A stretch of 64,000 nucleotides of DNA from Octopus vulgaris. Its lineage: Eukaryota. Positions 1-64,000 of the stretch are shown here, piece by piece. Below the pieces are notes generated by a model. The model had not been told where the DNA came from. It saw nothing but the letters and a program-made list of their open reading frames with translations, and did not search any database. The position numbers and the translations under genes are program-made. Numbering within the stretch: the stretch's first letter is position 1; the number at the start of each line of letters is the position of its first letter. The stretch lies in assembly GCA_951406725.2 (NCBI GenBank), contig OX597828.1, positions 71,486,001 to 71,550,000 on the forward strand. Reading direction: 5' to 3'.

Positions 1-221
1 AGGTGATCCTTTAGAATTTCATGTTTCTTCATGTTCCAGACACCTGCTGAATAATAATGAAGTTATTTTACTAAATTCCCTGTTATTTTAAAAATAAATT
101 GAAACAAAGCCTCTTTTTTTTTACTTTGTGGTAACAAAAGAACTTCTGTAGTTTGAAGTGGTTGGACTGTCATTAAATATTTTCTTCTCTTCATTAACAA
201 CAACAAAAAAAAAAGGGTTAA
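1..221. mobile_element. Right part of a piggyBac-like MITE (same family as 20456-20662)
   Basis: Positions ~25-110 resemble ~20540-20630; the segment ends AAAGGG-TTAA at ~212-221. Confidence 0.45.
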
Positions 222-364
222 AATGGAAATTCTTTACAAAACCTCTAATAAATATTCATTCTTCTGCTTTGGCTGTGACTGAGTTGCTTTTTTAATTTTG
301 GGAGTAAAATTGAATATTTTGATATTGTTGGATGATTGTTTTTATAATTGCTATTATCTACCTA

Positions 365-900
365 GTGTCCCCACATGTTTTATAAATCTGCCACATGTGT
401 TGTAATGATTCCAACCGTAAAAAAATACTTCATTGTTTTGTAAACATCACACTGTTTTATAAACCTGCCACATATGTTGAGAATTACAAAACATGTGGCT
501 CTCAACTGGTTTAAAAATCTGCCACATGTCATACCATCCCACTTGTTTTATAACTATACTACATGTTTTATAACCATCCCCATATGTTTTGACTTCTCAA
601 ATGCATAACTATTCCACATCTCATAAATACTCCACATGTTAAAAGTTACTCTACATGTTTTATGATTCTGTATACATTGTATTTCTACCTTACCTCATAT
701 ATAACAACCACACATGTATGATACCCCCCCCAGTTTATCCTACTGTTTATAGTGTTCACTAGGTAGATCACATGGTTCACTTATTAGTTTACATAATTTC
801 CTACATGTGTAATTTATGAACAGCTTACACAGTTCACTGCACACTTTTCACTGCACACTTTTCACTGTTTACTGTACTGTTCACATGGTTTAGTGGCCCA
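365..900. repeat. Degenerate tandem repeat, unit like TTTATAAAYCTGCCACATGT
   Basis: Recurring ccacatgt and tttataa motifs, highly diverged. Confidence 0.5.
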
Positions 901-1028
901 TAGAGGATAGTTAACATTGTTCATTGTTAATGTGGTTCATAATAGAATATATTGTATTTTCTGGCATAAAAGTTGAATTATTCAGACAAAAACTTTCAGT
1001 AAAGATTGTTTGCCAAAATAACATGATT

Positions 1029-1308
1029 GTCCTGGTTTAGGACGAATGTTGCTGTAATTTAGCCCCAGGAGACATTGTCTCCAGCTGGCTATACGACATG
1101 ATCTGTGTCCTTATATTTTCGAACAAGGGAATCTAGCACCCCAACTCAGCTCAAAACAATATCTGTGTATCATGATTTCCAGATATTGTTTTGAGCTGAG
1201 TGGGGGTGCTAGATTCCCTTGTTCGAAAATATAAGGACACAGATCATGTCGTATAGCCAGCTGAAGACGGGGGCTAAATTACAGCAACATTTTATCCTAA
1301 ACAAGGAC
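1029..1308. mobile_element. Foldback/MITE-like palindrome
   Basis: Arms 1029-1165 and 1180-1308 are near-perfect reverse complements with a 14-nt spacer; no clear TSD. Confidence 0.8.
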
Positions 1309-1619
1309 TGCTGCTGAATATCTCTCGTTGTGAGATTTAAGAATAGTAATTTTCTAAAAACTTTCAGCTAAAAACAGTAGGTTTTGACTTCTACACCAAG
1401 ACAATGTTGTAGGACCATGACTTCCATGTGAAATGCAGCAGAATTTGGAAAGATAGGGATGATGTTTGTGTGTGTTGTTTGAATGTTTACATTATATATT
1501 ATGTCAATCTGTTTGCTGAAAAATGCAGTAATTATCTTAGTTTATTGTTAATGAGGTGATAGAAAGTAGTTCACTTATTTTGCTGTAAATATAATTTATA
1601 GGGTAAAAAGCATTGGGGC

Positions 1620-1927
1620 TGCTTCCATGTAATAATCACTGGTATTGGTGCCATGTAAAGAGCTCTGGTACTGGTACCTTGTAAAGAGCTCTGGTACTGG
1701 TGCCATATAAAGAGCACTGATGCCACGTAGAAAGCACTGGTGTTGGTGCCACACAAAAAGCACTGTACCATGTAAAATGCTCTGATGATGGTGTCATGTA
1801 AAAAGCACCCATTACACTCTAAAGTATTTGGCATTAGGAAGGGCATCCAGCTGTAGAAATATTACCAACCCCTGTTGAGCCATCCAACCCATGCTGGCAT
1901 GGAAAACGGATGTTAAATGATGATGAT
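1620..1927 (+). mobile_element. RTE-LINE 3'-end repeat with expanded internal tandem units
   Basis: Repeated ggtgccatgtaaaagcac-like units, then ttaggaagggcatccagctgtagaaa...gttaaatgatgatgat tail. Confidence 0.7.
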
Positions 1928-2364
1928 ATGATTTATATGGCGATATCTAGTTTTCATTGTCGAATCCCTATGAGCACAGTCCATGGTGGACAGTGCACGT
2001 ACAGGTGTAGGTGTTCAGGGAGCATTTAGATGCTCAACCACAAAGGATCATCAAGGAACACATCATTGCATTCAGAAGTAGACTGGATTATGATAACCTG
2101 ATAAACTATGGGGAGCTCTATATATAACAAGTAGCAGACATACATCTATTTGTACACACAGTCTTTTCACTGTGTGTTTGTGTGCGTGTGTGTGTTCAGA
2201 GTCTATGCAGAGCTACAGCAGCAGTAAACAGTGACGTAACCGTTTTACAGCTCAGCTACAAATGATGCCATCACTATTTACGAGGTGGGCTGCTGCCGAT
2301 GTAAACGTTGGTGGCTGTGGCTGCAACAGGTGACATCTCTAATGGTATTTGTTTAATTTTCCAG

Positions 2365-2666
2365 GAAGAGAACAACTGTGAACTGTACCCCGGTGTTAAC
2401 AATGTAGGTAATACCTACTCCCTAAACTCGTTCAATGGTAACGTCCAGGCAGAGAAACAAGCAGCAGAGAAAGACATTGTGGAAACAGCGGCAGTGAACC
2501 CTATGGAGTTCAAGCTGAGGCAGTCGGAATTTATGGAAGCCCAGAAGCAACAGGCTGAATTTATTGAAGCCCAGAAGCAACAGGCTGAGTTTATGGAAGC
2601 TCAAAAGCAACAGGCTGAGTTTATGGAAGCCCAGAAGCAACAGGCTGAGAAATTAGCCGAGGAAAG
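2365..2666 (+). CDS. Putative upstream coding exon of the BTB/POZ gene, with 4x EF(M/I)EAQKQQA repeat
   Basis: Branch-like CTAAT at 2339-2343, acceptor ttttccag|2365, donor AAG|GTTAGT at 2667. The frame is open, has an in-frame ATG at 2503, and ends in phase 2, matching the exon at 6626 (KLAEE-R-QQRQNENK). Confidence 0.65.
2527..2649 (+). repeat. 30-bp coding minisatellite, about 4 copies
   Basis: Units of gaRtttatKgaagcYcaRaagcaacaggct. Confidence 0.9.
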
Positions 2667-3828
2667 GTTAGTAGTCTTGCTATTTAAGTGTGAGATTTGT
2701 TGTTAGTTCAATATTTGATCTAAATTTTGAAGAATTCTCAGTTTTATGCTAAGACTTAGGAAGACTCTTAAAAGGTTTTTCAGAGTTTTCCAAATGTGGT
2801 TCATTGTTTTAGTGGTTTAGTTTTGATTTATTTTCTTGCATTTACTTTTCCTGTCACCAACCCTTAACTTACTCTTTGTCCAGAAAGGGTTTCCTTTTTT
2901 ATTTTTTTTTATTTTGGATTCGAAAAGAATTGAAATGTGTAGAGCTAGCAGATGATTTGCTGACAAAAAATATCAACAGATGTCACCTGTTGCAGCCACA
3001 GCCACTAATGTTTACATCAGCAGCAGCCCACCTCGTAAATAGTGATGGCATCATTTGTAGCTGAGCTGTAAAACGGTTACGTCACTGTTTACTGCTGCTG
3101 TAGCTCTGCATAGACTCTGAACACACACATGCACAAACACACAGTGAAAAGACTGTGTGTACAAATAGATGTAAGTCTGCTACTGTTATATATAGAGCTC
3201 CCCATAGCTTATCAGGTGATCATAATCCAGTCTACTTCTGAATGCAATAATGTGTTCCTTGATGATCCTTTGTGGTTGAGCATCTAAATGCTCCCTGAAC
3301 ACCTACACCTGAGTTCCATACAATGATAGTGGTGAAACATGTGTAGGAATTTTATTATAAACTTGAGTTTATCCTTAGTCCTCCTATATATATATATAAG
3401 ACTAAGTGGAGCAAGATCACACATGAAAACGAAAGGTGTTGCTGAAGAGGTCACAGATGTGTGACGAAAGATTTCCGGACAATGGATATGAGTTAAAATA
3501 ATAAAATAAGAACAGTAATAAACTATTGGAGGAAAAATATATAGTGCGTATGTTTATTAGGCAAAAAAAAAAAATGACCATCCCAAAATACAACAAGATA
3601 TATATTAGTGTTACACCACTGATATATTTAAGCAATGTGTTTGTGAATTGTTGATCAGTTGGATGTGATACTGATGAAAGAGCAATACTTCCTGAAATAT
3701 GCATGTACACTCATTGCCTATTTTCTCTGTCTTTGATTGCATTGTTTATACAGACATATCTGTGGCATGAAATGCTGTAAATGTCAGTGCTGGCTCTGAA
3801 CTCTATAGAAAATCCGTAGAGGTAAACT

Positions 3829-3859
<31 letters not shown>

Positions 3860-4287
3860 TTATATATTTGTGTGTGTGTATGTTTTGAATGTGAAACAAT
3901 GTGTATATGTTAATAATATACACACTGTCTGACAGCTGACAGAATGTTCATTGATGGATGTAAAAACACTGCAGTTGGTGACAGTTAAAAGAATGGGACA
4001 ATTGAAATATGGTGTCAGTTTATTAGTCGGATTTGCTGTTGTTTTGTTTTAACCTGGTGTTGGCTGTCAGCTCTGGTCAGCCTGACCAAACATCACACAC
4101 GATCCAACTGTGACCATTATTCAATGTGTCCTTTTGTTATTTTTTTACTCGTTTCAGTTGTTGGGCTGTGGCCATGCTGTGGCACTGCCTTGAAGAGTTT
4201 ATTCAAACGAATTAACTTCTAGTGCTTATTTCTGTGTCTTTTACTTACTTGTGAAGGTGCATGGCTTCTACTGACGAGTGAAAGTAC

Positions 4288-4620
4288 AGGCGCAGGTGGT
4301 TAGAGCATCGGGCTCACAATCATGAGGTTGTGAGTTCGATTCCTGGACTGGGATGTGTGTGTTGTGTTCTTGAGCAAGACACTTTACTTCATGTTGCTCC
4401 AGTTCACTCAGCTGTAGAAATGAGTTGTGACATCACTGGTGCCAAGCTGTATCGGCCCCTTTTCCTTTCCCTTGGATAACATCGGTGGTGTGGAGAGTGG
4501 GGTGCTGGTAGGCATGGGCGACTGCTGGTCTTCCATCAACAACCTTGCCTGGACTTGTATTTTGGATGGGAACTTTCTAGGAGCAATTCCCTGGTCATTC
4601 AAGACCAAAGGGAGTCTTTA
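4288..4620 (+). mobile_element. tRNA-derived SINE (family shared with 54106-54440)
   Basis: A-box-like GTGGTTAGAG and B-box GAGTTCGATTCC; body nearly colinear with 54106-54440. Confidence 0.8.
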
Positions 4621-4898
4621 CTCTTTTTACTTGTTCCAATGATCTATTTTGCTACACTGGTAGATTACGAGGATGTAAGCAAACCAACAGAGGTTGTCAA
4701 GTAGTTGTGGGAGACAAACACATGCACAGAAAGTGAGTGTAAGCAGAGTAAGAGAGAGAGTGAGTGAGAGAAAGAGTGAGAGAGAGAGTTTAAGGCTTAA
4801 AGATGACAATGTATATAAAGGAACCTCTTTTTGACAGAAGTAATGCAATAATTTGGTTCCCAGACTAAAAGACAGGATCCTGAAATTCTACTTCAAGA

Positions 4899-5282
4899 AC
4901 ACTGCAAACGTTTATGGATTGTGAATGTTCCAAGTTGTTGTTAAAGGGGAGGAGAAAATCCCTTGTGGTGTTCGTTTTGGCCCTTTTCGTGTGAGATTAT
5001 GACATTCTCCCTGAATCGGATGCCAAACCATTGCAGGGTTCAAAGCCAGAGATTTTGAGGGGAGGGTGTGATGTCAGTTACTTATAGGCCATGGAAACTG
5101 GGTAACTGGCCTGTATGGGTCTGGGGTCTCAAGAAAAAAAGGAATATGCTTTATAGAATGAAGCTGAGACGATGCAAGGTTGAACTCAGCACATAAAAAG
5201 GGCCGAAATGAACACCACAAGGAATTTTCTCCTCCACTTTAACAACTTGGAACATTTGCAATCCCTAAACATTTGCAGTGTG
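4899..5282. repeat. Inverted repeat, arms ~4899-4996 and ~5186-5282
   Basis: acactgcaaacgttta...ggcccttt versus aaagggcc...taaacatttgcagtgt; moderately diverged. Confidence 0.8.
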
Positions 5283-6625
5283 CATGAAGTACAATTTCCG
5301 GGTACTTGATTGGTACTTTATTTTATTGACCCTGTGAGGATGAAAGGGAAAGTTAATTTTCAGGGGATTTGAACTTGGAATATAAAGAGTTGGAAGAATT
5401 CTATTAAGGATTTTGTCTGATGTGTTAACAATCTTGCCGTCTTTCCACCTTGTAGAGCAGTGCTTCTCAGCCACGGTTCCCAGAAACACATGTGGCCCTC
5501 AAGCATCCTTCCAGTGGACCCCAACGGTCTTCCCTCAATAAATATAATAAATTCTTCTTTAATTGACTTGTGTTTTACACTTTTTGGTACAGCCCCTTAA
5601 ACGAATCGAGGTTTTTGATCTGGCCTGGATATTAAATTGGTTGATAGTGTGCTGGGTGCATTTTTTTAAGTGGTACCACCACTAGTGAGGTCACCTTATG
5701 ATTGACAGGAAGAACTGGAGAGGTGGGAGAGGTGACTTTAGGTAAGGTGTTGAGAGAAGATAAAGTAAAGGGGCAGGAGGAAAGAGATTTACTGTTGTGA
5801 GAGGCTGGTGGTGGTGGTGGAGAGAGAGTAGCAAGAAGTGACAGTACTGGAGATGGGGAGTTATGGAAAGGAGAGGAGGAAAGAGAAAGGGTAGCAAGGG
5901 TCGAAAAACAGGGGCAGAGCGGTAAAGGTGATGAAGTGGGCTGAGTAGGAGGGGCCTCATCCAGTGCCATTCCACATTGTATAGGTAGATGAATATGGAT
6001 GGGTGGAGTGGATGGAGGGTTGCATGAGAGATGGAGAAGCTATGGGGAGAGGCTCAATGAAAAAAAAGAAGAGGTAGAGTGTTGTAGAGGTGGTCTAGAG
6101 AGAGGAGAGGGTATTGAGGTGGTGGCAGTGTGAGAAGAGAAAACGAGGAGTAAGGGGGTGGATGAATGCAGTGTGAGACAGATGGAGTGTCCTTAGCCAC
6201 CCTCATTACCCGGCTTAACATTCTCTCTTCCATGTCTACCCAAGACTGGATGTTTCTCTCGTACAATTGTATGTCTTCAATTGTCTCAGTTCCTTGTCAT
6301 CTCTTTTACGAGGCTCAGCTTCTTGAGATTGGTTCTCATCATTTCACCTCACCTCCTCCTAGCTTCTCCCCTTCCAAAAGCACCATCTACTTCACGCATT
6401 CAGCACTTCTTATGCCACTGTTGTCATCCATATGCACCACACGTCCATACCAACGCCAGTCTCCTCTCTCGCCAGCCACACTGCATTCCTCTTTCTTCAC
6501 AGTTTCCCTTCCAAGGCCTTTGGAATGTGTTGTTGAAGGATACAAATATTTTGCATCCGGCCTTTTATGCCTGCTTTTTTTTCTTTCTTTTTGTAAACGT
6601 GTTTGTTTTTTGTTCTTTTTTGTAG

Positions 6626-6767
6626 GCAACAAAGACAGAATGAAAATAAAGTATATAAATATATGGTTTTGAATCACGAGAAGAAAATTCTGGAAACTCT
6701 TCGAACGCTTTGGAAAGGAAACCAGTTCTGTGATGCAATGTTGCAAAATGAATGCGTGTCCATTCCA
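6626..6767 (+). CDS. BTB/POZ gene exon (N-terminal part of BTB domain)
   Basis: Acceptor ttttttgtag|6626 and donor CCA|GTAAGT at 6768. Encodes YKYMVLNHEKKILETLRTLWKGNQFCDAMLQNECVSIP, matching the BTB H..L..L......CD..L pattern; in-frame ATG at 6663. Confidence 0.9.
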
Positions 6768-6800
6768 GTAAGTTTCAGCCATTTATTGTAAGATAACCAG

Positions 6801-7250
6801 TCATCACCATCATCATCATCATCATCATCGTTTAACATCTGTTTTTCATACTGGCATGGGTTGGACGGTTCGACTGGGGCCTGGGAAGCCAGGAGGCTGC
6901 ACCAGGCTCTAGTCTGATCGGGCAGTGTTTCTACCGCTGGATGCCCTTCCTAATGCCAACCACTCCGAGAGTGTAGTGGGTGCCAGAGAGGGCTAGCATT
7001 GACCATGATCGGATCGTGCTTTTTACGTGCCACCAGCATGAGGATCACAACTACAATTTCCCATTGATTGTGATTTGATTTGATTTTGATGTACTTGACT
7101 CAATAGGTCTCCTCAAGCACGGCATGTCGCCCTACGATCCAAGGTACTTTTTGAGTGGGATGGTTATGTGACACTGGGGTAGGTTACAGCTGTGAACTCA
7201 CTTTATTTGCTGGGTCTTCTCAGTCACAGCATACCTCCAGAGGTCTCAGT
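6801..7250 (-). mobile_element. 5'-truncated RTE LINE (ORF end, 3' UTR and (GAT)n tail)
   Basis: Reverse complement matches ~35170-35660, including the last ORF codons. Confidence 0.8.
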
Positions 7251-10200
7251 GTCCCAAATAAAGGGCCTTGTGCACACTGCAATGCAGTTGGCACTAGGAA
7301 GGGCATCCAGTCATAGAAATCATGCCAAAGCTGACACTGGAACTTGGTGCAACCCTGCAGCTCACTGTCTTCTGTCAAACTGTCCTACTCATGTCAGTTT
7401 GGGAGATGGACAGGTAAATGATGATGAGGGTGAATCGATTGCTGCTCCAGTTGGGATTCTGATTGGGTTGGTGGCTACCTTTGGGTATTTTAATTTTGTC
7501 TGACTATTGTAGTGAAGAATAATTAACAGGGCCACTTAGAACTGCATTTCTTAATCTGTGGGAAATTTCAAGGGGACATTTAGGAATTCTGGTGTGTGCA
7601 GGGAATTTTGTTTTGGTTAGGAAATTCTTTGTAATCTTTTCTTTACTGTTTTTATTAGATTTAGTTTCCTTAATAATGATTTAAGGATGTTAAATAATTT
7701 AAAATTAATATAAAACCTTTAATATAAAATCTGTTTTATATTGATTTATATACAAGATTATTAATTTTTTATGTTATGTGATAAATTGTCTTGTATACAA
7801 GATTAATCTCTAAATAATAATAGTTGGTATAAAGGGGGAAAGAGAGAGTAAAAGAGCTACGGAGAGAGACTTAGCATAAGACGTGCAGGATGAGTGCACA
7901 TACTAGGCTTGGTGGCAGGCAATGAATAAAAATCTGTTCCTCTCCTCTCTCCATGCACATGCATGTACACACACACACATACTGTGAGAAACAAAGAATC
8001 AGAGACAGAGGATGAGTAAATAACTGAATATTATCGTTTGAAAATTAATATTCATTATCATTTTCTATAAGCACTCAGGAATTTGCTAAAAGTTAAATTA
8101 CAATTATTGTATGTGTGTCACATTCCTTGGTATTATCCAATTACTGATGGCAAATGTATTCTTCAAAAGTTACCAATCATATGATGGGTAACATTCTAGT
8201 GTTAATATAAATTTGTTTATGCTTTGCAATAATGTTGTATAAGATTACTTTGATATAAAGTCATCAATGTTATGCAACAGTGTTGTATGCAGGACTATTT
8301 TGATATAAAGTTTGTTAATGTTAGAAATAGATCCTGTTGGATACAAGACTCAAGCTTTGTGAGAGAAACTTTGTAGATGGAAATTGTATGGAAGCCCTTC
8401 TGACAGACTCTCCCTGTAATTCAAAAGGTCAGCTTTGTCACAGTTATGCTGGGTGTTTTTTTTCCATGAATTGTGTTTAGTATACACATGTCTGGAATAC
8501 TCAGCCACTTAGATGCTAGTTCAGTAATGATCTGTTTACATACAAGAAATACTTCTACCTTACATTTGAGGGGCAGGGGAATTGTAGTGTGCAATACTAT
8601 CCCCCCCCCCCTAAAAAAACCCCCCAAAGGTTACAAAACGTTGGCTGAGAAGTAAGCTCTTACACAAACAATTTCCTCCGTGTCATAATTCTTTGTTTTT
8701 GTTGGTGTTTAGTGTAAAGTGAGCCATGTTTTAAGAGAATTACGATGGAAAATATTCCAAAATAACTTATTTACACCACAAATATATCCAATCCTAAAAC
8801 AAAGTATTCAGACGAGAATAATTAATTCATTTAAGTTCAGAGAAGGAAAGCAACGTTGTCATATTTTTTGGACAAATTAATTCGATTGTTGAAAGAAAAA
8901 ACAAAAAAAAAAAAAAACTCAAGAATTAAAAAAACTAATTTTTGTAGTCCAAGGGAGGTAATTTTTTTCTTTTCGAACGACCCACGAAAAGAAATGAAAT
9001 GAGATTAGTGAGATACTCGTTCAGCTATGGCCTCAACGTTTGAAATTTGGGGAAAAGGGCCACTCAATTAAACTCGTACTTATTTTATAGATCCTGAAAA
9101 TACGAAAGCTAACGTCGACCTGGGCGGAATTTGAACCCGGGCATGTAAAGACAGACGAAATGCCACTGAATATCTTATTTTGTCTTTTGTGATAATGGTT
9201 CTGCTATAGACCAGGGAAATAGCTCTAGGTAACAGTTTGAGGCGGTGGATTAACAGAATCGGTAATCAACCAGATATAAAAGCCTTGAGTTATTTAGTTC
9301 TGGCCCTCTATGTCCCGAGTTCAAACCATGTTGGGGTCAACTTCATTTTCCATCCCTCCAGAGTGATAAAATGAAATCAAGTACGAAAGGGAATCGATTA
9401 ATATTGGTGTGGCTGAAGATCGGAAAGGAATCTTCATAATGCTGCTTGTGCTTCAATGGTGGATAAGGGTTCGAACACCAGTTGCTATTGTATTTTTGTA
9501 TGGGTTAGTGATCCCCACTCCCTACCCCACAGCTATTATTATTAGACAGGGAATAGTATCTGCACTAATAAATATCATCATCATAGATTAACGTCCACTT
9601 TTCCGTGCTTTCATGGGTCCGGCAGAACTTTGGATTTTTTACATCTGGGTGCTGTTCCTGTCTCCAACCCTCACCTGTTCCCAAGTAAAGTCATATTTTT
9701 CCTATGACCAGATATGTTTTTGCACAATATTGGAAATGAATGACACCATATGATGATGATGCTCACTGACAACCAACATGTCATGTCCAGGCAACACTAC
9801 ACTAAAAAACATTTACATATGTATGTGCACACACTCATACATGCATATATATAAAGGTACTACACTACCTTGTTGCTTACTTTGGTTATGTCACCATCGT
9901 TTAAAGCCGACGTTAAACGATGATGATATAACCAAAGTAAGCAACAAGGATATCCAAGGTAGTGTAGTACGGTTGTTTCATGCTACTTCATTTTATTAAA
10001 CACTGTAAGTATTTTCATCAGTTTTTAAAATGTCGAGCAATCTTCAGCCACATATAGAATTTTTTAATTAAATGGACAATGTACATTTTTGATTTATATG
10101 GACAATACCATACCAAATTCTGGTGCCTTTAACTTAAGTACCATATTCATCTGAATCTAAATTTTGCTGAATTTATATATATATATATATGAGAGAAAAT

Positions 10201-10302
10201 GCAGATTATGAAGTTAATAAGAGTTTTTTATCAGCAACAAATTGAACATTATCCCTTAGGGCTGTTTCAATTATACACAGTGAATTAATTAAATATTAAG
10301 TT

Positions 10303-10472
10303 CGTATTTCTGAGCATAATATCTTCAGAGGGAAAAAATATGTCCTTAGATGTTTTATTTGTTTGTTCATGGTTTCATTATAGCAGACTTACTATAAAGA
10401 ATCCATGAAGAAACATATAAAACATCTACGGATACATTTTTTCCCTCTGAAGATATTATGCTCAGAAATATG
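10303..10472. repeat. Foldback hairpin with ~80-bp arms and decayed CTGAAGA..GAAA motif
   Basis: Arms 10303-10383 and 10392-10472 are reverse complements. Confidence 0.85.
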
Positions 10473-10705
10473 ATTAATTGAAAACAATTTGAGTAAGTAT
10501 TACATCTGACAGAATAACAAGAGTGCCAGAAGGTTAAAGACAAAATCCATTCCTACCTGCACCGGGTTGGTTATCGTTGACGACAATTTAGTCAGCTGGT
10601 AACGAAAAGTTGTCTCCCTTACATCCAGTTTTTTTCTACTCATTCTATTACTACCAGGGGCCCAGCATGTATAAAAATTCAATAGACAACATATTCTCAA
10701 TATAT

Positions 10706-10936
10706 ATTTCTTTACTACCCACAAGGGGCTAAACATAGAGGGGATAAACAAGGACAGACAAACGGATTAAGTCGATTACATCGACCCCAGTGCGTAACTG
10801 GTACTTAATTTATCGACCCCGAAAGGAAGAAAGGCGAAGTTGAACTCGGCGGAATTTGAACTCAGAACGTAACAGCAGACGAAATACAGCTACGCATTTC
10901 GCCCGGCGTACTAACGTTTCTGCCAGCTCGCCGCCT
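10706..10936 (-). mobile_element. Full-length tRNA-derived SINE with 12-bp TSD
   Basis: Head GGCGGCGAGCTGGCAGAA..GAGTTCAAATTC on the minus strand; TSD ttctcaatatat at 10694-10705 and 10937-10948; close to the copy at 50124-50353. Confidence 0.9.
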
Positions 10937-10964
10937 TTCTCAATATATTATTTTCTCAATATAA

Positions 10965-11490
10965 TATAGTGTACATTTAAACACAAGAGAAACTGCCTTC
11001 AACAGGCAGCTTTACATGCTAGAAGAAGCAGTCAAAACGACCGAAACCACATTTAAGAGCAATCTTCAAAAGGAATGAAAAATAAAAACTTCTACTTTAT
11101 TTTATTCCGGTCAGACCCTAGGTTTCTAAAATTTTTTTAGCAAATGAAATAATTTGCTTGGCGAATTTTTCATCAGTGGCCGTGCCATAACACTTACATA
11201 ATTAAGAGATGATTAACACGTGTCTCTTCGTTATACATGATAATTTTTCAATTGCTAAAAACATATATGTAAAATATATATAGGGTAGTGAGTTTTTTTT
11301 AAGAAATTTCACTACCAGTGGCCTAGCGTGTATAAAAAGTCAATAGACAACATATTCTCAATACAAAATAGTGTACATATAAACACAAGAGAAAACTTAA
11401 ATGTGGTTTTGATCGTTTTGACTGGTTCTTCTAGCATGTAAAAACTGCCTGTTGAAGGCAGTTTTCTTTTGTGTTTAAACGTACACTATT
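10965..11490. repeat. Inverted repeat (~10965-11056 / ~11396-11490) plus local direct duplication
   Basis: atagtgtaca...ccacatttaag versus cttaaatgtgg...gtacactat; ~11310-11395 also duplicates ~10650-10700 joined to ~10965-10992. Confidence 0.8.
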
Positions 11491-11507
11491 TTATATATAT
11501 ATATATA

Positions 11508-11795
11508 TCACATGACCGACCAGGTTATCAGATGTTGCTACACATCGCTGGTCACAATGCACTTCGCATTGTTTTAGCTTTCAAATGCTGCTGGCTAAGC
11601 GAGCAGGCCAACAGCAGAAGAAAGTGTGATAGACAGCTGTGGCGAAAGAGTACAGCAGGGATCGATACCACCCCCTACTGGACCTTTTTAGGTGTTTTCA
11701 CTCAATAAACACTCACAACGCCTGGTCTGGGAATCGAAACCATGATCCTACGACTGTGAGTCCGTTGCCCTAACCACTGGGCCATTGCGCCTCCA
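11508..11795 (-). mobile_element. tRNA-derived SINE (family shared with 63410-63600)
   Basis: Minus-strand head GGAGGCGCAATGGCCCAGTGGTTAGGG..GGTTTCGATTCCC. Confidence 0.8.
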
Positions 11796-12134
11796 CATAC
11801 ACACACATATATATATATATACACACACATGACAGGCTTCTTTCAGTTTCCATCTACTAAATCCACTCACGAGGCTTTGGTTGACCTGAGGCTATAGTAG
11901 AAGACACTTGCCCAAGATGTCATGCAGTGGGACTGAACCCAGAATTCTGTGCCTACGTACATATACACTCACACACACATTCTTATGTATGTATGTATGT
12001 ATATGATGATGAGAAAATGATGATAATTATGTTATTGTCATCATTTAACACCTGCTTCGCATGCGTTGGTTGTTTGACAGGAGACTGATTAGCTGTAGGG
12101 CTGTGTCAAGTTCTAATGTCATGTTTTATATATA

Positions 12135-12533
12135 TCTTTATATATAAAAGTAAGGTTGTGTGTCTGTCTCCTACGATTTAGATTCCTAACTACTCCCACA
12201 TTTTGCAGTGCAGTTTAACCAAAACTGGGTATCTTATAGTCGTGATTCATATCGAGCCCTTCTGGGTATTAGCGTGCGTCTACGATGAGTCTACGATTTA
12301 AAAAAAAAATTACCATCATTTTTTTCCATTTTAATGCATTTTTTCGCTATTATATAAGGGAAGTAACTCTCTAAAAATGTCTACGATGAGTCAATGATTT
12401 AAAAAAAAATTTACCATAATTTTTTTTCCATTTTTAATGCATTTTTTTTGCTAATTTTTGGCTATAACTCTCTAAAAATGTTTATATAGTTATTTCCCTT
12501 ACAAACCCGAGCAACGCCAGGCGATACTGCTAG
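12135..12533 (+). mobile_element. Non-autonomous Helitron
   Basis: 5' A|TCTTTATATATAAAAG, subterminal GC-rich hairpin CCCGAGCAACGCCAGG, 3' CTAG|T; inserted in an AT dinucleotide with no TSD. Confidence 0.85.
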
Positions 12534-12568
12534 TATATATATAAAATTGTGTGTGTGTATAAATGTTT

Positions 12569-12671
12569 TGAACACTTTGGAAAGAGAACCAGTTCTGTGA
12601 TGTAATGTTGCAAAATGACTTTGTCTCTATTCTGGTCAATTTTAGCTGTTGTTTATTGTAAGATAACCAGT
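12569..12671 (+). pseudogene. Decayed duplicate of the BTB exon 3' half and its donor region
   Basis: Aligns to ~6702-6801 (ctttggaaag..aaccagttctgtgatg.aatgttgcaaaatga..ttattgtaagataaccagt); the GTAAGT donor is degraded. Confidence 0.85.
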
Positions 12672-13041
12672 GGCACACAAAATGCATCCAGTAAACCCTG
12701 TAATGTAGTTGGTGCTAGGAAGTCGTAGAAATCCTGCCAAAGCTGACCCTTGAACTTTACATGCGACCCCCTGCAACTCACCGGATTCTGTCCAACCCAT
12801 GCCAGTATGGGAGCTGGGCATTAAATGGGGATGAATCCTTGTGCAAGTGTGTGCTACTATAGTCCTGGGCCAGCCAAGGCTTATGCATGGACTGAATAGA
12901 TGGAAACTGCAGGAAGACCATTGCATGTTTATATATAACCAACAGAGTGCCACGATGTATACAATAGCGACTGTTTAGCCATTTTCACAAAAGTTTACTT
13001 CTAAAGTTAGCAGTCTGCTACTATAGTCTTGGTAACACTAG

Positions 13042-13074
<33 letters not shown>

Positions 13075-13149
13075 CACCTAAACACATATTATCTCCCCTA
13101 TTCTTTTAGTAATATGATTGTTTTTCCTTCATAATTTTCAATGTTATAT

Positions 13150-13446
13150 CATCATCGTTTAGCGTCCGTTTTCCATGCTAGCATGGGTTGGACAGTTCTA
13201 CTGGGGTCTGTGAAGCCAGAAGGCTTCATCAGGCCCAGTCAGATCTGGCAGTGTTTCTACGGCTGGATGCCCTTCCTAACGCCAACCACTCCGTGAGTGT
13301 AGTGGGTGCTTTTACGTGCCACCCGCACAGGTGCCAGACAGAGCTGGCAAACGGCCACGAACGGATGGTGCTTTTTATGTGCCATACGAGGGCCAGGCAA
13401 GGCTGGCAACGGACACGAACGGATGGTGCTTTTTACGTGCCATCGG
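13150..13446 (-). mobile_element. RTE 3'-end repeat flanked by a 75-bp direct duplication
   Basis: 13075-13149 is nearly identical to 13447-13521; the body is almost identical, inverted, to 13857-14050. Confidence 0.85.
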
Positions 13447-13856
13447 CACCTAAACACATATTATCTCCCCTGTTCTTTTAGTAATATGATTGTTTTTCCT
13501 TCATAATTTTCAGTGTTATATATATATATATATTCGGGGTTCAGTCCCACTGTGTGGCACCTTGGGCAAGTGTCTTCTATTATAGCCTCAGGCTGACCAA
13601 AGCCTTGTGAGTGGATTTGGTAGACGGAAACTGAAAGAAGCCCATCGTATGTGTATGTTTGTACCTCCACCATTGCTTGACAACTGATGTTGGTGTGTTT
13701 ATGTCCCCATAACTTAGTGCTTCAGCAAAAGAGACCGATAGAATAAGTACTAGGCTTACAAAGAATAAGTCCTGGGGTCGACTAAAGGTGGTGCTCCAGC
13801 ATGGCTGCAGTCAAATGAAACAAATAAAATATATATATAAATATATATATATACGT

Positions 13857-14050
13857 GCGGGTGGCACGTAAAAAGCACCCACTACACTCACGGAGTGGTT
13901 GGCGTTAGGAAGGGCATCCAGCCGTAGAAACACTGCCAGATCTGACTGGGCCTGATGAAGCCTTCTGGCTTCACAGACCCCAGTAGAACTGTCCAACCCA
14001 TGCTAGCATGGAAAACGGACGCTAAACGATGATGATGATGATGATGATGA
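13857..14050 (+). mobile_element. RTE 3'-end repeat (inverted twin of 13150-13327)
   Basis: The ORF track shows the same spurious peptide on opposite strands; (GAT)n tail. Confidence 0.85.
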
Positions 14051-14637
14051 TAAATATGAGAGATCACTTAACACTGAATTGGATTCAGCAAGGAAATCTG
14101 AAGTCAGCAAAGTTATCTCCCTTCCTCTGTTGCCTACGACAAAGGACGTTCTTGTGTGAAGAGAAGAAATAATGAAAATATCAGTGAGAAAATATGTAAT
14201 ACATCAAAGATTCGCTTCACTTTAAAGTTTAAAAAGTATTTTTACTTCATTGTAATTATCTCTCATTTGTATATTTTCCTTGGCTTTCTCTAATTTAACA
14301 TTCTTCATCATGACTGTTCCTGTATTGTCTCTTAACAATAGAATAGAAACCTGTTACATCTCTGTACTGGTTCCCCTCATTATCTTAACCATATTTCATG
14401 AGGCATGTACAACCTCTGATGAGACCCCAATAAAGTTAGAAAATCGATCAAGGCTGTTCATAACTTTTTTCAGTCTCTGGAGAAATATTTAAATTTGTTG
14501 TTTATATATCTACCATGTAGATTTACACACACACACACAAATGTTGTAGTTTGGTTTGGCAGAAAACAAAAGACGAAGGCAGGTGTGAGAACAGCAAGCA
14601 GGTGTATTAGTTTGATGCTTGGGAAGAATGGAGAAGT

Positions 14638-14673
14638 CTTCGACGTTTCGAGTCTCAGCTCTTCAACAGAAAG
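14638..14673 (-). ncRNA. Minimal hammerhead-like motif, variant core CUGUUGA
   Basis: Minus strand CTTT-CTGTTGA-A-GAG..CTC-GAAA-C-GTC-GAAG; related copies at 59668-59703 and 52079-52107. Confidence 0.45.
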
Positions 14674-15134
14674 GATTGAGAGGGAAAAAAATGGAGAAAG
14701 ATTATATTCTTTTGTTCTTTTACTTGTTTCAGTCATTTGACTGTAGCCATGCTGGAGCACTGCCTTTAGTCAAACAAATCGACCCTGGGACTTATTCTCT
14801 ATAAGCCTAGTACTTACTTTGTTGGTTACTTTTGCCGAACTGCTAAGTTACGGAGATGTAAACACACCAACATCGGTTGTCAAGCGATGGTAGGGGGACA
14901 AACACAGATACAGATACTCACAAGGCTTTGGTTGACCCAAGGCTATAGTAGAAAACATTTTCCTGAGGTGCAGTGTGTGTGTGTGTGTATTTATAAATGT
15001 GATATAAGATCGGAAAATACATTATATCTGATATAATGTTTCAGTATTTGAGATGTACCGCTTCTTAATATTATCTGATGCTAATAAATAGTTTAACAAC
15101 AACTAATGCCAAATGTTTCTTTTTATAATTTCAG

Positions 15135-16208
15135 GTGCATAAAATCCTCCTCATTGCGTGCTGTCCAAAAATCTTAGACACGTACGACTACATTATGAAA
15201 GACACCAACGTCCAAGTGTGTTTCCCCCGCAAAGTATCTGCTGACGCTCTCAGAGCCTTTGTTGATTACCTTTATAACGGGTCATTAAACTTAAGTAAAT
15301 CTATCCTCGACAGCATGGAGTACCTCTCAGGGATGCTGGGTTTGGATGATATTCGTCAACTGTGCAATCAATTTCGATTAGACTTATTTAATGATTCCAA
15401 TAATGTGCCTGACAAGACCATTGTAACTGTTAGCCACTCTCAGAATACTTCAGGGCTCCATCTTTCTTTGTCGAATCCCCCAGCCACACCACCGCCACCT
15501 ATAATTCGCCTCTCATCACAAACGACTTTGTCTGCAATGTCCACGACCAATATACAGATGCCATCTTCTTCTCCACACTACCAAGATAATCGGAGAGTAA
15601 GCTACTCACAGAAATCTTCAGAAAACAGATTTAATATTTTACCAGAACATTGTACAGATTCTGAGGTTTTAAATGTGAACTCAATAAAGTTAGAACCAGA
15701 AGTTGATTTGACGGTTGATGATTGCACGGAGGTGAAGCAGGAAATCGCAACGTACCAAAACAGCGAAGATTGTCAATTTGGTTCTTGGTCACAGATCGAT
15801 TCTCAGAGTGACGATTCGTTATCACATCGTAAAAAGAATGACTCTGTTAATTTTGACATCCAAACCACAGTTGATCTGAGTGTAACGCCTTTAAAATCTT
15901 TCACAAGTCATTCACAAAAGACTGCTAGCCATGATGACCCCGACTTGCAAAGTGTCATAACTATATCCCCTTCAAATTCTCCACTTCACTCCCCGACTTC
16001 TGTCGATTCTTCTCCTGATGTCCAGACTTTTGAAGTAGATTCAGAAACACCAAACCTAAAGACACATCTGAACCCTTACCCTGTCGGCTTAGTTATGGCT
16101 AACACACACAATCTCACATTAACAGAAAATAATAGGAAAAAAAGAAGCACTTTTGAAGATTTTGATGTAGATTTTGAGTGCAAAAAGTCTAAAATGGCAC
16201 TTCAGTGA
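15135..16208 (+). CDS. BTB/POZ gene terminal exon (rest of BTB domain plus disordered Ser/Asp-rich tail)
   Basis: Acceptor atttcag|GTG is phase 0 with the donor at 6767. VHKILLIACCP..FVDYLYNGSL..YLSGMLGLDDIRQLC is a BTB signature; stop codons TGA TAA TGA follow. Confidence 0.92.
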   Translation: MHKILLIACCPKILDTYDYIMKDTNVQVCFPRKVSADALRAFVDYLYNGSLNLSKSILDSMEYLSGMLGLDDIRQLCNQFRLDLFNDSNNVPDKTIVTVSHSQNTSGLHLSLSNPPATPPPPIIRLSSQTTLSAMSTTNIQMPSSSPHYQDNRRVSYSQKSSENRFNILPEHCTDSEVLNVNSIKLEPEVDLTVDDCTEVKQEIATYQNSEDCQFGSWSQIDSQSDDSLSHRKKNDSVNFDIQTTVDLSVTPLKSFTSHSQKTASHDDPDLQSVITISPSNSPLHSPTSVDSSPDVQTFEVDSETPNLKTHLNPYPVGLVMANTHNLTLTENNRKKRSTFEDFDVDFECKKSKMALQ

Positions 16209-16221
16209 TAATGAATTTGTA

Positions 16222-16492
16222 AATAAAGTTGTTGGTTGAATATTTTTCTTTTCCTGTTTACCATGAAAATAGCATTTAAGAATTGTGAAGATGATGAAGG
16301 ACACTACATCACATCTGTTTGATGTCTTAGGAAGGAAGTACTTGGACAGCCAAACAGACAGGAAGTTTCCAGTTTCTTTCAGTTGTAGATTCTTTCTTAT
16401 CCTGAAATCGAATTGAAATGGTTGATTGTTTGAAAATATATTTCAAACACAGTAACTGTTTGAAAATTATATATACATGCTGTATAAATAAA
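16222..16492 (+). terminator. Candidate polyadenylation signals
   Basis: AATAAA at 16222 and 16487, downstream of the stop codon. Confidence 0.4.
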
Positions 16493-17129
16493 CATTCTAA
16501 AGTGTGTATAAATAATTTTGAAGCACTCTAACTCTTTCTCTAAGATAATTAAAAAGTAACTTAACGAAGTCAGTTCATTTAAGTTTCATAATAGAGACTG
16601 ACTTTTGTGCAACTTAGTATAATAATAATACTAATGATGATGATGATAATAATAATATTGATAATAATAATAATACTAATGATAATAATAGATGTATGTG
16701 CCCGGTGTACCCTTATCAGACGGGTAGTCATGATGGGTATATTGGGCTTCGTATATTTTACCCCAGTGTCACTTTGATGGCATGAACTGCTCTCTCACTC
16801 AATAATAATAATAACAATAATAATGATGATAATAATAATAATAACAATAATAATAATTATATTTAAAGGATTGATGTTACTCCTCCAGAAAGTAAAGAAA
16901 CATATTCTGGTTCAGAGAACCATCTAGATAAAGACTGTTGATGAGTGATGCTGAAAATTAATTAGTCTTTAATGAAGTTTTAGGTTAATTGTAGTGAGGG
17001 AGTTCTTCTGGGATGGGTAGATGTCCTTTGTTTTTCTGGCAGCTTTCCTGAGATTGTACTCAAGTGGTCCCACTAGGATGGTATGGAGTTATTTTAGGTT
17101 GAACATTATTATTAGCAGCATTTTGTTCA

Positions 17130-17680
17130 TCTTTACATCCTGAGTTCAAATTCTACTCAGATCAACTTTGCCTTTCATCCCCTCTTGGGGGTCAATAAAA
17201 CAAATACCAGTCATGTACTGGGGTTGATGTAGTTGATTTAGCCCCTCTCCCAAAACTGCTGGCCTTGTGCCAAAATTTGAAACCATTATTATTATTAAAG
17301 GCAGCAAGCTGGTAGAATTGTTAGGGGGTTGGACCAAATGCTTAGTGGTATTTCTTTCAGCAAATTCTGCCGAGGTTGACTTAGACTTTTATCCTTTGAG
17401 AGGTGAGGCAACTGAGCCCTGTCCCTTCCACTGTAAATTTCTGGCCTTGTGCTTATAGTAAAAAGAAGGCAGTGATCCGGCAGAATTGTTAGCATGCTGG
17501 ATAAAGTGGTATTTCGTCTGTCTTTATGTTCTGAGTTCAAATTCTGCCGAGTTTGACTTTGACTTTTATCCTTTCGGGATTGATGAAATTAGTACCAGTT
17601 AAACACTGGGGTCAATGTAATCGACTTGTCTTTCCCCACAAAATTTCAGGCCTTGTGTCTCTAGTAGAAAGGGTTATTAT
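17130..17680 (+). mobile_element. Three tandem degenerate SINE copies
   Basis: Repeated gagttcaaattc..gactttgcctttcatcc..ggccttgtg motifs, two of them ending in (ATT)n. Confidence 0.7.
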
Positions 17681-18234
17681 TATTATTGTTATTATTATTC
17701 ATTACTGTCCAGACATCTGGAGACATAGATTGTGGCGCTCAGTCTGACTATATTGAAGCTGGAGGAGCCAACCTGAAGAATATATTTTGGAGGTTGAGGA
17801 TTACCATTTTTGCTGACCATAGAGAGGGAGTGACAGCTCAATAACACCATCGTCAAGAAGTGGTTTAGTCTCTTTCTTAATAAACATTACAAGTGGTGGA
17901 GAAAACTGGTCAGATTTTGTGGCATTTGGGTTACAAATTTTGCATCAGTATGCAGGGGTGGTCACTAGCGTAAGTTGAGCAAAAGTAAGGTTTGATTCAA
18001 TCCTCCTTTGACTGGATATATTACATAACCATGTTTCATCTTTAAACATTCACATTACTCTCTCAAAAGTAATTAATTATGCATTATCTCGTTTTGAGAT
18101 TTAATCATGCTTTATCTCGGTTTGAAAGACCGGATTTTGTCTGCTTGAACATAAAACAGAATATTTGGACTGGATATGACCATTTTAAATGGTAAAAGGT
18201 TAAGAAAGTCACATCTCCAAATTACATTCAGTGA

Positions 18235-18672
18235 CTGGCATCTGTGCTAGTGGAGCGCTAAGAGCACCATTCGAGCGTAATTGTTGCCAGAGCAGCTAAC
18301 TCGCTTCTGTGCCAGTGGCATGTAAAAAGCACCATTTGAGCGCGATCGTTACCAGCGTCGCCTTACTGGCACGTGACAAAACATTCGAGCGAGGTCGTTG
18401 CCAGTGCCGCTGGACTGGCTCCTGTGCAGTTGGCACATAAACAACACCATTTGAGCATGGCTGTTGCCAGTACCACCTGACTGGCCCTCGTGCCAGTGGC
18501 ACATAAAAGCACCCACTACACTCTGAGTGGTTGGCGTTAGGAAGAGCATCCAGCTATAGAAACTCTGCCAGATCAGATTGGAGCCTGGTGCAGCCATTTG
18601 GTTTGCCAGTCCTCAGTCAAATCGTCCAACCCATGCCAGCATGGAAAGCGGACCATAAACGATGATGATGAT
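18235..18672 (+). mobile_element. RTE 3'-end repeat with multi-unit internal array
   Basis: Several tggcac.taaaaagcaccatttgagc units, then the standard body and (GAT)n tail. Confidence 0.75.
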
Positions 18673-19539
18673 GAGTTCCCTGGCGTGCATCTGTTGTAGC
18701 AAAGCTGGTTGAGTTTGATGCTGTTTGTTTAGATTGATATCTTTGCTGCACAAGCGTAAGGGTCACAGTCAGAGCAAGGCCCAAAATAGCAATTTTATGT
18801 TTGGGATGATTGTTTATGACAGGAACAGTATAGTCATTTGCTCCTTTAGGGAGTTGGACCCTGTTTTTGCTACAGTTTGTTGTAAGGTATTGAGGGGAAG
18901 TCAAGACTGCATTTCTGTGACCAGTTCCCAGAGAGTTAGTTTCTATGATTCCGAATTTGATGCAGAGTTCTTAAAGGGTTACGTTTAAATTTTTTTTACT
19001 CGTTTCAGTCACAGGACTGTGGCCATGCTGGGGCACCGCCTTGAAGTGTTTAGTCAAGCAAATTGACCCCAGGGTTTTCATTTTTCTAAGGCTTATTCTA
19101 TCAGTCTCTTATACTGAACTGTCAAGTTACAGGGACATAAACAAACCAGCACTGATTGTCAAACAGTGGTGGTGGGACATGGCCACACAGTTACCATTTA
19201 CCAAAATCAGCCGGCCTGGGACTATAGTGAAAGATACTTGCCTGAGATACCGTGCTGTAGGATTGAACCTGAAACCACGTGGTTGCAAAAGTGAGTTTCT
19301 TACATACAGAGCCAAGCCTATGTGTTGTGTTTGGTGAAATGACATCCTGGAAATAAAGGAACCACTAACGTGCTTCTTGGAATACGTCAGCAGTTACAGC
19401 CTGAAATTGATAGTTTCTGGTCGGATTGTGTTGAATATCACAACTTAGGTTTCAGTTCCTCTTTTCACAACTGCAATTAGAAGCTACAAACAAAAAACAA
19501 ATAAATGTTCTCTTCTGCTATTTTATCCTTCTGCTATTT

Positions 19540-19965
19540 TATCGCTCTGCCAAATGTAAGGTTTATTTATTCATTGCTTTGAATTAATCTTGCATTATTT
19601 CACTGCTTCAAGGTTTCAATGGGATTGTTTATTTTTACAATGACATTGCAGGGTAGGTCTGAGAAGTCAGATCTAGTTGGTTATGAACATATAATCAGGT
19701 AGAATATTTTGGCCTGCTATGGCTGGATTAAATGCTAAAGGGTTGACCCCTTCGCATTCCGATTACTCCGTCAAATGTAATACTTATTAATTCCCATTGT
19801 TTTGAATTAATCATGCATTATCTCGTTGTTTAGAGATTTCAATGATGTGATGGTTCGATTTAGAATGACATTGTAGGGTAGGTGAGAGAAGCCAGATCTG
19901 GCCAGTTTGAACTTAAAATAGGTTGAATATTTTGGGCAGATATGGCCTGTTTAAAAGCTAAGGGG
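19540..19965. mobile_element. Two head-to-tail piggyBac-like MITEs (third copy ~18040-18203)
   Basis: Colinear repeats with CCCTT..GCATT / ATGCTAAAGGG-TT termini. Confidence 0.55.
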
Positions 19966-20455
19966 TGAAAGAAGATGTGTTTGACGGTTGGCATTGACGT
20001 AGTCCAGTCAACAATTTGCAATATGGCTTAAAATTGAAAATGCGATCAAATTGGTAAATAGAGTCTGTTGATGGGTGTGGAAATTCAGCCTAGAAAATAT
20101 TGGAATGTAGTTTCTAGTGCATCCACTCAGAACCGTATGTGATGAAGTACCATCAAAGCTATGTACTTGAAGAAATCTTTCCTGTGATGATGTTGTTGTT
20201 ACAATATTTTACCATATGAAGCGTTTCCTGGTTGATCTTGTGAAAATTACTATTTTTGTGTTTGACCTCAATATACTTTTGGGATGAACACAATCATCGT
20301 GTAATGTCCATGTTCTGTGCTGGCTGGCATGGTGGGATTGTACAGTATGACAGGATCATGCTCTATACTAGATGCTTTTTTGATGCCACTAACACTAGCG
20401 AAGTTGCCAGCTTGCGAGAGGAGGGAGGGCTTTTTGCTTGGAGATAGGGGCTTAA

Positions 20456-20662
20456 CCCTTTCGTTACCAACCTGGCTGAAATCGGCTCTGAGTTTTGTTT
20501 TCAAAAGTTTTGAATTAAAATCTTCCACCAAACCTTAGTCACAATTTATATTCCTAACACTCACTGAATGATAACCAAGTTATTTAACTAAATTCTTTGT
20601 TATATTTAAAGTAATTGAAAGAAACACAAAGCATCTCAAAATAAATACGGTAATGAAAATGG
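20456..20662. mobile_element. piggyBac-like MITE
   Basis: TTAA|CCCTTTCGTTACC ... GGTAATGAAAATGG|TTAA. Confidence 0.7.
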
Positions 20663-22910
20663 TTAAAGTATAAGGGAAGAGCAGGCATTTCATTAAAGAG
20701 GACCTCTATGGCTTCTTACATTTAGAATGGCAGCTGAGAATTAAAACAAGTTGTTTTATTTAGCTTAATATTCAATTTAAGTTAAAGTGGCGAGCTGGCA
20801 GAAACATTAGCACGCTGGGTGAAATGCTTAGCGGAATTTAGTTGGTTTCTATGTTCTGAGTTCAAATTCTGCTGAGGTTGACTTTGCCTTTCATCTTTCC
20901 AGAGACGATAAATTAAGTACCAGTCAAGTACGGGTCATTGACTAACCCCCTCCCCTAAAATGTCAGGCCTTGTGCCTTTAGTAGAAAGGATTATTATTAT
21001 TATTATTATTGAAGGGAGCTGACAATCGTTATTTTGTCTGTCTTTACATTCTGAGTTCAAATTCCACCGAGGTCGACTTTGCCTTTCATCCTTTCAGGGT
21101 TGATAAACTAAGTACCAGTTGTGTACTGGGGTTGATCTGATCGACATATTCCCTCCCCCAAAATTTCGGGCCTTGTGCCAAGAGTGGAAAAGAATATTCA
21201 AAATAAGTATCTGAGGCATGGATATAATGTAGACGTGTGCTCTGGTTACTAATGGTGGCTGTTAGTCTTGAACTAATGGAAAGCATAGAGCACCGCACCC
21301 AGTCCTCTGGGTTAGGAAGGGCATCCAGCTCTTGGAAACCATGCCAAAACAGACAAATGAAGCCTAGTGCAGCTCTCTAGCCTTGCCGGCTCTTGTCAAA
21401 CTGTCCAACCCATGCCAGCATGGAAAATGGACATCATCATCATCGTTTACCATCCGCTTTCCATGCTGGCAGGGGTTGGACGGTTTGGCTGAGGGCTGGC
21501 AAGCCAGGCAGCTGCACCAGATTCCGGTCAGATTTGGCAATGTTTCTACAGCTGGATGCCCTTCCAAATGCCAACCACTCTGAGAGTGTAGTGGGTGCTT
21601 TTTACATGTCAGCGGCACGAATAAGTGAAAAGAAAAGACTGGGGGCCAGAAGTGCAATAAGGATTTCTTAGCTGGTGACATAACCTAAAGGTTTGTTGTG
21701 GGATTGAATCAAACAAAGCTACATGAACTCCAGTTCCTGTTAATATGACGCAATTTTGTTTCTATATTAAAGTTTGTCTGATGATTGTGTATCAAATTGG
21801 AAATGAACTCATAAATGTGCTTAATTGGACTGACTTTGTATCAGTCATCTGTCACTAATGAGAGAGAGGAAAAAGGATTTGATGAGCGAACTACAATGGA
21901 TCTCAGTTGTTCAATGTTTGACTTCTCCATTGACATTAAATATAGCCCCATTACATCGTTGTATGACCCCCACCCCTTCACCTACTTAGGGTCTTGCTAC
22001 CCCAGGTCAATATTTTCACTAAAATAATTTCTAGTGGAAGCAAAAGGGAAACAAAGTAAGCTTTGTTTCTTTCTATTTTTGTTACCCGGTCACTTGATGC
22101 CTCTGTTGGTGCTGGTGCCATGTAAAAAGCTCTGGGAATGGTGCCACATGGCAAGCACCCTCTACCCTCTGCAAAGTGGTTGGCATCAAGAAGGGCGTCC
22201 AGCTGTAGAAACTGCGCCAAAACAGACTATAGGACTTGGTGCGGCTCATGGCCTTGCCAGCTTTTGTCAAACCGTCCGATCCATGCCAGCATGGAAAACA
22301 GACATTAAATGATGATGATGATGGTGACGGTGAGTTAGGTGGGAAAGAGAGGGTCTGAAAACAAAGGTGTAGGACATTCATAACCAATGCAAGAGAGGCT
22401 GACATCATGTGGCTGGATGCAGATGGTGGGGGTCGACTTGCTACCCAATGTGTTTGAGAGCAGAGGAGGAACTGAGGCAGAGATAGGAAGGAGGGGCACT
22501 GCCTGTGACCTTTGCAGGGCCCCTGAGAATTCTGGGATGGTGGGAAGAAGGTATCTTCAGATCAGCAGTCTGGTTTGAATGCTTGCATTAGAGTTGACTC
22601 GACTCCTCTAACGACACCCAACGAGTCAGGTGGAGGTGTTAAATCAGGCAATGGATGAAGTTCATCAACCAAGAAGGCCATGGATGGATTTTGAACTCAA
22701 AATATGAATAGCCAACACAAAGAAGCATCCTGTGTGACAATCTAATGATTCTGCTAGACTATATCCCCTTGTCTGATCCTTTATTGATTGCAGAAGGATG
22801 AAAAGCTAAGTTGATCTTGACAGGAATTGAACTCAGGACATAAAGAACTGGATCAAATGCTGCGTAGCATTTCATTTGATCCTAACACACTGATTCACCG
22901 CCTCAGCTCA

Positions 22911-23118
22911 ACAGAACCACTCGTTAAGTAACCACAGGCCCTGCTGCTCTTGCTTCCATAATACACTGCTGTTCCCATTGTATGTTATTAGACAAGGTTA
23001 ACATACTAATTAAACAGCTGTAATTAAAATAAAACTAATTAAATGAAAACATCAGTTTTAAAACAGGATCTGAATGTTAAGAAATTCAACAAACGAGAAA
23101 AGCAGAATCACTTAGAAG
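22911..23118. repeat. 208-bp segment with an inverted copy at 30083-30290
   Basis: Reverse complement of 30083-30290 with 2 mismatches seen by eye. Confidence 0.9.
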
Positions 23119-23214
23119 AATGGTGGATGGTTTCAGGCAAGTTGGGTGTCTATAGTTGGTTGGTTAATGTTGTAACAGGAGGCTAAGTGTGTAGGGCAGT
23201 TGTGCTCTCCCCCA

Positions 23215-24206
23215 TCAGAGCATTTTGGAGAGAGCCAAAAAGATGGAAATCAGTTGGTGCAAGGTCTGCTGAATATAGAGGATGGGGAAGAACATGTCAG
23301 GCCAAATCTAATATTCCACCCTGGGGGATTCTTGCTGAATGTGCATTATCATAAAGAAGCGCAACGTTTCTTCTATTGGCGAGTGCAGAGTGTTTTCATA
23401 AAAGATTTTCATGTTGCAACTGTTGAGAGTGTAGTTGGCGTTTAGAGTTTGATTGCAATTTAAGAACTCAGAATGAATAATACTGCAGTGATTGCACCAT
23501 ACATGCAACATAACCTTCCTTTTGTGGAGGTCAGCCTTTGAAATTGGTTGTGCAGATTTATTCTTGTCAGTCCACTGCCTTTTGTGTTGAACATTGTCAT
23601 AAAAGACCCCTTTTTCATCACCTGTAATGATTTTATTGAGAAGCAGGTAATTTCTCTGCCTTGAAAGAAGACTTGTCACTACGCACATGCAATTTCCCCC
23701 ATTCTTCTCACCAACAGTATGGAGAACTGGAACACCCAGCTTGATGACTTTTCCTATTTTTTTCCATGTGGTGGCAGATGGTGGATAGTGATATGTTGAG
23801 GACAACTGCTAATTCTCAAGCACTTTTATGAGGATTGAATTACAGTAATTCTCTTAAAGCCTCTTGACCAAAATCTGATGAGCATCCTGGTCTGAGTTGA
23901 TATCTCAATGGAAAATCTTCAGAACAAAACTTTGAAAATCAATTTTGCACTTGCTGGTCAGTAATGACACCTTGCTCATAAACACTGCATATTTCCTTTC
24001 CTCTTTCTATGGCATTTTTTCCATTCTTACACTCCTACATCACAAGTCGAATATGCACTTTAATATCCAAACAATGACATGCATACTTTCATTGTTTGAG
24101 ATGAATCACAGACGAGACTCTTTTAAGAACAGTCGTCTTCATTTCAGTTTTAAATGCATTGCTAAAATTTACTTCCAAAAAAGACAGAAATTATTTATGA
24201 CTCGAA

Positions 24207-24210
<4 letters not shown>
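23215..24210 (-). mobile_element. Decayed mariner (Mos1/SETMAR-like) transposon
   Basis: IITGDEKGVFYDNV..KRQW..LHKRKVMLHVW transposase motifs with frameshifts; TIR-like end at ~24210 followed by TA. Confidence 0.85.
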
Positions 24211-24248
<38 letters not shown>

Positions 24249-24492
24249 CGCCGCTCCGACTAGCCTCCGTGTCGGTGGCACGTAAAAAGCACCAACCGAT
24301 CGTGCCTCGCCTGGCACGTAAAAAACACCCACTACACTCACGAAGTGGTTGGCGTTAGGAAGGGCATCCAGCTGTAGAAACACTGCCAGATCAGACTGGA
24401 GCCTGGTGCAATCTCCTGGCTTCCCAGACCCCAGTTGAACCGTCCAACCCATGATAGCATGGAAAGCGGATGTTAAACGATGATGATGATGA

Positions 24493-24551
<59 letters not shown>

Positions 24552-24701
24552 TGTGGCTATGTCGTAAGATGTTTTTTCAATCACATGGTTCCAGGTTCTA
24601 TCCCACTGTGGCACTTTAAGCAAGTGTCTTCTACTATAGCCTTAGGTCGACCATAGCTTTGTGAGTGGATTTGGTAGACAGAAACTGAAAGGAGCCCGTT
24701 G

Positions 24702-24736
<35 letters not shown>

Positions 24737-25036
24737 TAATCTGTCTGGCACCTGTGCAGGTGGCACGTAATAAACACCCACTACACTCGCGGAGTGGTTG
24801 GCGTTAGGAAGGGCATCCAGCCGTAGAAACACTGCCAAATCTGACTGGGCCTGATGAAGCCTTCCGGCTTCACAGACCCCAGTTAAACCGTGCAACCCAT
24901 GCTAGCATGGAAAACGGACGCTAAATGATGATGGTGATGATGATGATGATGATGATATAATATATATAATATACATCATCATCATCATCATCTTTTAACA
25001 TATATAATATACATACATATATAATATACACACACA

Positions 25037-25077
<41 letters not shown>

Positions 25078-25241
25078 GGGTGTGTGTGATTGTGTATAGA
25101 AGAATATATTAATAAAAAGAATTCCAACCTTGTCTGATTTTCACGTTTTATTTACAATCTTATAATGATATATTATAAGATAATATATTATAATTGAGTA
25201 AAATAAAATGAAATAGTAGAATGTTAAATATTCATTCTGAT

Positions 25242-25286
25242 TGAACTAGTACTTTCATGCATTGAATTCTGCAATCTTCGGGTTCA
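25242..25286 (-). ncRNA. Minimal type I hammerhead ribozyme motif (U4C variant)
   Basis: TGAAC-CCGAAGA-T-TGCA gaattcaa TGCA-T-GAAA-GTA-CTA-GTTCA: 5-bp stem I and palindromic AGTACT stem III, on the same strand as the Penelope ORF. Confidence 0.7.
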
Positions 25287-25772
25287 TGTAGTAGTGTTGA
25301 CAGTCATGCTTCACAATTTTTGACTGTAGCAAGATGAATGATTCTGTGCTATAAATACAGCTGGGTAGGCTCCAGAGTGCTAGGTTTTGCAAACTGTATT
25401 CTGACCAATCAGTGTGTAGTATCACTCAATTACTTAAGCTGATTGGTTGGTTGAGCTGATTGGTTTAGGCATCACGCTTTGTTGGACAGGTCAAGAGTCC
25501 TGTATCTTGACCCTGGCCGAAGCAGCAATTGTTGGGTTATTTTTAGAAATGTTGTAAATATCCTTTGTCAGAGATTTTTATATTTCAATTGTCATCATCA
25601 TCATTGTCAGCACCTTAATTATTGTTGCTAGTGGTGATGGTGGTGGCAATAGAACTTTTAACCCTAAATAAGATAATTTTCCTGCTATCTTCGTCTTGAT
25701 CACCTTTAGTATTGTTGTTGTTGTTAGTGGTCATGGTCGTAGCAGTGGAAGTAATACCTCTAAGTATTATTA

Positions 25773-27092
25773 TTATTGCTTATTTAGCTTGGGTTCGAAT
25801 TTATCAATAAAATTCTTTTCTCTGATTTTCCTCTCGATTTCACTTGGGCTGTGTAATTTATAGAATGGAAATATTATATATATTTTCCGACCACATGTTG
25901 CTAGGTGGTTACTCAAAGGTATCTGACGGACCTCTGGGTCTCTAATCTGTTGCCGGTGTACACGTGAGCGTTCTAATAGTGCGTTTCCCGTCTGACCTAC
26001 ATATATTTCTTCACAATTTGGGCATTTGATGCAGTAAATTAAATTTCTGCTTTTGCAGTTCATATTCGCGTTTGTGAATATTTTCCTGGTTTTTGTGTTT
26101 ATATATTGACCGGTATGTATGAATTGGCATGTGCCACATCGGCTATCATTGCATTTAGATACCGTGAATGTTTGGTCTTTGTTGCTGAGGTCAAATTTTG
26201 CCTTTGTTAGTAATGTTTTCAAGTTTTTAGGCTGTCTTTTACTAAGCACCATAGCTCGATCCTTGATTATGTCTTTTAATTCATTACTTTGGGCAATGAT
26301 TGGAAGGTTTGCTTTGGCAATGTTGAAGATATTCTGGTGACATGGGTTGTGTGTCACTATGAATGGTATGACTTGTTCTTGTTTTCCTCTTCCTTGGGTT
26401 GTCCTAAGTTGTTGTATAGGTATTTTTATAGCCCGCTGTATGCCATTTTCTATAAGTAGAGATGGGTATTTTTGTTTGAGCAAAAATTCTCTTAGTTCTA
26501 TTAGGCGTTTGTTCCTGATATTTGCATCTTCTACAATAGTACAAATTCTTCTGGCTAGGCAGTATGGGATGTTACGTTTTGTATGTGGTGGATGGCACGA
26601 CTTAAAATTTAGGTATTGATGTGTGTCTGTGTGTTTATAGTATATATCTGTGGTGATGGTGGTGTCTTTTTTAATTACCATTATATCCAGGAATGGTAAT
26701 TTGGTACTACTCATCTCCTTTGTAAATTTGAGAGATGGGTGTAGGTTGTTCAGGAGGATATTGAACTCTTCCAGAGTATTTAGAGATTCTGTCCAGATTA
26801 TGAAACAGTCGTCTAGGTATCTCTTCCATGCCTTTTCAATATACTTTCTAAATCCAGTGCCATAGTTTACCTCCACCTCTTGGTAGAGTTGTTCTTCTAA
26901 GTATCCCATTACAGAGTTGGCGTAAACGGGAGCAAACCTCGTTCCCATCGCCGTGCCTCTAATTTGGATGTAATTCTTTCCATTGAAGAAGAATGTGTTA
27001 TTTTCTAGAATAAGTTTGACTGTGTCTAATATAAATGGCACTGTGAATCTGCTGGGAATCACTTCTCTATGTTTTTCTAACCAGTATTTAAT
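25773..27092 (-). CDS. Penelope-like reverse transcriptase plus GIY-YIG endonuclease (N-terminally truncated, uninterrupted)
   Basis: GTAMGTRFAP, RYLDD, PFLD and YYK RT motifs; CxxxxCxxC linker; NLIYCIKCPNCEEIYVGQT..R..H..E nuclease. The frame stays open upstream of 27062 to ~27092. Confidence 0.93.
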   Translation of the reverse strand: MKYWLEKHREVIPSRFTVPFILDTVKLILENNTFFFNGKNYIQIRGTAMGTRFAPVYANSVMGYLEEQLYQEVEVNYGTGFRKYIEKAWKRYLDDCFIIWTESLNTLEEFNILLNNLHPSLKFTKEMSSTKLPFLDIMVIKKDTTITTDIYYKHTDTHQYLNFKSCHPPHTKRNIPYCLARRICTIVEDANIRNKRLIELREFLLKQKYPSLLIENGIQRAIKIPIQQLRTTQGRGKQEQVIPFIVTHNPCHQNIFNIAKANLPIIAQSNELKDIIKDRAMVLSKRQPKNLKTLLTKAKFDLSNKDQTFTVSKCNDSRCGTCQFIHTGQYINTKTRKIFTNANMNCKSRNLIYCIKCPNCEEIYVGQTGNALLERSRVHRQQIRDPEVRQIPLSNHLATCGRKIYIIFPFYKLHSPSEIERKIREKNFIDKFEPKLNKQ

Positions 27093-28189
27093 ATATATAT
27101 TTATATATATATATTTATATATATATATATATATATAGATATAGATAGATATAATATATATGTTTATGTCTGTGTTTGTCCCCTACCACTGCTTGACATT
27201 CAGTGCTGGGTGTGTCTAAATCTTTGTAACTTAGCAGCTTGGCAAAATAAATCGATAGAATTTCAGGTATAAAAAAGAATTCCTGAAGTCGAATCCTTCA
27301 ATTAAAAACTCTTCAAGGCAGTGCTCCAGCATAGCCAGAGTCTACTGACTGAAACGAATAAAAGAAAAAAGACAAATTAAATTTAAACTGTTTATACAAT
27401 GGTGATCATTATCTCTGTTAATCCACAGAAATTAAGACTAAACCAATAAATAGGTTGGGTTTTACGAGGCCTTTTTCTGAACATCCTTGACAACAAGTGA
27501 CAGCAACATCCTTGTTTTTGTTGGTAATTCTGATGGATATGCTGGGCAGTGCCGTGAGGGCTACTTGGCCATACATGGCGGCTATAGATATAGTTCTGAA
27601 AATGATTCCTGGAAATCTGGGAAGGAAATGAAGTGACCATCTGCAGCATGACCTTCAGGAAACCAACCAACAGCTACTTGGACATGGACCAATCAGACAA
27701 ACACTCTCACCAATCAGATCTTATCGTCACTAGAAAGCCGGATGGACAAATGGTTGTTTATACTAAGTCTTTCTCTGGGAAAGAATCTACCACTTCAGAA
27801 TTTACTTGACTCACTGAGATGCAAAACAATAGACAGGAGAAGGACGATGTGGGAACTGAATTTTTACTTCTATGAAATATGTTTAGAGAACTTTTTGGTA
27901 ACGCGAGGGAGGAGACAGGGACTGATAACAAAAAGTAGCAGTCCATAGGTTATTTTGTTCCATGGGTTGGTTTCATGTGACACAATTGTTCCACGGATCA
28001 GGGGACCACATGCATAACCAAAACACAATAAAATGCATGAATATATATGTAAACAAAATTTTTGTTTCGTTTTTGGAAGCATCGAATGTGTTTCGTATTT
28101 TACAGACAAGAAAGTAATATTTTGAATGCAGTGAAACCAGCAGAAAGATTGGGTACTTTACCCTTATAAGGTGGAAAGAGTTGTCATCA

Positions 28190-28260
28190 GACAGCCATGG
28201 GACTCGAACCCACACCTCGCAGATACTGACCGAGTACTCTTCCAATCAAGCTAAACTACC
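28190..28260 (-). tRNA. tRNA-like pseudogene or SINE head (anticodon position AGT, Thr-like)
   Basis: GGTAGTT-TA-GCTT..GAGT-A-CTCGG-TCAGTAT-CTGCG-AGGT-GTGGG-TTCGAGT-CCCAT-GGCTGTC; many G-U pairs and an anticodon-stem mismatch. Confidence 0.5.
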
Positions 28261-28728
28261 CACTGACAACAATTTCTGTCACATTAAATGCTTAAAACTT
28301 AGCTTCTTTTGAAATGCGCCAACATATGTAACAAACTTTTTTCTTTGTTTCTGGAAGCACCAAATGTGTATCGTTTCATACAGACAAGAATGCTGTATAT
28401 AATTTAATCATTGGTTTCAAATTTGGGCACAAGGCCAGCAATTTCAGGAATCGATTTCATCAGCTTCAGTGTTCAACTGATACTTATCTTATTGACCTCG
28501 AGAGATAAAAGGTAAAGTTAACCTCAGTGAAATTTGAACTCAGAACATAAAGACAGATGAAAGTTGCTAACCATTCTGCCAACTTTTGGCCTTATATAAT
28601 TTAATTATTATGTATATAATACATATATATTACATAATATAATACATACATAATACATTTATATTTATATTACATATATAATACATACAGTACATATATA
28701 TTACATAATATATATGTATATCATATGC

Positions 28729-29125
28729 GTGGCATGTAAAAAGCACCATTTGAGCTTGGTTGATGCTAGTGTCACCTGACTGGCTCCTTAGCTGGTGGCA
28801 CATTAAAAGTGCCATTCAAACGTGGTTGATGCCAATACCACCTGACTAGCCCCCATGCTGGTGGCACTTAAAATGCACCATTTGAGCATGATCAGTGCCA
28901 ATGTCACCTGACTAGCCCCCATGCTGGTGGCACTTAAAATGCACCCACTACACTCTTGGAGTTGTTGGCATTAGAAAGAGCATCCAGCTGTAGAAACCTT
29001 GCCAGAACAGATTGGAACCTGGTGCAGCCTCCTGGCTTGCCAGTCCTCAGTCAAACCGTCCAACCCATGCCAGCCATGGAAAACGAACGTTAAACGACAA
29101 TGATGATGATGATGATGATGATGAT
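28729..29125 (+). mobile_element. RTE 3'-end repeat with ~62-bp tandem units
   Basis: cacctgactagccccatgctggtggcacttaaaatgcacc-like units repeated, then the standard body and tail. Confidence 0.75.
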
Positions 29126-30082
29126 ACATATATATTACATAATACATATGTATGATATATGGAATACATATATAATGCCAAACCACTCTGCAGACTGCGA
29201 TAGTCAATAAAACAGAAGGAACATCTTTAAAATCAATTCATTTTGTGTGGTCTGGTGCCGAATGCTTGAATGGCTGGGTGGCTGTTGATCCTTGAATTGG
29301 AGGACAACTTGAAGTTTCCCGTAGTCAACCAGTTGGAGGGTGTTTGCAGATGAGATTTGTGGCCGGAGTAAGGGGTTCCTGTCTGAAGCAGGATAACCTG
29401 GTGATGAAATGGTATTGTAGATGGAGAGTCATAAGAGCTAAAAAGACAATTGTGCGGGGAAAAGAAACAAGACATTAAGTTGACGTGATAGAGAGGGAAA
29501 AGAAAAACCAGGTGATTTAGTCCCTGATTTGTGCTGAGAGGATCAGAGGTGTTCAGGGTTGTGTATCAGGGCCAATGTGGCTTAGTGGTTAATGTGATGG
29601 ACTCGTGATCCTAAGATTGTGGTTTCAATTCCTGGACCGGGTGACATTTTGTGTTCTTGAGCAAAACACTTCATTTCACATTGCTCCAGTCCAGAGTGGA
29701 CCAAGACATCATTGGAGTTAAAATGTATTTGAAATGGCTGTTGGTCACTTTTACTCACTGTCAATGAGACGATGCTTAAGAATGATTCTAGGAGAGGTTA
29801 CTAAGTGTAGAATTAGGAGGAATAGGAAATCCTTCAAGAATATCCAACAGAGGGAATGGCTGTCGAAGCAAACAGTCATAGCATTGAAGTGGCAATTAAG
29901 GATATGAAGACAAGGAAGTGGCAGATGCATCAAAGAATAGTCAGAGAGATCTTTCATCTTTCTCTTGTTTCAGTCATTGGACCATGGCGATTCTGGCATG
30001 CAACCTTGAAGGACGAACAGGACTTGGTTTTTTTTTCTTTAAAAGTTTGGGACTTATTCTATTGGTCTCTTTTTGTGAACTG

Positions 30083-30290
30083 CTTCTAAGTGATTCTGCT
30101 TTTCTCGTTTGTTGAATTTCTTAACATTCAGATCCTGTTTTAAAACTGATGTTTTCATTTAATTAGTTTTATTTTAATTACAGCTGTTTAATTAGTATGT
30201 TAACCTTGTCTAATAACGTACAATGGGAACAGCAGTGTATTATGGAAGCAAGAGCAGTAGGGCCTGTGGTTACTTAACGAGTGGTTCTGT
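30083..30290. repeat. Inverted copy of 22911-23118
   Basis: Reverse complement of 22911-23118; lies between a SINE fragment and a LINE fragment. Confidence 0.9.
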
Positions 30291-30292
30291 GA

Positions 30293-30740
30293 GGAGACCA
30301 CAGTGGACAATAGTATTAAAGGTGGGGGTCAGGCAAAAGTGGAGAAGAGGGGGGACAATGGTGTCTCTCGACTGGAAAGTTCTGAGAATCCAGGAACACA
30401 TTCTATGGGCCATGTCAACTTTTCTGTTTATATGAGTGGCCCAGCTTATGTTGTTGCCCACAATTACTCCCAAGTCTCTGATGTTGTTGGATGCCATGAG
30501 AGCTTCACCTGAAGGAAGGGAGTATGGGAATTTCAGGGTATTATCTTTTCCAAAGTGAATTAACTCAAATTTGTCCTTGTTCAGCAGCATATTAGTCTTT
30601 TCTTCCCATTGGATGACAGCCAGTAGGTCTGACTGAAGGCATGCCCGGTCACCCACTTCATTGACAGACTTCTGGATCTTGGAATCATCTGCAAAGATTC
30701 TTATGTTACTCTGCTTAATGATGCCAGTAATGTCTTTTAT
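30293..30740 (-). mobile_element. CR1/Jockey-like LINE RT fragment
   Basis: IFADDSKI, LQSDL, KFELIHFG and RDLGVIV motifs. A fragment from the upstream ORF2 region lies at ~60230-60495 (+). Confidence 0.8.
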
Positions 30741-32947
30741 ATGATATTTACCAATGTGAACTACAATGAAAAAAATATGGGCAAGACATGGTATATACTT
30801 GTTTTTGTGCAGGGGTTCCTTGAGACATGTAATTTATTTTAAGGGTTACGCAAGGGTAAAATGGTCGAGAAACACTGGTCTTGAGTAATATAAAACTTTC
30901 CTTTCATAAGTTTCAAGTTAATCTGCCTGGTTGGAAAATATTGTGAATGTGTATCGTATGTATGATGCAGGGACCCCAGGGGGATAAATTCTGTGTACCA
31001 TTTGTGAAACATGGAATAGGCAAAGGGTTAATAAAACTGGGTTTAGAAGAACGGTTTGTGACCAGGGTGCAAGCCATTGTAAGGAGATGCAGATTGTAAA
31101 GAAAGAGTTGGTGATGAGTTCATTGAGGAATTTAGGGTGCAGTTAGGCATTCATAAAGGGTCACTTCTCAGTCCTGTCCCTATTTATCAGATCCTATATG
31201 CTGCAAGTTATTTGAAATCTGATTATTAGAAATTTAGGTAGTTGGCTCCATAGCTAGTAAACTGGAGGTGAAGAGTTCAAACCTCTCTGGAGCTTCAGTT
31301 TTGTTCTTTAAGGCAGCTGCTCAAAATATTCAGTCGCATTTCGTCCATTTTTTTGTTCTGAGTTCAGTTCCACTGAGGTTAACTTTGCCTTTCATCCTTT
31401 CGGAGTTGATAAAATAAATACCAGTTAAGCACTGCGGTCGATGTAATTGACTTGCCCCTCCCCTCAAAATAGAATCATAAATCTAAGTGCTTGTTTTCCA
31501 TCTTTTTTTTGCTTCATGAAATCTATTGAAAATCAAAATGAATTCATAGTCTTTAATATAGGAAAAGACTGATTAAAAATATGGTATTTGTAACAGAGTC
31601 AGTATTAATAGCCATCTGCCCACCATACTTAATGTATACACACTGTTGCTTGGCCAATTAGTACAGCAACTGACTCATCAGCAGTATGTATGACACATGG
31701 ATAGGTACTTTAATTTAATACTGTCTCACTTCCATATACCGGATAAGTATATACACTCCAACAATGTAGGTGTGTGTGTGTGTGTGGGTGTGCGCGTGTG
31801 TGTGTATGTATGTATGTATGTGTGTGAGTGTTTGTATATATATATATATATACATACACATATATATATATGTCATTACCATGATCATCGTTTAATGTCT
31901 GCTTTCCATGCTGGCATATGGGGTTGGATGGTTTGACTGAGGGCTGCACCTGGCTCCAATATATATATATCCAAGAAGGTGCTGAAAAGTTCAATCCATC
32001 CCATGCAAGCATTGGAAAAATGGACATGAGATGACGACGATGACAAGAACAATGATGATAATGATGATGATGATGATGGTAAAGATGATGACGATGACGA
32101 TTATGGTGATGGTGACGAGGATGAAGATGACAGTGATGATGATTATGATGATGATGATGGTGATGATGATGATGACAACGGCAGCAATGATATATTCTTG
32201 TGTGTGTGTGTGTGTGCATGTGTGTGTGCATGTGCTTGCGTGCACACGGGTGTGTGTGTGTGTGTGTAATTGCTGGCTGATTACAACAGAAAGCTTTCTA
32301 TTTTGTTTGAAGTGCGAAAATATTATTAATAAAAAAAAAAACAAAAAAAAACTGAAATTAATATTAGGATGGAATAACAATAAAACGATTGTTCCCAAGT
32401 AGAACTTTTGAATTTGGAAATAAATATTTCTCTGTTCAAAGGCACTTTATTCTATTTTACTAAGTTAATGTACGGCTTATTATTAATTAGTTGTAAATAA
32501 ATGATGTAAGGTTATTAACACCTCTCTTCCCCATCCCTCTCCCTCGCTGTTTCTGTCTTTGTCTCTCTCTCTCTCTCTCTTTCTTTCACATTCCGACATG
32601 GACAAAGAACACTGTTTTTCTAACTTACAAAGCCCTAGTTGCTGTTGCTGAAGGTTCTTGAGGGGGGAAAGAGAGAAAGAAAGAAAGAAACTAACAAAAA
32701 GCCAACTCTAATTGACACGACTCCAAAGACACAGTGTTTGGCGAGATGTCAGTCCAAGCAATAATGATGATGACGATAACGATGATTAATAATAGTAATA
32801 ATAATAATAATCCTTTCTACTAGAAGCACAAGGCCTGAGATTTGGGGAAGGGGGTATAGTCAATTACATTGACCCCAGTACTCAACTGGTACTTATTTCA
32901 TTGACCCTGAAAAGATAAAAGGTAAAGTCAACCTTGGTGGAATTTGA

Positions 32948-33370
32948 ATACAAACAAGAAGTCATACCACCTAACAAATATGAAGAAGAAGAAGAAGGAA
33001 CAACAAAAGCTATAAAACAAATGAAATCCAAACTAAAACTAGAACAGACCATGATAAAACGATGGCAAAAAAAGCCCCTTCATGGCAAATACTGGGCTAA
33101 ACTAAATGCAAAAGAAATGGGCAGAGAAAAATCCCAGCAATGGTTGAGAAACTCAGGACTCAAAGCAGAGATTGAAGGATTTTTAATTGCAGCACAAGAC
33201 CAAAAGCCTCCCCACCAGAAATTACCAAAAACATATAATGAAAAGAAACATAACAAGTAACTGCAGAATATGTGGAGATGGACAAGAAACAATAAATCAT
33301 ATTATCTCTGGCTGCTCAGTCCTGGCTAGGAAGGAACATTTCACAGACATGACAGAGTTGGGACCTACAT
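32948..33370 (+). mobile_element. R4/Dong-like RLE-clade LINE fragment
   Basis: KPLHGKY..WLRNSGLKAEIEGFLIAAQDQ, frameshift, then CRICG..ETINHIISGC zinc knuckle. Confidence 0.8.
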
Positions 33371-33859
33371 ACGTCATCATAATCTAATGTCCATTAAATG
33401 ATGATGATGATGATGACAGCGATGATGGTTCAAGGATTCCTCTATGACAGTTTCTGCCTAAACACTTGATTTGCTAAATATAGCAGCCAAGCCTTCTTCG
33501 AATCTGAGCCATCTTTAAAAAAAAACATGGTGGAAACACATTTATTTTAGGATGTCAGAGTGTTCAAAGAAATACCACAAGGTATTTACTTTTTGAGTTC
33601 AAATCCCTTAGAGATCAACTTTGCCTGTCACTCCTCTGGGGTTCAATAGGATAAGGTCAAATAATGCCGGTCAACGCTAACGATTAGCCTTGTCCACTCC
33701 CTGTAGAACTGGTGACCTTGTGACTAAATTAGACTTCAAGGAAAAACGATACTGTTAATTGATGTTTTGTTTAGAAATTGTAATACGTTGACGAATCTGG
33801 GATGGAAACAATGAATCGTTTGTGAAACGATACCTTGACCTCTAACAGATTCGTTCGAG

Positions 33860-34490
33860 AAGAGAAAGGCAGCAGCAACAACAACAACAATGACTATAAT
33901 AGCAGCAGCAGCAGAGGCAACAGTAGTAACGGTAACATGAATAACCATTATAACAGCGACAGCAGCAGCACCACCAGCACCAACAGCAGCAGCAGCCGTC
34001 CAAGAATTTGGACCTGGAGATCTCCATTTCCAGCGACTTCGAGGTCCACCTCCCAGTGGTGTCGGGCATCAATGAAGAGCCCTTGAGTACAACAAGACGA
34101 CCAAAGTTTTTTTTTTGTCCAAGGTCTGGGGTCTCCCACCCCTAAGCCGTAGACCATCACCTAATCCCCCTTACCCGTCTTGTTGCTTAACAACAATAAC
34201 AACAGCAGCAGCAGCAACAACAACAACAACAGCAACAATCCCAATAACTGGTATAAAGCCACCAATTACAACAGCAGCAGCAACAGCTTCAGCAGCAGAA
34301 GTCCCAATAACTGGTATAAAGCCACCACCACCACCACCACTACCAACAACAACAAGAACAACAGCAGTAAAAACAACAGCATCAAGAACCACTGTAGCAG
34401 CAGCCGCCGCCGCTGCAGCAGCAGCAGCAACAGCAACAACAACAACAACAAAAACAACAACAACAGCAGCAGCAGCAGCAACAACAACAA
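33860..34490 (+). repeat. (AAC/AGC/ACC)n low-complexity region with a 25-bp internal duplication
   Basis: cccaataactggtataaagccacca occurs twice (~34240 and ~34303). Confidence 0.7.
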
Positions 34491-34957
34491 TAGAAGCTGT
34501 TTTAAAACAATGTCATTTAACATGGAAGCCACAACAGACGACCAAAGATGAGTTTCCTTTCAGGAAGCTTTCAAGTGTTTTCTTTTTTTTTTTTTCCTTT
34601 GTCATATTTCATTTTTTTTTTTTCCTAAGATCCTGGGACCGAATTGAAATTCCAAAAAAAAAACAAAACCAGTTAACGTTAGACACAAGAAATATGAGAA
34701 ACGAAAAAACTGTAAGTATTAAAGCGCCACAAATGCCTCCAAATCATTTAATTAGGTCAGTTCGTTAATTCGCCGAGATGAAGGTTGCTGAACATTTAGG
34801 TGAAAAATAACTAAATAATTAACAAAAAAAAAAAAAGGAAATAAAATAAAATAGCAAAAGAATGTCTTTATTTGGCCTTGTGGATATAATGATTATGTTT
34901 GAGTAAAATAGTAGTAGTAGTAGTGATAATAATAATAATAATGATGATGATGATGAT

Positions 34958-35662
34958 GATGGACATAAGAAGCATCAGATGTGGTGTGCAAGAGAGACAT
35001 TAGCACTGGTATGGTCATGTACTGCGGATGGATGAGGAGAGATGTGTGAAGAAGTGCCACTCCCAAACAGTTGAAGGAATCCAGGGTAGAAGTAGACCCA
35101 GGAAGACATGGGATGAGGTAGTCAAGCATGACCTTCGAACGTTGGGCCTCACAGAGGCAATGATGAAAGACCGAGATCTCTGGAGATATGCTGTGACTGC
35201 AAAGACCCGACAAATAATGTGAGTTCATGGCTGCTTCCTGCACCAGTTTCGCATAGCCCCGGCCCATCCAAAGTACCTTGGATTGCAGAACGACCTGCTG
35301 TGCTTACCTTGGATTGTAGGGTGGCCTGCTGTGCTTGAGGAGACCTATTGAGTCAAGTACATCAACATCAAAATAAATATCAAATGGAAATTGTAGTTGT
35401 GATACCTGTGCTGGTGGCACATAAAATGCACCATCTGAATGTGGCCGCTGCCAGCCCCCGCCCCAGCACCTGTGTCGGTGGCATGTAAAAGCACCCACTA
35501 CACTCACGGAGTGGTTGGCGTTAGGAAGGGCATCCAGCTGTAGAAACATTGCCAGATCAGACTGGAGCCTGGTGTAGCCTCCTGGCTTCTCAGACCCTGG
35601 TCGAACTGACCAACCCATGCTAGCATGGAAAACGGACGTTAAACGATGATGATGATGATGAT
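34958..35662 (+). mobile_element. 5'-truncated RTE LINE with complete 3' UTR
   Basis: WYGHVLRMDEERCVKK..RPRKTW ORF end matching ORF 42977-43678, continuing into the abundant short repeat and a (GAT)n tail; GAT/AAT arrays on both sides. Confidence 0.85.
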
Positions 35663-35663
35663 G

Positions 35664-35700
<37 letters not shown>

Positions 35701-35715
35701 TAATAATAATAATAA

Positions 35716-36060
35716 TAGTGTGGCATATCAAGGCGACTACAGTACCAGTGATTGTAGGATCTCTAGGGATGATAAAAAAAGGTACTGAAACCTATTTGAA
35801 AATGATACCAGGCTTACCATCCCTACAGGAAGTGCAAAAAATTGTGTTAACTGGAACGGCTCATGTACTGAGAAGAGCATTATCGCTGTGAAAACAACAT
35901 TCATTTATGAATGTATTTATTTATAATTTTTTTAAATACATATTTTACCAGTGAATTTGCGTGTGTAATCTGGGGATGCAAACAATGAGCTTCCCTGCCC
36001 TAGGTGTACGGAAAACACTCGGCGAGAAGCGGAAGAAAATTTGAAGAAAGCGGGGTAAAA
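35716..36060 (+). mobile_element. R4/Dong-like LINE 3' end inserted in (TAA)n
   Basis: VPVIVGSLG..QKIVLTGTAHVLRRAL C-terminal RLE motif, flanked by TAA arrays, the known Dong-type target. Confidence 0.75.
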
Positions 36061-36094
36061 TAATAATAATAATAATAATGATGATAATAATAAT

Positions 36095-38780
36095 TAATTC
36101 TGGTTTTATTGGCCACAAGGGCTAACATAAATCCAAAACATGTAAGGACAAACACAGGATGAAAAGTACAAAGGGTTTTGCGAAAAAGAAAAGTCTGTGT
36201 AAACATTAGAAAAACAGAGAAAAATATAACAAATAAAATTTCCAATAGGGGGAGGCGCTTTGAAAGGTTACTCATGGAAAAACCCATAAAAGCCACTTGG
36301 TGGAGGGCAGTCAGAGCTTGACGGCACTCGAGGTGCCAAGCGCCCTTTCTTGGTCTGCGTATGATCAAGGTTTCAGCTCTGTCAAAGAGATGAGCTGCGG
36401 AAAGTTGCGTCTGATGAACAGTGACTACACCCGCTCACCGTCCCAGAAACGCTTGAGATGCCATAGTCTGAGTGCATGTCTGCGCATCAGCAGCCACAGC
36501 ATGCCAAGGCCTCCGTTCAGTGGCTGTTGACAGCAGATGGAGCCCCTGACCACTGCTACCATGCCCTTCCACAGAAAGTCGAAGAGCAAGCGCACCAGCT
36601 TGGCCAACCAGCGGTCGGGACAAGGGGCGACGGTCAATTGGTAATAGATGACGGATGCGATGTACGCATTCGCCACCTCTGCTCGACCTTCCAGGGACAG
36701 CTTCCTCTCGGCCCATTTCTGGGTGAGATTGGCCACCCTGCTCATCACTTCGGCCCAGTTTTTCTCCACCAGGAGGTCCAGACTGAACCAGACTCCGAGC
36801 AGTTTAATGGGACCATCTGTCCAGTGCCCTATGATGCTGTTGGATGGCTGGACTTGCCCCTCCAGGTGTCCAGTTGCAAGCCCACTGACTTTTCTGCGCT
36901 AATTTCTGTACCTGTTACCACTTCGTACTCGTTTAGCATCTCGCCCATCAGGTCGATGCGCCTGTGGCTCGACATTATCACGTTGACATAGGCAGACATG
37001 CTTTTTCCACATTCCAGATCACGCAGGACACCCCTGAAAGCCTCTAACTTCCACAGCAATGGCTCGAGAGTCATTACGTAGAGGTGGGAGGAGAGAGGGC
37101 ATCCTTGGCGGAACGAATGTGAGATGTCGAAGGGCTTGGAAAGGTGACCGTTCACACGTATGACCAAGCAGATGCCACTGTACAAAGCAGTGATCCACCC
37201 GCTCAAGACCGGACTGAAACTGGCTGCCCAGAGAACAGCTGCCAGGTATCGATGGTCAACCCTATCGAAGGCTTTAGACTGATCTAAATTGATCAAAGCC
37301 ACACGCGCGCCAGCTTCGTTACCCACCCTCTCTATGATGTAGTGCATGAGATGGATAGACCTGGTGGGCATGGTGCATGTCTGCGTTTTGCCAGTCAGCT
37401 TGTCCATGACAAGCACCAACCTCTTGGCTAGCACCTTGGCCAGAATCTTCAACTCTGCATCGAGCAGAGTGATGGAGCTAAAGTTCCCTATCATGACCCC
37501 TTGTTTGGGTCCTTTCTCAGCAATGCCACCACTCCTCGATAAACAAAAGCAAGAATTCTCACATTTTGTTGCCAGTTGCAGAAGACATTCGCCAAGAGGC
37601 CTGCAAGTCTGGCATTGAAGTGTAAAGTTCGTAGGGCAGACCATCCAAACCCGGTGATCTACCTCTCGTGCAACTTTTCATCACTTCCTCTACTTCTCAG
37701 GCAGATATCAGTCTTTTGCAGCACTCTACCTCACTGGCCGAGAGTTGTGGCAGGCTGTCCAGGTACACACTGGAGTCTGACCTATTGTCCGTCCCGAACA
37801 GTCGAGCAAAGTGCTGCAGAAAGACCACACACATCTGGCTTGTTTTGGAAACCTTGCACCCATTCTGGTCCACCAAAGACTGAATGGTTGGTTTGTTGCT
37901 GTGCTTTGCCTCCGTCACATGGGCCCATCGAGCAGCCTTAGTCCCCTCCCTGCTTACCGAATGTGCTTTAGCTCTGACAAAGCAGCCTTCATGTTTGACA
38001 TCAAAGTGTTGGTCGTTTAACAAGTGATCTTGTTTCCAAGGTGACCCGAGCCCTCTCACATTTATACTACAGATTCTGAGCATGACCATGTTTTAAAAAA
38101 GTATTTATCAAGGAGGAAAGGCTCTACTTATGGCTGTTGTCTGGTGGGGTGACACCCTTGTGCTTCTGGGTGGGTATTTCCACCAGATTTCTAAAGAGTT
38201 TTTTTGAGAAACTTATGTATGTGTGCTGGTGGTGTGTTGTGTGTGGGTCTGACAAAATCTGAAATTTTCGTGTTTGTATTGTGTTTCAAGTATGTCACTA
38301 GCTGTTCATTTTTCGTGTTTATTGCTGTAAGGTTGGTATTGGTGGTGGTGTTTGTGGGTGTGTGCAGTGGTAGTGGTGGAGAAGGTGTTGCTAATTGTTG
38401 TGAGTGCATGTTGCTGTTGTTGTTGGGAAGCTTTACTTTCTCGTGCCTCCCCAGTTTGTCAGTTGTTTCTTTATATTTCTTTCTTCTTTTTCTTTTTCGG
38501 TGGCACTGTGTGCCACTCCCCTTTCTCACTATCAGTACTTGCACTATCTGAGCTGATTTGGTCGGGAAAGGGGATGTCTTTGGGGTCTGTTTCAGTAGTG
38601 TTTCAAAATGTAGTTTTATCTGATGGTATTGGTGGTGGTGTAATTTCTTTTGAAATTGGTGTTGATGTTGATGTTGGTGGTGGTGGTGATGGTATCATTG
38701 ACTTCTCATGTGTATATATGAAAGTTGCTGGCTTTAAGAGTATTGCAAAAATCTTGTTTGGAGTTCCAACAATCTGAGTT
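36095..38780 (-). mobile_element. Decayed L1/Tx1-clade LINE
   Basis: APE start LRICSINVRGL, RT motifs LDQSKAFDRVDH and RQGCPLS, downstream WAERKLSLEGR; frameshifts and a large deletion; 5' boundary uncertain. Confidence 0.85.
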
Positions 38781-39763
38781 CTTTTACAGGGCTTAGAAAA
38801 ACTAAAGGACTACTGCAATAAGTGTGTGAATCCGAGAGGAGAATATGTTGAATAAAATCATAATTAACTGATCTGCCTGTATTCTATTTTATCCAAAACC
38901 AGGAATATTTCACCTCTGCCTCAAATACATATGAGATCTGGTGTAGCTCCTGGCCTTTGCCAGCTCCTGTCAAACTGTCCAACCCATGCCAGCATGGAAA
39001 ACAGATGTTGAAGGAAGATGATGAGTAATATGTTGTTTATTCCCAATTTGTCAAATGTTATTAATTTCTTTTCTTTTTTTTTTTTTGCTTGTTTTATGTT
39101 TGTTATAATCCTTAAAATGTTGGATTGTTTTAATGCCCAATTTGGTATAAAGTATATTTAGCAAAACCAGTAAAGACACAACTGTCTCGGTCTGCCTACT
39201 ACATACTCTGGTACTTCATGTACTTTCCCTTACTTATAGTGACTAAGTTATTCCATTCGTCACATGGGAGGGGTGAACCATTATTACTAATTCCATACAT
39301 CTCCCCTTTTAAGTTTTTCTTACAAAATGTCATTTTATTCAGCAATAATTTTTTTTATTCACCCCCACCTCCCTTTTTTGAGCCTCTTTTTTTTGTACAA
39401 TTTAATATGTTTTGCACTTGGCACCTATTTTCAGGAACTCTGTATGCTTTCTTTTCCTTTCACTTGTACACCTGGGTTCAATCACCTGTAGTGGCATTGG
39501 TACTTGGAATGCATCGTACAACCATTCCATCAATTCCTCCAACTTCTTTGGTTCACTTTCCACAAATCTCTTGGTTCCTGTGTCTCTATTGTATGCTTTT
39601 TCTACATTTTACCCCATACATCATTTTTACCTATGTATTTGGTAATTACACCATCTCCCCAACTCTGCTTTCCATTCTTGCATGCCCTCAAATATGCCTT
39701 TTCACCAACTTAAAGCATCTTGCTGTCTTCCCTGGCACTTTTTCTTTTCTTGCCAGGTAGCAA

Positions 39764-40190
39764 TTAATCAAAGACTGATTTTACTTTCCTTTCAAACATC
39801 AGCTCCGCTGGTGATCTACCTGCTGGTGCATTCGGATTTGGTGTCACAGGGTACCCTCTTAAAAATTGTTGAGGAGCTACCTCATTCGTGACTTCCTTAT
39901 TCGATTTTCTAAGGGCTCTTTTGAAGGTGTTGGCAAAGTGTTCTGCCAGTGCATTAGATCTGGGGTGATATGGCGCCATAGTTATATGTTCTACCATGAA
40001 TGTTTCACAAAATTTTTTTAATTCACTAGACACAAATTGCATTCCATTGTTGGACACTATCAGTTGAGGAAGTTAGTTTTTTTAGTTACAAATTTCTAGC
40101 CATTTCAAAAAGCTATCAACCACTACTAAGTCGTAAAAACCATTTAAAGGACCAGTGGAATTGATGTGTAGTCTCGACCACAGAACATTT
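39764..40190 (-). pseudogene. Gypsy integrase core remnant
   Basis: WSRLHI..VVVDSF.KW, SNNGMQF, PYHPRSNALAE motifs. Confidence 0.85.
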
Positions 40191-40721
40191 ACTTTTGAAC
40201 AATGTTTACTTTTTATCATACTCTTTTACTGGTTTCAGTCATTTGACTGCGGCCATGCTGGAGCACCGCCTTTAGTCGAGCAAGTTGACCCCGGGACTTA
40301 TTCTTTGTAAGCCCAGTACTTATTTTATCCGTCTCTTTTGCCGAACTGCTAAGTGACGGGGACGTACACACACCAGCATCGGTTGTCAAGCAATGCTAGG
40401 GGGACAAACACAGACACACAAACACACACATATATATATATACATATATATGATGTGCTTCTTTCAGTTCCCGTCTACCAAATCCACTCACAAGGCATTG
40501 GTCGGCCCGGGGCTATAGCAGAAGACACTTGCCCAAGATGCCATGCAGTGGGACTGAACTCGGAACCATGTGGTTGGTTAGCAAGCTACTTACCACACAG
40601 CCACTCCTGCACTCATGTGCAATTTCTCATTTCGTTTTGGCTTCCATACAGGTGTTCCACTCAGACCCTCAGTTGCATTCGAACCTTTGACTGAACCAAC
40701 TGTATTTCCACATAAAAACAC

Positions 40722-41010
40722 TTATGGGCAGATTCCATACCTTGAATAGTTCCATCCATTCTGTGCTGAATAAATTAAGTGAACTTTTGACACATATATC
40801 TTTGCCTCTTTTGTTTGACCTTGAAATGTTACATTACATATGAATTCACCGAGAAAATATAATCTTTTTCCTGTAACATTATGTGCAACCTTTTTTGATT
40901 TAAATAATTTCGGCTTACCAACATATTCCCAAGTTTTTTCCTTTATAATGGTGATGTCACTACCTGTGTCCAATTGTATTTTAACACTTGTATTTCTGAT
41001 TTTCACCTTC
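40722..41010 (-). pseudogene. Gypsy aspartic protease remnant
   Basis: VKIQLDTGSDITII motif. Confidence 0.8.
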
Positions 41011-42419
41011 ATGAATTTCCTCATCATTACATTACTAATTTCTTCCGATGACATACTATTTATTCTTTTTCCTTTGTTCTGATGTTTTGTGCATTGTCCT
41101 ATATATGTCCAGCTTTGCGAGAATTCTCGTTCTAACTTCTGCATCCTTTTCGGCAGTTAGTCCCTCTCTAAACCAGGCATTTGAACATATCTGTCATTAA
41201 TTCATCCAGCTTGAACTTCTTGCATTCCCTGGGATGTAGTCCTCATCGTTGTTTTTCTCTATGTTCAGACACTTCCACCCCCGCCAAGGACAATTACCCG
41301 AGGACAACAGATGATGATTTAAAACTTCTTGATATATTGAAGATGGAGTAATTAACCAAGTGGGGTAATTGTCCTGGGGGTAGTTGTTGTCAGGGGGAAT
41401 TGTCCTATGGAAGGGGGTGGTGGTGGTGGTAATCGCCCTGATATGCTTTCAATACATCTCAACACTTCTAAAGCAAACTTTGCTTGCTTACTTTCTTCGT
41501 AATTGGAATTTATAATTATTGTATCGTTCATGTTCTGCTGCCACCAGTTTTCTCAAGGTTAAGCACGTTTTCATCTCGTTTCCTCATATTTTCTGCAGTT
41601 TGCTTCGAAGGTAACTCCTTTGTCTGGTTCATATTTGGACTCTGTTATCGAATTTGCGACAGAGTCTGGTGAGAACACATTTTTCTGACTTTCCCAATGA
41701 TTTCAGAAATTGCAGCATTTGTTGTTGTTGGTGTTGTTGTTGCTTCAGCTGTTGTTCTTGTAGTTGTAGCTGCTGCTGTTGCTGTTCTTTCAGTTGCTGT
41801 TGTTGTTTTTACGACTCGAGAAAATCGGCCAACAAATTTTCCATAATTCTCATAAAATTCTCACAACAGAAACTTTTGTGAGTTTGTTAACTCTTCACGA
41901 GTTGTTTAAATCCTTGTTGAGTTTATCAATTCCTTGTGAATTGTTTAAATCCTTAAAATGTTGGATTGTTATAATGACTGCTTCGGTATACAGTATACTC
42001 AGCCAAACCAGTCACCATTGTCTCTGTCCACCCACTGCATATTCCGGTACTTCACATGGTTCTATTTACTTATTGTGACCAGGTTATTCCATTCATCACG
42101 TGGGAGGGGGTCTACTATTGTTACTAATTCCATACAACTATATTTTTTGATGACACATAAAGTTATTATTCCATTACTAATGACACAAACCATGTACAGT
42201 GTACTTCAGAGCAATTAGTTGAGTAAAGGGCGAAACGCCGAAAGTGAAGGATAAAAAAAAAAGCGGTCATAATGAAAACTGAATTGTAACGATAAGTGGG
42301 AACTCAATGTACAATTCACATATTGTTGTGATCAAGTGGTGTCAATATCTGGTTAAGATGTGTTTATAAACGAGAGGACTAAGAATGGTTGAAATTGTGT
42401 TGGTTACAAAGATCACGCA

Positions 42420-42683
42420 CTACAGTTGGAACTAGGAACATGCTATAGTGGGGCACGGAACCCGAGGTTTACGCATCCATAAAATAGAGTGAAAGATCAG
42501 TTAGAGTAAGGAATTGACTTGTGATATGGGAATGTTTTAGGAATGCAATGATTGCAAGAGGTTTTCGGTTCTGAGTTGTTATTTAGCGTCCGCTTTCCAT
42601 GCTGTGCTTCCTGGCCTTACAAGCTCCAGTTCAAACCTCAGGTTCCGTGCCCTACAATAGCTTGTTCCTAGTTCCAACTGTAG
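42420..42683. repeat. ~50-bp inverted repeat abutting the RTE 5' junction
   Basis: 42420-42470 versus 42633-42683. Confidence 0.8.
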
Positions 42684-43770
42684 CGAGGAGTACATGGAGT
42701 ACAGTGAAGAATTCTGGGTAGAGGTAGGGGTCCACCAAGGTTCAGCCCTCAGCCCCCCTCCTATTTATCGTAGTCCTCCAGGCAATAACGGAGGAATTCA
42801 AGACAAGTTGCCCCTGGGAGCTCCTCTATGCTGACGACCTTGCTCTAATTGCTGAGTCACTATCAGAACTGGAGGAGAAGTTTCAGACGTGGAAGGAGGG
42901 ATTAGAATCGAGGGGCCTTAGAGTCAACCTAGCTAAAACCAAAGTACTAATAAGTAGGAAGGTAGACAAACCACAAATGTCTTCAGGAAGATGGCCCTGC
43001 TCAATCTGTAGAAAAGGTGTAGGTAGAAACTCTATAAGATGTACCCAGTGTAAGCTATGGACACATAAGAGGTGCAGCAATGTCAAAGGAAGGCTAACTG
43101 GGAAGATAGTTTTTGCATGTGGCAGATGCTCAGGAGCAATAAACTCTGAAAATCTGCAGAAAACAACTTCCGTCACTTTCCAGGGGGAAAAACTAGAAGT
43201 AGTTGATAGCTACCGTTATCTAGGTGACCAAGTCAGTAGTGGGGGTGGGTGCGCTGAAAGTGTAACTGCTAGAGTAAGAATAGCCTGGGCAAAGTTCAGG
43301 GAGCTCTTACCTCTGCTTGTGACTAAAGGCAGACTGTATGATGCATGTGTACGAACAGCCATGCTACATGGCAGTGAAACATGGGCCGTGACTGCTGAGG
43401 ACATGCGTAAGCTCGCGAGGAATGAAGCCAGTATGCTCCGATGGATGTGTAATGTTAGTGTGCATACTCGACAGAGCGTTAGTACCTTGAGAGAAATGTT
43501 GGACCTAAGAAGCATCAGTTGTGGTGTGCAAGAGAGACGATTGTGCTGGTATGGTCATGTGGCGAGAATGGATGAAGATAGGTGTGTGAAAAAGTGCCAA
43601 TCCCTAGCAGTTGAGGAAACCCGTGGAAGAGGTAGACCTAGGAAAACCTGGGACGAGGTGGTGAAGCACGACCTTTGAACTTTAGGCCTCACTGAGGAAA
43701 TGACCAGCGACAGAGACCTTTGGAAATATGCTGTGTGTGAGAAGACCAGGCAGGACAAGTGAGTTCAGCC
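42684..43770 (+). mobile_element. RTE-clade LINE fragment with a PHD-like finger inside RT
   Basis: GVHQGSALSP (frameshift) .. LLYADDL .. CSIC..CTQC..H..C..CGRC .. YRYLG .. LHGSETW .. WYGHVARM .. GRPRKTW. Confidence 0.9.
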
Positions 43771-45503
43771 CACTTATGTTGAGTAAATGACTAAACTTAA
43801 AATAATAACTGGTGGGTTAATTTTTCTATGGGGGTAACAGGGTGGATAAGTAATAACAAAAAGTAAAAATAAAAAAAATTACAATAACGGGATACGCTGA
43901 TAGGTTTAGTCAAAGAGGGATTGAGAGTACCATAACATTTTGAAGTAATCGTAATATTTCACATAGTTCTGGGTTCAGTCCCACTGTGTGGCAACTTGGG
44001 AAAGTGTCTTCTACTATTGCCTCAGACCGACCAAAGCCTTGAGAGTGGGTTTGGTAGACAGAAACTGAAAGAAGCCCATTGTGTGTGTGTGTGCCTGTGT
44101 TTGTCCCCCACCACTGCTTGACAACTGGTGCTGGTGTGTTTACATTCCTGTAACTTAGCAATTCAGCAAATGGAACTGATAGAATAAATACCAGGTTTAA
44201 AAAAAAGTAAGTGCTGGGGTCAATTCATTCAACCAAAATACTTCAAGGTGGTGCCCCAGAATGGTCGCAGTTTAATGACTGAAAGAAGTAAAAGATAGAG
44301 AATATAAAAAAACCCCTCATTATTCAGCCCATCACCATTTACTTGCATTATCAAAATTTATGCCACTGGTCTATTTGAGTTAATTCCCTTAGCTCACTCT
44401 TTTTTCCTAACTCTCTAGTGCCTGAATCAATAAACCAATCCTCAGAAGATTGATGACATAACCAAAGATGGAACCTGTTTCCCCGCCAAAACTGAAGCGG
44501 AATCTCATACCAATGATGATGGATTTATTGATTAACTAATTATTCTGCTGTCTAATTACTTGACATTGTGACCATGTTTGGGAGAACTGGTTTGATCAAG
44601 AGTTCAATGACATGTTGTACAACCTGCCTGAGTATTACTGTGTATGTTACGCCTGCTGCCTATCTATCAGTGGTATAGCTAATACGGGAGCAGGGGGTGC
44701 GACCACTCCACCCACTAAGCACATTTTTTAAAAATTGGCACCTCTTCAACAATTTTTGTAAACTCTTTAGTTAGCTATATCAGTAGTTGTAAGTTTCATA
44801 CATAATGACATTGTTATGGAAACATGAAACCAATGAATGTAGAAAACAATTATGTAAATTATAACTAATGATATATTTTGTGTAATATAAGAGAAATGAG
44901 TATAAAATTGTTTGGTATGTGTTTTTTTTGTGCTACTTGCCCTTGACTTTAGAACCTGGGTGTGCCTTTGTTGTGTATTCATTCTATGCAACATTTGTAT
45001 ATATACTTTACAACTGTGTATAGTACAACAGGAATATATATACAGTACAATAGCTGTGTGTGTGTGTGTGTATTAATTGAAGTGTACTGTGTTATATATC
45101 CATTACGGCCAATGTTACTCATTGGTTTCACACTAGGGGTTCAACAGAGTGTTTGGTAACAGTCTGATTATGAAACCCTGTGCTCATCAGAGGTAGCTGT
45201 TATGGAATGAAATATGACACACACACACAATTGAATCAGATAGTGTCAACAAGAAAGAGTACATTTGGACAGTTATTTTTTAATCACTATACAAGTTTGT
45301 TTCCATACAACATAGTTCTTCATATATACAGGAATTTGATTATGGTACAGTTTACCTGTATAATGGGAACCAGTTGCATTTTATCAGGTGATATTCAATT
45401 GCCAAAATCTTGACTAGGAACTATATTGTAATACTACCAGCTATTTGGAAATTCCAAGGGGGAATGAGCTCTATTTTGTAGTTTTCTGTGTTTCTAATGG
45501 AAT

Positions 45504-45546
<43 letters not shown>

Positions 45547-45783
45547 TCATCATCATCATCATCATCGTTTAACGCCCGTTTTCCATGCTGGCATGGGTTG
45601 GACAGTGTGACTGGGGACTGGCAAGCAAGGAGGCTGCACCAGGCTCCAATCTGATCTGGCAAGGTTTCTACAGCTGGAAGCCCTTCCTAACAACAACCAC
45701 TCTGAGAGTAAGGTGGGTGCCAGTCAGGTGGCATCGGCCACGTTCAAATGCTGCTTTTTACGTGTCAAGCAGCACTGGCATCG

Positions 45784-45840
<57 letters not shown>

Positions 45841-46048
45841 AAATGGAAAGATGAATTTTCTTGTTACAGATTATTCAAAAGTTTAACCAATACCTGGGTA
45901 GCAAAAATCACAGCAGAAAAAAACACAGTTGGAGATAAGACCATTTGGTGTTGCAACCGTGCGTTGGTGCGGATAATTGAAGTTTAATATAATTAGTGAA
46001 TGGAAGAAATGGAGTTGAACGAAGATTGTACAGAATACCTTTTATTAC

Positions 46049-46131
46049 ATTCTACACATGTTTCGAAGGCCACAATTTTCCAAATTCTGATTAAATAAGG
46101 ATACCATATTGCAGCTTTCTCTTCAGGAAAA
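46049..46131 (-). ncRNA. Hammerhead ribozyme motif with intact core
   Basis: Minus strand TTC-CTGAAGA-GAAAGCTGCAAT...ATTGTGGCCTTC-GAAA-CATGT-GTA-GAA. Confidence 0.65.
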
Positions 46132-46423
46132 AGCAGGAATTACGTTGTCAGAACAAAACAAAACAGAGGCGCAGCAAAGCAATTCGAACGAGGACGCTCC
46201 TTAAGAGCCCATGGTTAAACTGTTTATCAATGTACGTTGAAATCGGGGGGTTGGTGGGGGCCGACAAAAGGTCCGTTGGAATAATTACAGGTCAGGCCGC
46301 GGTCAGAAGGAGGTGTAATCTTTGTAACTCTGAGCTTTTCCACATATTGTTCGCCAGAGGCCGTTTGGTAAACGGGCTTTTACAGACGGCTTTTTGATGT
46401 CCCCATTGGCGGCGTCATACTTA

Positions 46424-46764
46424 TCTTACATATAAATGACACCTAAGACAATTAACACCTTGTTACCCTATTAAAATGAAAATAATTTTTGGAAATAATT
46501 TTTGAAAAAACTTTTTTAAAAATCTATGAATAACTCTTGCAAGGGGAAATTACTCCCATTAGGCGATTGGTCAGTTTTTTTTTTTGGAAGCAAATGCCGG
46601 AATTATATATACCCTTATGATTCTTTGACGATGTTAATTTTTAGACAAGCAGGCCTAGACGAACACACGAACACAGAATTTTTTCAGCCGCCTGACAGGT
46701 TTTTTCAGCAGTGCTCATTATCTAGCGCCTCTCGCCAACATACGGCTGCGCACACATAGGCTAG
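46424..46764 (+). mobile_element. Probable non-autonomous Helitron in the spacer
   Basis: A|TCTTACATATAAAT start; imperfect GCGC..GCC/GGC.GCGC hairpin; CTAG|T end. Confidence 0.5.
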
Positions 46765-47079
46765 TATACACATACATGCTTTTAGGTAGGTTTTGTCTCG
46801 CCCCTAAAATACACCCTGTTTTCTTAAAATATTCAGAACATTAGTTTTGGTCACACAGAACATCTCCACACCCCTTGTTCCCATTAATTCCTCACCTACT
46901 AGATTTGACCGCGGCCTGACCTGTAATTATTCCAACGGACCTTTTGTCGGCCCCCACCAACCCCCCGATTTCAACGTACATTGATAAACAGTTTAACCAT
47001 GGGCTCTTAAGGAGCGTCCTCGTTCGAATTGCTTTGCTGCGCCTCTGTTTTGTTTTGTTCTGTCAACGTAATTCCTGCT

Positions 47080-47162
47080 TTTTCCTGAAGAGAAAGCTGC
47101 AATATGGTATCCTTATTTAATCAGAATTTGGAAAATTGTGGCCTTTGAAACATGTGTAGAAT
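47080..47162 (+). ncRNA. Hammerhead ribozyme motif (right arm; G-U closing pair in stem II)
   Basis: TTC-CTGAAGA-GAAAGCTGCAAT...ATTGTGGCCTTT-GAAA-CATGT-GTA-GAA. Confidence 0.6.
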
Positions 47163-47219
47163 GTAATAAAAGGAATTCTGTACAATCTTCGTTCAACTCC
47201 ATTTCTTCCATTCACTAAT

Positions 47220-47253
<34 letters not shown>

Positions 47254-47609
47254 TATGTATGTATACAAAACAACAACTGTGTGTATACAGTTCAACAGCT
47301 CTGTACATACAAACCATCAGCTGTGGATATAGAGGGTGTCCATAAATTATCTTTATACTTTGAAAAATTCAGCAGAAAATGAAAATTAAAGATAACTCAG
47401 CAAAGTTTACAAGAAAACATAGGCAAACAAATAGTTTTATTAGAAACCTGAGAATGCTTCCTCATGGGCTCCATTGGTTGCAAAGAAGTTGATTGAAGGA
47501 TCTCAACATTAAATTCATACAATAAATTGTGGGAGATGTAAAGAGAAGTTAGGAACATCCTGCAGAGCAGAACAGTTCATATATATACAGTGCAAGAACT
47601 GTGGACATA

Positions 47610-48097
47610 CAAATGTCTCAATTGTGCTCTGTTAGAACAGCCATGAAGTCATTTATTCAAACTGTTTGTCTCTCCCTCTCTCTCAACATATATAGTTCAA
47701 AAGCTGTGTATACACCCTACGGGTTGTGAATATATATTCCTGTTGTCAGAGAATATATAGATATACATACATAATAGTTTCTTTATCAGTAGCCACTTAC
47801 ACACACACACACACAGAAATCCTGTCTGTATCATTTGTCTTGAAAGAAAGAGGAGAATATGATGTTGTGAAATTTATGCAGTTCCAAAGAATAACAACTG
47901 CGTAAGAGGGGTGAAATGGCTTCAGCTTGTAATCAACACCACATTCTTGGATTCCATTCTTTGCTAGGCTGCTCTTCCAACATTGGACCAACAGTCAGTT
48001 CTAGAAGAACGAAGAGATGCTCTGTGTGTGTGTGTGAGAGACGTGTTTGAATAAATGACTTCATGGCTGTTCTAACAGAGCACAATTGAGACATTTG
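47610..48097. repeat. 53-bp perfect inverted repeat (47610-47662 / 48045-48097)
   Basis: caaatgtctcaattg...ttattcaaac and its reverse complement. Confidence 0.9.
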
Positions 48098-48208
48098 ATA
48101 CTAGCCTGAAGATGGGCAGCGAATTCGAATTCTACAGTCGGGGATAGATAAAGTGGAACCATCACAACTTGGACGGTGATAATTGGTAAGGAATAAAGTA
48201 AAAGCCAG

Positions 48209-48211
<3 letters not shown>

Positions 48212-48278
<67 letters not shown>
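48212..48278. repeat. (GA)n microsatellite
   Basis: Pure AG run. Confidence 0.95.
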
Positions 48279-48282
<4 letters not shown>

Positions 48283-49256
48283 GAAGTAAAAAAGGGGATT
48301 AATTGCTGTCAGCCTCCACTGACAAGATGCAAATGGGAGATAGGGTTGAATGAAAAGAGTGTTACGTCATCTCTTTTTTTTTTATTTTATAAACTCTGCT
48401 GAAAACAGAGAAAGTCTGTGGAATAAATGTCTTTTATATAATGGCCTACTTTTTTTGGGAAGGTGAATCTCTAATTGGAAGGTGGGAGTGGGGAATGGGG
48501 TAGGGGAGTGGAGTGGGAGTCAACAGACTAATAATGGTTTGGCTGGTTTAAGCGGAGAAAATTATGTGGGAAGTGGGGGTAGAGGAGAGCGGGGGGAAGT
48601 ATTTTGCAAGGGATTTTGTTCTGTTGACAGAGAAATAACATGGCTTCAGTATATATATGTATATATATACATATACATACATGCATGCACACAAACACAC
48701 ACACACCATCATCATCATCATCATCATTGTTTAACGTCTGTTTTCCATGCCAGCACGGGTTGGATGGTCCGACTGGGGGTCTGGGAAGCCAGGGGGCTGC
48801 ACCAGGCTCCAGTCTGATCTGGCAGTGTTTCTACAGCTGGATGCCCTTCCTAATGCCAACCACTCTGTGAGTGTAGTGGGTGCTTTTTATGTGCCACCAG
48901 TATGAGGAGAAAAGTAGTCGGGTAAGACATAATTATTTAATTTTTATGCTTTCCCATGACTTAATTTCGAAACGTACATCCGTAGGTGACTTAATATAGA
49001 ATGATTGTCGTCATTTCTTTCTCTTTTACCTGCGTTGTTTGCCTTTTAAGTGCTGTGGTTTTACTGAGATCTCTCTTTTAAGTAGAAAGAATAGCCATAA
49101 CTCTTTGACTGCTATTTCTAAATTCGGTGTGTGGTGAGGCAAATCGTTGCTAAACCCTTAACTACTTAGTATACATACATACATACATACATGTGTGTAT
49201 ATACGTGTGTGTGTGTGTGTGTGTATATGTATGCATATATATATAAACGATGATGA

Positions 49257-49304
<48 letters not shown>

Positions 49305-49358
49305 TAGCCTTAAAGCTGCCCTTCAGGTGGAATTCAGGCTACCTCCTGCAGAGGTATG

Positions 49359-49507
49359 TATGAGGGGCTACTGAAAAGTTCCTGGCTTTGGGTAAAAGAA
49401 AATACAGGAGAATCAGTTAATGATGTTATTCAACATATTCCCCCTCTCAGATTCACAAACTTATTGCAATAGTTCTTCAGTTTTTCTAAGCCCTGTAAAA
49501 GAACTTG
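49359..49507. mobile_element. Mariner terminal fragment
   Basis: TA-TGAGGGGCTACTGAAAAGTTCCTGGCTT TIR-like start. Confidence 0.55.
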
Positions 49508-50123
49508 GAAGTGCATGCTATCAAAGTGACGCTGGGGTAGAATATACAAAGCCCAATATACCCCATCATAACTACCCGTCTGATAGGGTACACCAAGCAC
49601 ATGCATCACGACCATGTGTGCTACATGGTGATGTCTCATATCAAGATAAACAGCACGTGACCTTGCAGGTGGGGGTTCAGTTAGAATTTTCTTTAGGTTG
49701 AGTAACCCAATCCGCTCAAACGGTCCCTGAATATGGGTTGTTTGAGGATGTTGAATGAAACACCCATGTTTCCAAAGGTGAATTATTCAAACCCCAAAGA
49801 ATCCCTCTCAACACGTGGCTATGATGCTCCCCCACTACTTCCACTCGTGATCAGAGATGCACATATCGTCAGCCACTAAGGGACGTGCTCAACTGGTTAT
49901 GGTCAAACAAGTGACAAGCAGATCTGTGGTATTGAGCAGAATATTTGCTCTAGCCCATCTTTTATACCAAGACATAACAATGTACATGATAACACTTCCA
50001 GTTAGTTAAGATGAGAAGCCATGAGAACCACTGCCTGGTACTAAACCTATTATTATTATTATTATTATAGACATTGCACAGTATACAATATCGTGAGGTT
50101 GTTAATTGAAGGTATTGTGTCTA

Positions 50124-50353
50124 GGCGGCGAGCTGGCAGAAATGTTAGCACACTGGGCAAAATGCGTAGCCGTATTTCGTCTGTCGTTACGTTCTGAGTT
50201 CAAATTCCGCCGAGGTCGACTTTGCCTTTCATGCTTTCGGGGTCGATAAATTAAGTACCAGTTATGCACTGGGGTCGATGTAATCGACTTAATACCTATG
50301 TCTGTCCTTGTTAGTCCCCTCTGTCTTTAGTCCCTTGTGGGTAATAAAGAAAT
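50124..50353 (+). mobile_element. Full-length tRNA-derived SINE with 14-bp TSD
   Basis: TSD aggtattgtgtcta at 50110-50123 and 50354-50367; A and B boxes present. Confidence 0.92.
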
Positions 50354-52106
50354 AGGTATTGTGTCTACCTGGGGTTTGTACTGTTTGCAAAGTCACAACA
50401 AGGACCACAGACAGACACTACTTTATGCAATATGCATGCAGTTCCAAGTAATGCCGACTTTTGCAATACACCTGGATTGTGGGGTATTTCTGAGGTTTTC
50501 AGACGTTCTTTTCAGATTGGGTGATATTGAACCCAAGATCCAGTAATGACAGGGATATTATTATGATTATTAATAATTGCAATAATGAGTAAAGAAGTGA
50601 GTCTAACTTCCCAAATGTTTTAAGATGTGTCACAGGATAATCTTAGAATAATCACTGTTGCTCTTGATATGATCATCTCTGTTGACATCACCACCGCCAC
50701 TGCCGTCGTCACCGCCACCGCCACCACCACCACCACCACCACCACCAACAGCAACAACAACTTGTCTCAGTAGTTCCTCTTGTATTGTCATATTGAAGAT
50801 GTCCTGGTGCAATACTTGAAAGCAGTCCACTTTTAAGAGAGAGAGAGAGTGAGTGAGAGAGAGAGGGAAATAGATAGATAAGGAGAGAGTGAGTGAGTGA
50901 GTGAGTGAGAGAGAGAGGGAGATAGATAAAGAGAGAGTGAGTGAGAGAGAGTAAAAGAGAGAGAGAGAGATTAATGATGGAAACAGTCCTGGGTGAGTCT
51001 TAATAGGACCAATCCTTTGTTTTTGAGAGAAAGAGGAGAAAGCTTTCTTTTCCTGTGCACGCGCACACACATACACAAGCACAAAGACACATGCACACAC
51101 ACGCACACACAAAGACAAACACATACAAATGTATATGTATATATATATATACATATATATACACACATATATATAGACCTGTAATTCCTAAAACTATTTC
51201 ATATCTTTGTTAGTTACAGAGGATGTTAGATGGCTAAATTTTATAACTCACAGTGGAATTTTATTGGTAAGTATATCACCAAAGTCTCTGTCTGTCTGTC
51301 TGTCTCCCCAGTTCTCCGTATATCTCTAAAAACAAAAACACACAAACAGTGCCATTGCCACCGTCACAACCACCACCACCACCATTTGTGCCACTGCTAT
51401 CAATATCATAAGAATTGCTTGATAAACTTGACTGCTAGAAATAGCAGTCAAATTTACCACAGAATCGAACTCCAACTGAAACAAATAAGGAAGGGCACAT
51501 CGTATGAGGTTCTCCTAAATGCTTAAAAATCACTGGCTGGTTGGTCATGGCAGGAACACTTTTTGTCATAACTCTGCTCTGTTAGCATTCATCTGGAGCT
51601 AAACAGCAGCACTGTTTTTATATGTCAATAAGGGAGTCACTACAATAGGGGTTCCCAACCCTTTTATTTAAATGAGTTTTCCCACAGACCCCTTTTAATA
51701 TGCTCATCCTTATGTATTGATATATTCTTTTATTCTTTTATTGTTTTACTTGTTTCAGTCATTTGACTGTGGCTATGCTGGAGCACTACCTTTAGTCAAG
51801 CAAATCATCCCCAGGACTTATTCTTTGTAAGCCTAGTACTTATTCTCTCGGTCTCTTTTGCCGAACTGCTAAGTTATGGAGTATGTAAACACACAAACAT
51901 TGGTTGTCAAGTGATGTTGGGGGGACAAACATAGACACATAAACATACACACACACAGACACACACACACACACACACATATATGCATAGTCGGAATTTT
52001 AAAAAAAACAAAAGATGAAGACAGGTGTATAAATAACAAACAGGTATATTAGTTTAACGTTCGTGAAGGTGAGAAAGTCTTTTCCGTTTCAAGCCTATGC
52101 TCTTCA

Positions 52107-52157
<51 letters not shown>

Positions 52158-52403
52158 CATACACACATATATATGTATATACATATATAAAAAGTTACTT
52201 GGAGGAGATGAAATGAAACGAAATCGAATCGGATCGACGCAAGGGTGCTCAGTCATACAATAGTGTAATAAATAAAATATATGCATACATACATACATAT
52301 ATGTACGTACCTACATCTACATGTATATATACATGCATATATAAATATATATATATTTAGAACTCAACGAGAAACGAAAACGTAAAAACAAACATGGAAA
52401 CGG

Positions 52404-52450
<47 letters not shown>

Positions 52451-53231
52451 TTTATACATACACACACACACACATATATGAAATTTTGAATTTAATTCAT
52501 GGACCCCCCAGTACTACCTTTGTGAGCCACCATGGGTCCGCAGACCCCAGGGTGGGAATCACTGCACCACAAGGTTACTTGATATGTTAGAAATAATAGC
52601 TAAATCTCCCCCAGACCATCCATCCCTTGTGTCTAGTGCAGTTTTTCTCAATAATTTTCTTTATCTTTGGAGCCCCTTTGATTTGTATTTTACTCGGGTG
52701 GATGCCCATAGCTATTTGATGCTTAGAAAAAATTCCATTATATTTTTTATAATTAAATATTATTAGGAATTATATAAAAAATTGATTAAAATATTTTGTT
52801 AATTGTAGAAGTATAAGCAATTTATTGCAGATAAGTTTTAACAAATGAAATCTTATGTGGACCCCAAGGTCATGTGACTCTGAAGGGTCATGTGGACTTC
52901 CTAGGATTATTTGGACCCCAATTGAAAGCAACTAGTTTAGGGGCCAAGAAATCCATAAGTCTCTTTGTAATTGAAGAATAATATAAGATTTGTGTTTTAC
53001 TTTGAGGTACATTTGGGTAGACCGTGGGGGTACATATTGATTGACTTAATGGCAGAGGTACATGTCAATAGACTGTCTGTGATTAATCTTGATATACTGG
53101 GGTACCAGTTGCTGGACTGAGGTACATGTTGATAGACAGAGGTAGATCTGGAAAGGCTGAGGTAGTACATCTTTAGACAAGGGTACAACTTATTAAATAG
53201 GGGTGCATCTTGATAGACAAAAATAAATCTT

Positions 53232-53428
53232 CATTATTTACATTAGACAGATATTTATCCTCATCTTGTTTGTTGTTAACACAACGTTTTGGCTGATGTA
53301 CCTACCCTCCAGCCTTCATCAGGTGTCCTGGGGGAATTTTGAATGCCATATGCTTGTAGGCATATGGTATAGTGGTTAAGAGCGCAGGCTACTAATCCCA
53401 ACATTCTGAGTTCAATTCCAAGCAGTGA

Positions 53429-53472
<44 letters not shown>

Positions 53473-53612
53473 TTGGAAAAATATCTTAGGAATGAGAACC
53501 CAGGTTTGAAATTCCCCCATGACACCTGATGAAGGCTGGAGGGTATATCAGCCGAAACGTTGTGTTAACAACAAACAAGATGAGGACAGATATCCATCAA
53601 ATGTAAATAATG
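53232..53612. mobile_element. Penelope-type inverted repeat with hammerhead motifs around a tRNA-like SINE head and (AAT)n
   Basis: Arms ~53232-53343 and ~53506-53612; a fragment of the same arm recurs at ~60497-60540. Confidence 0.8.
53521..53566 (+). ncRNA. Minimal type I hammerhead ribozyme motif
   Basis: GACAC-CTGATGA-A-GGCTG..CAGCC-GAAA-C-GTT-GTGTT with palindromic AACGTT; the left-arm copy has GAAA changed to AAAA. Confidence 0.7.
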
Positions 53613-53939
53613 TACACGATTCTTCATCTCTCAAATATAGAACCAAAAGTACATCTTGTTAGCTACAAATACATTTTGTTAAACAGAAGCAAATGTTCTT
53701 AGGCAGGGGAATATCTTGTTAGATATGGATACAGTTCATTATATATGGTTACATGTTGTTAGGTAGGGGTATATCTTGTAAGTTAAGATATATGCTATAT
53801 GCTGACTGATGCTAATTTTGAAAAAAACCAAAGTATACCTGGATAGATTGTGGTACATGTTGATAAATCAAGTGAGGTACATCTTGACTGATTGAAGTAA
53901 ATAGAGTGAAATACAACTTGGCGGTAAATGTAGTTAGAC

Positions 53940-54606
53940 CAGAGGTTTTCAAACTTTTTGGGCCACCGCCCCACTCATGGCCACATAATACCCTCAGCGT
54001 CCCCACCCCTATTTTTGTGTATAAATAAATATTTTATATTTTACTAATTTATATATACTATGAATCATTTGATATTTAATATAACATTATATAATTTGTA
54101 TGTGAAGGTGCATGGCTCAGTGGTTAGAGTGTCGATCTTACGATCGTGAGGTTGTGAGTTCGATTCCTGGACCAGGCTGCGTGTTGTGTTCGTGAGCAAG
54201 ACACTTTATTTCATGTTGCTCCAGTTCACTCAGCTGTAGAAATGAGTTGTGATGTCACTGGTGCCAAGCTGTATCGGCCCCTTTGCCTTTCCCTTGGATA
54301 ACACCAGTGGTTTGGGGAAGGGAGGCTGGTATGCATGGGCGAATGCTGGCTTTCCATAACCAACCTTGCCTGGACTTGTGCCTCGGAGGGTAACTTTGTA
54401 GATGCAATCCCATGGTCATTCATGACCGAAGGGAGTCTCCTTTATAATTTGTATACAATACTATAATAATATTATAATAAATTCATAGTGTCTCCCAATG
54501 GCTCCCTTTTTTCTATCCCCTCCCAGCTCCCTTTAGGCACTAGTGCCCACCTGGACCGTCTCAACGCTGGCCGGCGGGGCGGTAGCACCTACTCTGAGAA
54601 CCTATG
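53940..54606. mobile_element. hAT-like MITE with nested SINE (54106-54440)
   Basis: TIRs CAGAGGTTTTCA / TGAGAACCTATG; 8-bp TSD agttagac / ggttagac. Confidence 0.8.
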
Positions 54607-55494
54607 GGTTAGACTGTTGTGTATCTTGATATACTAAAGTACATAGGTAACAATCAGGGACAGGTCTTGAGAGATTGTGGTACATTGAAACTGACAAAGG
54701 TACACTATGATTTAGAGAGGTACGTTTTAATTGATTCAGCTGTACATTAATGGCTGAGGTACATCTTGATAAACAGAAGAACATTTTGGACAGACTGAGG
54801 TACATATATATATACATCCTTTCTATTGTATTTTTAATTTTTTAAGTGTATCAGTCATTAGACTGTGGCCATGCTGGGGCATCACCTTGAAGAATTTTAG
54901 TTGACCTTGCTATTTAATCTGTTACTCTCATTTGCTGAACTGTTAAGTTACAGGGATGTAAACAAACCAACAAAGGTTGCTAAACATACACACACATACA
55001 CACATGCAGTCACACTCCCACTCATGTAGCTTGCTTCCCAATCAGATGGTTCTGGGTTCAGTCCCACTGCATGGCACCTTGGGCAAGTGTCTTCTACTAC
55101 AGCCTCAGGCTGATCAAAGCCTTGTGAGTGGATTTGGTAGATGGAAACTGAAAGAAGCCTGTCATATATATATATATATATACATATGTGTGTGTGTGTG
55201 TTGTGTGTTTATGTTTGTGTGTCTGTGTTTGTACCCCCCTCTGTCACTTGACAACCGATGTTGATGTGTTTACGTCAGAGGGTATTGCATAAGTAACTTA
55301 TAATGAACTCATCATGGGAAATTTAGGACATGAGCGTATCAATAAGAGAAAACTTGGTGGGACTAAGATGTGATGTTAGTGTTTGTTACTTTATGCTGAT
55401 CAACTAGCACTTGACTATGAATAATTGGGTACACTACCAGCAGTATATTGGATAGGTACTATCCCTTAGTTGGTTTCTCAACCAGAAATATATG

Positions 55495-55543
<49 letters not shown>

Positions 55544-56193
55544 TTGGATGAATGTATGTTCGTCCTTTAATTGGACATTTTTTTCCTAAGATTTCTGATG
55601 TCTTTTCTTCATACATTACTTTCAAATTTTTTTTAATAAAATATTCCTAGAGGTATGAAAGCTTGTATTGAAATTATCCGTATATGATTTAACTTATTAA
55701 ACAAAGTTCAACAAATTCATTCAAAATAATGGAATGAAGGAGACTGGATGTTAAAATGGATTATATTTTTTATTTTTTATATTGCTATACAATTGTTTCC
55801 TACAAATGGACCCAGATATTCATAAATATATATATATATATACACATACATACTCACAGACACAAATACACAAGTGCCCCATCAGATATACAAACACACA
55901 CACACATATGTACTTTCAATAATTGATAAATGGTAAAATTAATTAATTAATTAATAATTAATACTTTTACCAAGTAGTTTGGTATGTCAAAGTAACCTTT
56001 ATTGGTAACCTTATACAAAAATTCTATAATTATAAGCATAATTAAAATTAGGGTTCAGCAAATTGCTTCACCATTTACCGAAATTTAGAAATAGCAGTTA
56101 AATACTATTCCTCTACCATAAGATATCTCCCAGAGAGCATTGGTTTCCACTTCTGATTTCAAATCAAAAATCTTGCAAAAGAAATTCACAAAC

Positions 56194-56341
56194 AGGCACA
56201 GGAGTGGCTGTGTGGTAAGTGGCTTGCTTACCAACTACTGCGTGGCACCTTGGGCAAGTGTCTTCTGCTATAGCCTTGGACTGACCAAAGCCTTGTGAGT
56301 GGATTTGGTAGACGGAAACTGAAAGAAGCCTGTCGTATATT

Positions 56342-56393
<52 letters not shown>

Positions 56394-56600
56394 TTTGTGT
56401 ATCTGTGTTTGTCTCCCCCAGCATCGCTTGGCAACCAATGCTGGTGTGTTTACAACCCCATAACTTAGCAGTTTGGCAAAAGATACCAATAGAATAAGTA
56501 CTAGGTTTACAAAGAATAAGTTCTGGGCTCGATTTGTTTGACTAAAGGTGGTGCTCCAGCATGGCTGCTGTCAAATGACTGAAACGAGTAAAAGAATAAA
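56194..56600 (+). mobile_element. tRNA-derived SINE with internal (TA)(TG) tract (abundant family)
   Basis: Head GGCACAGGAGTGGCTGTGTGG; related copies at ~13533-13825, 14715-14970, 40205-40610, 43965-44300, 51745-51960 and 62250-63200. Confidence 0.85.
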
Positions 56601-57619
56601 ATAAAACATATATTTTCATACCTAGTGGTGGTGGTGGGGGGGAACTATCCCCTTTTCTTTTGATAGTCACTTGCAACTGCTCCCTAAGGTTTTCCCTCCA
56701 ACTAAGAGGCAGATTTAAAATCACTGAAAATTTTAGCATGCAATCGTGTTGTCTTGGGTTCAATCCCATTGTGCTGCACTTTGGGCTTGGTCCCTTCTAC
56801 TATTTCCCCAGGCTGTCCAATATCTTCTGAGTGAGGGTTAGGGTTGATGGAAACTGTGTGGAAGCCACTCACATATATGATTGGCACTCTGTCAGTAATG
56901 ATGCTGTGTTCCAATTGATCTGATCAACGGAATGGCCTGCTTGTGAAATTAACATGCTTGTGGCCGAGTACTCCACAGGCACATGTACCCTTAATATAGT
57001 TCTCAGGGAGATTCAGTGTGAAAAGGCTGGCCCCCTGTGAATTACAGGTACAACTCAATTTTGCCAGTGGAGTGGACTGGGAAAATAATGAAATAAAGTG
57101 TCTTGTTCAAGGACACAATGTGCCACTAGGAACCAAACTCACAGCCTCATGATTGGAGCCAATTACCCTAACCACTTAGCCACACACCCACACACTGTAA
57201 ATTTACATACACACACACTCGCATGTGTGCGTGTTTACCCCATACCCCACTGGCTGACAACTGGTGTTGGTTTGTTTACATTCCCATAACTTAGTCGTTT
57301 GGTAAATGATATCAATAAAATAAGTAGGAGATATGAATAAAAATAAGTTTGGAATGTAGTGATGTATTTGACTAAAAGCTTTCGAGGCAATGCCCCAGTA
57401 TGGCCACAGTCCAGTGACTGAAACCAATAAAAGAAAAGAGAGATGGAAACAGAGACTTGCATGCCTCCGAATATTTCTGCCAATGCACCATCCCTGGACT
57501 TTAAGAACCTAGAAAAGATGAAAGTAAAATCCCATCCCAGCAGGATTTGAACTCACAGCAAATAGAGTTGGAACATATACAGCACTCAAATGAATTTGCC
57601 ACCAATTCACCTCCTGCTA

Positions 57620-58100
57620 CTGTTATTCATTCATTCATTGTTCGATCGTGGTCGAAACAATGGAATTTACCATGTTACGCCAGACCTCACGGTCCATCAT
57701 AGCATTACGGAGGTCCTGTTGCTGGATGCCTGTATCCCTGGAGATTACATCAGGGTAGGAGTGTGTGCGCCCTCTGGTATTGCGAGCAGATGGCTTCCAG
57801 AGGAGAAAAGTAGAAATTACCTAGTTTTCAACTCTACAACAATGTCCAGCAAACTGGACTCTTCTACCTTTCCCAAGATATGATACAGGTGGTAATTTCC
57901 CATATATTTGTACGTTGGTTGGATGACGCTTCACGAGAGATTTTGAGCTCTCATAAGGAGGCAAGTGTAAGTTCCATCCAACCGCCTCTCAAGCTTCTTT
58001 GATAATGTCCAGGTTTCTGAGCCATATAATAGAGTTGGTTCGACTGTGGCTTTGAAGATTTTAAGTTTGAAATCTCTACTTAGATTTGATGACCAGATCA
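57620..58100 (-). mobile_element. RTE-like LINE 3' fragment (second family)
   Basis: KLKIFKATVEPTLLYGSETWTL motif; (GAAT)n tail near 57625. Confidence 0.75.
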
Positions 58101-59530
58101 TTACTGTTATAGCCACCATGCTAATTTAATCACTGCTGTTATAGTCCCTGTGTTAATTTACACATTGCCATTATAGTCACACAGTATAATCACTGTGTAA
58201 AGCTACACACTGCTGTTATGGTTACATGTTATATCAATTATGTCAATAGCCTTACTTGTGTTGAGAGCATGCCTTATGCACACTGTGCAAAGTTATGCCA
58301 TACAATTGTCTTATATTGTGACATGTTGTCATTAAGAGTTCCTTGCTTCTAAATTGAGGATGTTCACAGGGAGGATTCCTTTCCATCTCTTGCTGCATGC
58401 CTCCTCCACCACCACCTCCTCCTCCTCCTCCCCTCCCCTATCATCCTCACCACCACTGCCCCACCATCTTTACATGTACACATACCGCAGAAGTATTTCG
58501 ACTAGAAGCTAATTATCACGACAAGAGGATACGGCCGTGAGTCAGTTGGACTAATTACTTCCCAATCCCTGTTGTTGTTGTTCGTTAATTTCCCTGTATT
58601 ATCTCTCACCATAATTCTGTTTGGAGGTAAATTAACATAGGAAACAGCCTACGGTTATAGTGTTGTAATACATTGATACATACATTCATGCATGCATATG
58701 TATGTGTGTGTGTGTGTGTGCGTGTATATATAAATACATATATATATGATATATAATATATGTCAATATATCATCATCATCATCATCATCGTTTAACGTC
58801 CGTTCTCCATGCTAGCATGGGTTGGACAATATAATATATAATAAGTATATATCATATAATATATATATATAAATAATTTATAATATATGTATTTATAATA
58901 TATATATAATACTTTATATATATATATATATATATATTAATATGTAATAAAGTGAAGTTGTAAGGTATCGCACGAGTGGAATTATATATGAAAGATGGTT
59001 TGAAAATGCAATTTTAAAGATGTTCATTCACTTGACCGGTTTCACTTTTTTAGAAAAAGATTGTCAAAAGTAACATGTAATAGCTTTGTTGTGTTAGGTA
59101 CTGGTTGTCATAAAATATTAAAATACATATATACATTCTTTGATAATAATAAGAACATGTTTAAAAACAGTTTACAGAAAAAATCTTGAGAAATTATTAA
59201 AAAGTTCATAAAGAATATTAGGATTTCATTAGAAATCATGTTTGTTTGGAAGTATCTATATATATACACAGAAAATTATAAGTTCAAAAAGGTCATATTT
59301 TTTGTAGTATATATATACACAGAAGGAGATATATTTAGTTTACAAAGAATTTGGGATGAACTGACCTGTTTCACCATTTTATTTTCTATTTCAAGGGACG
59401 TAGGAGGTGTGTTTGGGTGGGGAGAAGGAAGAGCAATGTAGAATTGAAAAGAAGTTTTTGTTTCTCTTTCAAGGTTCAGTGGTTTTGGGGATCGGTCTTT
59501 AGAGGTCAGAATGGTGTGAGTGTGTGTGTT

Positions 59531-59579
<49 letters not shown>

Positions 59580-59667
59580 AGAGTTTATGAAAAAAAACAA
59601 AAGACGAAGACAGGTGGTGTACAAAACAAACAGATGTATTAGTATAACGCTCAAAAATAGAAAATGT

Positions 59668-59703
59668 CTTTTACGTTTCGAGCCTACGCTCTTCTACAGA
59701 AAG
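59668..59703 (-). ncRNA. Minimal hammerhead-like motif, variant core CUGUAGA
   Basis: CTTT-CTGTAGA-A-GAGC gtag GCTC-GAAA-C-GTA-AAAG. Confidence 0.5.
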
Positions 59704-59768
59704 GGACACAGAAAAAACAAGGAGCGAAAAAAATGTATGTAGTGGCTAACGATCTATCATGGCGACTG

Positions 59769-59827
<59 letters not shown>

Positions 59828-60076
59828 GTGTGTTTGTGTTTGTGGGCCGTTTTTGATTGGTCCCAGTGTTTATTGTGGTGTATGTAAATGTGTCTGTGTG
59901 TGTTTAATATTTGGTAGGATGGTGTGTGTATATGAGTGCAGGTTTGTGTGAGTGTGTGTGTGTGTATGTGTGTGGTTAATATTTGTTAGAGTGTTGTGTG
60001 TGTATGTGTATGTATTAATATGTATATATAATATATAATGCATGTATATATACATACATCTATATATGTAATATAT

Positions 60077-60152
<76 letters not shown>

Positions 60153-60640
60153 ATGCAAGGGCCCTCTTTGGTCATGAATGATCATGGGATTGCACCCTCT
60201 GAGGCACAAATCAGGTCAAGGTTGTTTATGGAAGATATGCAAATAAAGAAGCCTGAGGAATTTTTCAATGTAACAAATCTATTTGGAAAAAAGGCAACCA
60301 TCAATTGCATCAACATAACAGAAGAGGATGTAATATTTCAGCCATTGATGAGATGAGATCAAACTCAGCAATGGGCCTAGGTGGACTCTCGGCTCTTCTC
60401 TTAAAGACATGTAAAAAAGGCTCTAGCAAAGCCACTGTAGATACTCTTTCGGAGTTTCCTTGCATGTGGTAAACTTCCCAACATGTTAAAAGAGTACATT
60501 ATTTACATTTGATGGATATTTGTCCCCATCTTGTTTGTTGCTTCACGCAGCACTCATGCAAGCAGTAGCTATCTGATATTATTTAAACAAATAGGAACCA
60601 TGGAGTAAATCTAATGTCAGCTACTCCATTCTTCACTTCT

Positions 60641-61242
60641 ACAGGGTGCGGTGAATAAATTGTCATCTAAATTATGCAAAAATGAAAACAACACCGACAT
60701 CTCATTTTAACAGATATATTTACCAAAATTACATAAAAATATCTTGAAATACTAAAGAGTAAATTTATTCAATAAAATCGCCATTGGCTTCAAGCATGAC
60801 TTTGGAATCTCCTGCAACTCTTCTGGATGGTCTCCTTGTTTAATGCTGCCATAATCCTTGCCCTCAGTTCATCTTTAGTGTTGCAAGGAGTTTTGTTGGT
60901 CTCTCACTCAACTGTGCCCCACACATAATAATCAAGAGGGTTGCCACCAGGGGAGTAAGGTGGCCAGACGTTAGGAGGTGGTGTGGTGGCAGAAATTGTC
61001 TGACAGTCATTACTGGGTACTCCTGCTTGTATGGAATGGGACAGAGTCCTGTTGTCAGACATAGGGTCTTCCAGCATCCACCCCCTTGACTCTAAGCAGC
61101 ACAACCTCCTCCTGGATGTAGGCCTCCGTGTTAAGTCTGAGGCCATAAGAGAGAGATGAATGGAGGCATAACGTTGCCATCACTAGCGATCACTCCAAAC
61201 ACCATGATGTTGATTGGATGTTTGATTTTTATCACTCTCAGT

Positions 61243-61243
<1 letters not shown>
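60641..61243 (-). mobile_element. Decayed Tc1/mariner-superfamily transposon
   Basis: WPPYSPGGNPLDYYVWG resembles WPPNSPDLNPLD; TA-CAGGGTG terminal motif at 60641. Confidence 0.7.
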
Positions 61244-61302
<59 letters not shown>

Positions 61303-61752
61303 TAGATAGATAGATATAGATATATATACACATATATATAAATATATCTCCATATATATATATATATATATATACATACATACACACACGCACACACATA
61401 CAAACATATATATATGTAAACAGAGTTAGCAGTTACAATAACCAACTAAGGGATAAAATATCCGTATATACTATCGGTATCTGTTATCTGTATTATCCCC
61501 GGGTATTAGTGTGCAGACACACCATATACACGAAGAGTGCAGATAATAACAGAATAAGCAAGAGTTTATCAGGAACCAGTGCAAATAATAAGAAAATGGA
61601 GGAAACCACAGATTAACCAACACATCGACTGGACCACATTTACAGATTATTCTTTAATACAAAGCATGACATAACAAAATAGGTGAAGTAACATGTGTTA
61701 CGACCGTTACCTGTGATTTTCCCATTTTCTAATTATTTGCATTATATATATT

Positions 61753-61754
<2 letters not shown>

Positions 61755-61816
<62 letters not shown>

Positions 61817-61832
61817 TGGTCTGGTCGGTATT

Positions 61833-61870
<38 letters not shown>

Positions 61871-61881
61871 TATTCATATAC

Positions 61882-61918
<37 letters not shown>

Positions 61919-61971
61919 ATTATAGATATATATATACATATACATATATGGTCTGGTCGGTCATGTGTCAC

Positions 61972-62048
<77 letters not shown>

Positions 62049-62080
62049 TATATACATATACGGTCTGGTCGGTCATGTGT

Positions 62081-62119
<39 letters not shown>

Positions 62120-62120
62120 T
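61755..62120. repeat. Compound (TA)n minisatellite with three GGTCTGGTCGGT units
   Basis: Units at ~61818, ~61949 and ~62062; they resemble the 3' end of the SINE at 11508. Confidence 0.75.
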
Positions 62121-62281
62121 ATTCATATACATTTATATTCATACATACACACACATACACATATTAAAATTATAAATATTTTTTTCTTCCCATGCTGCCA
62201 TTAGATTTTATCATTATTTAAAATAACAATCTTATACTTATATATCGTGTGTGGATTTGGTAGATGGAAACTGAAAGAAGC

Positions 62282-62369
<88 letters not shown>

Positions 62370-62469
62370 ATATATATATCTGTGAATATATATATATAAA
62401 TATACGGAGTAAACACATAAATGTGAAACAAGGTGGAAAAAAGAGTACTCAAATACCAGAGGTAGAGTA

Positions 62470-62573
62470 ATATGCTTTATTTAAAGCAGCAGAAATTTAA
62501 CAAAAGCTGTTACCCAGAGTTTCACGAGTAACAGCTTTTGTTAAATTTCTGCTGCTTTTAAATAAAGTATATA
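62470..62573. repeat. Foldback hairpin with ~44-bp arms
   Basis: 62470-62513 versus 62528-62573. Confidence 0.85.
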
Positions 62574-62577
62574 TAAA

Positions 62578-62994
<417 letters not shown>

Positions 62995-63600
62995 CTATAG
63001 ATGTATGTGTGTGTGTTTGTCCCCCAAACATCACTTGGCAACCGACGCTGGTGTGTTTACGTCCCCCGTAACTTAGCGGTTCGGCAAAAAAAGCTGATAG
63101 AATAAGTACTTGGCTTACAAAATTTGATTTACTTGACTAAAGGCGGTGCTCCAGCATGGCTGCAGTCAAATGACTGAAAAAAATGAAAGAATAAAAGAAT
63201 ATATATATATATATCCATACCCACAGTACTCCTTTGGTTACAGCGATGAGGGTTCCAGTTGATCCAATCAACGGAACAGCCTGGTCGTAAAATTAACATG
63301 CATGTGGTTGAGTACTCCACAGACATGCGTACCCTTAACGTAGTTCTCAGGGAGATTTGGCATGACACAGAGTGTGTGACAAGGCTGGCCCCTTTGAAAT
63401 ACAGTTACAACAGAAACAGAGAGTGAGAGAAAGTTGTGGTGAAAGAGTACAGCAGGGTTCGCCACCACTCCCTGCCAGGCCTTATGGAGCTTTAGGTATT
63501 TTCACTCAGTAAATACTCACAACGCCTAGTCTGGGAATTGAAACCGCAATCGTACGACTGTGAGTCCGCTGCCCTAACCACTGGGCCATTGTGCCTCCAA

Positions 63601-63605
63601 CATAC

Positions 63606-63690
<85 letters not shown>

Positions 63691-63888
63691 CATACATATA
63701 TATATACATATATATATATATACATACATATATATATATATACATACATATATATACATATATATATATACATACATATATATATATACATACATATATA
63801 TATATACATACATATATATATATACATACATATATATATATACATACATACATATATATATACATACATACATACATACATACATACA

Positions 63889-63961
<73 letters not shown>

Positions 63962-63965
63962 ATAT
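63601..63965. repeat. (TA)n/(TACA)n compound microsatellite
   Basis: Directly visible in the sequence. Confidence 0.95.
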
Positions 63966-64000
63966 CCATCCATACATATATTAGATACATAGCGAGAGAT

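Follow-up and report, generated by a model that had tools for sequence, protein, structure and literature searches.

A near-perfect inverted repeat around the hub exon of an octopus BTB gene with alternative front modules, probably a local inverted duplication

One exon of a BTB gene in the Octopus vulgaris genome lies between two nearly identical segments of DNA in opposite orientation, and this arrangement raises the question of how the two segments came to be there and whether they act on the exon that they enclose. The locus is part of a stretch of 64,000 nt (the window; G000:C15:71486001-71550000 within a 2.8-Gb genome), for which a sequence-only reading had proposed that pairing of the two segments could switch the gene between a long, a short and a circular isoform. 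The evidence points to a plainer answer: the inverted repeat is probably a local template-switch copy placed beside a constitutive hub exon, whose splicing tolerates it, and it likely has no regulatory role. The repeat and the shared part of the gene comprise the following features.

2002 to 2338, no strand assigned: left arm, a derived copy of 2978-3311 inserted in inverted orientation; 96.7% identical, no target-site duplication (TSD).
2339 to 2364, + strand: branch-like CTAAT, pyrimidine tract and AG acceptor, read from the sequence; 22 annotated isoforms imply the acceptor, as does contig 1 of RNA run X1.
2365 to 2666, + strand: hub exon, 302 nt, phase 0 in and phase 2 out; first common exon, single-copy.
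2848 to 3005, no strand assigned: remnant of an old dispersed repeat, 74% over 158 columns to locus L135 (G000:C4), entering the right arm by 28 nt.
2978 to 3311, no strand assigned: right arm, ancestral intron sequence and the template; old-repeat homology passes both edges.
6626 to 6767, + strand: second common exon, with the start of the BTB domain; it includes ATG 6663.
15135 to 16208, + strand: last coding exon, with the remaining BTB (PF00651) and a disordered tail.

Alignment bore out the near-perfect inverted repeat that had been noticed around the exon: the arms, 337 nt on the left and 334 nt on the right, are 96.7% identical, the 11 positions at which they differ representing 8 substitutions and 2 indel events, and the longest perfect run is 110 nt. 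The left arm ends where it had been placed, directly before the CTAAT at 2339-2343 and 26 nt ahead of the exon, and the right arm begins 311 nt past the donor; the CTAAT itself, judged by its letters, may serve as the branch point. The arms are not a chance match, since the cross-intron inverted match scores 554 bits at exon 2365-2666, against 19-101 bits at the 10 other exons of the gene. A long reverse-complementary match lies near the splice sites in both introns, which is the geometry of exons that give rise to circRNA. The predicted fold of the RNA from 1960 to 3350 is a single continuous stem of -806 kcal/mol, a value that stands without a shuffle control at such length; the pre-mRNA would be able to form a long duplex, and the earlier suggestion that the arms are a plausible ADAR substrate is in keeping with this fold. 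Also in line with the earlier reading, no TSD is visible at the outer edges of the 2002-3311 unit. Gapped similarity extends about 15 nt beyond the inner arm edge, a weak hint of microhomology, and none is visible at the outer edge.

The differences between the arms bear on the possibility that the left arm is an artefact of assembly or sequencing, that is, a fold-back chimera. No contig covers the left-arm bin 2073-2263 in any of four RNA-like runs, as an artefact would have it, but this is expected of an intron; an artefactual copy should moreover be identical to its source, whereas the arms differ at 11 positions, three of which are CpG-type decays on one arm, so that a chimera is extremely improbable.

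A genome search with the left arm returned 42 matches, namely the two arms and 40 short diverged ones (40 of 69 candidates were scored, and the counts are lower bounds). The 40 non-local matches are 71-98% identical over 40-120 nt, all lie within the outer ~200 nt of the arm, and none is full length; on its sequence, this outer part is an old, diverged dispersed repeat. The 639-nt loop found itself and one 75% partial match elsewhere. Since there is no full-length third copy of the arm and the loop is single-copy, the 2002-3311 unit is not a dispersed element. The old repeat also gives the direction of copying. At 22 of the 28 fetched loci its homology runs beyond the outer edge of the right arm by 20 nt or more, reaching up to ~108 nt, and at none of the 28 does it do so at the left arm; one locus (L135, on C4) has homology across the right arm's inner edge. 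Because old-repeat homology crosses both edges of the right arm and not the outer edge of the left, the right arm is ancestral and the left arm its inserted inverted copy, and sequence comparison thus shows a single-copy set of arms and loop with copying from right to left. This is the pattern of a locally templated insertion, with a single-copy donor nearby and one copy embedded in continuous older sequence. At 2.4% substitution between the arms the duplication looks young, unless gene conversion keeps them alike; gene conversion could make an old repeat appear young.

The same searches weigh on two other origins. In the first, the exon would have been captured or surrounded by a long-TIR or foldback element of non-autonomous type, and a real element of near-equal geometry is indeed present in the window: 45987-47224 is non-autonomous and multicopy, with 319-nt TIRs (99%), a 600-nt core and TA-rich ends flanking it, and ~40 of its copies, 86-99% identical, were scored from 2021 candidates. 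At 2002-3311, however, dispersed copies are absent, there is no TSD, the right arm runs on into the old repeats that flank it, and the exon peptide is conserved, with homologues in Argonauta and cuttlefish proteins. The genome-wide check of copy number therefore agrees with the earlier view that the arms are not a TIR element; this origin was rejected on the single-copy arms and loop and the absent TSD, and is extremely unlikely. Secondly, inverted duplicates at both ends are a known signature of staggered-break inversions, so the arms might be the staggered breakpoints of a small inversion, or might mediate the flipping of the 639-nt segment in some alleles, a recombination that the 110 nt of perfect identity could support. 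Yet the hub exon shares its strand with all other exons, a flipped allele would strip it from all isoforms, and the right arm retains its ancestral neighbours on both sides. On this last continuity an inversion breakpoint was rejected, and it too is very unlikely.

How often such pairs arise was estimated in 80 tiles of 10 kb at round coordinates, with limits of at least 180 nt per arm, at least 95% identity and a loop of up to 2 kb. Inverted pairs within these limits were present in 6 of the 80 tiles, and an exon of 302 nt would lie within a loop at 0.33% of positions, figures from which many exons per genome are expected to be bracketed by chance; looser limits gave 13 tiles and 1.3% of positions. 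Two of the six positive tiles, L061 and L082, were searched genome-wide: the pair in L061 is a multicopy element, whereas in L082 positions 1-191 of the arm were covered only by the two local arms among 150 matches listed of 176. Within the window, comparable inverted pairs lie at 13148/14036, 22911/30290 and 45987/47224. The one at 22911-23118/30083-30290 is a second single-copy inverted duplication, 208 nt long and 99% identical with copies ~7 kb apart, and its 2 genome-wide matches are both local. In addition, the 105 nt at 12567-12671 repeat, in direct orientation and in decayed form (81%), the 3' part of exon 6626-6767 together with its donor region. The pairs at L082 and 22911/30290 and this exon copy suggest that local duplication is recurrent in the region.

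Several of these neighbours have particulars of their own. The exon copy at 12567-12671 has lost the GT donor and its reading frame is broken. The copy at 30083-30290 abuts a truncated SINE-like repeat, and between it and its partner lies a 469-aa minus-strand ORF (27182-25776), by eye a Penelope-type reverse transcriptase with a GIY-YIG-like tail. The pair 13148-13328/13855-14036 is formed by two inverted copies of a common SINE-like family, 99.5% identical to each other, with other copies in the window at 94% or less; a ~75-nt direct duplication (13076 and 13447) lies beside it, and the pair may have arisen by local duplication or gene conversion. Spacerless imperfect palindromes of MITE-like appearance are found at 1029-1308 and 10295-10478 (87% and 86%). 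Outside the window, ~30 kb upstream and in an intron of the hub-exon gene, an inverted pair whose 1.3-kb arms (98.6%) are separated by a 299-nt loop occupies G000:C15 ~71455319-71458229 (L031/L032), and the part of it that was searched is multicopy at 97-99%; at L041:1917-4926 a ~360-nt unit recurs in a complex nested array, both inverted and direct, its copies being 98-100% identical.

What the repeat encloses is best seen from the gene as a whole. The hub-exon peptide matches LOC115220336 (O. vulgaris, O. sinensis and Argonauta) and LOC106879774 (O. bimaculoides), and the annotated proteins, mapped to the genome, revealed six alternative 5' modules, all on the + strand and upstream of the window, each placed by a mapped annotated protein.

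G000:C15 ~71430165, + strand: FLYWCH module.
G000:C15 ~71433692, + strand: FLYWCH module.
G000:C15 ~71437639, + strand: FLYWCH module.
G000:C15 ~71439264, + strand: CENP-B N-terminal HTH module.
G000:C15 ~71452117, + strand: DUF3504 module.
G000:C15 ~71473515, + strand: DUF3504 module.

Between the three FLYWCH modules or the CENP-B module and the hub exon come a pair of short exons, near 71441390 and 71442209, that these four modules share; each of the six modules then joins 2365-2666, 6626-6767 and the last coding exon, 15135-16208. The protein does not begin at the hub exon, which is the first exon that all isoforms share and follows six alternative modules lying outside the window, and in the annotated proteins the choice of isoform lies upstream, at the first exon. 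Within the hub exon, a 30-nt unit repeated four times encodes a linker rich in Q, E and A; the copy number of this repeat (2530-2649) varies, two O. bimaculoides models being 10 aa shorter and the Argonauta model having more units. In the tail encoded by 15135-16208, sequence matches were named PXDLS-like, SUMO-like and basic motifs, which we take to be candidates for function.

In the Pfam scan FLYWCH scored above the cut-off and CENP-B_N at about the cut-off, while DUF3504 reached E values of ~1e-5 to 1e-6 and 25-29 bits in this genome, slightly short of the cut-off of 29.7, and exceeded it with 43 bits in the Argonauta model. FLYWCH, CENP-B and similar front domains are typical of transposons. 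DUF3504, according to the accessible text of PMC3212892, derives from Crypton transposons; the six front modules are likely transposon-derived, and are predicted to bind DNA. The 27 listed proteins consist of 22 with a front part and the BTB, three DUF3504 modules that read into the intron (records P0007, P0009 and P0013), and two C-terminal fragments. The DUF3504 exons are open past their donors (L031:6084-7547 and L033:7491-8819, 488 and 443 aa from stop to stop), and stand-alone DUF3504 proteins lacking the BTB may exist. A scan for further front modules in the 120 kb upstream, covering the 131 ORFs on the plus strand that reach 75 aa, gave only the six known ones; a weak zinc-finger match at L039:6408-6644 is presumably a retroelement remnant, and two other weak front-domain matches upstream fell below the cut-off.

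The layout extends beyond this gene. One cuttlefish protein combines a DUF3504-like front with a homologous linker and the same BTB, and a search of cluster representatives gave 60 matches, 24 of which, having long N-terminal extensions, were scanned; 15 of the 24 carry a front domain before the BTB, be it THAP, Tc5/CENP-B, FLYWCH, ZSWIM3/FAR1-like, CG-1, STPR or DUF3504, and one adds a DDE domain. Among the 10 nearest relatives, 8 clusters are labelled Octopus, Argonauta or cuttlefish and 2 are without a name. No description of the octopus arrangement of alternative front modules on a BTB was found in the literature covered, which leaves out most subscription papers.

The hub exon is bounded by AG and GT, and its reading frame carries on into 6626-6767, so the 302-nt exon with acceptor and donor that had been recognised from its letters is a real one, its downstream junction being present in RNA as described below. 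Each of the three upstream donors that were mapped ends in phase 0, against phase 2 at the end of the hub exon; computed skipping of the hub exon gives a frameshift and a stop after 5 codons, ~125 nt ahead of the last junction. Because of this phase mismatch and early stop, skipping would yield no clean short BTB protein, and a premature stop at ~125 nt before the last junction makes a transcript a likely target of nonsense-mediated decay. The hypothetical 302-nt circle, whose length is not a multiple of 3, contains four in-frame ATGs that yield only 28-68 aa across the back-splice junction. The hub exon is kept in 22 of 22 annotated full-length isoforms (front module plus BTB) under four octopod species labels, in a set that was found with the hub exon as query and therefore leans towards inclusion. 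Of the 27 listed proteins, which include 15 of the 16 members of cluster 3, not one starts at ATG 6663 (~392 aa), and no short-isoform cluster appears among the 4 matches of a BTB-region search covering 370-1180 aa. The short isoform that was proposed to begin at this ATG therefore has no counterpart among the listed proteins, and the proposed switch between long, short and circular forms finds no support, the exon being present in all 22 isoforms and skipping leading to a stop.

RNA evidence comes from assembled contigs of 4 of the 24 listed runs, from four studies, over the region 1500-7200; the runs are putatively RNA-like, their library type is not on record, and assembled contigs drop rare forms. 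The 2666-6626 junction, which the sequence-only reading had named among those to look for, is present with GT..AG ends in all four RNA-like runs, and in three of the four it is crossed by single unbranched contigs of 1392-1613 nt, which argues against a major competing skip or circle form. With the enclosed exon spliced in normally, the repeat is likely without a regulatory role. Upstream, contig 1 of run X1 reaches ~200 nt beyond the hub exon, and its single mismatch over 2359-2364 would fit the end of the second shared upstream exon; RNA support for the upstream joins is indirect and comes from this one run of four. Back-splice or skip joints were absent among 15 joints listed of 57, in contigs that drop rare forms, and no A-to-G change over the arms, which are barely covered, appeared among 40 variant rows listed of 52. 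Two signals were set aside: the depth over 2837-3409 is not right-arm expression, as its joints with 21-23-nt sides are short matches from repeat contigs, and a T>C at 2409 in two of the four runs, a third-position change at about half depth, reads as an allele and not as editing.

The published data on this species are those of PMC9699675, which, in the part available, describes O. vulgaris circRNAs as low in level, with 296 retained, and places octopus editing mostly in introns and 3'UTRs; the id of the hub-exon gene is absent from the files of that study that were searched, a set excluding its isoform-annotation archive S1-S4. A literature search for cephalopod circular RNA with inverted repeats and RNA editing, with most subscription papers outside its coverage, found nothing relevant.

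A functional reading would see in the repeat a selected RNA-structure rheostat: pairing would loop the hub exon out, giving a circle or a frameshifted skip, and ADAR would melt the stem and restore inclusion, so that all six predicted DNA-binding isoforms are tuned together, while selection or gene conversion keeps the arms alike. The stem of -806 kcal/mol predicted for the region closes next to the branch-like site, but removing the right arm leaves the pairing predicted for the branch A and the donor as it was. The stem sits on the one exon common to all front modules, and the frameshift makes skipping a natural off switch, yet no skip or back-splice joint is among the 15 joints listed of 57, and unbranched contigs cross the junction in three of four runs. 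Reverse-complementary flanks are known to promote circles and ADAR to antagonise them (PMC5042038, as far as its text was available), and the mostly intronic and 3'UTR editing of octopus (PMC9699675, in part) suits such a role; against this, the copied DNA is ordinary intron sequence of old-repeat origin, and equivalent duplications nearby enclose no exon of this gene. Such a rheostat is rather unlikely. A bolder form, distinctly less probable, holds that the six captured modules make up, via the hub exon, a panel of transcription factors whose output ADAR sets through a 330-bp duplex acquired in Octopus.

The preferred reading remains that of a local inverted duplication. A template switch during DNA replication or repair would have placed an inverted copy of 334 nt from the downstream intron in the upstream one, and this copy would have landed beside the acceptor of a constitutive exon, where splicing tolerates the insertion and the change would be largely neutral. 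The pre-mRNA would transiently form a ~330-bp duplex, likely edited by ADAR, and a trace of the 302-nt circle might leak as a by-product; the hub exon would stay the obligatory link from six modules to one BTB, with skipping leading to a premature stop. Four observations count against a mere scar: the arms, one 26 nt before the exon and the other 311 nt after it, sharing a perfect run of 110 nt, have a geometry that promotes back-splicing; among the 11 exons of the gene, the repeat lies at the most consequential one; the stem ends directly beside the branch-like site; and the microhomology at the junction is weak.

Known systems help to place the repeat. Exons that circularise between reverse-complementary intronic flanks include those of mouse Sry and those between inverted Alu pairs (PMC5042038, accessible part). 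Like these, the octopus exon has long, near-perfect inverted flanks near its splice sites, which are a likely ADAR substrate; unlike in Alu-flanked exons, its arms arose by local duplication of single-copy sequence and not from two members of a repeat family, and all the isoforms and junction-spanning contigs examined include the exon. Locally templated inverted insertions, in turn, arise from template switching (PMC7954356, in the portion available). The octopus repeat resembles them in its single-copy donor within 1 kb, its inverted copy, the absence of a TSD and a donor set in continuous older sequence, and departs from them in its weak junction microhomology. Short-range templated insertions are generally shorter than the 337 nt found here.

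For the gene, a close comparison is with Drosophila lola, in which, as in mod(mdg4), a constant BTB is joined to variable modules; in mod(mdg4), the variable exons lie on both strands and require trans-splicing. The available text of PMC5666082 gives more than 30 Mod(mdg4) isoforms differing in their C-terminal domain. The octopus gene likewise joins, in its annotated isoforms, a constant BTB to mutually exclusive modules of DNA-binding type, FLYWCH among them. Unlike in both fly genes, its variable modules are 5' and N-terminal, with the BTB in common 3' exons, and they come from three unrelated domain types, the choice being likely made by alternative promoters; unlike in mod(mdg4), all six are on the + strand. 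Among vertebrates, KCTD1 isoform b and KIAA1958 are Crypton-derived DUF3504 genes (PMC3212892, in part). As in KCTD1b, a single-exon DUF3504 in octopus is N-terminal to a BTB, and, as in KIAA1958, there are two alternative DUF3504 exons in one gene; unlike in KCTD1b, two DUF3504, three FLYWCH and one CENP-B HTH module share one BTB, for which the Pfam scan matched PF00651 only. The octopus DUF3504-BTB is likely a capture independent of KCTD1, orthology with which is not indicated.

On present evidence the inverted repeat alone is ordinary, a mutational scar. It nonetheless sets up a natural experiment: ADAR activity is very high in this animal and its circRNAs are few, and one can ask here if a flanking duplex close to perfect gives rise to a circle. 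If the duplex did act as a rheostat, it would link cephalopod RNA editing to transcription-factor dosage. The host gene carries more weight: domains of the kinds found in three unrelated groups of transposons serve as interchangeable first exons for a single BTB scaffold, a layout opposite to that of mod(mdg4) and lola, in a coleoid family in which 15 of the 24 scanned relatives carry front ends of this sort. Should the proteins bind DNA and pair via the BTB, one locus would give many combinations of regulators.
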